NCBI RefSeq assembly: GCF_004010195.1
Contig: NC_057760.1
Span: 2,862,745 to 2,920,747, forward strand
DNA length: 58,003 nt
Direction: 5' to 3'
Origin: Chiloscyllium plagiosum
Lineage: Eukaryota
Positions 1-58,003 of the stretch are shown piece after piece; within the stretch, counting starts at the first letter, position 1; every line of letters starts with the position of its first letter. The notes beneath the pieces are model-generated. The model was not told the DNA's origin. It made no database searches and was given only the letters and a program-made list of their open reading frames with translations. The position numbers and the translations under genes were made by a program.

Positions 1-585
1 GAAGGTGAGGGAGGGTTATTGAGGAGGAGGGGGTTATTGAGGGGGAGGGAGGGTTATTGAGGGGGAGGGAGGGTTGTGGAGGGTGATGTAGGATTGTGGA
101 GGGTGAGGCACAGCTGGAGGGTGAGGGAGGGTTGTGGAGGGTGAGGGAAGGTTACAGAAGGTGATGTAGGATTGTGGAGGGTGAGGCACAGCTGGAGGGT
201 GAGGGAGGGTTGTGGAGGGTGAGGGAAGGTTACAGAAGGTGATGTAGGATTGTGGAGGGTGAGGCACAGCTGGAGGGTGAGGGAGGGTTGTGGAGGGTGA
301 GGGAAGGTTACAGAAGGTGATGTAGGATTGTGGAGGGTGAGGCACAGCTGGAGGGTGAGGGAGGGTTGTGGAGGGTGAGGGAAGGTTACAGAAGGTGATG
401 TAGGATTGTGGAGGGTGAGGCACAGCTGGAGGGTGAGGGAGGGTTGTGGAGGGTGAGGGAAGGTTGTGGAGGGTGATGTAGGATTGTGGAGGGTGAGGCA
501 CAGCTGGAGGGTGAGGGAGGGTTGTGGAGGGTGAGGGAAGGTTACAGAAGGTGATGTAGGATTGTGGAGGGTGAGGCACAGCTGC
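1..585. repeat. G-rich minisatellite, 78-bp higher-order unit built from ~20-bp GGAGGGTGA subunits
   Basis: 26-aa periodicity in the ORF translations. Confidence 0.9.
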
Positions 586-618
586 ACTGGCAGCTGAAGG
601 CCATGTTGTGGCCCTGAC

Positions 619-749
619 CTGACAGGCTGAGTGTAGCCTCGTGGCTGGCCCGGGTGTTTGCAATGTTGACTGCCACGCAGCGGTAGGAGCCCAGGTCCTG
701 CTGCTGTACCCGGGTGATCTGAAGAACTCCAGTTGGTAGCAGGGTATAC
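619..749 (-). CDS. IGDCC3-like: IGDCC3/protogenin-like receptor exon 4 (Ig domain 2, C-half); the gene continues beyond position 1
   Basis: ctccag|GTATACC...TCAG|gtcagg, 131 bp. Encodes YTLLPTGVLQITRVQQQDLGSYRCVAVNIANTRASHEATLSLS, in phase with exon 3. Confidence 0.92.
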
Positions 750-1049
750 CTGGAGACAAAAGCAGAGGCAGTCATGCTTTCCACACTCTGTCACAGTATG
801 GCACAGGGAATGACAGTGCTCCACACCTCACAGCTTTACAGACAAGGGCAGGATGTAGAGAGAGGGCAGCAGACAAGTTAAATTCAGCCACAGTGAGGTA
901 AAACACCACTAAATAACCACTTGTCTGAGATACAAGCAGAGGATTAAACAGTGCTTCATGACACCAAGTAATAATACCAGCTTTTCATCAAAATACTGGC
1001 TGCTGGATCTTTAAGTGTATGATACCTAAAACACTGGCTCCTGTTGAAC

Positions 1050-1522
1050 CCTTCAGCACTGACCCTCCAACAGTGTCCACTCCCTCAGCACTGACCCTCC
1101 ACAATGTCTGCCCCCTCAGCACTGACCCTCCGATAGTGCGGCAATCTCTCAATACTGACCCTCCGACAGTGCCTGCCCCCTCAGCACTGACCCTCCGACA
1201 GTGCGGCAATCTCTCAATACTGACCCTCCGACAGTGCGACGCTCCCTCAGCACTGACTCTCCGACAGTGCGGCAATCCCTCAGTACTGACCCTCCGACAG
1301 TGCGACGCTCCCTCAGCACTGACTCTCTGACAGTGCGGCGCTCCCTCAGCACTGACCCTCTGACAGTCTGGCACTCCTTCAGCACTGACCCTCCGACAGT
1401 GCGGCACTCCCTCAGCGCTGACCCTCCGACAGTGTGGCACTCCCTCAGCACTGACCCTCTGACAGTGCCAGCTCCCTCAGTGCCTGATCCTCCGACAGTG
1501 CCAGCTCCCTCAGCGCTGACCG
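1050..1522. repeat. 33-bp minisatellite CAGCACTGACCCTCCGACAGTGCGGCACTCCCT
   Basis: Tandem copies; the same unit recurs at 13420-13985, 15890-15995, 17595-17890 and 53060-53345. Confidence 0.92.
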
Positions 1523-1569
1523 TTTTGAATGATCACTCTCTCATGGTTGGTTGGAAAGCTGCAACTTAC

Positions 1570-1714
1570 CTGGCGTCTTCCATGTTCAAAGGAACACGGT
1601 TGAGTTCCCAGGTTATCTTGGCTTCAGGAATCCCGAAGATATGGCACTCGAACCGGGCCACTCCTCCCAGCTGCACCTTCATGGACTGAGGGTGGGTTTG
1701 AAACCGAGGCAAAG
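1570..1714 (-). CDS. IGDCC3-like: IGDCC3/protogenin-like receptor exon 3 (Ig domain 2, N-half)
   Basis: ttccag|CTTTG...GCCAG|gtaag, 145 bp. Encodes LPRFQTHPQSMKVQLGGVARFECHIFGIPEAKITWELNRVPLNMEDAR; the GGVARFxC and ITWExNRVP motifs are as in IGDCC3. Confidence 0.92.
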
Positions 1715-1979
1715 CTGGAAGGGAAGACCGACAGGAACTGTGAGAGGCATTCATTAAGCTTACTCACCAAGGTTTCAGATAAGACACAGAGGTTTGACCA
1801 GTTAGAGAGAGAGAATGAAGCACAATGAGGATAGCTCAGCGGCACAGGGAGGAATCAGAAGTGACCAGGTGTCATGGAAGTGTGAGGGAATGAGGATTCC
1901 AGGGTAGGGACGCAGTGAGAGTGAGGCTGAAGGTAGGGGGGTTGTACTCTGAGTGAGGATGAGGGATTGAGGGGAACAG

Positions 1980-2383
1980 ACATAAGAAAGAGAGAGAAAA
2001 TCCAGACAGAGAGAGAGAGAGACATAAAGAGAGAGAGAGAGAGACATAAAGAGAGANNNNNNNNNNNNNNNNNNNNNNNNNNNNNNNNNNNNNNNNNNNN
2101 NNNNNNNNNNNNNNNNNNNNNNNNNNNNNNNNNNNNNNNNNNNNNNNNNNNNNNNNNNNNNNNNNNNNNNNNGAATCTGGTTGAGAGATAGAGGTAGAGA
2201 GAGAAAGAGAGAATGAGAAAGGGAGGGAGGAATCTGGGGGATATGGGTGAGAGAGAAAATGAGAGCGGGAGGTATCTGGAGAGAGATATAAGCGAGAGCG
2301 AGGGAAATCTGGAGGGATATGGGTGAGAGAGTGAGAATGAGAAAGAGAGAGGGAGGAATTTGGAGGGGTTTGGGTGAGACAGC

Positions 2384-2414
<31 letters not shown>

Positions 2415-2415
2415 G
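1980..2415. repeat. GA-rich low-complexity/microsatellite tract spanning an N gap
   Basis: (GA)n runs. Confidence 0.85.
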
Positions 2416-2464
2416 TGTGGCAGTGATAGCTGCAGGTGAAGAGAATGAGGCAGGTATCACCTAC

Positions 2465-2770
2465 TTGCCACCTGCACACGGGCCTTGCGACTGAGCAGAA
2501 TGCCAAATCGATTTCGCGCCGTACAATCGTATTCCCCGACATCCGATTCGTTGTTCTCCTTTTTCTTCAGAAAGTTGCAGATACAGAGCGAACCATTATG
2601 GAGCACTGAGATACGGCCTCTGCCCTGCAGCGGTAAACCATCCTTCCTCCAAGTGATGGTGATGGGCTCCACCCCTTCCACTTGACAGTTTAACATCAGC
2701 GCTCGGTCCCTCACTGCAATCACATCACTTGGTTCCTCCACAAAATATAACTCGGAGAACAAGCCTCCAT
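2465..2770 (-). CDS. IGDCC3-like: IGDCC3/protogenin-like receptor exon 2 (Ig domain 1)
   Basis: tgcag|ATGGAGGC...GTGGCAA|gtagg, 306 bp. Peptide FSELYFVEEPSDV..LNCQVEG..ITWRKDG..NGSL..SDVGEYDCTARNRFGILLSRKARVQVA is an I-set Ig resembling IGDCC3/PRTG Ig1. Confidence 0.92.
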
Positions 2771-2806
2771 CTGCAATACACAATTGGGACACATCATGTT
2801 ATACGT

Positions 2807-3414
2807 CAGGATAGTGTGGCCCAGTCCCCCAGCAGCACTCAGCACTGGGTCCCTAACTGCAGGAATGTTTAATCAGGACATTGTGACCCAGTCCCACAGC
2901 AGCACTAAGCACTGGGCCCCTAACCTCAGGAATGTTTAATCAGGACAGTGTGGCCCAGTCCCCCAGCAGCACTCAGCACTGGGCCCCTAACCGCAGGAAT
3001 ATTTAATCAGGACAGTGTGACCCCAGAGCCCCAGCAGCACTCAGCACTGGGCCCCTAACCTCAGGAATGTTTAATCAGGACAGTGTGACCCAGTCCCCCA
3101 GCAGCACTCAGCACTGGGCCCCTAACCTCAGGAATGTTTAATCAGGACAGTGTGACCCCAGAGCCCCAGCAGCACTCAGCACTGGGCCATTAACCTCAGG
3201 AATGTTTAATCAGGACAGTGTGGCCCAGTCCCCCAGCAGCACTCAGCACTGTGCCCCTAACCTCAGGAATGTTTAATCAGGACAGTGTGACCCCAGAGCC
3301 CCAGCAGCACTCAGCGCTGGGCCGTTAACCTCAGGAATGTTTAATCAGGACAGTGTGGCCCAGTCCCCCAGCAGCACTCAGCACTGGGCCCTAACCTCAG
3401 GAATGTTTAATCAG
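2807..3414. repeat. 67-68-bp tandem repeat (~9 copies)
   Basis: Unit CAGGACAGTGTGGCCCAGTCCCCCAGCAGCACTCAGCACTGGGCCCCTAACCTCAGGAATGTTTAAT. Confidence 0.92.
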
Positions 3415-3794
3415 CCTTGAAAGCTCGGGAGGACACATTTGTCAAAATGATTCAAGTTACAAATTGGACTGGCCAGGTCTGTGTTTAGGAGACTGCAGCT
3501 GATGTCATCTTTACAAGGATGAGGGAATGTAAGGTTAATATGTTTTAATTTGTGTGAACTTGTAAGAATTGTTATTGAAACCATGAAATGAATATTTTTT
3601 TTAAATAAGCCTGGGTGCACAGTTTGTAAGTAAGGAACCAGATATTCATTGCATACCTGCAGGGTACAGCAGGGTCTGCAGTTGAACTGGAACCAAAAGG
3701 GTTGTGGACAGATGGAATTTTGGTTGACTGGTTCAGTACTAGTGACCAGTTACCAATGACAAGGATTTGCTAAAAAAAAACACCTGGAAGAAAC

Positions 3795-3935
3795 TGCAGA
3801 AACACAAACAGAAATGGCTGGAAAAGCTCAGCAGGCCTGTCAGAAAGTTTTGTTCTGAAGAAAGGTCACTCGACCCGAAACGCTAACTCTGATATCTCTC
3901 CACGGACTATGCCAGACCTGCTGAGCTTTTCCAGG
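3795..3935 (+). mobile_element. Foldback element with hammerhead-like core, interrupted by a SINE
   Basis: ctggaaaagctcagcagg is inverted as cctgctgagcttttccag. CUGAAGA-AAGGUCACUCGACCC-GAAAC-GCUA lies at 3855-3885. Confidence 0.6.
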
Positions 3936-4160
3936 ATTAGATTAGATTAGATTACTTACAGTGTGGAAACAGGCCCTTCGGCCCAACAAGTCCACACCGA
4001 CCCGCCGAAGCGCANNNNNNNNNNNNNNNNNNNNNAACCCACGCAGACACGGGGAGAATGTGCAAACTCCACACAGTCAGTCGCCTGAGTCGGGAATTGA
4101 ACCCGGGTCTCTGGCGCTGTGAGGCAGCAGTGCTAACCACTGTGCCACCATGCCGCCCAC
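3936..4160 (-). mobile_element. tRNA-derived shark SINE (HE1-like); other copies at ~6240-6540, 23850-24555 (split), 28220-28400, 36300-36495 and 39230-39465
   Basis: Pol III A/B boxes (tggttagcactgctgcctcacagc; ggttcaattccc), a conserved gtggagtttgcacattctcccc body and a (CTAAT)n tail. Confidence 0.8.
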
Positions 4161-4351
4161 AAAATCTCTGTTTGTGACAAAGATCTTCTGCCGGTCAACA
4201 ACACATGATTGGTTCTTGGGTTAGCAGAACAGCTTGGGGACGGGGGTAAGATTTTGATTTGATTTAGTTTATTATTGTCACAAGTACGGAGACACAGTGA
4301 AAGGTTTTGTCTTGCATGCTATCCAGGCAAATCATACCTTACGTAAGTATG

Positions 4352-4522
4352 ATGTGGAGGAGCCATTGTTGGACAAAGTTAAAAATCACACAACATCAGC
4401 TAATAGCCTAACAGGTTTATTCGGAAGTGCAGCTTTCTGAATACTGCTCCTTCATCAGGTAGCTAGCTACCGGACAAAATAAACCTGTTGGACTATAGCC
4501 TGGTGTCCTGTGATTTTTAACT
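4352..4522. mobile_element. Foldback Penelope-like short element (third family; related copies at ~16550, ~32560-32830, ~40290-40410)
   Basis: aaaaatcacacaac..acaggtttat is inverted as ataaacctgttggactat..gtgattttt. The minus strand has a degenerate hammerhead, CUGAUGA-AGGAGCAGUAUUCA-GAAA-GCU. Confidence 0.6.
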
Positions 4523-5185
4523 TACATTAGTATGTCAGAGTAAGAATGCAGAATACAGTGTTACAGCTACAGAGAAGGTGCAGGGAGAGAAGGGGTCATT
4601 GTTGGTAATTCTGACAGACTTAAAATTGAGATTTAAAAGAGTAGATCGATTATAGAAGATGTGAGGAGATGATCTGTTGGAGAGAGCTCACAACGGGTTA
4701 CATTAACATAGAAAAATACAGCGCAGTACAGGCCCTTTGGCCCTCGATGTTGCGCCGATCCAAGTCCACCTAACCTACACTAGCCCACTATCCTCCATAT
4801 GCCTATCCAATGCCTGTTTAAATGCCCATAAAGAGGGAGAGTCCACCACTGCTACTGAAAGAAATTAAGACGCCTTCAGCAGTTCAGGAGTTTTCTGTTC
4901 CCTTCTTTAAGCCACTTTAACCTTGAACAAGACCAGTTTATCTTTCCTTCAACAATTGCTGTAAGCTGTGGTTTTGTTCGATAATGCAGAGATCTTTTAT
5001 CAGTGAAGCTGCTGCTTGGTGTCATCTGGAGAAGGACGATTGGAAAACAGATTTTTATTTGATTAGCACAAGAACAAAGAGCACTGAACCGCATTCCGAG
5101 TTTGCCCCTCTGTCCAGTACACCCATGTCTTTTTCCTGCCTTTGTCTGTCTGTCAGGAAGTGTATAGAGGGGTTAGTGCTTTAAT

Positions 5186-5940
5186 TTGCATTTTGGGAAA
5201 GCAAATCTTAGCAGAACTTATACACTTAATGGTAAGGTCCTAGGGAGTGTTGCTGAACAAAGAGACCTTGAAGTGCAGGTTCATAACTCCTTGAAAGTGG
5301 AGTTGCAGGTAGATAGGATAGTGAAGAACGCATTTGGTATGCTTTCCTTTATTGGTCAGAGTACTGAATACAGGAGTTGGGAGGTCATGTTGTGGCTGTA
5401 CAGGGCATTGGTTAGGCCACTTTTGGAATATTGCATGCAATTCTGTCTCCTTCCTATCGGAAGGATGTTGTGAAACTTGAAAGGGTTCAGAAAAGACTTA
5501 AGGATGTTGCAAGGGTTGGAGGATTTGAGCTATAGGGAGAGGCTGAACAGACTGGGGCTGTTTTCCCTGGAGCATCGGAGGCTGAGAGGTAACGTTATAG
5601 AAGTTTATAAAATCATGAGGGCACGAATACGATAAATATACAAAGTCTTTTCCCTGGGGTGGGGGAGTCCAGAACTAGAAGGAGTAGGTATAGGGTGAGA
5701 GAGGAAAGAAATAAAAGAGACCTCAGGGACAACGTTTTCACACAGAGAGTGGTACATCTATGGAATGAGCTGCCAGGGGAAGTGGTGGAGGCTGGTACAA
5801 TTGCAACATTTAAAGGGCATCTGGATGGGTATACGCATAGGAGGGGTTTTGAGAGATATGGGCCAGGTGCTGATAGGTGGGACTAGATTGGGTTTGGATA
5901 TCCAAGTTGGACTGAAGGGTCTGTTTCTGTGCTGTATGGA
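5186..5940 (+). mobile_element. CR1-type LINE 3' fragment
   Basis: HFGKAN..YTLNG..EQRDL, LYRALVRPLLEYC, FTQRVVHLWNELP. Confidence 0.85.
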
Positions 5941-7244
5941 CAATAACTGCTGATCTAGCCAGGGTCACCTATGTCCCGTGAACAAATGATGTTATATCAA
6001 TTAATTGAACGTAAATTCCATTTATTGTCAGGATGGGATTTGAACATATCTCAAAAACCTTAGTATGGATCTCTGGATTGCCAGTCCAGTGAGATTATGG
6101 TCTAACATCACCAGCTCCCCTTATTGCACTGTAACATTTTGATGTAGCACACTGACACACTCTAGCACACACCACCTCATATTGCCTAATACATTTATAT
6201 TGCACTGTTACACCCACTAATGTTACACAGAATTCCTCCAGTACAGAAGGGGGCCATTCAGCCCATCAAGATTTCACTACCCCTCCAAACACTCCATCTC
6301 CATAATCCCACACTATCCATGGTTAATTCACCCAGCCTACACATCCCTAGAGATTATGGGACAATTTAGCATGGCCAACCCGCTCTAACCTGCACATCTT
6401 TGGACTCTGGGAGGAAACCGGAGTACCTGCAGGAAACCCATGGAGACACAGGGGAAAATGTGCAAACTCCACAGAGACGTCACTTGAGGCTGGAATCGAA
6501 CCCAGGTCCCTATGCTGTGAGGCAGCAGTGCTAACCATCTGCAAACTTGTCAATGAGACTGGTCTGCGTTCAGATGTGCTGCTTTCTACAGTTAAACTGC
6601 CTGCTAGCTCGAACTGTGCAGACTGATTATCACTGTGGCTATCAGAGGGACAGCTGCCGAACGTGAATTGCCACTGAAGTGAGAGGTAGCAGTTTCAGGA
6701 ATGTGAGAGATAAATGGCACCATGCAATCTGTCTGGCTATCAGAGTGACGCCCAACTGCTGGTGCTGCGAAATGGAGCTAAGGTTGACTCTGATGATTTG
6801 TGCTGAATAGGACCTGGGTGCTCTTGAACTCTCTGCCTGTCCCTTTGTATGGGCTGACAGGTTGTGAATGCAATCCTGAACTCCTGCTGCTCTGAGGCTC
6901 CTTCCAATGGCTCAGCTTCTCGAAATAATTCAATTAACGTCTTAAAAGACATTTGGCTCTCTTTGGAGAAATGGATGATGTTGAAGGAAGGGGCGTTCAG
7001 GGATCACCCAACTCCCAAGAGTCTCGGTCTGGCCAATGGTACAAACAGTCACAGGAACAAAGTGAATTCACACTAACAACCTGTGGGGGAAGGGCTTCCA
7101 GCCTGACTGCCTCCTGCAGCAATTGCCTGCACAGTCCCATCCGTATAAATATAATACAACATTTAATTGGCACTCATCTAGATTTAGACGAGTCACTTCG
7201 ATCGTTCTGGCTCAGCTGGCATAGAGCTCCAACTTTTCAAACAT

Positions 7245-10150
7245 GGATCTCACCGGGATACGGCTCCATGCGCACACTGACTCTCACCAGGGAATGCCCC
7301 CCCCCACACACTCTGACTCTCACCAGGGAATGGGGCGCACACACACTGACTCTCACTGGGTTACGGCTCCACACACACACACAATGACTCTCACCAGGGA
7401 ATGGGGTCCACACACACACTGACTCTCACCAGGGAATGGGGCGCACACACACACTGACTCTCACTGGGTTACGGCTCCACACACACACACAATGACTCTC
7501 ACTGGGGAATGGGGTCCACACACACACTGACTCTCACCAGGGAATGGGGCCCACACACACACTGACTCTCACCAGGGAATGGGTCCCACATACACTGCCT
7601 CTCACTGGGATATGGCTCCACACACACACACTGACTCTCACCAGGGCATGGGGCCCACACACACACTGACTCTCACCAGGAATGGGTCCCACACACACAT
7701 TGACTCTCACCAGGAAATGGGTCCCACACACACACCGACTCTCACCAGGGAATGGGGCGCACACACACACTGACTCTCACTGGGTTACGGCTCCACACAC
7801 ACACACTGACTCTCACTGGGGAATGGGTCCCACACACACACACACTGACTGTCACCAGGGAATGGGGCCCACACACACACTGACTATCACCAGGGAATGG
7901 GTCCCACACACACTGCCTCTCACTGGGTTATGGCTCCACACACACACACTGACTCTCACCAGGGAATGGGGCCCACACACACACAATGACTCTCACCAGG
8001 GAATGGGTCCCACACACACACACTGACTCTCACCAGGAATAGGTTCCCCTGACACACACTGACTCTCACCAGGGAATGGGTCCCACACGCACACACTGAC
8101 TCTCACCAGGGAATGGGGCCCACACACACACTGACTCTCACCAGGGAATGGGGTCCACACACACACACTGACTCTCACCAGGGAATGGGTCCCACACACA
8201 CACACACACACACACTGACTCTCACCAGGGAATGGGGCCCACACACACACTGACTCTCACCAGGGAATGGGTCCCCCACACACACACTGACTCTCACTGG
8301 GGAATGGGTCCCACACACACACTGACTCTCACTGGGGAATGGGTCCCACACACACACACTGACTCTCACCAGGGAATGGGTCCCCCACACACACACTGAC
8401 TCTCACTGGGGAATGGGTCCCACACACACATTGACTCTCACCAGGGAATGGGGCCCACACACACTGACTCTCACCAGGGAATAGGTCCCACACACACAGA
8501 CTCTCACCAGGGAATAGGTCCCACACACACACTGACTCTCACTGGGTTACGGCTACACACACACACTGACTTTCACTGGGGAATGGGTCCCATACACACA
8601 CTGACTCTCACTGGGGAATGGGTCACACACACACACACACACTGACACTCACCGGGGTACTGGGTCCCACACACACATACTGACTCTCACTGGGGTATGG
8701 GGTCCCACACACACATACTGACTCTCACTGCGGTACAGGGTCGCACACACATACTGACTCTCACTGGGATACAGGGTCCCACACATGCACACTGACTCTC
8801 ACTGAGGTACAGGGCCCCACACACACACTGGCTCTTACTGAGGTATAGGGTCCCACACACACACATTGACCCACACTGGGGTCTCACACACACACTGACC
8901 CTCACTGGGGTACAGCATCCCACAAACACACACACACAAGCACACACTGTCTCTCACTGGGGTACGGATCCCACACACACACACACAGACACTGACTCTC
9001 TCTGGGGTATAGGATCCAACACACACTGACTCTCACTGGGATACAGGGTCCCACAAACACACACAAACTAGCACACACTGACTCTCACTGGGGTACAGGG
9101 TCCCACACACACACTGGCTCTTACTGAGGTACAGGGTCACACACACACCGACTCTCACTGGGGTACAGGGTCCCACACATACACACACACACTGACTCTC
9201 ACTGGGGTACAGGGTCCGACACACACTGACTCACTGGGGTACGGATCCCACACAGACACTGACTCTCTCTGGGGTACGGGGTCCAACGCACACTGACTCT
9301 CACTGGGATATGGGCTCACACACACACTGACTCTCACTGGGGTACAGGTTCCCACACACACACACTGACTTTCTCTGGGGTACAGGGTCCCACACACACA
9401 CTGGCTATCACTGGGGTACAGGGTCCCACACACACACTGGCTCTTACTGGGGTACAGGGACCTACCAATACTTACTCTCACTGGGGTATGGAGTCCCCCA
9501 CACACACACGACTCTCTGTGGGGTACAAGGTCCCACATACACACACTGACTCCCACTGGGGTACGGGGTTCCACACAAACACTGACTCTCACTGGGGTAT
9601 GGGGTCCAACACATACGATGCTCACTGGGGTGCAGGGTCCCACTCACACACATACTGACTCTCACTGAGATACAGGGTCCCACACACACATACTGACTCT
9701 CACTGGGGTATGGGGTCCCACACACACACACACGACTCTCTGTGGGGTACAAGGTCCTACACACACACACACTGACTCTCACTGGGGTACGGGGTCCTAC
9801 ACACACACACTGACCCTCACTGGGGTACAGGGTCCCACACACACACACTGACTCTCACTGGGGTACGGGGTCCTACACACACACACACTGACCCTCACTG
9901 GGGTACAGGGTCCCACACACACACACTGACTCTCACTGGGGTATGGGGTCCCACACACACACACACTGACTCTCACTGGGGTATGCAGTACCACACACAC
10001 ACACACACACACTGACTTTCACTGGGTATGGGGTCCCACACACACACACTGACTCTCACTGGGGTATGGGGTCCCACACACACACACTGACTCTCACTGG
10101 GGTATGGGGTCCCACACACACATACTGACTCTCACTGGGGTATGCTTTCC
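7245..10150. repeat. ~35-45-bp minisatellite with a variable (CA)n tract
   Basis: CTGACTCTCAC(C/T)(A/G)GGG(A/T)A(T/C)GGGGTCC(CA)n repeated over 2.9 kb. Confidence 0.93.
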
Positions 10151-11087
10151 ACACTGAAACCTACTTACTGAGGCATGGCTCCCAAACACACCACCTTTCA
10201 ATAGGATACTGGTTCCCTGAACTCCAACTCACATTGGGATTCAGGTTACAGATGTATCCTCTACGTCTGAAAGCACTGGCTGTGCAGTTTACTGGATTTT
10301 GACTTTATCTGCTTTACAGAACATGTGAGAACATGTCTAGGTGGGCCATTCAGCCCCTCCAGCCTGACCAGTCTAGCTCATGGCTGAACGCCTAACTCAT
10401 CACCATTTTCCCCCAATTATCATCATATCCCTTAATGCCTCATCTCGAAATCTCAATGTGGAAGACAGTCACAGTTTGAGCTTACACTGCCTCTGGATAA
10501 GGGAATTGGAAAGCTCTACTCTCCTCTCAGTGAAAAAAATTCCTCATCTCTCACTCCGAAAGGGCTTCCTCCTCATTCTGAGACTGTGTCCTTGGTTCTA
10601 GCTCCCCCTTCAGTCCGGGCTAACTTCTTTCCAGCATTTCCCCTGTTGGGTTCTGTAAGAATGTTGTAAGCCTCCTGGAGATCCCTGCCCATTCTTCTCC
10701 ACTCTGAGAATACAGGTCGGCTCTCCAAGACCCGGCCTCATCGGGTAATCCCACCGGCCTAGAGATCTGTGCAATGAACAATCACTGCATCATTCCCTGG
10801 TGATTATATCCTTCTTCACATCAGGAGACTAAAAAAGTGTACACAATACTCAGGTGGGTGTCTCACCCAGGCTCTGTACAACTGCAGTAAGATGTTCTTC
10901 CTCCTGTACTGAAAGCCTCTTCCATAAAGGACTAACGTGCTGCTTCCCCTAAGTAAGTGCATGCAGCATTGACACGCTAGTGTAGTGATTGTAATGAGGT
11001 CAGCTAGGTGGCCCTTATAGAATACAAGTTCCCTGATAACCTGATTCAGTCAGGGAATCCTGGCTGATTGACAAGAATATTGAGGTC

Positions 11088-12550
11088 TCCCGTCACTTTA
11101 GAGGAGCTGACCGGCGCCTTTGACCAGCTTTCGAGGGGCTAGTCCCAGGGATGGACGGGCTGATCGTGGCATTCTTCAGGGCGTTCTGCGAAGTCCTGGG
11201 CATGACTACGCACAGATCCTGGGGAAGTGTCTTACTGCCGGAGAGCCGCCCCTTTCTTGGCACAGGACAGTCATCGTCCTGCTGCCAAAGGGGGACCTTC
11301 GTTCTTTGAAGAACTGGTGTCCGGTCTCCCTCCTCGGCACGGATTATAAAATCTTTGCCAGGATGTTGTCTTCTCGCCTGGCTTCCGTGCTGGCCCACAT
11401 GATTCACCTGGACCAGTTCTATATGGTCCCCGGAGGATACACGACAACGTCCACCTGGTCCGGGACCTGATCCATTTCTGTCGACGGGCTGGTCTGCCGA
11501 GCGCCTTCCTGTCTCTCGACCAGGAGAAGGCGTTCGACAGGGTCGATCACGAGTATCTGCTCGGGACTCTGCAGGCATTAGGGTTTGGGACGCGGTTCAT
11601 CACCCAGATCCGACTTTTGTATGCCGCTGCAGAGTGTCTGGTTAAAGTTAACAGGTCCCTGACGGCGCCCCTTCGCTTTGGAAGAGGAGTAAGTCAAGGC
11701 TGCCCCCTGTCCGTCCAGCTGTATTCCCTATGCGTGCAGCCTTTCCTGCGCCTCTTGCGGAGGAGGTTGTCGGGGCTGGTTCTGCGCGGCGCAGGCACGG
11801 GAGTGGTCCTCTTGGCTTACGTCGACAACGCGCTCCTCACTTTCACCGACCCGGCTAACCCGGAGAGGATGCGCGAGTGCCAGGCAGTGTACTCGGCAGC
11901 GTCTTCCGCCAGGATCAACTGGGCCAAATGTTCCGGACTACTGGCCGGTCCATGGTGGGTGGACTCTCTGCCGGAGGAGTTGCGGAGGTTTCTTTGGAGT
12001 ACCACCCATCTCCTCTATCTGGGGTTTATCTCAGGTGTGCAGTGGAATCTCGCCTGCGCTCACCCCTGCCTGGATGGAATTTCACATTGGCACCAAAGTC
12101 CCGTACGTCCCGCGGGAACCTGTGCCCCACTAACTGAGCCAACTCCGGAATTTGAGTTTTACCCCTTTTAGGGACATAAAACGGTGGGGCCCCTTACAGA
12201 CAGCTGCTGCAACCGTCCACCTCTTCTCCCTCATCCACCGCCTGGACATACCTTAGTGTGCTTATCTGCCACCAGGTGATAGGGATCCTCAGTGGAGGAC
12301 ACTCTGTGAGAGAGTCCTCCCCCTTTCTCTTGGGGATCTGGGGTGGAAGGTGCTGCACACAGTGGTCCCCTGCAACCGCGGGTTGCGGTGGTTCACGGAC
12401 TCCCAGCCCAACTGCTTGTTCTGTGGCGCTGCGGAGTCTATGGACCATGTATATATTGGGTGTGGGAGTTTGCACTCCCTTTTTTGATTTTCTTAAAAAC
12501 CTTCTCCTCTGTTTTTTTGTGGCACTTCAGTCCTACGCTCCTCACACACA
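11088..12550 (+). mobile_element. Tx1-clade (L1-like) non-LTR retrotransposon fragment, RT domain with frameshifts
   Basis: LLPKGDLRSLKNWCPVSLLGTDYKIFARMLSSRL, SLDQEKAFDRVDHEYL, GRGVSQGCPLS and LAYVDN (degenerate YADD). GC/CpG-rich. Confidence 0.88.
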
Positions 12551-12631
12551 CACGACATGGGTGCTGGGGAAAAATAAGCACAACCGATGTCAGGTGGTAG
12601 TCTGGGTGTGGGAAGGAAAAATAAAAGAACA

Positions 12632-13085
12632 CAGAGGTTTATAAAATCATGAGGGGCATGGATAAGTTGAATATCCAAGGTCTTTCCCCCAGGATAGGGG
12701 AGTCCAAAACTAGAAGGCATAGCTTTAAGGTGAGAGGGGAAAATTTAAAAGGAACCTAAGGGGCAACCTTTTCATACTGAGGGTGGTGCATGTATGGAAC
12801 AAGCTGCCAGAGGAGACAGGTACAATTACAGCATTTAAAAGGCACCTGGATGGATAAATGAATAGGAAGAGTTCAGAGGGATATGGGCCAAATACTGGCA
12901 AATGGGACTAGATTAATTTGACCTACAGTAACATGACTGTATTCCACACAGATTTCTCGATGAGACATTAAGGGATATGGTCTTGTTTGAGGGGAAATAG
13001 CGATGAGGTAGGTTATCAGCCATGGTATTGGTTGGCATGGATGAGTTGGTCCGAAGGGTTTGTTTCCGTGCTGTACATTTCTATA
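12632..13085 (+). mobile_element. CR1-type LINE 3' fragment
   Basis: agaggtttataaaatcatgagggg... shared with the other CR1 3' ends. Confidence 0.75.
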
Positions 13086-13419
13086 ACAATAGAACAGGAG
13101 TGCCAGACATCTTGTTCATTCTGATGTTAACTGCTCCGCATGTTAACTGCGTAGTACCCCAATAGCCAGTCTACCAGTCCAAGTATAAGCCGTTTATTCC
13201 CATAGTCTTTTCATTCTGTTAACCAATCCTCATCCCATGCGCTCAGACTTTGCAGACTGGCCACTTGCATGGGATCTGATCAAACATCTTCAACATTCAA
13301 ATACACCTCACCCACTGGTTCCGCCTTCTGTACTCCACTAGTTACAGATTCAAAAAAATTTAAGATGATCTGTTAAAAGTGGACTTTAATAAGTCCATGT
13401 CAACCCTGTGACAGAGCAA

Positions 13420-13985
13420 TGCTCCCTCAGCACTGACCCTCTGACAGTGCGGCACTCCCTCAGCATTGATCCTTCGACGGTGCAGCACTCCCTCAGCACT
13501 GACCCTCCAACAGTGCAGCACTTCCTCAGCACTGACCCTTCGACAGTGCAGCACTTCCTCAGCACTGACCCTTCAACGGTATGGCACTCCCTCAGTACTG
13601 ACCCTCCAACAGTGCAGCACTCCCTCAGTGCTGATCCACCAACAGTGCGGCACTCCTTCAGTACTGACCCACCGACAATACAGAGCTCCCTCAGTACTGA
13701 CCCTCCGACTGCGCGGCGCTCCCTCAGCATTGACCCTCCGACAGCGCGCGCTCCCTCAGCACTGATCCTCCGACAGCACGGCGGTCCCACAGCACTGACC
13801 CTCCGACAGCGCGGTGCTCCCTCAGCTCTGACCCTCCGGTAGTGCAGTGCTCCCTCAGCACTGACCCTCCGACAGCGTGGTTCTCCCTTAGCACTGACCC
13901 TCCGACAGTGCAGTGCTCCCTCAGCACTGACCCTCCGACAGCGTGGTTCTCCCTTAGCACTGACCCTCCGACAGTGCGGCGCTCC
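13420..13985. repeat. 33-bp minisatellite (same family), interrupted by the Rex1 LINE
   Basis: The unit resumes at ~15890 after the LINE. Confidence 0.9.
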
Positions 13986-13996
13986 AGTCCAGTGCT

Positions 13997-15875
13997 GGTT
14001 GGAGGGTGCAGTAGATCAACTCCGGTGCTGTCTGGAATTGGCTGATTGGGCCGTGTTCAAACAGCCCGCAGGTACCTTGGACGAGTATGCCACCACCGTC
14101 ACAGACTTTATCAGCAAGTATGTGGAGGACTGCATACTGAGGAAGTCAATCTGGGTGTTCCCCAACAGGAAACCCTGGATGAACCAGGACATAAAGAACC
14201 TGCTAAAAACCAGGTGTGAGGCCTTCAGATCAGGAGACCCCCCCAAATATAAGGAATCCAAGTATGACCTTCACAGAGCCATTAAGACAGCCAAGGACCA
14301 ATACCGGTCCAAACTAAAAGGAGACAGTGCAAGATAGCAGATGATGATATATCCCTCCCAGATCGTCTCAACGCCTTCTATGCTCGCTTTAGCAGAATTT
14401 CGGCGGAGAGGGAACATGTATTCCGACAATTCCTGACGAACCTATCCCAATAGTCACTGCATCAGAGATCAGATTGCTTTTCCTTTGTGTGAATCCAAAG
14501 AAACCAATGGGACCAGACTGTGTACCAGGCCATGCACTCAGAGCATGCGCAGATCAACTGGCAGAGATCTTCTCGGATATCTTCAACTTCTCCCTGCAGC
14601 AGGCCACTGTCCCTGCCTGTTTCAAGAGGGTCAACATCATCCGTATGCACCATGTCTCAATGACTACCGCCCAGTGGTAGTGGTCATGAAGTGCTTTGAA
14701 AGGCTGGTCATGGCATTAAATCAACTCCAGCCTCCCCACACTCTTGACCCACTCCAGTTTGCCCTTCGGACCAACAGATCCACGTCAGATGCCATATCAC
14801 TTGCCCTTCACTCTGCCCTAGAACATCTTGACACCAAGAACAGCTACGCAAGAATCCTACTCATTGACTACAGTTCAGCCTTCAACACTATTATCCCCTC
14901 GAGACTGATTACTAAACTTAGTGATCTCAGACTAAGCCCCACACTCTGCAACTGGATCCTCAGTTTCCTGACCCACAGGCCACAATCAGTGAAGATTGGG
15001 GACAATATTTCATCCGAATCCTCAACACTGGAGCCCCTCAGGGGTGCATACTCAGCCCCCTACTGTACTCACTGTATACCCATGACTGCGTCGCCAAATA
15101 CCAGACTAATGCCATTTACAAGTTCGCTGATGACACCACCATAGTCGGTCAAATCTCAGATGGCGACGAAAGAGGTGGAAGACCTGGAAAAATCGCGCAC
15201 TGAGAATAACCTAGCTCTGAATGCCGGCAAAACCAAGGAACTCATTATTGACTTTCGGCGGGATGTTACTCATGCCCCTCTACACATTAACAGCACAGAG
15301 GTGGAACGAGTGGAGAGTGTCAAGCTCCTGGGAATGGTCATCCACAACAAGCTTTCTTGGACTCTTCATGAGAACGCACTGGTTACAAAGGCCCAACATC
15401 TCTTCTTCCTCAGGCAGCTGAGGAAATTTGGCATGATGGCAAATACCCTTGCCAACTTTTATAGGTGCGCCATCGAGAGCATTCTATCTGGATATATCAC
15501 TACCTGGATCGGAGATGGTTACAGAGAGTGGTGAACTCGGCCTGGACAATCACAAAGGCCAACCTCCCATCTATAGAATCCATCTACCAGGCCCGCTGGC
15601 AAGGAAAGGCCGCCAGCATTCTCAGATACATCCCACCCTGGCAATGTTTTTCTACAACCTCTACTATCTGGGAGAAGGTACAGAAGTCTGAACACACGCA
15701 CCAGCCGGTTTCACAACAGTTTCTACCCTGTTGTTGTTAGAATACTGAATGGACTCACAAACTCTGTGTTTTTGTTTTTGCTGCTGTTTACCTATTATTT
15801 ATTATCTATGCTATTTAACTATGTGATCTGCCTGTATTGCTTGCAAGACAAAGCCTCGGTTCAATTCAATTCAGT
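13997..15875 (+). mobile_element. Rex1/Babar-type LINE, 5'-truncated and degenerate
   Basis: [50 protein letters not shown] and LNAGKTKELIIDFRR, with a CAATT-type tail. Confidence 0.9.
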
Positions 15876-16044
15876 ACTAAACCACGGTCAGTGCGGCCCT
15901 CCCTCAGTACTGACCACCATCAACTCGGACCCACTGACAGTACAGTGCTCCCTCAGTACTGACCTGATCGCCTCCTCAGCTGTGATCCTCCAACAGTGCC
16001 CAGAGTCATACAATCATACAGTACAGAATATCTAAATGTGCTAC

Positions 16045-16390
16045 GGCTGTCCTGGAAGTGTTAAATCGAGACAGTGTAGAGGGACCTTTACTCTGCGCTG
16101 TCCCTGTCCTGGGAGTATTTGATGGACACAGTGTAGAGGAACCTTTACTCTGTATCTAACCTTGTGCTGTCCTGTCCTGGGAGTGTTTGATGGAGACAGT
16201 GTAGAGAGAGCTATACACGGTATCTAACCCGGTCTTGGGAGCGTTTGACAGGGACACTGTAGTGGGAGCTTTACTTTCAGTTTAAAAGAGTAGAGGTAGC
16301 ATGACTCTGTATCTAACCCCTGTGCTGTCCCTGGGAGTGTTTGATGGGGTCAGTGTAGTAAAAACTTTACTTTAAGTTTAAAAGTGTAGA
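16045..16390. repeat. ~65-bp dispersed tandem repeat (also at 23240-23400 inverted and at 49590-49745)
   Basis: gacagtgtagagggagctttactctgtatctaaccc..tgctgtccctgtcctgggagtgtttgatgg units. Confidence 0.75.
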
Positions 16391-18581
16391 AGAGGCCCTT
16401 CAGGTCATCAAGTCTGAAGTGCAAAAAAAAGTCTAACCATCTATACTAGTCCCTCTTTTCCACACTAAGTTCATAGTGTTGAGTTTTAAGTGTTCATTCA
16501 AGTACATCTTAAAGGTAGTTAAGATAATTTGAACTTGTGATTTGATAATGTGATTTTTAATTTTGTATACCCCAGTCCAACACCGGCATCTCCAAATCAG
16601 AATAATTTGAATCGGGGTAAAAAATATAAATCTTAAATCAACCAGATTTTACCAGTTTAGGTTCTCCCGAAGAGCAATCTAGTCTCGAAATGTTAACTTG
16701 CTCTCTCTCCGTGGATGCTGCCTGACCCGCTGTGATCTCTAGCATCTCTTGTTTTCAGTTCAGATTTCAGCATCTGCAATAATTTGCTCCTACACTAACT
16801 GATGGAGTTGGGTGGAGGATGTGGGGTTGTACCCTGTGCCTTCTGATCAGAGGGGCTACTGTCTAATAACTAAATCTGGATGAGAACAGCATCCTCAGCA
16901 GAAAGCTGGTCATGTTTTTAGCTTTAGGGAAGCTGCAAAAGACTGCAAATGGTAGTGTACAGCTGGCAGATAGTTCACCCCTGCCCTCTCACTAACCGGT
17001 CTGTGCAGTCAGTGAGAGACTGTCATAGACCAGCAACTGGATTAGCATAAACTGCACTGTAATGAGACAATCACTGTACAAATTCAGTCCCTTTCTCAAG
17101 CATCTCCTTCTGTTTTCAAACTCAGAAAGCTCCCCTGATGGCTAAGTGCAAAACTGCACACCGTGGTCAACCCTGGACCAGAGGGAACAGGAAGATTCCA
17201 TGAGGCAGTGCAGACTGTGACAGGGCCAACAGCTCATGTTGTCAGGGAAAAGGAGAAACGGAGTGGGAAGGTGAGGGGCCTGCAGCATCTCTGCCCCCAG
17301 CCGGTGACCTGAATTGGTGAGTGGACAGATGTGTGTGTGTGGGGTAGTGATGGGAGGATGATCAAGGCAGCAGGAGGTGGAAGGGCAGCGCAGGTCAGAG
17401 GGTCAGGATGCTGTTCTGGGGCTCCTATGCGGAGGATGGACATGTGAGGGAGGTATGGGGCCAGTTGGAGAGATTGGTGGGGGAGGATAGCAATATGAAG
17501 GCAATTCTAATGCTAAGCACTGTTCCTGACTTTTTTTTCAAAATGGATTTTCAATACCTCTCCTGGCACTTGTCCTGCAACGCTATACCGCTCACTCAGC
17601 GCTGACTCTCCGACAGTGTGGCGTTCCCTCAGCGCTGACTCTCCGATAGCACAACACTCCCTCAGCACCGACCTTCCAACAGTGCCATGTTCCTTCAGTG
17701 CTGAACTTCTGAATGTGCACCACTCCCCAAGTACTGACTCTTCAACAGTTCAGCACTCCCTTAGTACTGACCCTCTGACGGTGCAGCACTCCCTCAGTAC
17801 TGAACCTATGGAAGTGTGGCACTCCATCAGCACTGACCCTCTAACAATGTGGCGCTGCCTCTGCACCAACTCTCCAACAGTATGGTGCTCACAAGTTTTG
17901 AGAAGATTTGTACCTCAGTTTGAGGTTCTGGAAGTAGGTTTGTTCGCTGAGTTGGGAGTATGGTGCTCCCTCAGTAATGCAATGTCACATCATGTACTAA
18001 GTGTTAAATTTTGACACAAGGCCGCTGACTAAGATTTTAGAGGACTTCTGTCTGATGGCCTCTTGCTTTTTCCATCCTGTACAGTGTTGCCCTCATCAAT
18101 AACAGTGTTGTTGGCTCACCGTCCAAACATTTCTGACCAATTGCACTTTCAAATTCAGACACAGCTATGTGGGCAGAAATCTTCTAGTGCCTCCCAAAAC
18201 TTGCTGGTGTTGTGGTGATAGGTCAAATAGTGAAAGCTCAGAAGCTGCTGCTCATCGGGACCTTGCTGACAGTGAGGTGACAGACCACATTGTAAGTGAC
18301 TAAAAGGACAACCAGTTACTCTTAAGGGAGCAGAGTTCCACTGAGAGATTACACAGTACTGGTCAGCAAACCTTTCACGAACACCAAAAGGATTTCACAT
18401 TCCTTGTTGAAGAAAACTGCCTCCCCCCAATTTAAAACTGTTTCCTTTATTTTGCAGGAAGATTTTGTTCAACAATGCAAACAGACTTAAGTTTATTTTG
18501 GAACTTCCTGCAGGACCATCCCACCGCCCCCCCAGCCCCTTGCCCCATTTCACAAAAGGGACAATGCAATTCCCAACTCAC

Positions 18582-18651
18582 CCAACATTAGCGACAGCAA
18601 CAAAACCGTGAGCCAAACTCCTGCCTGCGGCTTGGACGCTGGCTCGCTCAT
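18582..18651 (-). CDS. IGDCC3-like: IGDCC3/protogenin-like receptor, putative exon 1 (signal peptide MSEPASKPQAGVWLTVLLLSLML+G)
   Basis: ATG at 18651, hydrophobic signal-like stretch and strong donor G|gtgagt. Phase 1 matches the exon ending at 2770 (G+AT=Asp, giving ...LML-D-GGLFSEL). Local CpG enrichment and CCAAT boxes lie upstream. Confidence 0.75.
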
Positions 18652-18699
18652 TCTGTGAATTGTAACAAACTCAGGGGTCGCACTGTGGTGTCGCCAACA

Positions 18700-19040
18700 T
18701 TATGGTCTCACTCCGACACACAGTTTCTGTGGCGGTCCGGGCGCGTAGCAGGGTGTTTTACCGTCTTTTTTTTATTTCAGTTTCCTAGAAAAGCTCAGAT
18801 TCCGTTCCCCCTGCGCTCTCCCTCACTCGCTCGCTGGCTGGCTGTCCAAGTCTGCCCACAGTTGAGGACACCCTCCCACCACCCCCACTGCTCCTTATTG
18901 TTTACTCTTCATTCACAGTCTGTCAAAAGAGAGACACTGATATATGTGTGGCAGCCAGGCAGGGGGCGAGGAAGGGAGGAAGGTTGGGGGAATAATCTCA
19001 TGAGGCTTGATAGTTGATTGGCCAATTATTGGATAGGAAT
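18700..19040 (-). promoter_or_regulatory. Putative promoter/5'UTR of the IGDCC3-like gene
   Basis: Local CpG enrichment, a TATA-like catatatc near 18945 and clustered CCAAT/ATTGG motifs (gattggccaattattgg, ~19016-19032), upstream of the signal-peptide exon. Confidence 0.45.
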
Positions 19041-19769
19041 CAGTTGGAACCAGGAGGCAATTGACTGAAAGTTAAAACACTCAAACCCTCCCTTACGCAC
19101 TAAAAGTAAAGCAAGGGTATAATTTGACACCCTGTAATGGCTTTATATTGAAAGGATGCTGATAGGAGAATGAGGATAGAGATCACTAAGTAAACAGGAT
19201 CAGGAGATGCCAAATAATTAATTCTAAAGGCACAGTGTCTCCTCACAGGCAGATTGTTAATAAAAGTGAAAGCATGTGGAACAGGTTAACAAAACTATTG
19301 GGGACAATACCTTGTGCAAGCCTGCAAGCTAATTGTGATTAGTTTGCAGACACTAGCAGCCGTCAGCTCTAAGACGTGTACTGCCACACTTTATCAGTTC
19401 TTGGGACCTGACCCCCAAAATCTCAACTGTACTAAAGAACTTCCTCAAACAATAAATACATTTAACTATTTTCTTCCTCTACCATTCTCTGAAGAAACAG
19501 GTCAGCGGAGGCCCAGTCAAACCAGAACCCCAAACAGACAACAACCTGTGTTGATAAGATGCCTTCGACAACATACACTTCACAGGAATTGATTAAACAA
19601 AATCTGACACTCAGCCAAGTGAGGAAGAAATTAGGGCAAGCACACAAGCACTTGGTCAAGTGCTTTAAGGAGGATCTGAGGGAGGTGGAAAGGTTTAAGG
19701 AGGGAATTCCAGAGGTTAGATGGCATGGCATCCAATGGTGGAGCAATGAAAATCCGGGTGGTGAAAGAT

Positions 19770-20095
19770 AATCAGAGAGTTAGATAGGGTGGACAGGGAG
19801 AGCCTTTTTCCAAGTATGGGGATGGCAAACACGAGGGGATACAACTTTAAAGTGAGGGGAGATAGGTATAAGACAGATGTCAGAGGTAGTTTCTTTACTC
19901 AGAGAATAGTAAGGGTATGGAATGCTTTGCCTGCAACGGTAGTAGATTCGCCAAGTTTAAGGGCATTTAAGTCGTCATTGGACAGGCATATGGACGTACA
20001 TGAAATAGTGTAGGTGGGATGGGCTTCAGATTAGTATGACAGGGCAGCGAAACATTGAGGGCTGAAGGGCCTGTACTCCGCTGTAATGTTCTATG
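19770..20095 (+). mobile_element. CR1-type LINE 3' fragment (subfamily also at 38625-38830 and 47230-47525)
   Basis: TRGYNFKVRGDRYKTDVRGSFFTQRIVRVWNALP. Confidence 0.8.
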
Positions 20096-23000
20096 TTGGC
20101 AGGGTATTTGCCTGTGGAAGCCAGCAGCACTAACTTTGATGCTCTCTTTGCCTGACAGTCACACCAACTCACTGTTACACATATACTGAAATTTTCACAA
20201 TGCCACATTCGCTCACTGACACTCTTAACGACATGCACAGACACTCGATGTCTCACTCACTCACAGATACTCTATGATATACACACTCACAGACACTCGA
20301 TGTCACACACACTGTGAATCTACCATGACATCCTGCCTCCAATTGTGGCCCTGTGCCAATTGCTGGAAATTGTGTTGATATTTTGGTCAATCCCAACTAC
20401 CCACTCCTCCACCCCCCTGAATCGATCTTCAGGCTCGCTTGTGTTGACATCAAGGTCGACTCCAGATAGGTACGTGTTTCCACTTGCCACGGCCGAGTCA
20501 GAGGGTGAGGGGTACACAAGTCTGACTTTGGCACAAAAATCCTGACTCCAGTGCGATAGATGCAGGGCTGCATTATTTTTGATAAGTTATTAGATCTGTT
20601 TGTCCTCCCAGGTGAATGGAAAAAGACACCCAGCCTTACTTTTAAGAAGAGTTGACATGTTCATCTTGGCCTCCTGGAGCCAGTATTTATTCCTCAGCCA
20701 ACATCTCAAGCAAACCAATGATCCAGGTCACCAGTGCATACTGTTTGTGGGTGATCACTGAACAAATTGGTTCCCAAGTCACCTACAATAAACAACAACC
20801 GCATTTCAAAAGTTATTGATTAGACATAAAGTGTTTGAAGACATGCTGAGGTTGTGAAAGGTGCTACAGAAATGTAATTCCCTTCTCTCTCCCCCACCCA
20901 TGCCAACCAACCAACCTAATTAGAAAATGAGGTTAGGTTGAGGGAGAGTGAACTACATAAAGGAAACAATTGAGTGTAAGGAAGCCTGAGTATGGTCCTT
21001 TCAGCAGCAAAACTTTCTCTTTCAATAAGAAATGAGCACAGTTCCCCCCACCTCCATCAGGATTGTTCATGTCCATTGGTGTGAAAGAAGCTGGAGTCAA
21101 GAGTGTAAAACCTTGGTAACGGCTGCAATGCAGAGAAGCAGGGAGGGGGGTGGGGGGTGTCAGTGGAGTGCTGTGCCTCTGTCACAGTCAGCAGGAGTAG
21201 TCCCTCATCCCATTAGCTGGGTAATGGCCCCGATGGCTGCGTAGGGCAAAAGATCAGAGCTCCTGTAATCTGCTATTCAGGAGCTGAACATTCTGGAGGG
21301 GAGTTCTATTGTCCCAATGTGTTTGGAGACACAGTGAGATAACACTTTGCAGTAAGCTCAATTTCTCCTTGTCACATCTGGCATTGCTGGAACTCTTTAG
21401 CAAAGTTTTGATATTGATCAAGTTGTGTGTGGATGCAAGGTTTGAGGGGGCGGATCCAACTTTATAATATAGCAACTGCCATTGTGATGGTCTCCTTCAA
21501 TACTCACGGAGCACTAGTTATGTAGCTACTTCAGTGTGGTAGAGAATCACAGGTTGAAAAGCTACACGCTGATAGATACAAAGGCGTCTGTGTAAAGCAA
21601 CATAACTCTTGATCAAAGCAAAATATTTTAAGGAGCCAGAGAAGAGGGTGGAGGAGCTGAAGGAATTGACAGAGATAGGGAGGGCTGTCAGGGGCTGGAG
21701 GAGGTTTTCAAGATAGGGATGGATGTAGAGTCAAAGGGTCTTGTGACAGGGAGTATAGGGACTGGGGGAGGTGACAGACGTAGGGAGGGATCTTGAATGG
21801 GTTACAGAGAAAAGGGATATGTAGGGCTAAAGGATGTTTCTCAGAAAAAGAGGGACTTAAAAATTAGGATGACAATACCTTAGGGAGACACAGCTACCCA
21901 CCAACTCAGACATACCCCACGGCAGTAACACAGGAACTAAGTATCAGGGTAGAAGTAGTTAGTTGTTGTGACCTAGAGTTTGAATGGTCAGTGAGATTAT
22001 GTGATCTTACAGAACAGAATTGGAGAACACTGGCATAAAACAAGATAGATCGAATGGCCTTCTGTTGTACTTGGTGACGCTGAGCTGATTCTCACTGAGT
22101 TAAAGTTCTCTCTCCTTCCTGCTGGTAACTTTGTTTGGGATTCATTTCTCTACCGAGCAGCTTATTCCAGGGACTGAATGGTTACTGTTTGTTTCAGAAT
22201 AAGGAAGAGCTGGGATAAAGTGTTATTGCTGGTATAGGTGCTTCCCGTTGACAGATCAGTGACTTCATCAGCCAGAAACTGCCAGGATCGACCTCTCGTC
22301 GATCTAGTCATCTAGTCTGTCCCAGCTCAGGCATCAACAGAAATAGCATCTTGCCCTTCTTTTCCTCCCATGAGGAAGGAATTAAACACCAGCAGGCTAC
22401 TCAAACAGTCTTGCTCTCGGCACAGACAGTCCTACCTTGTTGCAATACCTTTGGAGTGAGGCCTGCAATCCAGCACAAGAGGAGGGGGGAAAAGAAAATG
22501 AAGACACAGAACACAGGATGATTGTGATTCACGCTGATTTTCAGCTTTGGTTTAATGCAAACACAAATTTACACTGATAATTCCTCGCCCACCAACCACC
22601 CACCCCGTGACAAATTTCACAGCCATCCTAAACACTGCCCTCGAAGAAAATTTGTGCAGACAATGTTCTCTGCAGTGACAGTACAGATGCCACTGTTTGT
22701 GCGTGTTGAAGAAGTTAGTCCCACGGTAGAATGAGCGGCTGCTGGATAATGCGATAGAACTGAGTGAGTGAGATACCAGGCTGTTGGTTTCAGAGTGTCT
22801 GCATACACTCACATACTCCCAGACTGGTAGGAGACACTGCTTAATAAATAGACCAAACTGAGATGGGATCATCCATCCAGACACAAGTTGTATATACAGC
22901 AGCTCTGGTATATCTCTGGTCTCAAGATTAGATGCAGTTTTGGTATACCACTGCTCGATTTAAAACTCTCCCCCAGTCAGCTCAGGTAAGGACCCCTTAC

Positions 23001-23583
23001 AGGTACCTTTGTTGAGAGGTTAAAGGAGTGATCATCTACAACAATACAAACCTAGACTTGGTCAACACTTCCAGTAACTTTGGAAGCAAGATTATACAGA
23101 AAAGGGAAAATGAACAAAATAAAATTACCAATATACAGCAACAGAGATTGGCTTTCAAATTCAAACCTCAAAGCAGAGGCCAAACATCCAGGTTTAAGGG
23201 ATCTTTTTATCCATCAAGTTGAGGGATACTGCGCAGAAATAACCCACTCTACACTGTCCCCATCAAACACTGTCAGGATGAGGTCAGTACAGGGTTAGGA
23301 AGAGTAAAGCTCCCTCTGTGCTTTTAAACTTAAAATAAAGCTTTCTCTACATTGTCCACATCAATCATAGGGTTAGATAGAGAGTAATGCTTCCTCTATA
23401 CTATCTTGAACAGCTGGTGTGACTGCCCTTAATTTTATCTCATGGGCCGCAGTCAGCCAGCAGAGCAATTCAGTCTGCAGAGGAAAAGGACAGTCACTAC
23501 ATCATTGTTATTCCTCTCTCTACTTTACACATACCATTCATTTACCCTTCCTACCTGGGTACCATTTACCTCCTCATCAGTTA

Positions 23584-23589
23584 TTTATT
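23584..23589 (-). terminator. Putative PMF1 polyadenylation signal AATAAA
   Basis: tttatt on the + strand, downstream of the predicted stop codon. Confidence 0.5.
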
Positions 23590-23729
23590 GAGGTATGCAG
23601 GGACTTTGAGCTGGGCCGGTTCACCTCTGAAGATCACAGAATGTGAGTGAAGGTACATGAACACATCAAAAATTAGAAAATCACTTGGAATTCAACAACG
23701 GCATTCAGACACCGGCCACCTTCACTTGT

Positions 23730-23774
23730 TCAGTGTTCGTCCAACTGAAACTGACGACAGAGTTCAGTACATTG
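23730..23774 (-). CDS. PMF1: PMF1 probable terminal exon 5 (QCTELCRQFQLDEH*)
   Basis: Branch point gctaac, acceptor ttcacag, phase 0 and stop TGA, then AATAAA about 140 nt downstream. Length is similar to the short human last exon but sequence similarity is weak. Confidence 0.65.
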   Translation of the reverse strand, partial: QCTELCRQFQLDEH

Positions 23775-24632
23775 CTGTGAATCAAATACACCAGTGTTAG
23801 CAACATGACATCGAGATCCAGCCTCCGCCAAACATACACTAATATGTTCATAGATTCCCTACAGTGTGGAAGCAGACCAGTAGGCCCATCAAATTCATAC
23901 TGATCCTCCAAAGAGTATCCTTTCCAGATCCAGCCCCTTTCCCTATCCCTGTAACCCTGCATTTCCCATCACTAACCCACACATCCCTGGACACTAGGAG
24001 GCTAGAGACAATAAATAGAGCTTAATAAGTAGACTAAAGTGAGACAGCGTCATGCATCCAGACACAAGGTGTATGTACAGCAGCTCTGGTATACCTCTGG
24101 TCTCAAGATTAGATGCAGTTTTGGTATACCACTGCTCGATTTAAAACTCTCCCCCAGTCAGCTCAGCGCCTGATACAGACAGTGAGCCAATTCAATGATA
24201 CAAAGGTAAGGACCCTTTACAGGTACCTTTGTTGAGAGGTTAAAGGAGTGATCAACTACAACAATACAAACCTAGACTTGGTCAACACTTCCAGTAACTT
24301 TGAAAGCAAGATTATACAGAAAGGAGCAGAACTACAGAGAAAATGAACAAAAGGGACACTACAGGGTAATTTAGCTCAGCTGATCCATCTAACCTGCCTA
24401 TTTTGGCACGTGGGAGGAAACCGGAGCACCCAATGAAAACCTATGCAGACACAGGCAGAATGTGCAACCACCACACAGACAGTCATCAGAGGCTGGAATC
24501 GAACCTAGGTTCCAGGTGCTGTGAGGCAGCAGTGCTAACCATTGAGCCAACATGCCATCTTGTTCGTGGAAGATCTACACTCATGATTCAAGACAGCAGT
24601 GAGCTGCGCTGCTGTTTATTAGTATTCCATAC

Positions 24633-24828
24633 CTGCCAACGCTGACATTGCTCGTCTCGCACTCGCACCAACGATTCGACCCTGCTCCTGCCCTCGAGGA
24701 CTGACTGTGCCAGAGCTGCATTCTCCTCCTTTGCCCTCTTCAGTTTCAGACGCAGGTAATCACGCTGTTGCAACAGGTATGGCACCAGGTGCGTCCGTAG
24801 GTCCACAGCTGGGGAGCCTGTGGGACGC
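24633..24828 (-). CDS. PMF1: PMF1 exon 4
   Basis: tttcag|GCGTCCC...TGGCAG|gtatg, 196 bp. RPTGSPAVDLRTHLVPYLLQQRDYLRLKLKRAKEENAALAQSVLEGRSRVESL resembles human RPSGIPEKDLHSVMAPYFLQQRDTL...ENQQLADAVLAGRRQVEEL. Confidence 0.94.
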
Positions 24829-24904
24829 CTGAAATTCAGCAACAGGGGCTTCATTTAGCAGGTGACATACTACATCAGTCCCACACACACCGATATCCAC
24901 ATTA

Positions 24905-26740
24905 GAGTCGTAGAGACTTACAGAAACAGACTCTTCAGTTCAACTCATCCATGCCGACCACATCTTAGATAAATTTAGTCCCATTTGCCAGCATTTAGCC
25001 TACATCCCTCTAAACCCTTCTTATTCATATACCCATCCAGATGCCCTTTAAATGTTGTAATGTACCAGCCTCCACTGCTTCCTCTCGTAGCTCATTCCAT
25101 ACACCACCACCCTCTGTGTGAAAAAAGCTGCCCCTTAGGTCCCTTTTAAATCTTTTCTCTCTCACCTTAGTTTTAGACTCCCCCATCCCAGAGAAAAGAC
25201 CTTGTCTATTCATCCTATCCATGGCCCTCATGATTTCATAAACCTTCAACCTCCGACGCTCCAGCCTATTCAGCCTCTCCCCACAGCTCAAACCCTTCAA
25301 AATCTGGCAACGTCTTTGTCAGTCTTTTCTGAACTCTTTCAAGTTTCACAACACCCTTTCTATGGCACAGAGACCAGAACTGCACATAATATTCCAAAAG
25401 TGGCCTAACCAATGTCCTGTGCAACCACAGCATAACCTCACAACTCCCATATTCAATGTACTGATCAATAAAGGCACACAATAAAGGCAAGTATACCAAA
25501 TGCCTTCTTCACTATCCTATTACCTGCAACTCCACTTTCAAGGAACTGAACTTACACTCAAAGGTCTCTTTGTTCAGCAACACTCCCCAGGACCTTGCCA
25601 TTAAGCGTATAAGACCTGCACTGATGTGCCTTTCCAAAATGCAGCACCTCACATTTATCTAATTAAACTCCTGCCACTACTTGGCCCATCTGATCAAGAT
25701 CCCATTGTGTTTCACTGTCCACTATACTTCCAATTTTGGTGTCAACTGCAAACTTACTAACCATACCTCCTATATAGAAGTCCCTTCTCCCTACCTTTTA
25801 TCTTAGCCTGCTTGGCACACCTTCCTCATTCCTGAAGGGCTTATGCCCGAAACATCAATTCTCCTGCTCCTTGGATGCTGCCTGACCTGCTGCGCTTTTC
25901 CAGCAACACATTTTTCAGCTCTGATCTCCAGCATCTGCAGTCCTCACTTTCTCCTCCTATATACACATCCAAAGCATTGATCCTTGTGGCACACCACTGG
26001 CCACCAGTCTCCAATCTTAAAAGAAACCATCCACCACCACCCTCTGATTTCTACGTTTGAACCATTTCTGTATCTAAATGGCTAGTTTTCCCTTTATTCC
26101 ATGTGATCTAATCTTGCTAAACAGTCTACCCTGAGCAAGCTTGTTGAACGGGTCACTGAAGTCCATGTAGATCATGTCCACCGCTCTGCCCCCATCAATC
26201 TTCATTGAGTTTTTTGAAGAAGTAATCAAGTTATTGAGATACAATTTCCCACACACAAAGCCATGACAACTATCACTATGACTATGAGTCTTTGCCATTC
26301 CAAACACATGTAAATCCTGTCCCCCAGGATGTCCTCCAACAACATGCTCACCACTGTTGTCAGACTTAATCTATAGTTCCAAAGCCACAGCCTGCTTAGC
26401 CTCTTCCTGTAACTCAAACTCTAGTCCTGGCAACAACATCCTTGTAAATCTTTTCTGTACCCTCTCAAATTTAACATCCTTTCTGCAGAAGGGTGACCAG
26501 AATTGTACACAATATTCTGAAAGTGGCCTCAGCAATGTACAGCCTTAACATGGCATCCCAACTCCTATAGTCAGTACACTGACCAATGAAGGCAGGCACA
26601 CTAAACTCCTTTTTCAACACTCTGTCTACCTGAGACCGTAGGGCACTTTCTCTGGCAACAGTCCCTAGAGCCACCATTAACTGTATAAGCCCCACCCTGG
26701 TTTCCCTTACCAAAATGCAACATCTCGCATTTATCGAAAA
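24905..26740 (-). mobile_element. CR1-type LINE fragments in PMF1 intron 3
   Basis: LVRPLLEYYVQFW, IDGGRAVDMIYMDFS..LFSKIRSHGI, DKCEMLHFGK. Confidence 0.8.
25777..25952 (+). mobile_element. Penelope 3'-end fragment with a degenerate hammerhead, nested in CR1
   Basis: cctgaagggcttatgcccgaaacatc (3-nt core deletion) plus the family terminus, flanked by a CCTCCTATATA direct repeat. Confidence 0.7.
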
Positions 26741-26989
26741 CACTTTCAAAGCAAAAGGGAAAAACAATTCCATTCACATTGTTTACCCTCTCATTCTCTA
26801 ACTCAGAGATCACCGACAGTGATCAGGAGCAGGAACCCTGCGATTGTTCAGACTAGTTATACCAGGCCAGCCCTTGGAAATAGATTTTATTTAAACTCAT
26901 TGTGGGATGTGAGCACCACTGGCTGGGTCAGCATCTACTGCCCATCCCTCATTGCCCTGGAGAAGATGGTGGTCAGCTGCTGCAGTCTT

Positions 26990-27770
26990 GGTGGCAAATG
27001 GCATTTAATTTAGATAAATGCAAGGTGTTGCGGTTTGATAAGGCAAACCAGAGCGGGACTTATATATTTAATGGTGAGCTCTGGGGATTGTTGCCAAACA
27101 GAGACCCAGGGATGCAGATGCATAGTTCCTTAAAAGTGGAGTTGCAGGTAGACAGAGTGGTGTAGGTGGGGTTTGGTATGCTTGCCTTCATTGGTCAGTG
27201 CACTTGAGTATAAGAGTTTGGGTGTCATGTTGTGGTTGTAGAGATATTGGTTAAGTCATTTTTGAAATAATGCATGCAATTCTGGTCACCTTTCTATAGG
27301 AAGGATGTTGTTAAATTTGGGGGTATATAGAAAAGATTTACAAGGATGTTGCCAGAACTTGAGGGTTTGAGTTACCAGGAAGAGTCTGAATAGGCTGGGG
27401 CTGTTTTCCCTGCAGCATCAGAGGCTGAGGGGTGACCTTATTGAGGTTTATAAAATCATGAGTGGCATGGAAAGGGTGAATAGCCAAGAAGATGGGGGAG
27501 TTCGAAAGTAGAGGGCACAGATATATCATGAGATGAGAAAGATTTATAAAGGACCTGAGGAGTAGGTTTTTCATGCAGAGGGTGATGCATGTGTGGAACG
27601 AGCTGCCAGACAAAGTGAAGGCTAGTACAATTACAACATTTAAAAGGATGGGTATATGAATAGGTAGGGTTCAGAGGAATGTGGGCCAAATACTGGCAAG
27701 CAGGACTAGGTCAGATTGGGATGTACAGAGGAATTGGACCAAAGGGTCTGTTTCCATGCTGTATGACTCT
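26990..27770 (+). mobile_element. CR1-type LINE 3' fragment
   Basis: WQMAFNLDKCKVLRFDK and a CR1 3' UTR. Confidence 0.8.
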
Positions 27771-27835
27771 GCTGTTAGACAAGGAGTTCTATCCAGCTGC
27801 TAGTTTACTCCTGAATGATTGCAGTCTGCCCTTAC

Positions 27836-27936
27836 CACGCAGGGTCTGTACGTGCTTCAGATTCACGTTCCAGCTGATCCAATTTAGGGAGTGCTCGTTC
27901 AAACAGTCCATCTTCAGAGATCTGACTGACTTCTTC
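27836..27936 (-). CDS. PMF1: PMF1 exon 3
   Basis: ttacag|GAAGAA...GCGTG|gtaag, 101 bp, not in the ORF track. EEVSQISEDGLFERALPKLDQLERESEARTDPAW resembles human EEISDIKEEGNLEAVLNALDKIVEEGKVRKEPAW. Confidence 0.92.
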
Positions 27937-28024
27937 CTGTAATGGGGAAAAAAAGAGCAGGTTTCAGGAGATGGTTCTGGATCTCAGATTAATTATGTAC
28001 ACGCAAAGGATTTAATACACAATA

Positions 28025-28220
28025 TCTTAGCGAGTTTTGAAAAGATTTGTAGCTCAGGTTGAGGTTCTGGATGTAGGTTTGCTGGCTGAGCTGGAAGGTT
28101 CATTTCCAGATGTTCATTTCCGACTAGGTAACATCTTCAGTGAGCCTCCGGGCGAAGCACAGCTGACGATTTCTGCTTTCTATTTATACATTTGGGTTTC
28201 TTTGGGTTGGTGATGTCATT
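28025..28220 (-). mobile_element. Penelope terminal-repeat fragment (same family as 56.4-57.1 kb)
   Basis: Reverse-complement similarity to 56960-57090, including a degenerate CTGAAGATGTTACC core. Confidence 0.6.
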
Positions 28221-28969
28221 TAGCAGGTTAGGGTGGATTGTCCATACTAAATTGCCGTGTGTACAGGAATGCGCAGGTTAGGTGGATCAGCCATGGAAAA
28301 TCAGGGTTTTGGGGATGGGTTGTGTCTGGGTGGGATGCTTTTTGGAAAGTTGGTGTGGACTCGATGGGTCGAAAGGCCTGCTTTCACGCTGTAGGGATTC
28401 TTTGAAATGATCTCTCACTGAAATCACATAGCATTTGCAACAAGATAGATGAATTGACTGCACAAATAAACAGGTAAGATTTAAGTGCCATGATGCAGAC
28501 ATGGCTGCAATTTGAACCAAAACCAGGAACTAAATGCTCACGGGTATTTGACATTCAGGAACAATAGATAGTAAGGAAAAGAAGGTGGGATAATGCTGTC
28601 AGTGAAGGATCAACAGCAGTGAAATTCAAGATGTAGAATCAGTGTGTGGAGCTAAGAAACAGCAAAGGACAAAGAGTGGTGGGAGTTGTTTGTAAGCCAC
28701 TAAACAGTATTATACAGCATGGTATAAATTAGGAAGCTGGATAATGCAGTAATAACATGGAATTTCAACTGACACCAACCTACAAGATAGTTTTCTAGGA
28801 CTGTATTTCAGGGATCCAATAAGATAACATGCTATTTCTTGTAGCATTCTGAGAAAATGATGGTCTACTGGTTCTGTAACTGAACTATTAATCCAGCGAT
28901 TCAGATAATGTCCTTGATACCTAGGTTTGAGTCCTGCAATGGCAGATGGTGGAATATGAATTTAGTAAA

Positions 28970-30210
28970 AACTGTCACTCAAAGTGGCAATGGAAGTGGA
29001 TAAGGCGATAAAGAAGAGACACAGCATGCTTGCTTCATTGGTTACGACACTGAGTATTAAAGTCATGTTGCAACTGCACAAGGATTTGGTCAGGCCACAT
29101 TTGGAGTACTGTGCGCAGTTTTGACTGTTGCACTACAGGATGGATGTGGAGGCTTTGGAGAGGATGCAGAAGAGGTTTACGTCGATGATGACTAGATTGC
29201 AGTGTATTGGCTATAAAGGTAATCTTGGATCGTTTTTGCTTGAGTCGAAGGCACAGAGATGACCTAATAGAAGTATATAAAATTACAAGGGATATAGGGG
29301 GGTAGTTGGGAGTCTCTTTCCCAGAATGGAAATGTCAAATACCGTGGGGCAAAGGTTTAAGGTGATGGGGAGAAACTTTAAAGTGAGGAAAACACAGGGG
29401 GTAGCAGGTGCCTGGAAAATGCTGCTGGGGTAGTAGTAGAAGAAGATACAATAGCAAAGTTTATAAGGCATTTAGACAGACACATGAACAGGCAGGGAAC
29501 AGAGGGATACAGACCTTGAGCAGGTAGATGGAATTAGTTTAGAAATAGTATCATGGTCAGCACAGATACGGTGGGCTGTGCATTACTGTTCTACGTTCTA
29601 TTTTAGATATAGTATTGTGCAATGAAAAAGATCTAATTACAAGACCGTAAGAAATAGGAACAGGAGCAGCCTGTTTGGCCCATTGAGCCTCCTGTGCCAT
29701 TCAATACGATCATGGCTGATCTGACATACCTCATGTTCATTTTCCTGCCCTTTCCCCATAATCTTTGATTTCCCGACTGATCAAGAATCTGACTATCTCA
29801 GCCTGAAATAGACATAAAGACTCTGCCCCCACAGATCTCTCTGACAAGGAGTTCCAAAGAATCTCAAACCACTGAGAGAAGAAATTCTTCCTCATCTCAG
29901 TCTTAAATTGGCACCCTTTGATTCTGAGATTATGCCCCCTGATCCTAGACTCTCCCAGCAGAAGATACATTTTCTCAGCATTTAGCCCAACGAGCCCCTA
30001 TCTATTTTAATAAGATCACCTCATTCTTCTAAACTCCATTGATCAGGACGACCTAACTTTCACTCATACAATAATCCCGCCACGCTGGAGATCATCCCAG
30101 TGAACTTTCTCTGAACTGCCTCAAGTGAAATATATCTTTTCTTAAATACGCAGACCAAAACTGCTCACAATACTCCACATGTGGTCTCAGCAGCAACTTG
30201 TACAGCTGCA
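28970..30210. mobile_element. Two CR1-type LINE 3' fragments, tail-to-tail (+ at 28970-29600, - at 29640-30210)
   Basis: ggtcaggccacatttggagtactgtg on +; ESRIRGHNLRIKG..FFSQWFEILWNSL on -. Confidence 0.7.
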
Positions 30211-30695
30211 ATACCCTTAAATTTATAATTCATACTCTTTTGTAATGGAACTTCTACAGAATATATATTATATAATATTATAGAATTATACATTAAATTT
30301 GAAAGTGAACCTAAACCAGGTTCTTCAACTGAAAATAAACTAGGAAACTGTAAGAAACAATCTGGCTACGCCTTTGCATACTAACATTTAAAAATACTGT
30401 ATTTCTCTCATGAAACAAATTTTAAGAAGTGTGGAACTTAACACTTCAAAGTGAAAAGATCCCTGAACCGTTCTGAGTCACATCAGTTCTTTAAAAAGGT
30501 CAGCATACTCAAAACTGGCCATCTAGCTTGTGATCTTGTCATTAATACACAGACAAGTAGAAAATGTATTGAAGTAGGGTCAATCTTGATTACAATTGAG
30601 ATTGATTTTCTACTGAATTATAGAGTTATACAGCATGGAAACAGACCCTTTGGTCCAACTAGTCCATACTAAACATAATCCCAAACTAAACCCAC

Positions 30696-30920
30696 CTGGA
30701 TTAGAGTGGTGCTGGAAAAGTACAGCAGGTCAGGCAGCATCCAAAGAGCAGGAAAATCGACGTTTTGGGCAAAAGCCCTTCATCAGGAATTCCTGATGAA
30801 GGGCTTTTGCCCAAAACGTCAATTTTCCTGCTCCTTGGATGCTGCCTGACCTGCTGTGCTTTTCCAGCACCACTCTAATCCAGACTCGGGTTTCCAGCAT
30901 CTGCAGTCCTCGTTTTTACC
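30696..30920. mobile_element. Palindromic Penelope-derived insertion (188-bp inverted repeat 30696-30883) nested in a CR1 3' end
   Basis: Centre GAATTC at 30787-30792. Both arms read CUGAUGA-AGGGC-UUUU-GCCC-AAAAC-GUC, i.e. GAAA is mutated to AAAA. Confidence 0.85.
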
Positions 30921-31469
30921 TAAACTCATCCCACCTGCCTGCTCCTATCCCCTATCCCTTCAAACCTTTCTTATTCAAGTACTTATCCAAGTGTCTTTTA
31001 AACATATCCACATCCACCACATCCTCAAGAAATTTATGACACATGCGAACCACCCTCTGTCCAAAACATTTGCGCCTCGCATCTTTTTAAAATCTGACTC
31101 CTCTCACCTTAAAATTGTGCCTCCTGGTCTTGAAATTCCCCCATCCTTGGGAAAAAGACAACTATTATTAACTCTATCTCTACCCTTTGTTATTTTATAA
31201 ACTTCTATATGGTCACCTCTCAATGTCTGACATTCCAGTGAAAGACACTTGTAATAAGGTAGATTGAGCAATAGGGCCGGTTCACAGACAGTTTAAAACA
31301 TGGTGATTACAAATTTACATTTCTTTGAGACTCAAAAATCTTGTCAGGAAGGTAGTTTAACCACGGTAATTGACAGAAATTAAAAGATTGCATTAGACGA
31401 AAGAAATAAAGTTGCCAAAATATTACGAAGACCGATGACTGGGAACATTTTCGACTTCAGCAGAATAGG

Positions 31470-31649
31470 GACGAAGAGTGTGGTGCTGGAAACGCACAGT
31501 TGGCCAGGCAGCATCCAAGGAGCAGGAGAGTTCAACACTTCGAGCATACGTTGACTCTCCTGCTCCTCGGATGCTGCCTGACCGGCCGTGTTTTTGTAGC
31601 ACCACACTCTTCGATTTTGATATCCAGCATTTGCAGTCCTCACTTTCTC
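31470..31649. mobile_element. Older palindromic Penelope-derived insertion with ~15-bp TSD
   Basis: CTTCAGCAGAATAGG (31455-31469) versus CTTCAGCAAAATAGG (31650-31664), with diverged inverted arms. Confidence 0.75.
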
Positions 31650-31892
31650 CTTCAGCAAAATAGGACCAAGAAACTGATAAAGAGGAAAATAGAACATTAA
31701 ACTAGTGAAAAACACAAAATAGATGGCAAAAGATTTGGTAGGAAGGCAAACAAAGAACCACACAACACAGCTATTTGGCCCATTGAGCCTATTCCATTTC
31801 TTTGACAGAGCTATTAATTTTGAACCAATTGATCAAGTAACAAATTTGACAACAGCCAGAAATTTTAATAAACAGGGTTCTTCATTGCTCAC

Positions 31893-31998
31893 CTGGATAG
31901 AGGTCTGGAGTTGAGAAATAAGCTGCTTGTAGACACTATGTGTGAACTGTGGCTGAATTTTGTAAACAGGTTGAAAGCACTGAGCAAACCTCTCAAAG
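31893..31998 (-). CDS. PMF1: PMF1 exon 2
   Basis: ag|C TTT GAG...ATC CAG|gtgag, 106 bp. SFERFAQCFQPVYKIQPQFTHSVYKQLISQLQTSIQ resembles human SYQRFTDCYKCFYQLQPAMTQQIYDKFIAQLQTSIR. Confidence 0.93.
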
Positions 31999-32409
31999 CT
32001 ACATATGGAGGGAAGAAAAACAGGGTACCATGCCCTCAATTATTAAAACATATCCATCAAGCAACCGTCAGTGTGAAAATCAAAACAAATACACAAAATA
32101 AAGTAATCAGATTCATTTCAAATTTAGAGGTGGAGTAAATTACCAGCAGTTGCTATTAGTTGACCACATATGCCAAAGGCCAATGAACAACCTAGTTTGC
32201 GGATATTGAGGCATTTAAAGAGCTCAAGCAGAACACACACTGCTTGCAGATAGGATTGATCTGACAGAGTATTCGGAGACAGAGCAGTAATCAAATCAGC
32301 AGTGTCAAAATCCTGCAACTCCCTTCCAAATCTGGACGTACAACAGATGGAGTGCATTGATTCACACCTTCTCAAGGGCAGTAAATACTGGGTTGATCTT
32401 GCTTATGAC

Positions 32410-33260
32410 AGTCATGCAGTATGGAAGCAGACTCCTGGGTCCAACTTGTCTACCCAGTCCAGTTTCCTAAACAAAACTGGCCCCATTTGCCTGTGATTGG
32501 CCCATATACCTCTAAACCTTTCCTGTGCACATTCCTTCCAAATGTCTTTTAAACGTTATGACGTGGAGGAGCCGGTGTTGGACTGGGGTGGACAAAGTTA
32601 AAAATCACACAACACTAGGTTATTGTCCAACAGGTTTATTTGGAAGCACTAGCTTTCATAGCACTGCTCCTTCACCAGTATGTGGAGCAGGACCATAAAA
32701 CACAGAATTTCGAGCAAAAGATTACAGTGTCATGCAACTGAAATGATATTTTGAACAAACCTAGATTGCTGTTAAGTCTTTCATCTTTTAGAATGGGTTG
32801 CAGGTTTTGGTTTATTAATATGTAAATCCCAGTACTGATGTTACATGATTTTTCAAAACTTTTAAATGTTGTTACTGTACCTCCATCTACCACTTCCTCG
32901 AGCAGTTCATTCTACATATGAACCACCTTCTGTGTGAAAAAGTTGCCCATCATGTCCCTTTTAAATCTTTGTCCTGTCACCCTGGGAAAGAGACCATGGC
33001 CATTTACCAAGCCCTTTATAAACCTCTATAAGGTCACCTCTCAGCCCCTAACGCTCCAGTGAAAAAGTTCCCAGCTTATCCCTTAACTCAAACCCTCCAG
33101 TCTCAGCAACATCCTGGTAAATCTTTTGTGAACTCTCTCCAATTTAATAATGTCCTTCCTAAGGTAGGGTGTCAAGAACTGTACACAATATTCCAGATGT
33201 GGCCTTACCAATGTCCTGTGCAACCTCAACATGTTGTCCCAACTCTCATGATCTGATCAA
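32410..33260 (-). mobile_element. CR1-type LINE 3' fragment with a nested foldback element
   Basis: Reverse-complement similarity to the 35185-35650 copy. Confidence 0.7.
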
Positions 33261-33414
33261 TGAACGGGCAATCTAAACAGGTAGCCCCGATGTAAGGAGG
33301 TTCTCTCAAAGGGTACATTCCTAATGTAGGGGGAATTCCTTAAAAGGAGTAGACCCAGTACAAGGGGGATTCTTTAACGGCACAGCAGGTCAGGCAGCAT
33401 CCAGGGAACAGGAG

Positions 33415-33450
33415 ATTCGACGTTTCGGGCACAGGCCCTTCTTCAGGAAT
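33415..33450 (-). ncRNA. Minimal type I hammerhead ribozyme motif (mirror copy)
   Basis: Reverse-complement arm of the same palindrome, with an identical core. Confidence 0.72.
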
Positions 33451-33484
33451 TCCTGAAGAAGGGCCTGTGCCCGAAACGTCGAAT
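33449..33484 (+). ncRNA. Minimal type I hammerhead ribozyme motif
   Basis: AUUC-CUGAAGA-A-GGGC-CUGU-GCCC-GAAA-C-GUC-GAAU: intact catalytic core, 4-bp stem II, 4-bp stem I and palindromic ACGU in place of stem III, as in Penelope-type minimal hammerheads. Confidence 0.75.
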
Positions 33485-33799
33485 CTCCTGTTCCCTGGAT
33501 GCTGCCTGACCTGCTGTGCTGTTCCAGCAATAAAGTTTCAACTTTGATCTCCAGCATCTGCAGACCTCACTTTCTCCTCGGATTCTTTAACGGGCCAATT
33601 CTAGTGTCAGCAGGCATTTCCCCATTGTAATGGGGATCCCACAATGGTGTAGTCTCTGTGTATGAACCCTTAAAAAAGGGAATCTCTGGGCAAGGGGTGA
33701 TTCTTTAAAGTTAAAGATGTATTCCTTAAAGGGGCAGGACCTTATAGAGGTGTACCCCTTGAGGGACAATCCAAACACAAGGGGCTTTTCATCAAAGGG

Positions 33800-34487
33800 T
33801 CAGGTATCCCTTAAAGGGGCAGTGCCAATGCAATACGGGCAGTTGTCCCTTAAAGGGGCAGTGCCAATGCAACACAGGCAGGTATCCCTTAAAGGGGCAG
33901 TGCCAATGCAACACAGGCAGGTCTCCCTTAAAGGGGCAGTGCCAATGCAACACGGATAGGTATCCCTTAAAGGGGCAGTGCCAGTGTAACACGGGCAGGT
34001 ATCCTTTAAAGGGGCAGTGCCAGTGTAACACAGGCAGGTATCCCTTAAAGGGGCAGTGCCAATGCAACACGGATAGGTATCCCTTAAAGGGGCAGTGCCA
34101 ATGTACACAGATAGGTATCCCTTAAAGGGGCAGTTCCAGTGTAACACGGGCAGGTATCCCTTAAAGGGGCAGTGCCAATGCAACACAGGCAGGTATCCCT
34201 TAAAGGGGCAGTGCCAGTGTAACACGGGCAGGTATCCTTTAAAGGGGCAGTGCCAATGCAACACAGGCAGGTATCCTTTAAAGGGGCAGTGCCAGTGTAA
34301 CACGGATAGGTATCCCTTAAAGGGGCAGTGCCAGTGTAACACGGGCAGGGTTTCCCTTAAAGGGGCAGTTCCAGTGTAACACGGGCAGGTTTCCCTTAAA
34401 GGGGCAGTTCCAGTGTAACACGGGCAGGTTTCCCTTAAAGGGGCAGTGCCAGTGTAACACGGGCAGGGTTTCCCTTAAAGGGGCAGT
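33800..34487. repeat. 39-bp minisatellite abutting the PMF1 exon 1 donor
   Basis: Unit TATCCCTTAAAGGGGCAGTGCCAATGCAACACGGGCAGG (~17 copies), with decayed copies back to ~33280. Confidence 0.93.
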
Positions 34488-34501
34488 CTGTTGACTGTTA
34501 C

Positions 34502-34740
34502 CTGGCGGTTTCTAGAAGCTTCTCCACTGTGGTATCTATCGCCGCCTTGAACAGTCTCAGCCTTTTTGAGTCCGAGGCCGGAGTGTCCGCCCCCGATCCG
34601 GATGAAGTGTCCAGACCCGTGGACGGCGGGGTTACCTCTCCCCGCTCCCCCTCAGGCGGGGCGGCCTCCGAGCTCTCCCGCCCTCCCTCGGGGGTGACCG
34701 TTACTCCGCTCCCTCTCCTCTCGCCGCTCTCGAGCTCCAT
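34502..34740 (-). CDS. PMF1: PMF1 (polyamine-modulated factor 1 / Nnf1, MIS12 complex) exon 1
   Basis: ATG at 34740 in a CpG island. Ends ...KRLRLFKAAIDTTVEKLLETA-AG|gtaac, matching the human PMF1 segment RVKLLDTMVDTFLQKLVAAG. Confidence 0.9.
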
Positions 34741-35110
34741 TCTTCCCGCCAAAGGCCCCACCCGCGCGCTTCAACCTGACTGGTCGACGGACGCTTTGCC
34801 AATTGGGCTAGAGGCTTGTCAGTCAGGCGCCGATCGCCCCACCCTCTCTGCACTGATTGGGCCACGCCGTGCACCCACCGTCGCCCCGCTTTCGCTCCCG
34901 GCGAATCAGGAAAACCGACACGTTAACTGCGCCCGGTTTGTTTCTGTGGACTCCTGTCATTGGCCAATCTTCTTGGAACCGCCTACCATCGGCTTTGATC
35001 GCGCGGACCACTCTAAATCCATGATTGGCCAGACTGAGGGTCACTCAATACAGAGACCCCACCCACTCCCCGTTTGAGCCTATCAAAGCTATGAGACTTG
35101 GTAGGCGGCC
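34741..35110 (-). promoter_or_regulatory. PMF1 CpG-island promoter with multiple CCAAT boxes
   Basis: CpG-rich with no evident TATA. CCAAT/ATTGG motifs near 34800, 34857, 34960 and 35025 are typical of NF-Y-driven cell-cycle promoters. Confidence 0.7.
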
Positions 35111-35184
35111 TTTCAGCCCATGCTGTTCCTCCTGGCTCCCTATTTCTGTCAAAGTTTTAAAAAAAACACAGAACACAATTTAAA

Positions 35185-35650
35185 GGGTTCATTTACAAGG
35201 ATGTTGCCAGGGTTGGAGGATCTGAGCTACAGGGAGAGGCTGAAGAGGCTGGGGCTGTTTTCCCGGGAGCGGAGGATGAGGGGTGACCTTATAGAGGTTT
35301 ACAAAATTATGAGGGGCATGGATAGGATAAATAGGCAAAGTCTTTTCCCTGGGGTCGGGAAGTCCAGAACAAGACGGCATAGGTTTAGGGTGAGAGGGGA
35401 AAGATATAAAAGAGACCCGAGGGACAACTATTTCACACAGAGGGTGGTAGGTGTATGGAATGAGCTGCCAGAGGATGCGGTGGAGGCTGGTACAATCGCA
35501 ACATTTAAGAGGCATTTGGATGGGTATATGAATAGGAAGGGTTTGGAGGGACACGGGCCGGGTGCTGGCAGGTGGGACTAGATTGGGTTGGGATATCTGG
35601 ACGGGTTGGACCGAAGGGTCTGTTTCAATGCAGTACATCTCTATGACTCT
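35185..35650 (+). mobile_element. CR1-type LINE 3' end, directly upstream of the PMF1 promoter
   Basis: FTRMLPGLEDLSYRERLKRLGLFS..RGDLIEVYKIMRG..FTQRVVGVWNELP. Confidence 0.88.
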
Positions 35651-36624
35651 ATCCTTCCTAATGCAGTGTCCAAAACCAAACACAAATCTTCCCGCAGAGG
35701 TCTAACTACTGGTTCTGTATAAGATCATCATAACGTCCCTACTACTGTACTCTTATTTATGAAACCTAGAATTGGTATGCTCTGCAAACAGCTGTCTATT
35801 TGTTCTAACGTCCTTAACGACAAGTATTTATACACCCAACTCCCTCAGCTCCGACACACCCTTCAGATTCATGTATTTTATGTGATAATAATTCAAAGAA
35901 CTGCAGAGGCTTAAAATCTAAAACAAAAGCAAAGTGCTGGAGAAGCCCATGTTGTGGAGAAAAAGCAGAATTAACACTCTGAAGGAGGATTACTACACTC
36001 AAAGTATAGTTTCTGTCTTCAGAAGTTGCCAGATCTGCTGAGTATCTCCTGCAATCTCCCTTTACTTTATAGTTTTTCCCTGTTCCTTGTGATGGGCATC
36101 ACCTCAGCATTCTTCACACTGAACTTCGTCTTTCATCGATCCATTCTCTCTACTAACATACCAATGTCCTTTTGAATTTCTACATTGTCCTCCTCAACAA
36201 TTCTCCAAAGTGTTGTGCTATCCGCAACTTTGAAATTGTCCCCTGCACACAGGATCACTTGTGTGTATCAGAAAATGCAAGGATCCCAATATTGAACTTT
36301 AGGCAGCATGGTGGCTCAGTTGTCAGGGACCTGGGTTTGATTTCATCCTCGGATGACTGTGTGAAGTTTACACATTCTCCCTGTGTCTGCAAGAGTTTGC
36401 TGGGTTATAGAGTAGAGGGGTGGGATACTCTTTGGAGGGTCAGTGTGGACCCAATGGGCTGAATGGCCTGTTCCCACACTGTAGGGATTCTATGATACCA
36501 TTACAAACCTTTCAGCTCTAAAAATAACCACTCACCCAAAGTCTGTATCCTATCTCGTAGCCATGTTGCTACTGTCCCTACAATTCCATGACCTATAACT
36601 TTCCTTACCAGTCTTTTCAGTAGC

Positions 36625-36808
36625 TGAAAATGCGTTGCTGGAAAAGCGCAGCAGGTCAGGCAGCATCCAGGGAACAGGAGAATCGACGTTTCGGGCATAA
36701 GCGAAACGTCGATTCTCCTGTTCCCTGGATGCTGCCTGACCTGCTGCGCTTTTCCAGCAACACATTTTCAGCTCTGATCTCCAGCATCTGCAGACCTCAC
36801 TTTCTCCT
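36625..36808. mobile_element. Palindromic Penelope-derived insertion with truncated centre and 14-bp TSD
   Basis: GTCTTTTCAGTAGC at 36611-36624 and 36809-36822. The inverted arms meet at ...GACGTTTCG GGCATAAG CGAAACGTC, so the CUGANGA half is absent. Confidence 0.85.
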
Positions 36809-37436
36809 GTCTTTTCAGTAGCACTCTATCAAACACCTTTCAAAGACCATGTACACCACACCAACAGCACCACCCTCATCGAGCCTTGCTGTTCTGTTCA
36901 AAAAACTCCAAGTTAATTAGACAATTTCCCCCAAACAAATCTGCGCTGACACTTGCGAATCACTCCACGTTTTCCATGTGACTCTTAATCTATGCAGAAC
37001 AATGTTCTTGAAATTTCCACACCACTGCTGTTAAATCATCTGGAACTGCGAGAGCACTTCTGCAACTATGTTTGTGTGAGGATGAAATGTTTGCTGTTCT
37101 CTAATCTTTTGGATTAGCCCCAATCCAGGGAAAATTGAAAGATTATCATCAACACCTCTGCAGTTTCCACTCTCATGACCTTTAGTATCTTTAGATACAT
37201 TTCGCTTGGTTCCCAAGTCTCATCACCTTCAAGTGTTGCACTGATAGAAAGTATTGGATATACTAATTAAATTACATACCATTCTAATGATTTGAGTTTC
37301 TTTCTCTGTCACTGTAGTTTGTGCAGCATCTGTTTCGTGGGTAGAGATAGATGCCAAGTATTCATTTAACACCTCAGTCATGTCTCTCACCTCAGAGTGT
37401 AAATACTGATTTCAATCCCAATTAATCCTCAGCTGC

Positions 37437-37936
37437 NNNNNNNNNNNNNNNNNNNNNNNNNNNNNNNNNNNNNNNNNNNNNNNNNNNNNNNNNNNNNNNN
37501 NNNNNNNNNNNNNNNNNNNNNNNNNNNNNNNNNNNNNNNNNNNNNNNNNNNNNNNNNNNNNNNNNNNNNNNNNNNNNNNNNNNNNNNNNNNNNNNNNNNN
37601 NNNNNNNNNNNNNNNNNNNNNNNNNNNNNNNNNNNNNNNNNNNNNNNNNNNNNNNNNNNNNNNNNNNNNNNNNNNNNNNNNNNNNNNNNNNNNNNNNNNN
37701 NNNNNNNNNNNNNNNNNNNNNNNNNNNNNNNNNNNNNNNNNNNNNNNNNNNNNNNNNNNNNNNNNNNNNNNNNNNNNNNNNNNNNNNNNNNNNNNNNNNN
37801 NNNNNNNNNNNNNNNNNNNNNNNNNNNNNNNNNNNNNNNNNNNNNNNNNNNNNNNNNNNNNNNNNNNNNNNNNNNNNNNNNNNNNNNNNNNNNNNNNNNN
37901 NNNNNNNNNNNNNNNNNNNNNNNNNNNNNNNNNNNN
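37437..37936. other. 500-N scaffolding gap
   Basis: Exactly 500 N, the same size as 55937-56436, so probably a fixed-size join of unknown true length. Confidence 0.95.
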
Positions 37937-38278
37937 CGACACGTGTCCATCCTGCTGACACACTGTGATCCTCAGCTTCATTCCTGGGTCCTGGGTACGC
38001 AGTCAGTGCTGAGAAGACGGCGGTGGCTGTAGTCAGTACCAACAGAGATGGGGGTCAATATTGATGGGGGTAGATGTGGTCAGTCAATATTGATGGGGTG
38101 GATCTTCAGGAAAGGGTCAGTGTTGACCCTGGAGGAGGGGAGGTGGTCAGTCAATGTTGACAGGAAAGGGGCAGTATTATCTGGGGGTGCTGGTGTCCGG
38201 GAGACAGTCAGTATTACTGGAAAGTGTCTCCTCAGGTAGACCAGCCTACAGTCAGCTCAATTGCACAATGGTACCTAC

Positions 38279-38438
38279 CTAAATGCCTTGTACAGCGGTC
38301 TGTACCAACACACAAAGGAGCAGGGTGTGAACAGAAGCAGCCAGAGGATAGAAAGGCCAAAGTGTGTTCCAGCTTCAACATGAACGGTGAACCAGGCTAG
38401 ACTGCCCAGGAGATTGAGGAAGAGAACAACCGAGCTTA
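38279..38438 (-). CDS. SCAMP3: SCAMP3 exon 6 (TM1-TM2 and E-peptide [11 protein letters not shown]); downstream exons missing
   Basis: tcacag|TAAGC...TTTAG|gtagg, 160 bp. Encodes [54 protein letters not shown]. Confidence 0.95.
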
Positions 38439-38854
38439 CTGTGAACAAAGACAAACACCAGTTAAACCTTACAGTGACAGTAAGCAGCAGTCACTACACT
38501 GGCTCTCCATCTGAACACTGGCAGGATGATCTGTTAGTGTCCCTGGCCCCATTGAAGGAGCCCAGAGCAGCAGTGACAATACTGTACTCAGAGGGGATGA
38601 TGTGCACATAGTCAATGCTGGTCAATTCTTCACTCAGAGCAGTAAGGACATGGAATACCCTGCCTGCAACGGTAGTAGACTTGCCAACTTTAAGGGCATT
38701 TAAATGGCCATTGGACAGACACATGGATGATAATAGAATAGTGTAGGTTCGATGGGCTTCAGATCGATTCCACAGGTCGGCGCAACATCGACAGCCAAAG
38801 GGCGTGTACTGCGCTGGATGGTTCTATGTTCTCTGGTCTTTGTACAGTACTCAC

Positions 38855-38983
38855 ACATCCACAGGTAATACATCACGCTGACAGTCTTCTGGAAGTCCCG
38901 GGGAATGTCTGCCTTGATGTCGTGGTAGAAGCATGGCTTCACTGGGCAGAAGGAAGGCAGTGGAGGCCAATTATTCAGGGATA
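38855..38983 (-). CDS. SCAMP3: SCAMP3 exon 5 ([40 protein letters not shown])
   Basis: ttgcag|TATCC...ATGT|gtgagt, 129 bp. [12 protein letters not shown] and FQKTVSxMYYLWM are SCAMP3-type. Confidence 0.95.
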
Positions 38984-39520
38984 CTGCAAGCAAAACATGA
39001 ATGTAAGACCACCATGACAGGCTGATTGAACTGCAAACATGTTACCGAGAGCTACAGGTCACCCTTTTAATGGATAAAATTACCATGACATCTTTGTTCC
39101 AAACACTCCAAGGACAGGGACAGGGCAGATTCAGTGACAGAGTGAGGTTCCTCTTGCTCGGGGCTGACCCTCCAACAGCAGCACAGCACTACCTCAGCAC
39201 TGACTGGGGTGCTGTGCATGCCCGTACAAGGATGGCAAGGTGTTTCTGTGGTTAGCACTGACAGTGCCAGGGACACTTGGGTCTGCGTGGAGTTTGCACA
39301 TATTCCCGTGTGGCTGTGTGGATTTCCACTGGGTGCTCCAGTTTCCTCCCACAGTCCAAAGATGTGCAGGACAGGTGAATTGCCCTGCGTGACCAGTCGA
39401 GGGGGTGGGTCTGGGTGAGATGCTCTTCGGAGGAGCCTCAATCTGCACTGTAAGGATCCTATGACTATGCCTAGTGAGTTATAACTGGGACAGAGGGGAA
39501 TGCCGGACACTCAGACTCAC

Positions 39521-39638
39521 TGCTGGATGAGATGGCTGTGTTCTGGAGCTCTCTCTCCTTTCGGTCTAACTCGGCCGCTTTCTTCTCCAGCTCTTCCTGC
39601 TGCCTCAGCAGATCAGCTGTTAACATCGTCGTGGGCTT
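39521..39638 (-). CDS. SCAMP3: SCAMP3 exon 4 (coiled coil KPTTMLTADLLRQQEELEKKAAELDRKERELQNTAISSS)
   Basis: tttcag|AAG...AGCA|gtgagt, 118 bp, with the hallmark SCAMP QEELExKAAELDRxERELQ. Confidence 0.94.
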
Positions 39639-40411
39639 CTGAAAATCAACACAGCAGCTTTAACATCGGAGAATGGCCCGATGACAATGCAATCCAGATG
39701 TTGAATAAGACTGTCTGAGGACTTCAAGGAGGACAGAGGGATTTCAGGAGAAACTGGTGAAAGGGGGAACCTCAAGGAAATCTCAACCTGCAACGGTGTT
39801 CCCGGTCAGCCATCTCTCAGCTGGCAGGATACTGCATTCTATCTGGTCGAGGGTTGATTCCTGTTGAATGGAGCCAAGACTCATTCAATCAAGGATCTGG
39901 TGCTCTCCTTCTGCCAATGTGTGAGAGATATAGAGATGAGGGGTCCCACAGCTGTAGAGCACTGGCCTGAACCACATTACCCAGTAATACACCAGTGAGT
40001 ATGAGAGACCAGACTGGCTGTGACAGTGATGCTAATGTTAGCTGACTGGACACAGCACAGGCAAGTAGAAAGCAGGGGAAAACACACTGGCAAATTACAG
40101 CTCCCACACAGACCGAGTTCACCAAGCATCTGGCACAGAGCAACAGGGGCTGCAGAGAGCCGGGAGAGGGAGGGTATGTGTGTGTTTCATCGTGTGTGCC
40201 TGTATGGTCTGTGTATGTGCATGCCTGTGTGGGAGGCAGCTCTGTAGGAGTCTGTGTACTTGTGCATCTTACCGTATATATCTGTGATGTAGAGGTGCCG
40301 ATGTTGGAATGGGTTGGACACAGCGAAAAATCACAACACCAGGTTATAGTCCAACAGGTTTATTTGGAAGTGCTACTCCATCAGCGAGCTACCAGAGAAG
40401 GTTGGACTACA

Positions 40412-40910
40412 CAGAACAACCTCGATTATCCAAATGAGATGGGCGGGCACAATTTAGTTTGGATAATTGATTACTCAGTTAATCAATTAAATGCCTTTCC
40501 TCCGGGGCTCTGAGATTTTTTAAAAAAAAAGACCGCTCCCCATTCAGCAGCACACCGGCCCCAACCCCGTCCAACCATGCCTGCCCCCTCCACACACACA
40601 CACACACACACACCTTTTTACTGCAACATTTTGACAGATTCCACCTCTGCCCTGTACAGGACAATGTTGGAGAGATTATCTGGGGAAAGGGGGGGGGTTT
40701 GGGATACACCCCTCCGTAGAACTCCAGGAAAAGTGTGGGGAGAGAGAGAGCACGGGTGGTCCATCATTTGGAGATGGTGCCTGTTTAATCATTGTAAACA
40801 AAAGATCCAACCACTGTTGGAAACACGTCTTTGATGCAATGTCTATCGGGACCTTGCGATCTCCTTCGGATAATCTGATATTCGGATAATTGGTAATCGA
40901 GGTTCCTCTG
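40412..40910. mobile_element. Tigger/pogo-like non-autonomous DNA transposon (MITE)
   Basis: Terminal inverted repeats cagaacaacctcgattatcc and taatcgaggttcctctg, with TA at the right flank. It interrupts a foldback element at gttggacta|taacc. Confidence 0.6.
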
Positions 40911-41026
40911 TACGGTAACCGGGTGTTGCATGATTTTTCACGATGTAGAGTTGTGTGCACGTGCACCAGTGTTTGAGTTGGTGTCCGTGTGTGGGGGACG
41001 GAGTTGGGAAGGGATTGAGAACACAC

Positions 41027-41134
41027 CTGGGTTCCATATGAACGATGTTCTGTTGGACTCCGGGGATTCTGGCACACAGCCGGTTGCTCTGTTGGCTGAG
41101 GTGGGGGCAGCGGAGTGGTCTTGATGGGAGCAAA
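41027..41134 (-). CDS. SCAMP3: SCAMP3 exon 3 (FAPIKTTPLPPPQPTEQPAVCQNPRSPTEHRSYGTQ)
   Basis: tttcag|TTTGCT...CAG|gtgtgt, 108 bp, proline-rich. SPTE..SYGTQ resembles human SPTEPKNYGSYSTQ. Confidence 0.88.
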
Positions 41135-41215
41135 CTGAAAGACAGAAACAAGTCCATCAGCTGACCATGACCCTGTCACCATTTCCTACAGGCAGACTGA
41201 ACGGGCTCCATTCCC

Positions 41216-44200
41216 ATCCACGCACCGGCCCCGTTTCCCCCCTCCCCCACAGCGTATCCACGCACCGGCCCCGTTTCCCCCCTCCCCCACAGCGTATCCA
41301 CGCACCGGCCCCGTTTCCCCCCTCCCCCACAGCGTATCCACGCACCGGCCCCGTTTCCCCCCTCCCCCACAGCGTATCCACGCACCGGCCCCGTTTCCCC
41401 CCTCCCCCACAGCGTATCCACGCACCGGCCCCGTTTCCCCCCTCCCCCACAGCGTATCCACGCACCGGCCCCGTTTCCCCCCTCCCCCACAGCGTATCCA
41501 CGCACCGGCCCCGTTTCCCCCCTCCCCCACAGCGTATCCACGCACCGGCCCCGTTTCCCCCCTCCCCCACAGCGTATCCACGCACCGGCCCCGTTTCCCC
41601 CCTCCCCCACAGCGTATCCACGCACCGGCCCCGTTTCCCCCCTCCCCCACAGCGTATCCACGCACCGGCCCCGTTTCCCCCCTCCCCCACAGCGTATCCA
41701 CGCACCGGCCCCGTTTCCCCCCTCCCCCACAGCGTATCCACGCACCGGCCCCGTTTCCCCCCTCCCCCACAGCGTATCCACGCACCGGCCCCGTTTCCCC
41801 CCTCCCCCACAGCGTATCCACGCACCGGCCCCGTTTCCCCCCTCCCCCACAGCGTATCCACGCACCGGCCCCGTTTCCCCCCTCCCCCACAGCGTATCCA
41901 CGCACCGGCCCCGTTTCCCCCCTCCCCCACAGCGTATCCACGCACCGGCCCCGTTTCCCCCCTCCCCCACAGCGTATCCACGCACCGGCCCCGTTTCCCC
42001 CCTCCCCCACAGCGTATCCACGCACCGGCCCCGTTTCCCCCCTCCCCCACAGCGTATCCACGCACCGGCCCCGTTTCCCCCCTCCCCCACAGCGTATCCA
42101 CGCACCGGCCCCGTTTCCCCCCTCCCCCACAGCGTATCCACGCACCGGCCCCGTTTCCCCCCTCCCCCACAGCGTATCCACGCACCGGCCCCGTTTCCCC
42201 CCTCCCCCACAGCGTATCCACGCACCGGCCCCGTTTCCCCCCTCCCCCACAGCGTATCCACGCACCGGCCCCGTTTCCCCCCTCCCCCACAGCGTATCCA
42301 CGCACCGGCCCCGTTTCCCCCCTCCCCCACAGCGTATCCACGCACCGGCCCCGTTTCCCCCCTCCCCCACAGCGTATCCACGCACCGGCCCCGTTTCCCC
42401 CCTCCCCCACAGCGTATCCACGCACCGGCCCCGTTTCCCCCCTCCCCCACAGCGTATCCACGCACCGGCCCCGTTTCCCCCCTCCCCCACAGCGTATCCA
42501 CGCACCGGCCCCGTTTCCCCCCTCCCCCACAGCGTATCCACGCACCGGCCCCGTTTCCCCCCTCCCCCACAGCGTATCCACGCACCGGCCCCGTTTCCCC
42601 CCTCCCCCACAGCGTATCCACGCACCGGCCCCGTTTCCCCCCTCCCCCACAGCGTATCCACGCACCGGCCCCGTTTCCCCCCTCCCCCACAGCGTATCCA
42701 CGCACCGGCCCCGTTTCCCCCCTCCCCCACAGCGTATCCACGCACCGGCCCCGTTTCCCCCCTCCCCCACAGCGTATCCACGCACCGGCCCCGTTTCCCC
42801 CCTCCCCCACAGCGTATCCACGCACCGGCCCCGTTTCCCCCCTCCCCCACAGCGTATCCACGCACCGGCCCCGTTTCCCCCCTCCCCCACAGCGTATCCA
42901 CGCACCGGCCCCGTTTCCCCCCTCCCCCACAGCGTATCCACGCACCGGCCCCGTTTCCCCCCTCCCCCACAGCGTATCCACGCACCGGCCCCGTTTCCCC
43001 CCTCCCCCACAGCGTATCCACGCACCGGCCCCGTTTCCCCCCTCCCCCACAGCGTATCCACGCACCGGCCCCGTTTCCCCCCTCCCCCACAGCGTATCCA
43101 CGCACCGGCCCCGTTTCCCCCCTCCCCCACAGCGTATCCACGCACCGGCCCCGTTTCCCCCCTCCCCCACAGCGTATCCACGCACCGGCCCCGTTTCCCC
43201 CCTCCCCCACAGCGTATCCACGCACCGGCCCCGTTTCCCCCCTCCCCCACAGCGTATCCACGCACCGGCCCCGTTTCCCCCCTCCCCCACAGCGTATCCA
43301 CGCACCGGCCCCGTTTCCCCCCTCCCCCACAGCGTATCCACGCACCGGCCCCGTTTCCCCCCTCCCCCACAGCGTATCCACGCACCGGCCCCGTTTCCCC
43401 CCTCCCCCACAGCGTATCCACGCACCGGCCCCGTTTCCCCCCTCCCCCACAGCGTATCCACGCACCGGCCCCGTTTCCCCCCTCCCCCACAGCGTATCCA
43501 CGCACCGGCCCCGTTTCCCCCCTCCCCCACAGCGTATCCACGCACCGGCCCCGTTTCCCCCCTCCCCCACAGCGTATCCACGCACCGGCCCCGTTTCCCC
43601 CCTCCCCCACAGCGTATCCACGCACCGGCCCCGTTTCCCCCCTCCCCCACAGCGTATCCACGCACCGGCCCCGTTTCCCCCCTCCCCCACAGCGTATCCA
43701 CGCACCGGCCCCGTTTCCCCCCTCCCCCACAGCGTATCCACGCACCGGCCCCGTTTCCCCCCTCCCCCACAGCGTATCCACGCACCGGCCCCGTTTCCCC
43801 CCTCCCCCACAGCGTATCCACGCACCGGCCCCGTTTCCCCCCTCCCCCACAGCGTATCCACGCACCGGCCCCGTTTCCCCCCTCCCCCACAGCGTATCCA
43901 CGCACCGGCCCCGTTTCCCCCCTCCCCCACAGCGTATCCACGCACCGGCCCCGTTTCCCCCCTCCCCCACAGCGTATCCACGCACCGGCCCCGTTTCCCC
44001 CCTCCCCCACAGCGTATCCACGCACCGGCCCCGTTTCCCCCCTCCCCCACAGCGTATCCACGCACCGGCCCCGTTTCCCCCCTCCCCCACAGCGTATCCA
44101 CGCACCGGCCCCGTTTCCCCCCTCCCCCACAGCGTATCCACGCACCGGCCCCGTTTCCCCCCTCCCCCACAGCGTATCCACGCACCGGCCCCGTTTCCCC

Positions 44201-45824
44201 CCTCCCCCACAGCGTATCCACGCACCGGCCCCGTTTCCCCCCTCCCCCACAGCGTATCCACGCACCGGCCCCGTTTCCCCCCTCCCCCACAGCGTATCCA
44301 CGCACCGGCCCCGTTTCCCCCCTCCCCCACAGCGTATCCACGCACCGGCCCCGTTTCCCCCCTCCCCCACAGCGTATCCACGCACCGGCCCCGTTTCCCC
44401 CCTCCCCCACAGCGTATCCACGCACCGGCCCCGTTTCCCCCCTCCCCCACAGCGTATCCACGCACCGGCCCCGTTTCCCCCCTCCCCCACAGCGTATCCA
44501 CGCACCGGCCCCGTTTCCCCCCTCCCCCACAGCGTATCCACGCACCGGCCCCGTTTCCCCCCTCCCCCACAGCGTATCCACGCACCGGCCCCGTTTCCCC
44601 CCTCCCCCACAGCGTATCCACGCACCGGCCCCGTTTCCCCCCTCCCCCACAGCGTATCCACGCACCGGCCCCGTTTCCCCCCTCCCCCACAGCGTATCCA
44701 CGCACCGGCCCCGTTTCCCCCCTCCCCCACAGCGTATCCACGCACCGGCCCCGTTTCCCCCCTCCCCCACAGCGTATCCACGCACCGGCCCCGTTTCCCC
44801 CCTCCCCCACAGCGTATCCACGCACCGGCCCCGTTTCCCCCCTCCCCCACAGCGTATCCACGCACCGGCCCCGTTTCCCCCCTCCCCCACAGCGTATCCA
44901 CGCACCGGCCCCGTTTCCCCCCTCCCCCACAGCGTATCCACGCACCGGCCCCGTTTCCCCCCTCCCCCACAGCGTATCCACGCACCGGCCCCGTTTCCCC
45001 CCTCCCCCACAGCGTATCCACGCACCGGCCCCGTTTCCCCCCTCCCCCACAGCGTATCCACGCACCGGCCCCGTTTCCCCCCTCCCCCACAGCGTATCCA
45101 CGCACCGGCCCCGTTTCCCCCCTCCCCCACAGCGTATCCACGCACCGGCCCCGTTTCCCCCCTCCCCCACAGCGTATCCACGCACCGGCCCCGTTTCCCC
45201 CCTCCCCCACAGCGTATCCACGCACCGGCCCCGTTTCCCCCCTCCCCCACAGCGTATCCACGCACCGGCCCCGTTTCCCCCCTCCCCCACAGCGTATCCA
45301 CGCACCGGCCCCGTTTCCCCCCTCCCCCACAGCGTATCCACGCACCGGCCCCGTTTCCCCCCTCCCCCACAGCGTATCCACGCACCGGCCCCGTTTCCCC
45401 CCTCCCCCACAGCGTATCCACGCACCGGCCCCGTTTCCCCCCTCCCCCACAGCGTATCCACGCACCGGCCCCGTTTCCCCCCTCCCCCACAGCGTATCCA
45501 CGCACCGGCCCCGTTTCCCCCCTCCCCCACAGCGTATCCACGCACCGGCCCCGTTTCCCCCCTCCCCCACAGCGTATCCACGCACCGGCCCCGTTTCCCC
45601 CCTCCCCCACAGCGTATCCACGCACCGGCCCCGTTTCCCCCCTCCCCCACAGCGTATCCACGCACCGGCCCCGTTTCCCCCCTCCCCCACAGCGTATCCA
45701 CGCACCGGCCCCGTTTCCCCCCTCCCCCACAGCGTATCCACGCACCGGCCCCGTTTCCCCCCTCCCCCACAGCGTATCCACGCACCGGCCCCGTTTCCCC
45801 CCTCCCCCACAGCGTATCCACGCA
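41216..45824. repeat. Perfect 40-bp tandem array (~115 copies) in SCAMP3 intron 2
   Basis: Unit CGCACCGGCCCCGTTTCCCCCCTCCCCCACAGCGTATCCA with no variant visible. There is no stop codon on either strand. Confidence 0.97.
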
Positions 45825-46384
45825 TCCCTACACCCCCCCCCCCACCTACCTTTGGCAGCGTGTCATCAGCTGCCTTGGGGCCTCAATTCTGGGTTTCCCT
45901 CCCTGACCCTCTCCTGCTTCTTTCCCAAGTTGCTGGCCATTTTGTCCTGTTGTATTTTGTGCCTCTGTTTCAGTAGCTCTCTCGCGTTACAGATGGACTG
46001 TGAATCAGCGTGTAGTGTTTCCTCTGTAGTTCCCTTACATTCCCAACAGACTGTAAACAGTTGTGCTGTCAAATCGGTCTCGTCATTACCTGTTTATCAT
46101 TTCCCAAGAGCCCAGAACCTGACTTCACCCAGTACCTCCGAGCAATTGCCCAGCAAGCCAAGAAACAGGGGAAATTTCTGCACGAGTAGACCATCCTTAC
46201 CCATTAACACCCAAAAGCTTTTAACAGCTACTGAAGACCTTTATAAAAAAAGGCAGCAAAAATTTGGAAAGTAGGAAGCATCAGTGCCAATGGCTGCTTC
46301 GGAGGTTCCAGAACGAAGGATTTGATAACGAGTATGGCATTGGTGTCTGGTTGGTGATGTTGAATAAGCTTTGTCATTGTCAAT

Positions 46385-46900
46385 CAGGAAACATGGGCAT
46401 CACTGGCTGTGCCCAGCATTTACTGCCCATCCCTAGTTGCCCCTTGAGAAGGTGGTGGTGAGCTGCCTTCCCGAATCGCTGCAGTCCATGTGCTGTAGGG
46501 TAGGCCCACAATGCTGCTAAGGAGGGAATTCCAGGGAGCTGACCCAGCAACCCTGAAGGAACGGCGGTACATTTCCAAGTCAGGACAGTCAGCGGCTTGC
46601 TTGGAGTGCAACTTGCAGGTGTGGTGTTCCCACATACATACTCTTCTCCTTCTCGGAAACAGTAATGGGTTTGGAAGATGCTTTTTTTTTAACAAAAGGA
46701 GCCTTAGGGGGTTCCTGCAGTGCATCTTATAGATGGTGCACATTGCTGCTACTGAACGCCGGTGGGGGAGGGAATCAGAGTGAAAGCTGTTTTCCAGGAA
46801 GGTCATCAAGCGGGCTGCTTTTTCCTGCATGGTGAGATCGAGCTTCCTGACTGCTGTAGGAGCTGCCCCCATCCGGGAAAGTTGGGAGCATTCCATCACC
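46385..46900 (-). mobile_element. LINE 3' fragment (clade not resolved)
   Basis: GAAPTAVRKLD..QEKAARL..SLPHRRSVAAMCTIYKMHC..SFRVAGSAPWNSL is typical LINE ORF2 C-terminal sequence. Confidence 0.7.
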
Positions 46901-48662
46901 CTCTGACAACAAGGAAAGCTCCGCTTTCAGTGTGACTGCGACATCTTTTCCGTCCAATTTGAGAGCAGGCCTAGTTTCATGGAGAGCACCTCAAACAGTG
47001 TGGCACTCCTTTAGGCCTGTGCTAATATAGACAGCCTGCAGGAAGTTCTGAAGCCTCTGGAGATTCAGCAATTGGAAATAAACACAGAAAGCTTTTTCAA
47101 CAGACCCAAGGCTCACCTTCATTCAGTCTCAGGGTGGAGATGGAGATGGAGATCTGAATTCTGATAGTGTTAAGCTGAAAGGCTTGCAAATAGACAGGGT
47201 GCACAGGCAAACAGCTGAAGCTTAGTCTGATCAGACTTTTTCCTCAGATGGTGATGGCTAGCATGAGGGGACATAGCTTTAAATTGAGGGGTGATAGATA
47301 TAGGACAGATGTCAGAGGTAGTTTCTTTACTCAGAGTAATAGGGGCGTGGAATACACTGCCTGCAACAGGAGTAGACTCACCAACTTTAAGGGCATTTAA
47401 ATGGTCATTGGATAGGCATTTGCACGAGAATGGAATAGTGGGTTAGATGGGCTTCAGACTGGTTCCACAGGTCGATGCAACATTGAGGGCTGAAGGGCCT
47501 GTGCTGTGCTGTAATGTTCTATGTATAAACGCAGGAGCACAATCAACAATGCATCACAGGGAAAAGCACTGCAGGGACTCAGTTCCCCCAACACCTTCCA
47601 AAATCATTCCACACCAGATTCCCTTTCTGGGCTGAATTAATGACAGTTTCTCCTGGTCTTGTGGAAGAAGGAGTCAACGTTTTTGCTCCTGATGGCCTTC
47701 AAGCAACACACATTTGTGGCAGGAGGCGATGAGAATGGAACTATGCCAGCTGTGATGCACTTTGGGGCTAAATTATCCGTCTCATAGAATAGCCTCAGTT
47801 CCTAGAAGCTGGCCAAAGGCTGGGGAAACACTCATAGCATCTTCGTTCTTATACATTCCATAACAGCTTCCTCCACTGAATGGGTTTTGTACTTATCCAT
47901 TAAGACTGACAGCTCTCTCCATAGTCTAGGCACAGCATTCCTACCTAAGCCCAGCTCCAGTCACTGTACCACCATCCTGCTCATGGTGACTACTGCAATG
48001 AAATACAGAGCTGCCGCAAATTTCAATTCAAGCTGCTTTAAGAGGTTGCAATTTCTCATTTTCCCAGGATTATACACTGAACTGGAAGTTAGACTACTGT
48101 AACTGGAATACCAGGGAGGCTTTGCAATTTGAAAAATAAAGCTGAGCTGTGCAATACCATGTTGGAAGCAATAAGCGGGGAAATTTGAAACTGAACTTTT
48201 GAGTTAAAGAAATTCTGCCTAGCAACAGCCCCTGATTGAACAGTCTAGAGTTCAAAAAGCCGTTAACACCAAAATTAAATGGGAGAAGAAAAACATTCAG
48301 AGCCTACAGACAGATACCACCCTTGTTTCTCTCTGTGGAGGAGAAAGACAGATGGTTCAAGAAAGCTTAAATGAACCGCTGCAGCTCCCTGCTGTGGGCT
48401 GATCCACAATGCTGAATTCCCTCTCTAACAGACTGCACACAAACTGCAGTGGTCACTGTCACCTCAAGGGGAAACTAGGGACGATCAATACATGCTGGCC
48501 AGCCAACGATGCCCAGATCCCAAGAATGAGTGAAAAACAAATCCCACTTCACCTGGACAACATTGACATTGAAGACTGACATCACTGAAAATATCAGAAG
48601 GAAAGAATGATTTGAACTTCCATCCACAGAACTGGTTTCACCCTGTCTGGATTCTTTGACCA

Positions 48663-48796
48663 GGAGACAGTGAGGACTGCAGATGCTGGAGATCAGAGCT
48701 TAAAAATGTGTTGCAGGAAAAGCGGAGCAGGTCAGGCAGCATTCAAGGAGCAGGAGAATCGACGTTTCGGGCATAAGCCCTTCTTCAGGAATCTTT
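48663..48796 (-). mobile_element. Short non-palindromic Penelope-derived insertion with 13-bp TSD
   Basis: GATTCTTTGACCA at 48650-48662 and 48797-48809. Same terminus as the other family members. Confidence 0.8.
48757..48792 (-). ncRNA. Minimal hammerhead ribozyme motif in SCAMP3 intron 2, sense to the pre-mRNA
   Basis: Reverse complement reads AUUC-CUGAAGA-A-GGGC-UUAU-GCCC-GAAAC-GUC-GAUU. Confidence 0.68.
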
Positions 48797-49308
48797 GATT
48801 CTTTGACCATTGACAATGGATGCATTAGGTTGCCTGTCTGAATTGTGTATCTGCACCTGAGAGTTTTGAAAGGCTACATTCAAAGTCACAGAAATTATAA
48901 ATCCTTTCTCTTCAGTGCTGTTTTTAAGTGTGTTTGTACAAATCATTAACTTTACTGTTACTGAAGGAACGTGCTGTGGATTGCTTTTGTAGTCGGTAGA
49001 TGCCAGCTGGACAAAGTTGGGTCTCGGTGGTCTCAGTTGGAGTTTTATACATTTTTTAACGTCTTATGCAATGTGGAATACTATTGTTGGCGCAGCTTTT
49101 ACCTTTGACACTGGGATCTAATCAATGGGCTTATATACAGAACGACACATACCTGGGAGTGAATTACAGATTGGAATCAAACTGAGTGGCTCAGTGGGTT
49201 GATGTTTGAGGCTCAGACAGTTACCTACATGTTTTCCTTTGTTATCAAGCGCAATATCACTGGTTACTATTTGTAGTTAGTTTACGAGTGGCCTTCCAGT
49301 TCACATAC

Positions 49309-49392
49309 CTCTCTGCTTCCATCGAAGGGGTTGTAAAGCTGGTTCAGGGCAGGTTCTCGATGCTCAGTGCTATGCTCTAGAACTGCTGGATC
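49309..49392 (-). CDS. SCAMP3: SCAMP3 exon 2 (DPAVLEHSTEHREPALNQLYNPFDGSRE)
   Basis: ttatag|GATCCA...GAG|gtatgt, 84 bp. DPAV...YNPF matches SCAMP exon 2 (human SCAMP3 DPAVIQH...VYNPFETRE). Confidence 0.92.
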
Positions 49393-50811
49393 CTATAAAC
49401 AAATACACAGGCAGTCAGTTCACAGAGCAAAGGAACAAACAGCCAGACAAACATCCGTAACATCTCACTGTACCCGGACCCTTCTCTCCATGATGCTGTA
49501 CCCTAGGGATACAGTAATACAGTCAGCATATTTCCTGGACACCACCCAAACAGTGTGGCAAGCCAGGGCAACCCTCCATAACTGACCCCATGCTGTCCCT
49601 GTCCTGGGAACGTTTGATGGGGGACAGTGCAGAGGAAGCTTTACTCTGTATCTAACCCTGTGCTGTCCCTGTCCTGGGAGTGTTTGATGGGGGGGAGGGG
49701 GGGGGGGAGACAGCACAGAGGGAGCTTTATTCTGTATCTAGCCCACCCTCCAGGGCTCTTTCCCAGTAAGAGTGTATGAGTTGTGGACTGGTCCAACTGC
49801 CCTGACCTAGCTGGTTAGATTCTGAGATGCTCTGTCTTTATTCCAAACAGGAACCCTCCCAGGCTGTGACAGTAAAACCACAGCACTGACTCACTCGCTT
49901 TCACTTAACACCCACCATATGACTAGCTTCCCAGCAATGTGAACAATATCAGCATTCTCTTTTTCCCTTCAGTGCAGGGTTCAGTTTCTGATCAGTTTCA
50001 GAATGAATCTTCATGCAATTAGGCAACGGAGAGTCTGGATCACCGAGAGCTCAGAACCATCATGGGCATGAGCACTATGTGCTCCCTCCTTTCCATTAAC
50101 ACAACTGGTACTCCCTGGACCCACAGGTATTTAATGAAGGGCTCACAAAGCTCTTGCGCTGGCTTGCAAACTCATCTCTGGATCATTCGTACTGATCACA
50201 CCATATAGTGTGCCAGCTGATCTCAGAAGCTAGCTCCTGATCACTAACGCGGGACAGAGGGCTCCAGCCAGGCTTCCCGCCCCTGGGCCCTGTTCAGGTT
50301 ACTGTGTCACTTCCCAGGATTCAATACGGAATGATCTTGTGATCTGCACAGTTGAGTAAAAAGCAGGATTGTTGTAAATGGCATCTGCAAATTTAGATCA
50401 TAAGACAGGATGTTTATCACACTGGTGTTTGAAAGGAAGTATTTTCACTCAAGAAAGTTCTCATTAGAATGTATAAAACCCCCAGTCCTGAGGTTCACTT
50501 TGCTGGAGATCACAGTCTCACTGATGAGGTCCAGTTCCTCTGACCATATCATAATGGCTCTGATGTTCCAATTTCACACAGCATCCGTGAGCTGGCAGAG
50601 GAACTGGCAGATGCTGTTACAATTACAACATTTGAAAGACATTTGGGCATCTACATGAACAGGAAAGCTTTAGAGGGATATGGACCAAACAAAGACAAAT
50701 GGGACAAGCTGAGTTTGGGAAATTTGGCTGGCATGGACAAGTTGGAGCATGCTGTATGACTCTAGAACTGTACTGTACAGGCAACATTGTACTGTACTTT
50801 TCAGAGTGATG

Positions 50812-52148
50812 TCCTGACGAACCTATCCCAACAGTCACTGCATCAGAGATCAGATCAGTTTTCCTTTGTGAATCCAAGGAAAGCAATGGGACCAGACGGA
50901 GTACCAGGCCGTGCACTCAGAGCATGTGCAGATCAACTGGCAGAGATCTTCTCGGATATCTTCAACCTCTCCTGCAGCAGACCACTGTCCCTGCCTGTTT
51001 CAAGAGGGCCAACATCATCCCTGTGCCTAAGGAGGCTCATGCAGCGTGTCTCAATGACTACCGCCCAGTGGTAGTGGTCATGAAGCGCTTTGAAAGGCTG
51101 GTCATGGCATTAAATCAACTCCAGCCTCCCCACACTCTTGACCCACTCCAGTTTGCCTATCGGACCAACAGATCCACGTCAGATGCCATATCACTTGCCC
51201 TTCATTCTGCCCTAGAACATCTTGACACCAAGAACAGTTACGCAAGAATCCTACTCATTGACTACTGTTCAGCCTTCAACACTATTATCCCCTCGAGACT
51301 GATTACTAAACTTAGTGATCTCAGACTAAGCCCCACACTCTGCAACTGGATCCTCAGTTTCCTGACCCACAGGCCACAATCAGTGAAGATTGGGGACAAT
51401 ATTTCATCCTCACTAACCCTCAACACTGGAGCCACCCAGAGGTGCGTACTCAGCCCCCTACTGTACTCACTGTATACCCATGACTGCGTCGCCAAATACC
51501 AGACTAATGCCATTTACAAGTTCGCTGATGACACCACCATAGTCGGTCANNNNNNNNNNNNNNNNNNNNNNNNNNNNNNNNNNNNGCACTGGTTACAAAG
51601 GCCCAACAATGTCTCTTCTTCCTCAGGCAGCTGAGGAAATTTGGCATAATGGCAAATACCCTTGCCAACTTTTATAGGTGCGCCATCGAGAGCATTCTGT
51701 CTGGATGTATCACTACCTGGTGTGGCAACTGTACCATTCAAGATCAGAGACGGTTACAGAGAGTGGTGAACTCGGCCCGGACAATCACAAAGGCCAACCT
51801 CCCATCTATAGAATCCATCTACTAGACCCACTGTCAGGGAAAGGCCACCAGCATTCTCAAAGATCCATCTCACCCTGGCAATGTTTTTCTACAACCTCTA
51901 CCATCGGGGAGAAGGTACAGAAGCGTGAACACACACACCAGCCGGTTTCATAACAGTTTCTACCCTGCTGTTGTTAGAATACTGAATGGTCTCTCAAACC
52001 CTTGACATTCGCTTGTCCCTGTGTTTTTGTTTTTGCTGCTGTTTCCCTATTATTTACTATCTATGCTACATAACGGTGTGATTTGTCTGTGTTGCTCGCA
52101 AAACAAAGCTTTTCACTGTGCCTCTGTACATGGGACAATCAATTAATT
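50812..52148 (+). mobile_element. Second Rex1/Babar-type LINE copy
   Basis: Near-identical to 14430-15870 and includes [11 protein letters not shown]. Contains a short N gap. Confidence 0.9.
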
Positions 52149-53059
52149 GCAATGCAACTCAAAGATTCCATGCTGGTTGGTGTGATAGAAAAGAAGGTAC
52201 ATTGTTTTGCTGTTGGAGGGGTTTTACTGGTGTGTCCATCTGACAGTTCTCAGCCAATAACCCAAGTGTGTCAGCTCTCCCTTTTTTGTGTGTGCTTAAA
52301 ACAATTCCTACCCCTCACTGCTTCTCTTCATGGATACAATGGGATTATAAACTGTGCAAGTGCCGTCACATGAAATGCAGCAGGTACAAGCTGCTACAAC
52401 GGGTCCTGGTGGCACCAGTGTAACATCCTTATCTCGGGAAACAGGAAGCCCAGATTGAAATCCCACTTGTTCCCGAGACATGTCACAACATCTCTAAACA
52501 AGGCGATAAGAAAAGGTCTACAGCAAGCTTCCAGATGAAGGACTTTCTTAAGAGTGTTTTTATCTCAGCCAGGAGGTCCAGGGTGAAGTCCCACCTGATC
52601 CAGAGATGTGACATACCACATCGGAAGAGATTGATTAAAATAACGACAGCAATTTCCCAGAGACAGCAATGTACCCCCCAAAGAGTTAACAACCCTTGAA
52701 CCGGGGTCAGTTATAATTCAGTTGGTGAGACAGCTGCTTTGCATTGAGGACTGATGCTCAGAGCATAGGTTCAATTCCCACATCAGTTAAAGGATTGTCC
52801 TTCTCAATGTCTCAGCTCATATACAGTACGGACTCAGGGGTTAAACTCACCACCAACAATCACCCTCAAAAAGACAGCATTGTCCCATGGTGGGGAGGAC
52901 TGCGGGAACTTTATTTATTCAACCAAACATTACCTACTTGACCTGTCTTATTAACACAAGCTCTCCGAACGATCAATTCACTGAGCGGTGTTTTAACGAA
53001 ACTTGGCACCTTGTTCCTTTCCAGATGAGGCACTTTGTTGCCTCTAGATATGCAGACAC

Positions 53060-53345
53060 GGCGCGGCGCTCCCTCGGCGCTGACCCTCCGACAGTGCCCA
53101 CTCCCTCAGCACTGACCCTCCGACAGTGCCCACTCCCTCAGCACTGACCCTCCGACAGTGCCCCACTCCCTCAGCACTGACCCTCCGACAGTGCCCACTC
53201 CCTCGGCACTGACCCTCCGACAGTGCGGCACTCCCTCAGCACTGACCCTCCGACAGTGCGGCACTCCCTCAGCACTGACCCTCCGACAGTGCGGCACTCC
53301 CTCGGTACTGTCCCTCCGACAGTGCGGCACTCCCTCGGCGCTGTC
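53060..53345. repeat. 33-bp minisatellite (same family) abutting the SCAMP3 exon 1 donor
   Basis: About 8-9 units, ending ~20 bp from the GT. Confidence 0.9.
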
Positions 53346-53364
53346 CCCATGTGGGGCCTCCTAC

Positions 53365-53427
53365 CTCGAACGGGTTGCTGTCGGTGCCGCCGGGCCCGCT
53401 GTTCCGGGCGGCCTGCTGCCAGGACAT
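53365..53427 (-). CDS. SCAMP3: SCAMP3 exon 1 (MSWQQAARNSGPGGTDSNPFE)
   Basis: ATG in a CpG island, an NPF motif and donor GAG|gtagg, in phase 0 with exon 2. Confidence 0.85.
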
Positions 53428-53429
53428 GT

Positions 53430-54060
53430 TGTCGGTGCAGAGTGGGCCCGGGCTGAGACACCAAGAGGCGGAGGCTGCGTGTCGGTGTCTGGGCCTTTCC
53501 CAGGGGGATGGTCCCGGGCCGTGGGGGATGGGCACAGGCTGCGACGGTTGACTCTGATCCCCGAGAGCTCGAGCTCCCCGCTGGGCCCCGCCCACTTGGG
53601 GAACTGGCCCCGCCCTTCACCACCTCGTCCCGCCCCTCCCTGCATTCACCTCCGTCCCTCTCCACCCCACTCCCCTCGGCCTTGGGCTCGCCCCGCCCCG
53701 TACACCATGGCCCCGCCCAATTAGGGGTTGCGCCGCCATTTAGGGTTGGGTCCCGCCCATTCCTTTATCCAAGCGGTTGTAGCCCCGCCCAATCCGCGAT
53801 CGCCCCGCCCTTAGGTGGACCCTGCTTTCCGCCGAGCGAGAGACACAACCGATGCATTTGGGCCCCGCCCCCGCTGGACGTTTCCGCGCCTGACCTTCGA
53901 CCCTGTGGGCTGGTGCCCCCGCCCGCTGCGTATATATCCGCGCCCATTGCGCAACCGCGGCCACCCCCTGGATCAGTGGGGTGCCGCCCACTGTGCATGA
54001 ACCCGCCCACTGGGCGACGTCCAAGCCTGACGGTAAACCCCGCCCCTTGAGAATGACTCC
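53430..54060 (-). promoter_or_regulatory. SCAMP3 CpG-island promoter/5'UTR with many GC boxes
   Basis: High CpG, repeated CCCCGCCC (Sp/KLF) sites and CCCCGCCCAAT composites near 53711 and 53783. Confidence 0.72.
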
Positions 54061-54398
54061 TCCCCCTTGTCCAGAACATTCTTCAAGTGGACATTGTCCT
54101 TGAGCCCATCATGGCAGTTGGGGAATGGAAGGGGGTTGGGGGGGGGCTACCTGATTAGAGAGAGATTTGATGTGATATGGTTTGATTTGATTTATCGTTG
54201 TCACTTGTACCTCGATCCAGTGAAAAGTTTTATTTTGTGCGCAGTACATGTAGATAATATAAGGATCAATTGGGTGATTGTAGGGGTAACATTGGACAGG
54301 TCAAGGAATACAAAGAATGTGCGTAAAAAGCATGGTCAACGTTAGAGTTGAAATTGAGAGTCAATAGTAGAGCGATGCTTGAAAAGCAAGAATAGGAA

Positions 54399-54434
54399 AA
54401 TCGACGTTTCGGGCAAAAGCCCTTCATCAGGATC
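54399..54434 (-). ncRNA. Minimal hammerhead motif in an inverted terminal-repeat fragment upstream of the Penelope copy
   Basis: Reverse complement reads GAUC-CUGAUGA-A-GGGC-UUUU-GCCC-GAAAC-GUC-GAUU, an intact core with a 4-bp stem I. Confidence 0.7.
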
Positions 54435-54555
54435 TGATAACAGCTGTTCTTGAATCTGTTAGTGCGTGTGCTTAAGCGTTAACACCTTCTGCCTAACCAG
54501 GCTGGGAGGGGTCTTCGATGATGTTGACTCAGTGTAGGTGGGGTCAATGGCTGGA

Positions 54556-55037
54556 AAGGCCCCAAAGGAGCCTTCCACATCCATCAACGTTTCACCTGCG
54601 CATCCACCAATGTCATTTATTGTATCCGTTGCTCCCGATGCGGTCCCCTCTACGCTGGGGAGACCGGACGCCTCCAAGCAGAGCGCTTTAGGGAACATCT
54701 CCAGGACACCCGCACCAATCAACCACACCGCCCCGTGGCCCAACATTTACCTTTCAGCTCAGCACCATCCTCATGACCTGTCCTACCTGCCAACCTCCCT
54801 TCCCACCTATCCACTCCACCCTCCTCTCTGGCCTATTACCTCCATCCCACCCCAATCCACCTATTGTACGCTTTGCTACCTTCTTCCCAGCACCACCCCC
54901 CCTTCCCACTGATCATTCCACCCTGGAGGCTCCCTGCCTTCATTCCTGATGAAGGGCTTTTGCCCGAAATGTCAATTTTCCTGCTCCACTCTAATCTAGA
55001 CTCTGATTTCCAGCATCTGCAGTCCTCATTTTTGCCT
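54556..55037 (+). mobile_element. Penelope-like element 3' fragment: GIY-YIG endonuclease remnant plus hammerhead-bearing terminal repeat
   Basis: The frame from 54558 reads GPKGAFHIHQRFTCASTNVIYCIRCSRCGPLYAGETGRLQAERFREHLQDTRTNQPHRPVAQH (VIY-CxxC-YxGET). It is followed by CUGAUGA-AGGGCUUUUGCCC-GAAAU-GUC at 54946-54973. Confidence 0.88.
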
Positions 55038-55479
55038 CAGTGGCTGGAAAGTTGGCTTGTGTTCATGAGTGTCCTGGGCATCCCGGATAGACTGCTTTCT
55101 ATGGTGCATCAATAAGGGTTGGTGAGAGTCTTTATGAACATAACCAAATTTCCTTAACCTCCCGAGGAAGTGGAGGCGTTTGCAATATTCAATCATTTTC
55201 CCCTGTATCTGTAAACGGTGACTATTTTTTGTTCACATTTAGGGAGCAAGGAAATTGTGAAGCAGTGTTAAGGAAGAGTAACAAGTGGAAGTATGCGCCA
55301 CAAACCACAGAATGAGATGGAGTCCATAGAAGGTGGATGGAGAACACATGCACAGGCTCAGTCAATTGAGTGAGATTTATTTTCTTGGTTAAATATACAC
55401 AGAGCACAAAAACGACAGCAAGGTGCTGAAAGAGCACAGCTCCAGGCTGCTGAGCTCCCAAGGCCTTTTATTGCCAAAC

Positions 55480-55936
55480 TAAACCAGTCCTATCTGCCTG
55501 CTCCTGGCCCATATCCCTCCAAACATTTCCTGTTCGTGAATTAATCCAAATGTCTTTTAAACATTGTAACTGTAGCCACATACTTCACTTCCTCTTAAAG
55601 TTTATTGTACATACAAACCCTCTCTCCGTGTAAACAAAAAATGCCTCTCATGTCTTTTACAAATGTTTCTCCTCTCACCTCAAAAATATGCCCCCTTGGT
55701 CTTCAAATCCCCCACCCTAAAGAAAAAGCACCTTATCTGTACCCCTCTTCATAAACCTGTCTAAAATGATTCTCAACCTCCTACACTCCAGTGAAAAGTG
55801 TCCCAGCCTATCTAACCTCTCCTTATAACTGAAACCTCCATCCCTAACAACATCCTGGTAAATCTCTCCTGAACCCTGTCCAGCTTAATAATATTTGTCC
55901 AATAATGTATAACCTGAAATGTATAACCTATAAAGT
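55480..55936 (-). mobile_element. CR1-type LINE 3' fragment
   Basis: Similar to the 30625-31245 copy. Confidence 0.65.
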
Positions 55937-56436
55937 NNNNNNNNNNNNNNNNNNNNNNNNNNNNNNNNNNNNNNNNNNNNNNNNNNNNNNNNNNNNNNNN
56001 NNNNNNNNNNNNNNNNNNNNNNNNNNNNNNNNNNNNNNNNNNNNNNNNNNNNNNNNNNNNNNNNNNNNNNNNNNNNNNNNNNNNNNNNNNNNNNNNNNNN
56101 NNNNNNNNNNNNNNNNNNNNNNNNNNNNNNNNNNNNNNNNNNNNNNNNNNNNNNNNNNNNNNNNNNNNNNNNNNNNNNNNNNNNNNNNNNNNNNNNNNNN
56201 NNNNNNNNNNNNNNNNNNNNNNNNNNNNNNNNNNNNNNNNNNNNNNNNNNNNNNNNNNNNNNNNNNNNNNNNNNNNNNNNNNNNNNNNNNNNNNNNNNNN
56301 NNNNNNNNNNNNNNNNNNNNNNNNNNNNNNNNNNNNNNNNNNNNNNNNNNNNNNNNNNNNNNNNNNNNNNNNNNNNNNNNNNNNNNNNNNNNNNNNNNNN
56401 NNNNNNNNNNNNNNNNNNNNNNNNNNNNNNNNNNNN
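55937..56436. other. 500-N scaffolding gap
   Basis: Exactly 500 N. Confidence 0.95.
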
Positions 56437-57090
56437 GGGGTTCTGTCCCACTTTCTATTTGTGTGCCTTGGTCTGTTAAGGTGGGGGATATAATTTCCAG
56501 TTCTTTTTCACAGAGGTTGGTAAAGGGGGTCCAAATCGGTGTGTTTATTGATGGATTTCCGGCCCTCTAGGAATTCTCTGTTTAGCCTGTTCTAGGATGG
56601 ATGTGTTGTCCCAGTCAAAGTGGTGTCCTTCTTTGTCTGTGTGTAAGGATACTAATAATAGCTGGTCATGTCTTTTGGTGGCTAGTTGGTGTTTGTGTAT
56701 CCTGGTGACTAGTTTCCTGCCTCTCTGACCAATGTAGTGTTTGTTGCAGGCCTTGCATGGTAGTTTTTTAAATGACATTTGTTTTGCTGTTTGCTGGTAC
56801 AGGGTCCTTTAGGTTCATCAGTAGCTGTTTCAGTGTGTTGGTAGGTTTGTGCGCTACCATGATGCCCCATTTGCCAACCTCTGAAAAAGAACCAGAAATG
56901 GTATCACCCTCACCTTCACAGACTGAGACACACAAATAGAAAGTGGGACAGAACACCAGTGCTTCACCAGAGACTCACTGATGATGTTACCGAGTGTGGT
57001 GACGAAACATCTGAAAATAAACTTTCCAGCTCAGTGAGCTAACTTATAACCTGAACCTCAACTCGAGTTACAAATCTTCTCAAAAATCGC
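56437..57090 (-). mobile_element. Second Penelope family: RT-end/GIY-YIG remnant with inverted terminal repeat
   Basis: KPTNTLKQLLMNLKDPVP..NVI and KLPCKACNKHYIGQRGRKLVTRIHKHQLATKRHD..HHFDWDNTSILEQ. Positions 56440-56465 recur inverted at ~56929-56954. Confidence 0.85.
56975..57014 (+). ncRNA. Minimal hammerhead motif of the second Penelope family
   Basis: UCA-CUGAUGA-U-GUUACC-GAGUGU-GGUGAC-GAAA-C-AUC-UGA: 6-bp stem II and 3-bp stem I. Confidence 0.65.
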
Positions 57091-57092
57091 AA

Positions 57093-58003
57093 AGGTCTCT
57101 CATGGCAGGTCTGCACAGGAGGTGAAGTCGCATGGGATCACTGTGAGCTGCTAGGCTGGTTTAGAGGACAGAGAGTAGTGGGAGAAGGGTGTTTTTCTGA
57201 GTGGAAATCTGTGACCAGTAGTGTTAAGTGCTGGGACCCATGCTGTTTAAGATATATATATAAACAATTTGGAGGTGAATGTCTGATTAGGTAGTTTGTG
57301 GGCGACACAAAGGTTGGGGGAGCTGTGCAAAGTGAGGAAGATTGCCAGAGGATACAGCAGGATAAGGGATAGGCTGGAGACTTGGGCAGAGAAATGGCAG
57401 GTGCAGTTCAATCTGGATAAATGTGAGGTGATGCATTTTGGGAGGTTGAGTGCAGGAGGGAAGTATAAATAGCAGAACCTTTAGGAGCAGTTTTCACAAA
57501 GGAGAATGACATGGATGGTGAAATGGGTCTTTTGAAAGATATTAAGCTGGACAAGTCCCTACGACCTGATGGGATCTGTTCCAGAATGCTGAGGGAGCCA
57601 GGTGAGGAAACTGCTGCGGCCTTGAACAAAATCTTTGTCTCTTTAGTCACTGAGAGTTTAAGGGTTACTGCGGATTATATCTGCCATAAATGCTGTTGGA
57701 TGCGAATCTTATCCGATCGAGTGGATCGGTTGGAGAGACAGATAGAAGCGATGAGGAATTTGCAACAGTAACAGTATGTGATGGATGGCAGTTATAGGAA
57801 GGGGGGAAAGTCTCAGATACAGTCACATAGATGGGTTAAATCCAGGAAGGGTGAGAGAGGTTGACACCGAGGGCAGGAGTCTTTTGTGGATATACCCATT
57901 TGAAACAGGTATGCTGTTATGGAAAACGTAGGGGATGATGGATTCTCAGGGGAACGTGGCACGAACAGCCAAGTTTCTGGTATTGAGACTGGCTCTAATG
58001 CAA
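57093..58003 (+). mobile_element. CR1-type LINE ORF2 fragments followed by an ORF1 fragment
   Basis: WAEKWQVQFNLDKCEVMHFG and KSLRPDGICSRMLRE, then ORF1-like DYICHKCCWMRILSDRVDRLERQIEAMR (zinc finger plus leucine zipper). Confidence 0.75.

What the first reader, a model, noticed from the sequence alone, without database searches (positions are those of the whole stretch)
33367..33593. Tiny palindromic retro-insertion encoding an intact hammerhead ribozyme on each strand
Seen: a ~200-bp insert with a perfect 14-bp TSD and a perfect 140-bp palindrome. Each arm reads CUGAAGA-A-GGGC(CUGU)GCCC-GAAAC-GUC with a 4-bp stem I. Established: Penelope-like elements carry minimal type I hammerheads whose palindromic stem III suggests cleavage as dimers, and they often have inverted 5' terminal-repeat copies. 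Inference: this is a young, non-coding, ribozyme-bearing mobile unit in PMF1 intron 1. A transcript through it could fold into a 70-bp hairpin (a dsRNA/ADAR/Dicer substrate) that masks the ribozyme, or cleave if folding is co-transcriptional.
Basis: partly seen in the sequence, partly recalled or inferred. Interest (0 to 1): 0.72.

Follow-up and report, generated by a model that had tools for sequence, protein, structure and literature searches.

The report
Mirror-image Penelope retrotransposon stub, shark
This 199-base hairpin in a shark gene's first intron is a recent insertion of two back-to-back ends of a Penelope-type jumping gene, one of thousands in this genome and a known layout; its ribozyme is predicted to be locked shut, and the lopsided ends of such copies suggest each was likely built on the spot from one RNA copied twice.

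Summary
It is the hammerhead-bearing end (pLTR plus 'tail') of a Neptune-type Penelope-like element (PLE); longer copies encode RT and GIY-YIG. A 40-mer of the arm occurs 15,451 times, the exact centre at 178 loci. The empty site stands in contigs of two public DNA runs, so the insertion is young. Inverted pLTR, one-sided tail and TSD are published PLE features. Added here: in 72 of 72 young head-to-head pairs with both ends at the family's two usual end points, one arm ends near +131 and the other near +95; about half of the copies stop just upstream of the ribozyme, with no excess at its cut site. This favours both nicked target strands priming on one RNA (inferred), not a self-copying palindrome. 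The antisense arm is always transcribed first, so co-transcriptional cleavage is predicted to be blocked. The scan has noted this layout before in this and other genomes (66 notes).

The parts
33367..33380 (.). Left copy of the 14-bp target-site duplication
   Evidence: empty allele holds one copy
33381..33450 (-). Short inverted arm, element positions +1 to about +70 (+1 = A of ATTCC); ends early at a 4-of-5 microhomology with the TSD end, not at the usual +95
33415..33450 (-). Minimal type I hammerhead motif on the minus (PMF1 sense) strand; predicted cut 3' of C33419; predicted masked in the hairpin
   Evidence: sequence
33449..33450 (.). Centre: self-complementary AT shared by both arms (2-nt overlap junction)
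   Evidence: overlap of 2 in 43 of 43 exact-centre pairs
33449..33579 (+). Long arm, element positions +1 to +131: pLTR end with hammerhead plus tail
33449..33484 (+). Minimal type I hammerhead motif, + strand; predicted cut 3' of C33480
   Evidence: sequence
33544..33579 (+). PLE 'tail' (+96 to +131), between the family's two 3' end points
   Evidence: 3' end counts peak at +94/95 and +129-131
33580..33593 (.). Right copy of the 14-bp target-site duplication
34504..34740 (-). PMF1 coding exon 1 (context)
31893..32000 (-). PMF1 exon 2 (context; edge approximate)

Best explanation
This is a young, gene-less insertion of two head-to-head copies of the hammerhead-bearing end of a Neptune-type Penelope-like retrotransposon, likely built at the moment of insertion when both nicked target strands primed reverse transcription on one element RNA. 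Shown: parentage, copy number, youth, end statistics. Inferred steps: the GIY-YIG domain nicks both strands about 14 bp apart; one 3' end primes at +131, the other at +95 (here at +70, by microhomology); both cDNAs run off at the RNA's 5' end at +1 (likely a transcription start in the pLTR); the two cDNA ends join through 0-3 nt of overlap or a few added bases; repair gives TSD, long arm and short arm. The copy is likely a dead end: in any read-through RNA, PMF1 pre-mRNA included, it would fold into a 70-bp hairpin that masks the ribozyme.
For: Parent: the arm continues into an ORF start downstream and follows a GIY-YIG C-terminus upstream; RT PF00078 E 5e-11 in L203 and 5e-6 in L202, GIY-YIG PF01541 E 6e-5 in L186, whose pLTR is 96% like the reference arm and whose translation shows a CxxxxCxxC linker, the Neptune/Nematis mark in PMC8557442. 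Asymmetry: set A (76 insertions on C1) 39 pairs: 35 long+short, 4 long+shorter, 0 long+long, 0 short+short; set B (44 exact-centre loci) 43 pairs: 38, 4, 1 other, 0, 0; unpaired arms 18 long, 19 short; 72 of 72 has p about 2e-22 under free choice at 0.5. TSD mode 14-15 bp. 5' edge: 8,970 matches start at ATTCC, 4,353 carry 10 more upstream bases. The short arm reaches further 5' than the long arm in 21 of 29 untied pairs, p 0.024. L062 carries the same 8-nt deletion in both arms. In vitro, an anole PLE protein cuts and extends both target strands and starts RT at two sites that bracket the tail (PMC11167929). Empty site in X1 and X14 contigs. Hairpin -184 kcal/mol for a 280-nt host-strand stretch.
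Against: No direct evidence that +1 is a transcription start: the one RNA run with reads showed no pile-up of ends. In older pairs the rule is looser: 18 long+short, 2 short+short, 1 long+long of 21, with a cruder cut-off and decayed ends. Variants shared by both arms could come from gene conversion. The in vitro data are for a Poseidon-clade element, not this one. The focal short arm ends at +70, not +95. No intact full-length ORF was seen: all 20 long copies fetched hold N gaps. Samples are the first listed matches, mostly on C1, selected for an exact 40-mer.
Confidence: 0.7

Rival explanations
1. Self-priming (fold-back): one cDNA or an antisense RNA folds back at its 3' end and is copied, giving the inverted arm, as proposed for rotifer Penelopes.
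For: Junction overlaps of 1-3 nt in 20 of 39 set A pairs; arms share variants; proposed in PMC3846280 (Discussion read).
Against: Fold-back of the long cDNA predicts that the long arm is the complete one, but the short arm is more complete in 21 of 29; fold-back of the short cDNA cannot make the tail; 15 of 39 junctions have extra bases; unpaired copies end at +95 as often as at +131, so +95 is a start point in its own right. The antisense-RNA version is not excluded.
Confidence: 0.2
2. The palindrome is a non-autonomous element (SINE- or retrozyme-like) that is transcribed and copied as a unit.
For: 178 loci share the exact 42-bp centre; short tandem hammerhead arrays of the family exist (L225); PLE-derived retrozymes are described (10.64898/2026.07.22.740005).
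Against: The exact centre is about 1% of arm matches (178 loci against 15,451 matches); junctions range from 3-nt overlap to 27 added bases and arm ends vary; short arms that end early do so at target microhomology; no promoter lies inside a masked 199-nt hairpin that I could show.
Confidence: 0.07
3. The hammerheads are active here and cut PMF1 pre-mRNA or regulate it.
For: Core and stem II are kept across subfamilies while loop II varies (CUGU, AUGU, UUAU, UUUU); full 4-bp stem I in the young subfamily.
Against: Conservation reflects the source elements, not this copy; the antisense arm precedes the ribozyme and stem II probability is below 1e-14; single minimal motifs showed no cleavage in vitro (PMC4209133) and the anole motif needed the PLE protein (PMC11167929); the site is empty in other genomes; copies show no excess of 5' ends at the cut site.
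Confidence: 0.03

Closest known systems
EN+ Penelope-like element insertions with inverted pLTR, one-sided 30-40 bp tail and TSD (Pen2a_Av of Adineta vaga, PMC3846280; general scheme PMC8557442 Fig. 2 legend; D. virilis Penelope PMC2377424)
   Same: Head-to-head inverted terminal copy, palindromic junction, tail on one side only (36 bp here), TSD, hammerhead in the pLTR.
   Different: No ORF between the arms; 199 bp; TSD 14 bp against 8-10 bp in A. vaga; thousands of copies; arms start at one fixed point just before the ribozyme.
Minimal PLE hammerheads (min-HHR, PMC4209133)
   Same: Intact core, bulged base before stem II, G-C closing pair, 4-bp stem I, palindromic ACGU with no loop III; that paper also notes dual motifs 100-700 bp apart on opposite strands.
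   Different: Stem II is 4 bp, not 7-8 as in Schistosoma; the two motifs abut and are fully complementary, so they cannot form the same-strand dimer.
PAc (Poseidon of Anolis carolinensis) in vitro system (PMC11167929)
   Same: Two 3' end points bracketing the tail; both strands cut and extended; hammerhead cleavage not needed for insertion, as the flat 5' ends at the cut site suggest here.
   Different: Other clade (Neptune-type linker here); ORF starts after the tail, not in stem II; the two sections I read do not address pairing of the two start sites in one insertion.
Non-LTR retrozymes (10.64898/2026.07.22.740005; PMC7229834 seen in listing only)
   Same: PLE-derived, non-coding, type I hammerhead.
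   Different: Retrozymes are head-to-tail tandems with same-strand ribozymes; this is head-to-head and masked.

Membership tests
EN+ Penelope-like element (insertion product) | Parent ORF with RT and C-terminal GIY-YIG joined to this terminus | tested here: met
   RT in L202, L203; GIY-YIG in L186; arms flank these ORFs; middle of each long copy lies in N gaps
EN+ Penelope-like element (insertion product) | pLTR with hammerhead motif | tested here: met
   Rfam models do not score it
EN+ Penelope-like element (insertion product) | Optional 30-40 bp tail at one end; inverted 5' copy; TSD | tested here: met
Neptune/Nematis clade | CX2-5CxxC linker before GIY-YIG plus CCHH motif | tested here: met
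   seen by eye in the L186 translation; definition from PMC8557442
Neptune/Nematis clade | RT phylogeny | not tested
Minimal type I hammerhead ribozyme | Conserved core, stems I and II, NUH site, palindromic stem III | tested here: met
   sequence
Minimal type I hammerhead ribozyme | Compensatory changes in stems | tested here: inconclusive
   within this family stem II is invariant and loop II varies; older subfamilies have a U-U mismatch in stem I; different paired stems occur only in other families
Minimal type I hammerhead ribozyme | Self-cleavage | not testable with these tools
   needs in vitro assay; predicted masked in this copy
Non-LTR retrozyme | At least two head-to-tail units with same-strand hammerheads | tested here: not met
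   focal copy is head-to-head; a tandem array of the family exists elsewhere (L225)
Self-propagating non-autonomous element (SINE/MITE-like) | Copies share fixed internal structure inherited from a master | tested here: not met
   junctions and arm ends vary; no full tree of copies was built

The most novel reading that the evidence does not exclude
PLE integration is a coordinated twin-priming reaction: a dimeric RT-endonuclease nicks both strands about 14 bp apart and starts two cDNAs at the two tail-bracketing sites of one RNA. When this happens on the 5' leader, both run off at the transcription start and are joined head to head. This would explain the inverted pLTR and the one-sided tail of the whole class, with thousands of shark mini-palindromes as the record.
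Probability: 0.5. Interest if true: 0.6.

Novelty: new member of a known kind. Interest (0 to 1): 0.33.

Why it matters
The single copy is most likely inert. As a class, these stubs give a large natural data set on an open question, how PLEs build inverted termini and a one-sided tail, which PMC8557442 calls still undefined. The strict long+short pairing and the fixed 5' edge are direct predictions for the existing in vitro PLE system. About half of the young insertions sampled are near-perfect hairpins, so the genome likely holds thousands of intronic dsRNA sources, and presence/absence sites like this one can serve as population markers.

Tried and rejected
DNA search of the own genome with the whole insert found nothing because common words are skipped; patterns were used instead. 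Rfam: no hammerhead model matched. Sequence look-up in earlier findings: none. No RNA holder listed for the locus. RNA lay on the pLTR: X22 laid 0 reads (no test); X21 laid 1,129 reads, 92% running on into unlike sequence, no pile-up of starts or ends; one T>C site (162 of 321 against 17 of 98) is confounded by subfamily variants and perhaps one expressed locus, so editing and the transcription start are untested. X4 and X8 contigs do not bridge the site: allele state unknown. Hammerhead cut site as 5' end: by-eye tally of the 100 listed matches: about 28 near-full copies set aside (the pattern filtered one position fewer than planned), and of 72 truncated ones 6 start at +33 and 3 at +34, against a mean of 4.5 per position over +24 to +39; rejected. 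Polymerase skipping of the hairpin as source of the empty site: judged unlikely, since the X1 contig has single-copy depth and 4 other differences, and the X14 contig from another organism label is also empty. Literature searches for shark Penelope palindromes and for twin priming in PLEs listed no paper on either by title or abstract; Repbase, subscription journals and supplements were not seen.

Full report
Observation. The TSD (14 bp, 33367-33380 and 33580-33593), the perfect palindrome (33380-33519) and the two hammerhead motifs are in the sequence as described. Rfam scores no hammerhead here; the motif is recognised by its core and stems, and one arm alone folds into the hammerhead form. 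PMF1 lies on the minus strand; the insert sits between coding exons 1 and 2. The window's PMF1 is identical to a protein named Chiloscyllium plagiosum PMF1 by its source.

Abundance. Six other places in the 58-kb window match the insert. In the genome an exact 40-mer of the arm has 15,451 matches, a second 40-mer 17,458, the exact 42-bp centre 178 loci and the tail-to-ORF junction 129 matches.

Parent. Numbering from the A of ATTCC (33449) as +1, longer copies continue past +131 into an ORF and are preceded by the end of a GIY-YIG domain. Twenty long copies were fetched; all have N gaps. Of 8 open stretches scanned, 2 matched RT (L203 E 4.7e-11, L202 E 5.1e-6); of 2 more, L186 matched GIY-YIG over the cut-off (E 6e-5) and L202 weakly (E 0.1). 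L186 shows the CX2-5CxxC linker and CCHH pattern by eye, which PMC8557442 (passages read) assigns to Neptune/Nematis. No RT tree was built.

Ends. Set A is 76 insertions taken from the first 100 matches (first 24 Mb of C1); set B is 44 of the 178 exact-centre loci; one locus is in both. In set A, 39 are adjacent head-to-head pairs and 37 are not (one of these, L135, is a pair with a 135-bp foreign spacer inside one TSD; one 'pair', L143, is mis-paired). 3' ends cluster at +94/95 and +129-131. Pairs: 35 long+short and 4 long+shorter in A; 38, 4 and 1 other in B; none long+long or short+short. Unpaired arms are 18 long and 19 short, so free choice would give half the pairs matching ends; 72 of 72 unlike has p about 2e-22. 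In 21 older pairs the count is 18, 2 short+short, 1 long+long. TSDs peak at 14-15 bp. 5' ends: 55 of 112 arms start within -2 to +3, 32 at +4 to +20, 22 further upstream; genome-wide 4,617 of 8,970 matches lack the exact next 10 upstream bases. The context TCATTCC fits an initiator consensus (recalled, not from a call); Penelope promoters with Inr-like starts in the pLTR are described (PMC2377424 and PMC3846280, passages read). There is no excess of 5' ends at the ribozyme's cut site (by-eye tally: 6 of 72 at +33).

Junctions. Overlap of 1-3 nt in 20 of 39, blunt in 4, added bases in 15. The short arm reaches further 5' in 21 of 29 untied pairs (p 0.024), as expected if the +131 cDNA trails the +95 cDNA on the same RNA, and not if the long cDNA folded back. 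L062 has one 8-nt deletion in both arms. Short arms that stop before +84, the focal one included, end at microhomology with the target in the cases viewed.

Youth. In run X1 (organism A) one contig joins 33366 directly to 33580, and in X14 (organism B) one joins 33367 to 33581; X4 and X8 do not bridge the site. The site is therefore empty in at least one genome under the label that best holds this DNA, and in a relative.

Mechanism. PMC11167929 (parts 1-2 of 4 read) shows in vitro that a PLE protein nicks and extends both strands, starts RT at two internal sites that bracket the tail, is predicted to be a dimer, and does not need hammerhead cleavage. Joined with the counts above, the simplest account is twin priming on the 5' leader of one RNA, run-off at +1 and end-joining. 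Each of these steps is inferred. Self-priming on an antisense template (PMC3846280, Discussion read) remains the main rival.

Ribozyme. Core and stem II are kept while loop II varies across subfamilies, which points to selection in source elements. In this copy the antisense arm is transcribed first on either strand; stem II probability stays below 1e-14 in the prefixes tested. Single minimal motifs did not cleave in vitro (PMC4209133, parts 1-2 of 4 read). RNA data gave no test of editing or cleavage.

Novelty. The layout is published for PLEs; my five searches listed nothing on shark copies or on coordinated use of the two start sites, within the limits of the library. The retrozyme preprint (part 1 of 5 and passages read) does not mention sharks in its main text. 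Earlier notes of this scan report the same layout and a like model in this and other shark genomes; my reading was noted before I saw them, and they are not independent support. Verdict: real, young, a new member of a known kind; modest interest for the mechanism it makes testable.

Noticed in passing
window 30710-30922, 36625-36808, 31480-31651, 25828-25956, 48662-48792, 54390-54432: Older subfamilies of the same PLE end: palindromic (30710, 36625 with 14-bp TSD, 31480) and single-arm copies.
   Followed up: partly
window 3851-3899 (+) and 56978-57014 (+): Hammerhead motifs of two other repeat families with different stem II sequences; likely other PLE families.
   Followed up: no
L225 (G000:C8:24157200-24159200): Head-to-tail array of five 194-224 bp units, each with the hammerhead on the same strand: a retrozyme-like tandem that could form the active dimer. 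Similar pairs at L032/L033 and L037-L039.
   Followed up: partly
L135:410-800: Long and short arm enclose 135 bp of unrelated sequence inside one 14-bp TSD: capture of foreign sequence between the arms.
   Followed up: partly
L062:about 1390-1650: Both arms carry the same 8-nt deletion, which begins exactly at the hammerhead cut site (+33 to +40).
   Followed up: no
window 41216-45824: 115 copies of a 40-bp GC-rich unit at 100% match: a very young or assembly-inflated tandem array upstream of PMF1.
   Followed up: no
window 33801-34487: 39-bp minisatellite, 17.6 copies, in PMF1 intron 1; the insertion's target resembles a decayed unit.
   Followed up: no
L186, L201, L202: The PLE ORF has a long Ala/Thr/Pro-rich, partly tandem linker after its N-terminal domain, recalling the low-complexity inserts of rotifer Penelopes.
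   Followed up: no
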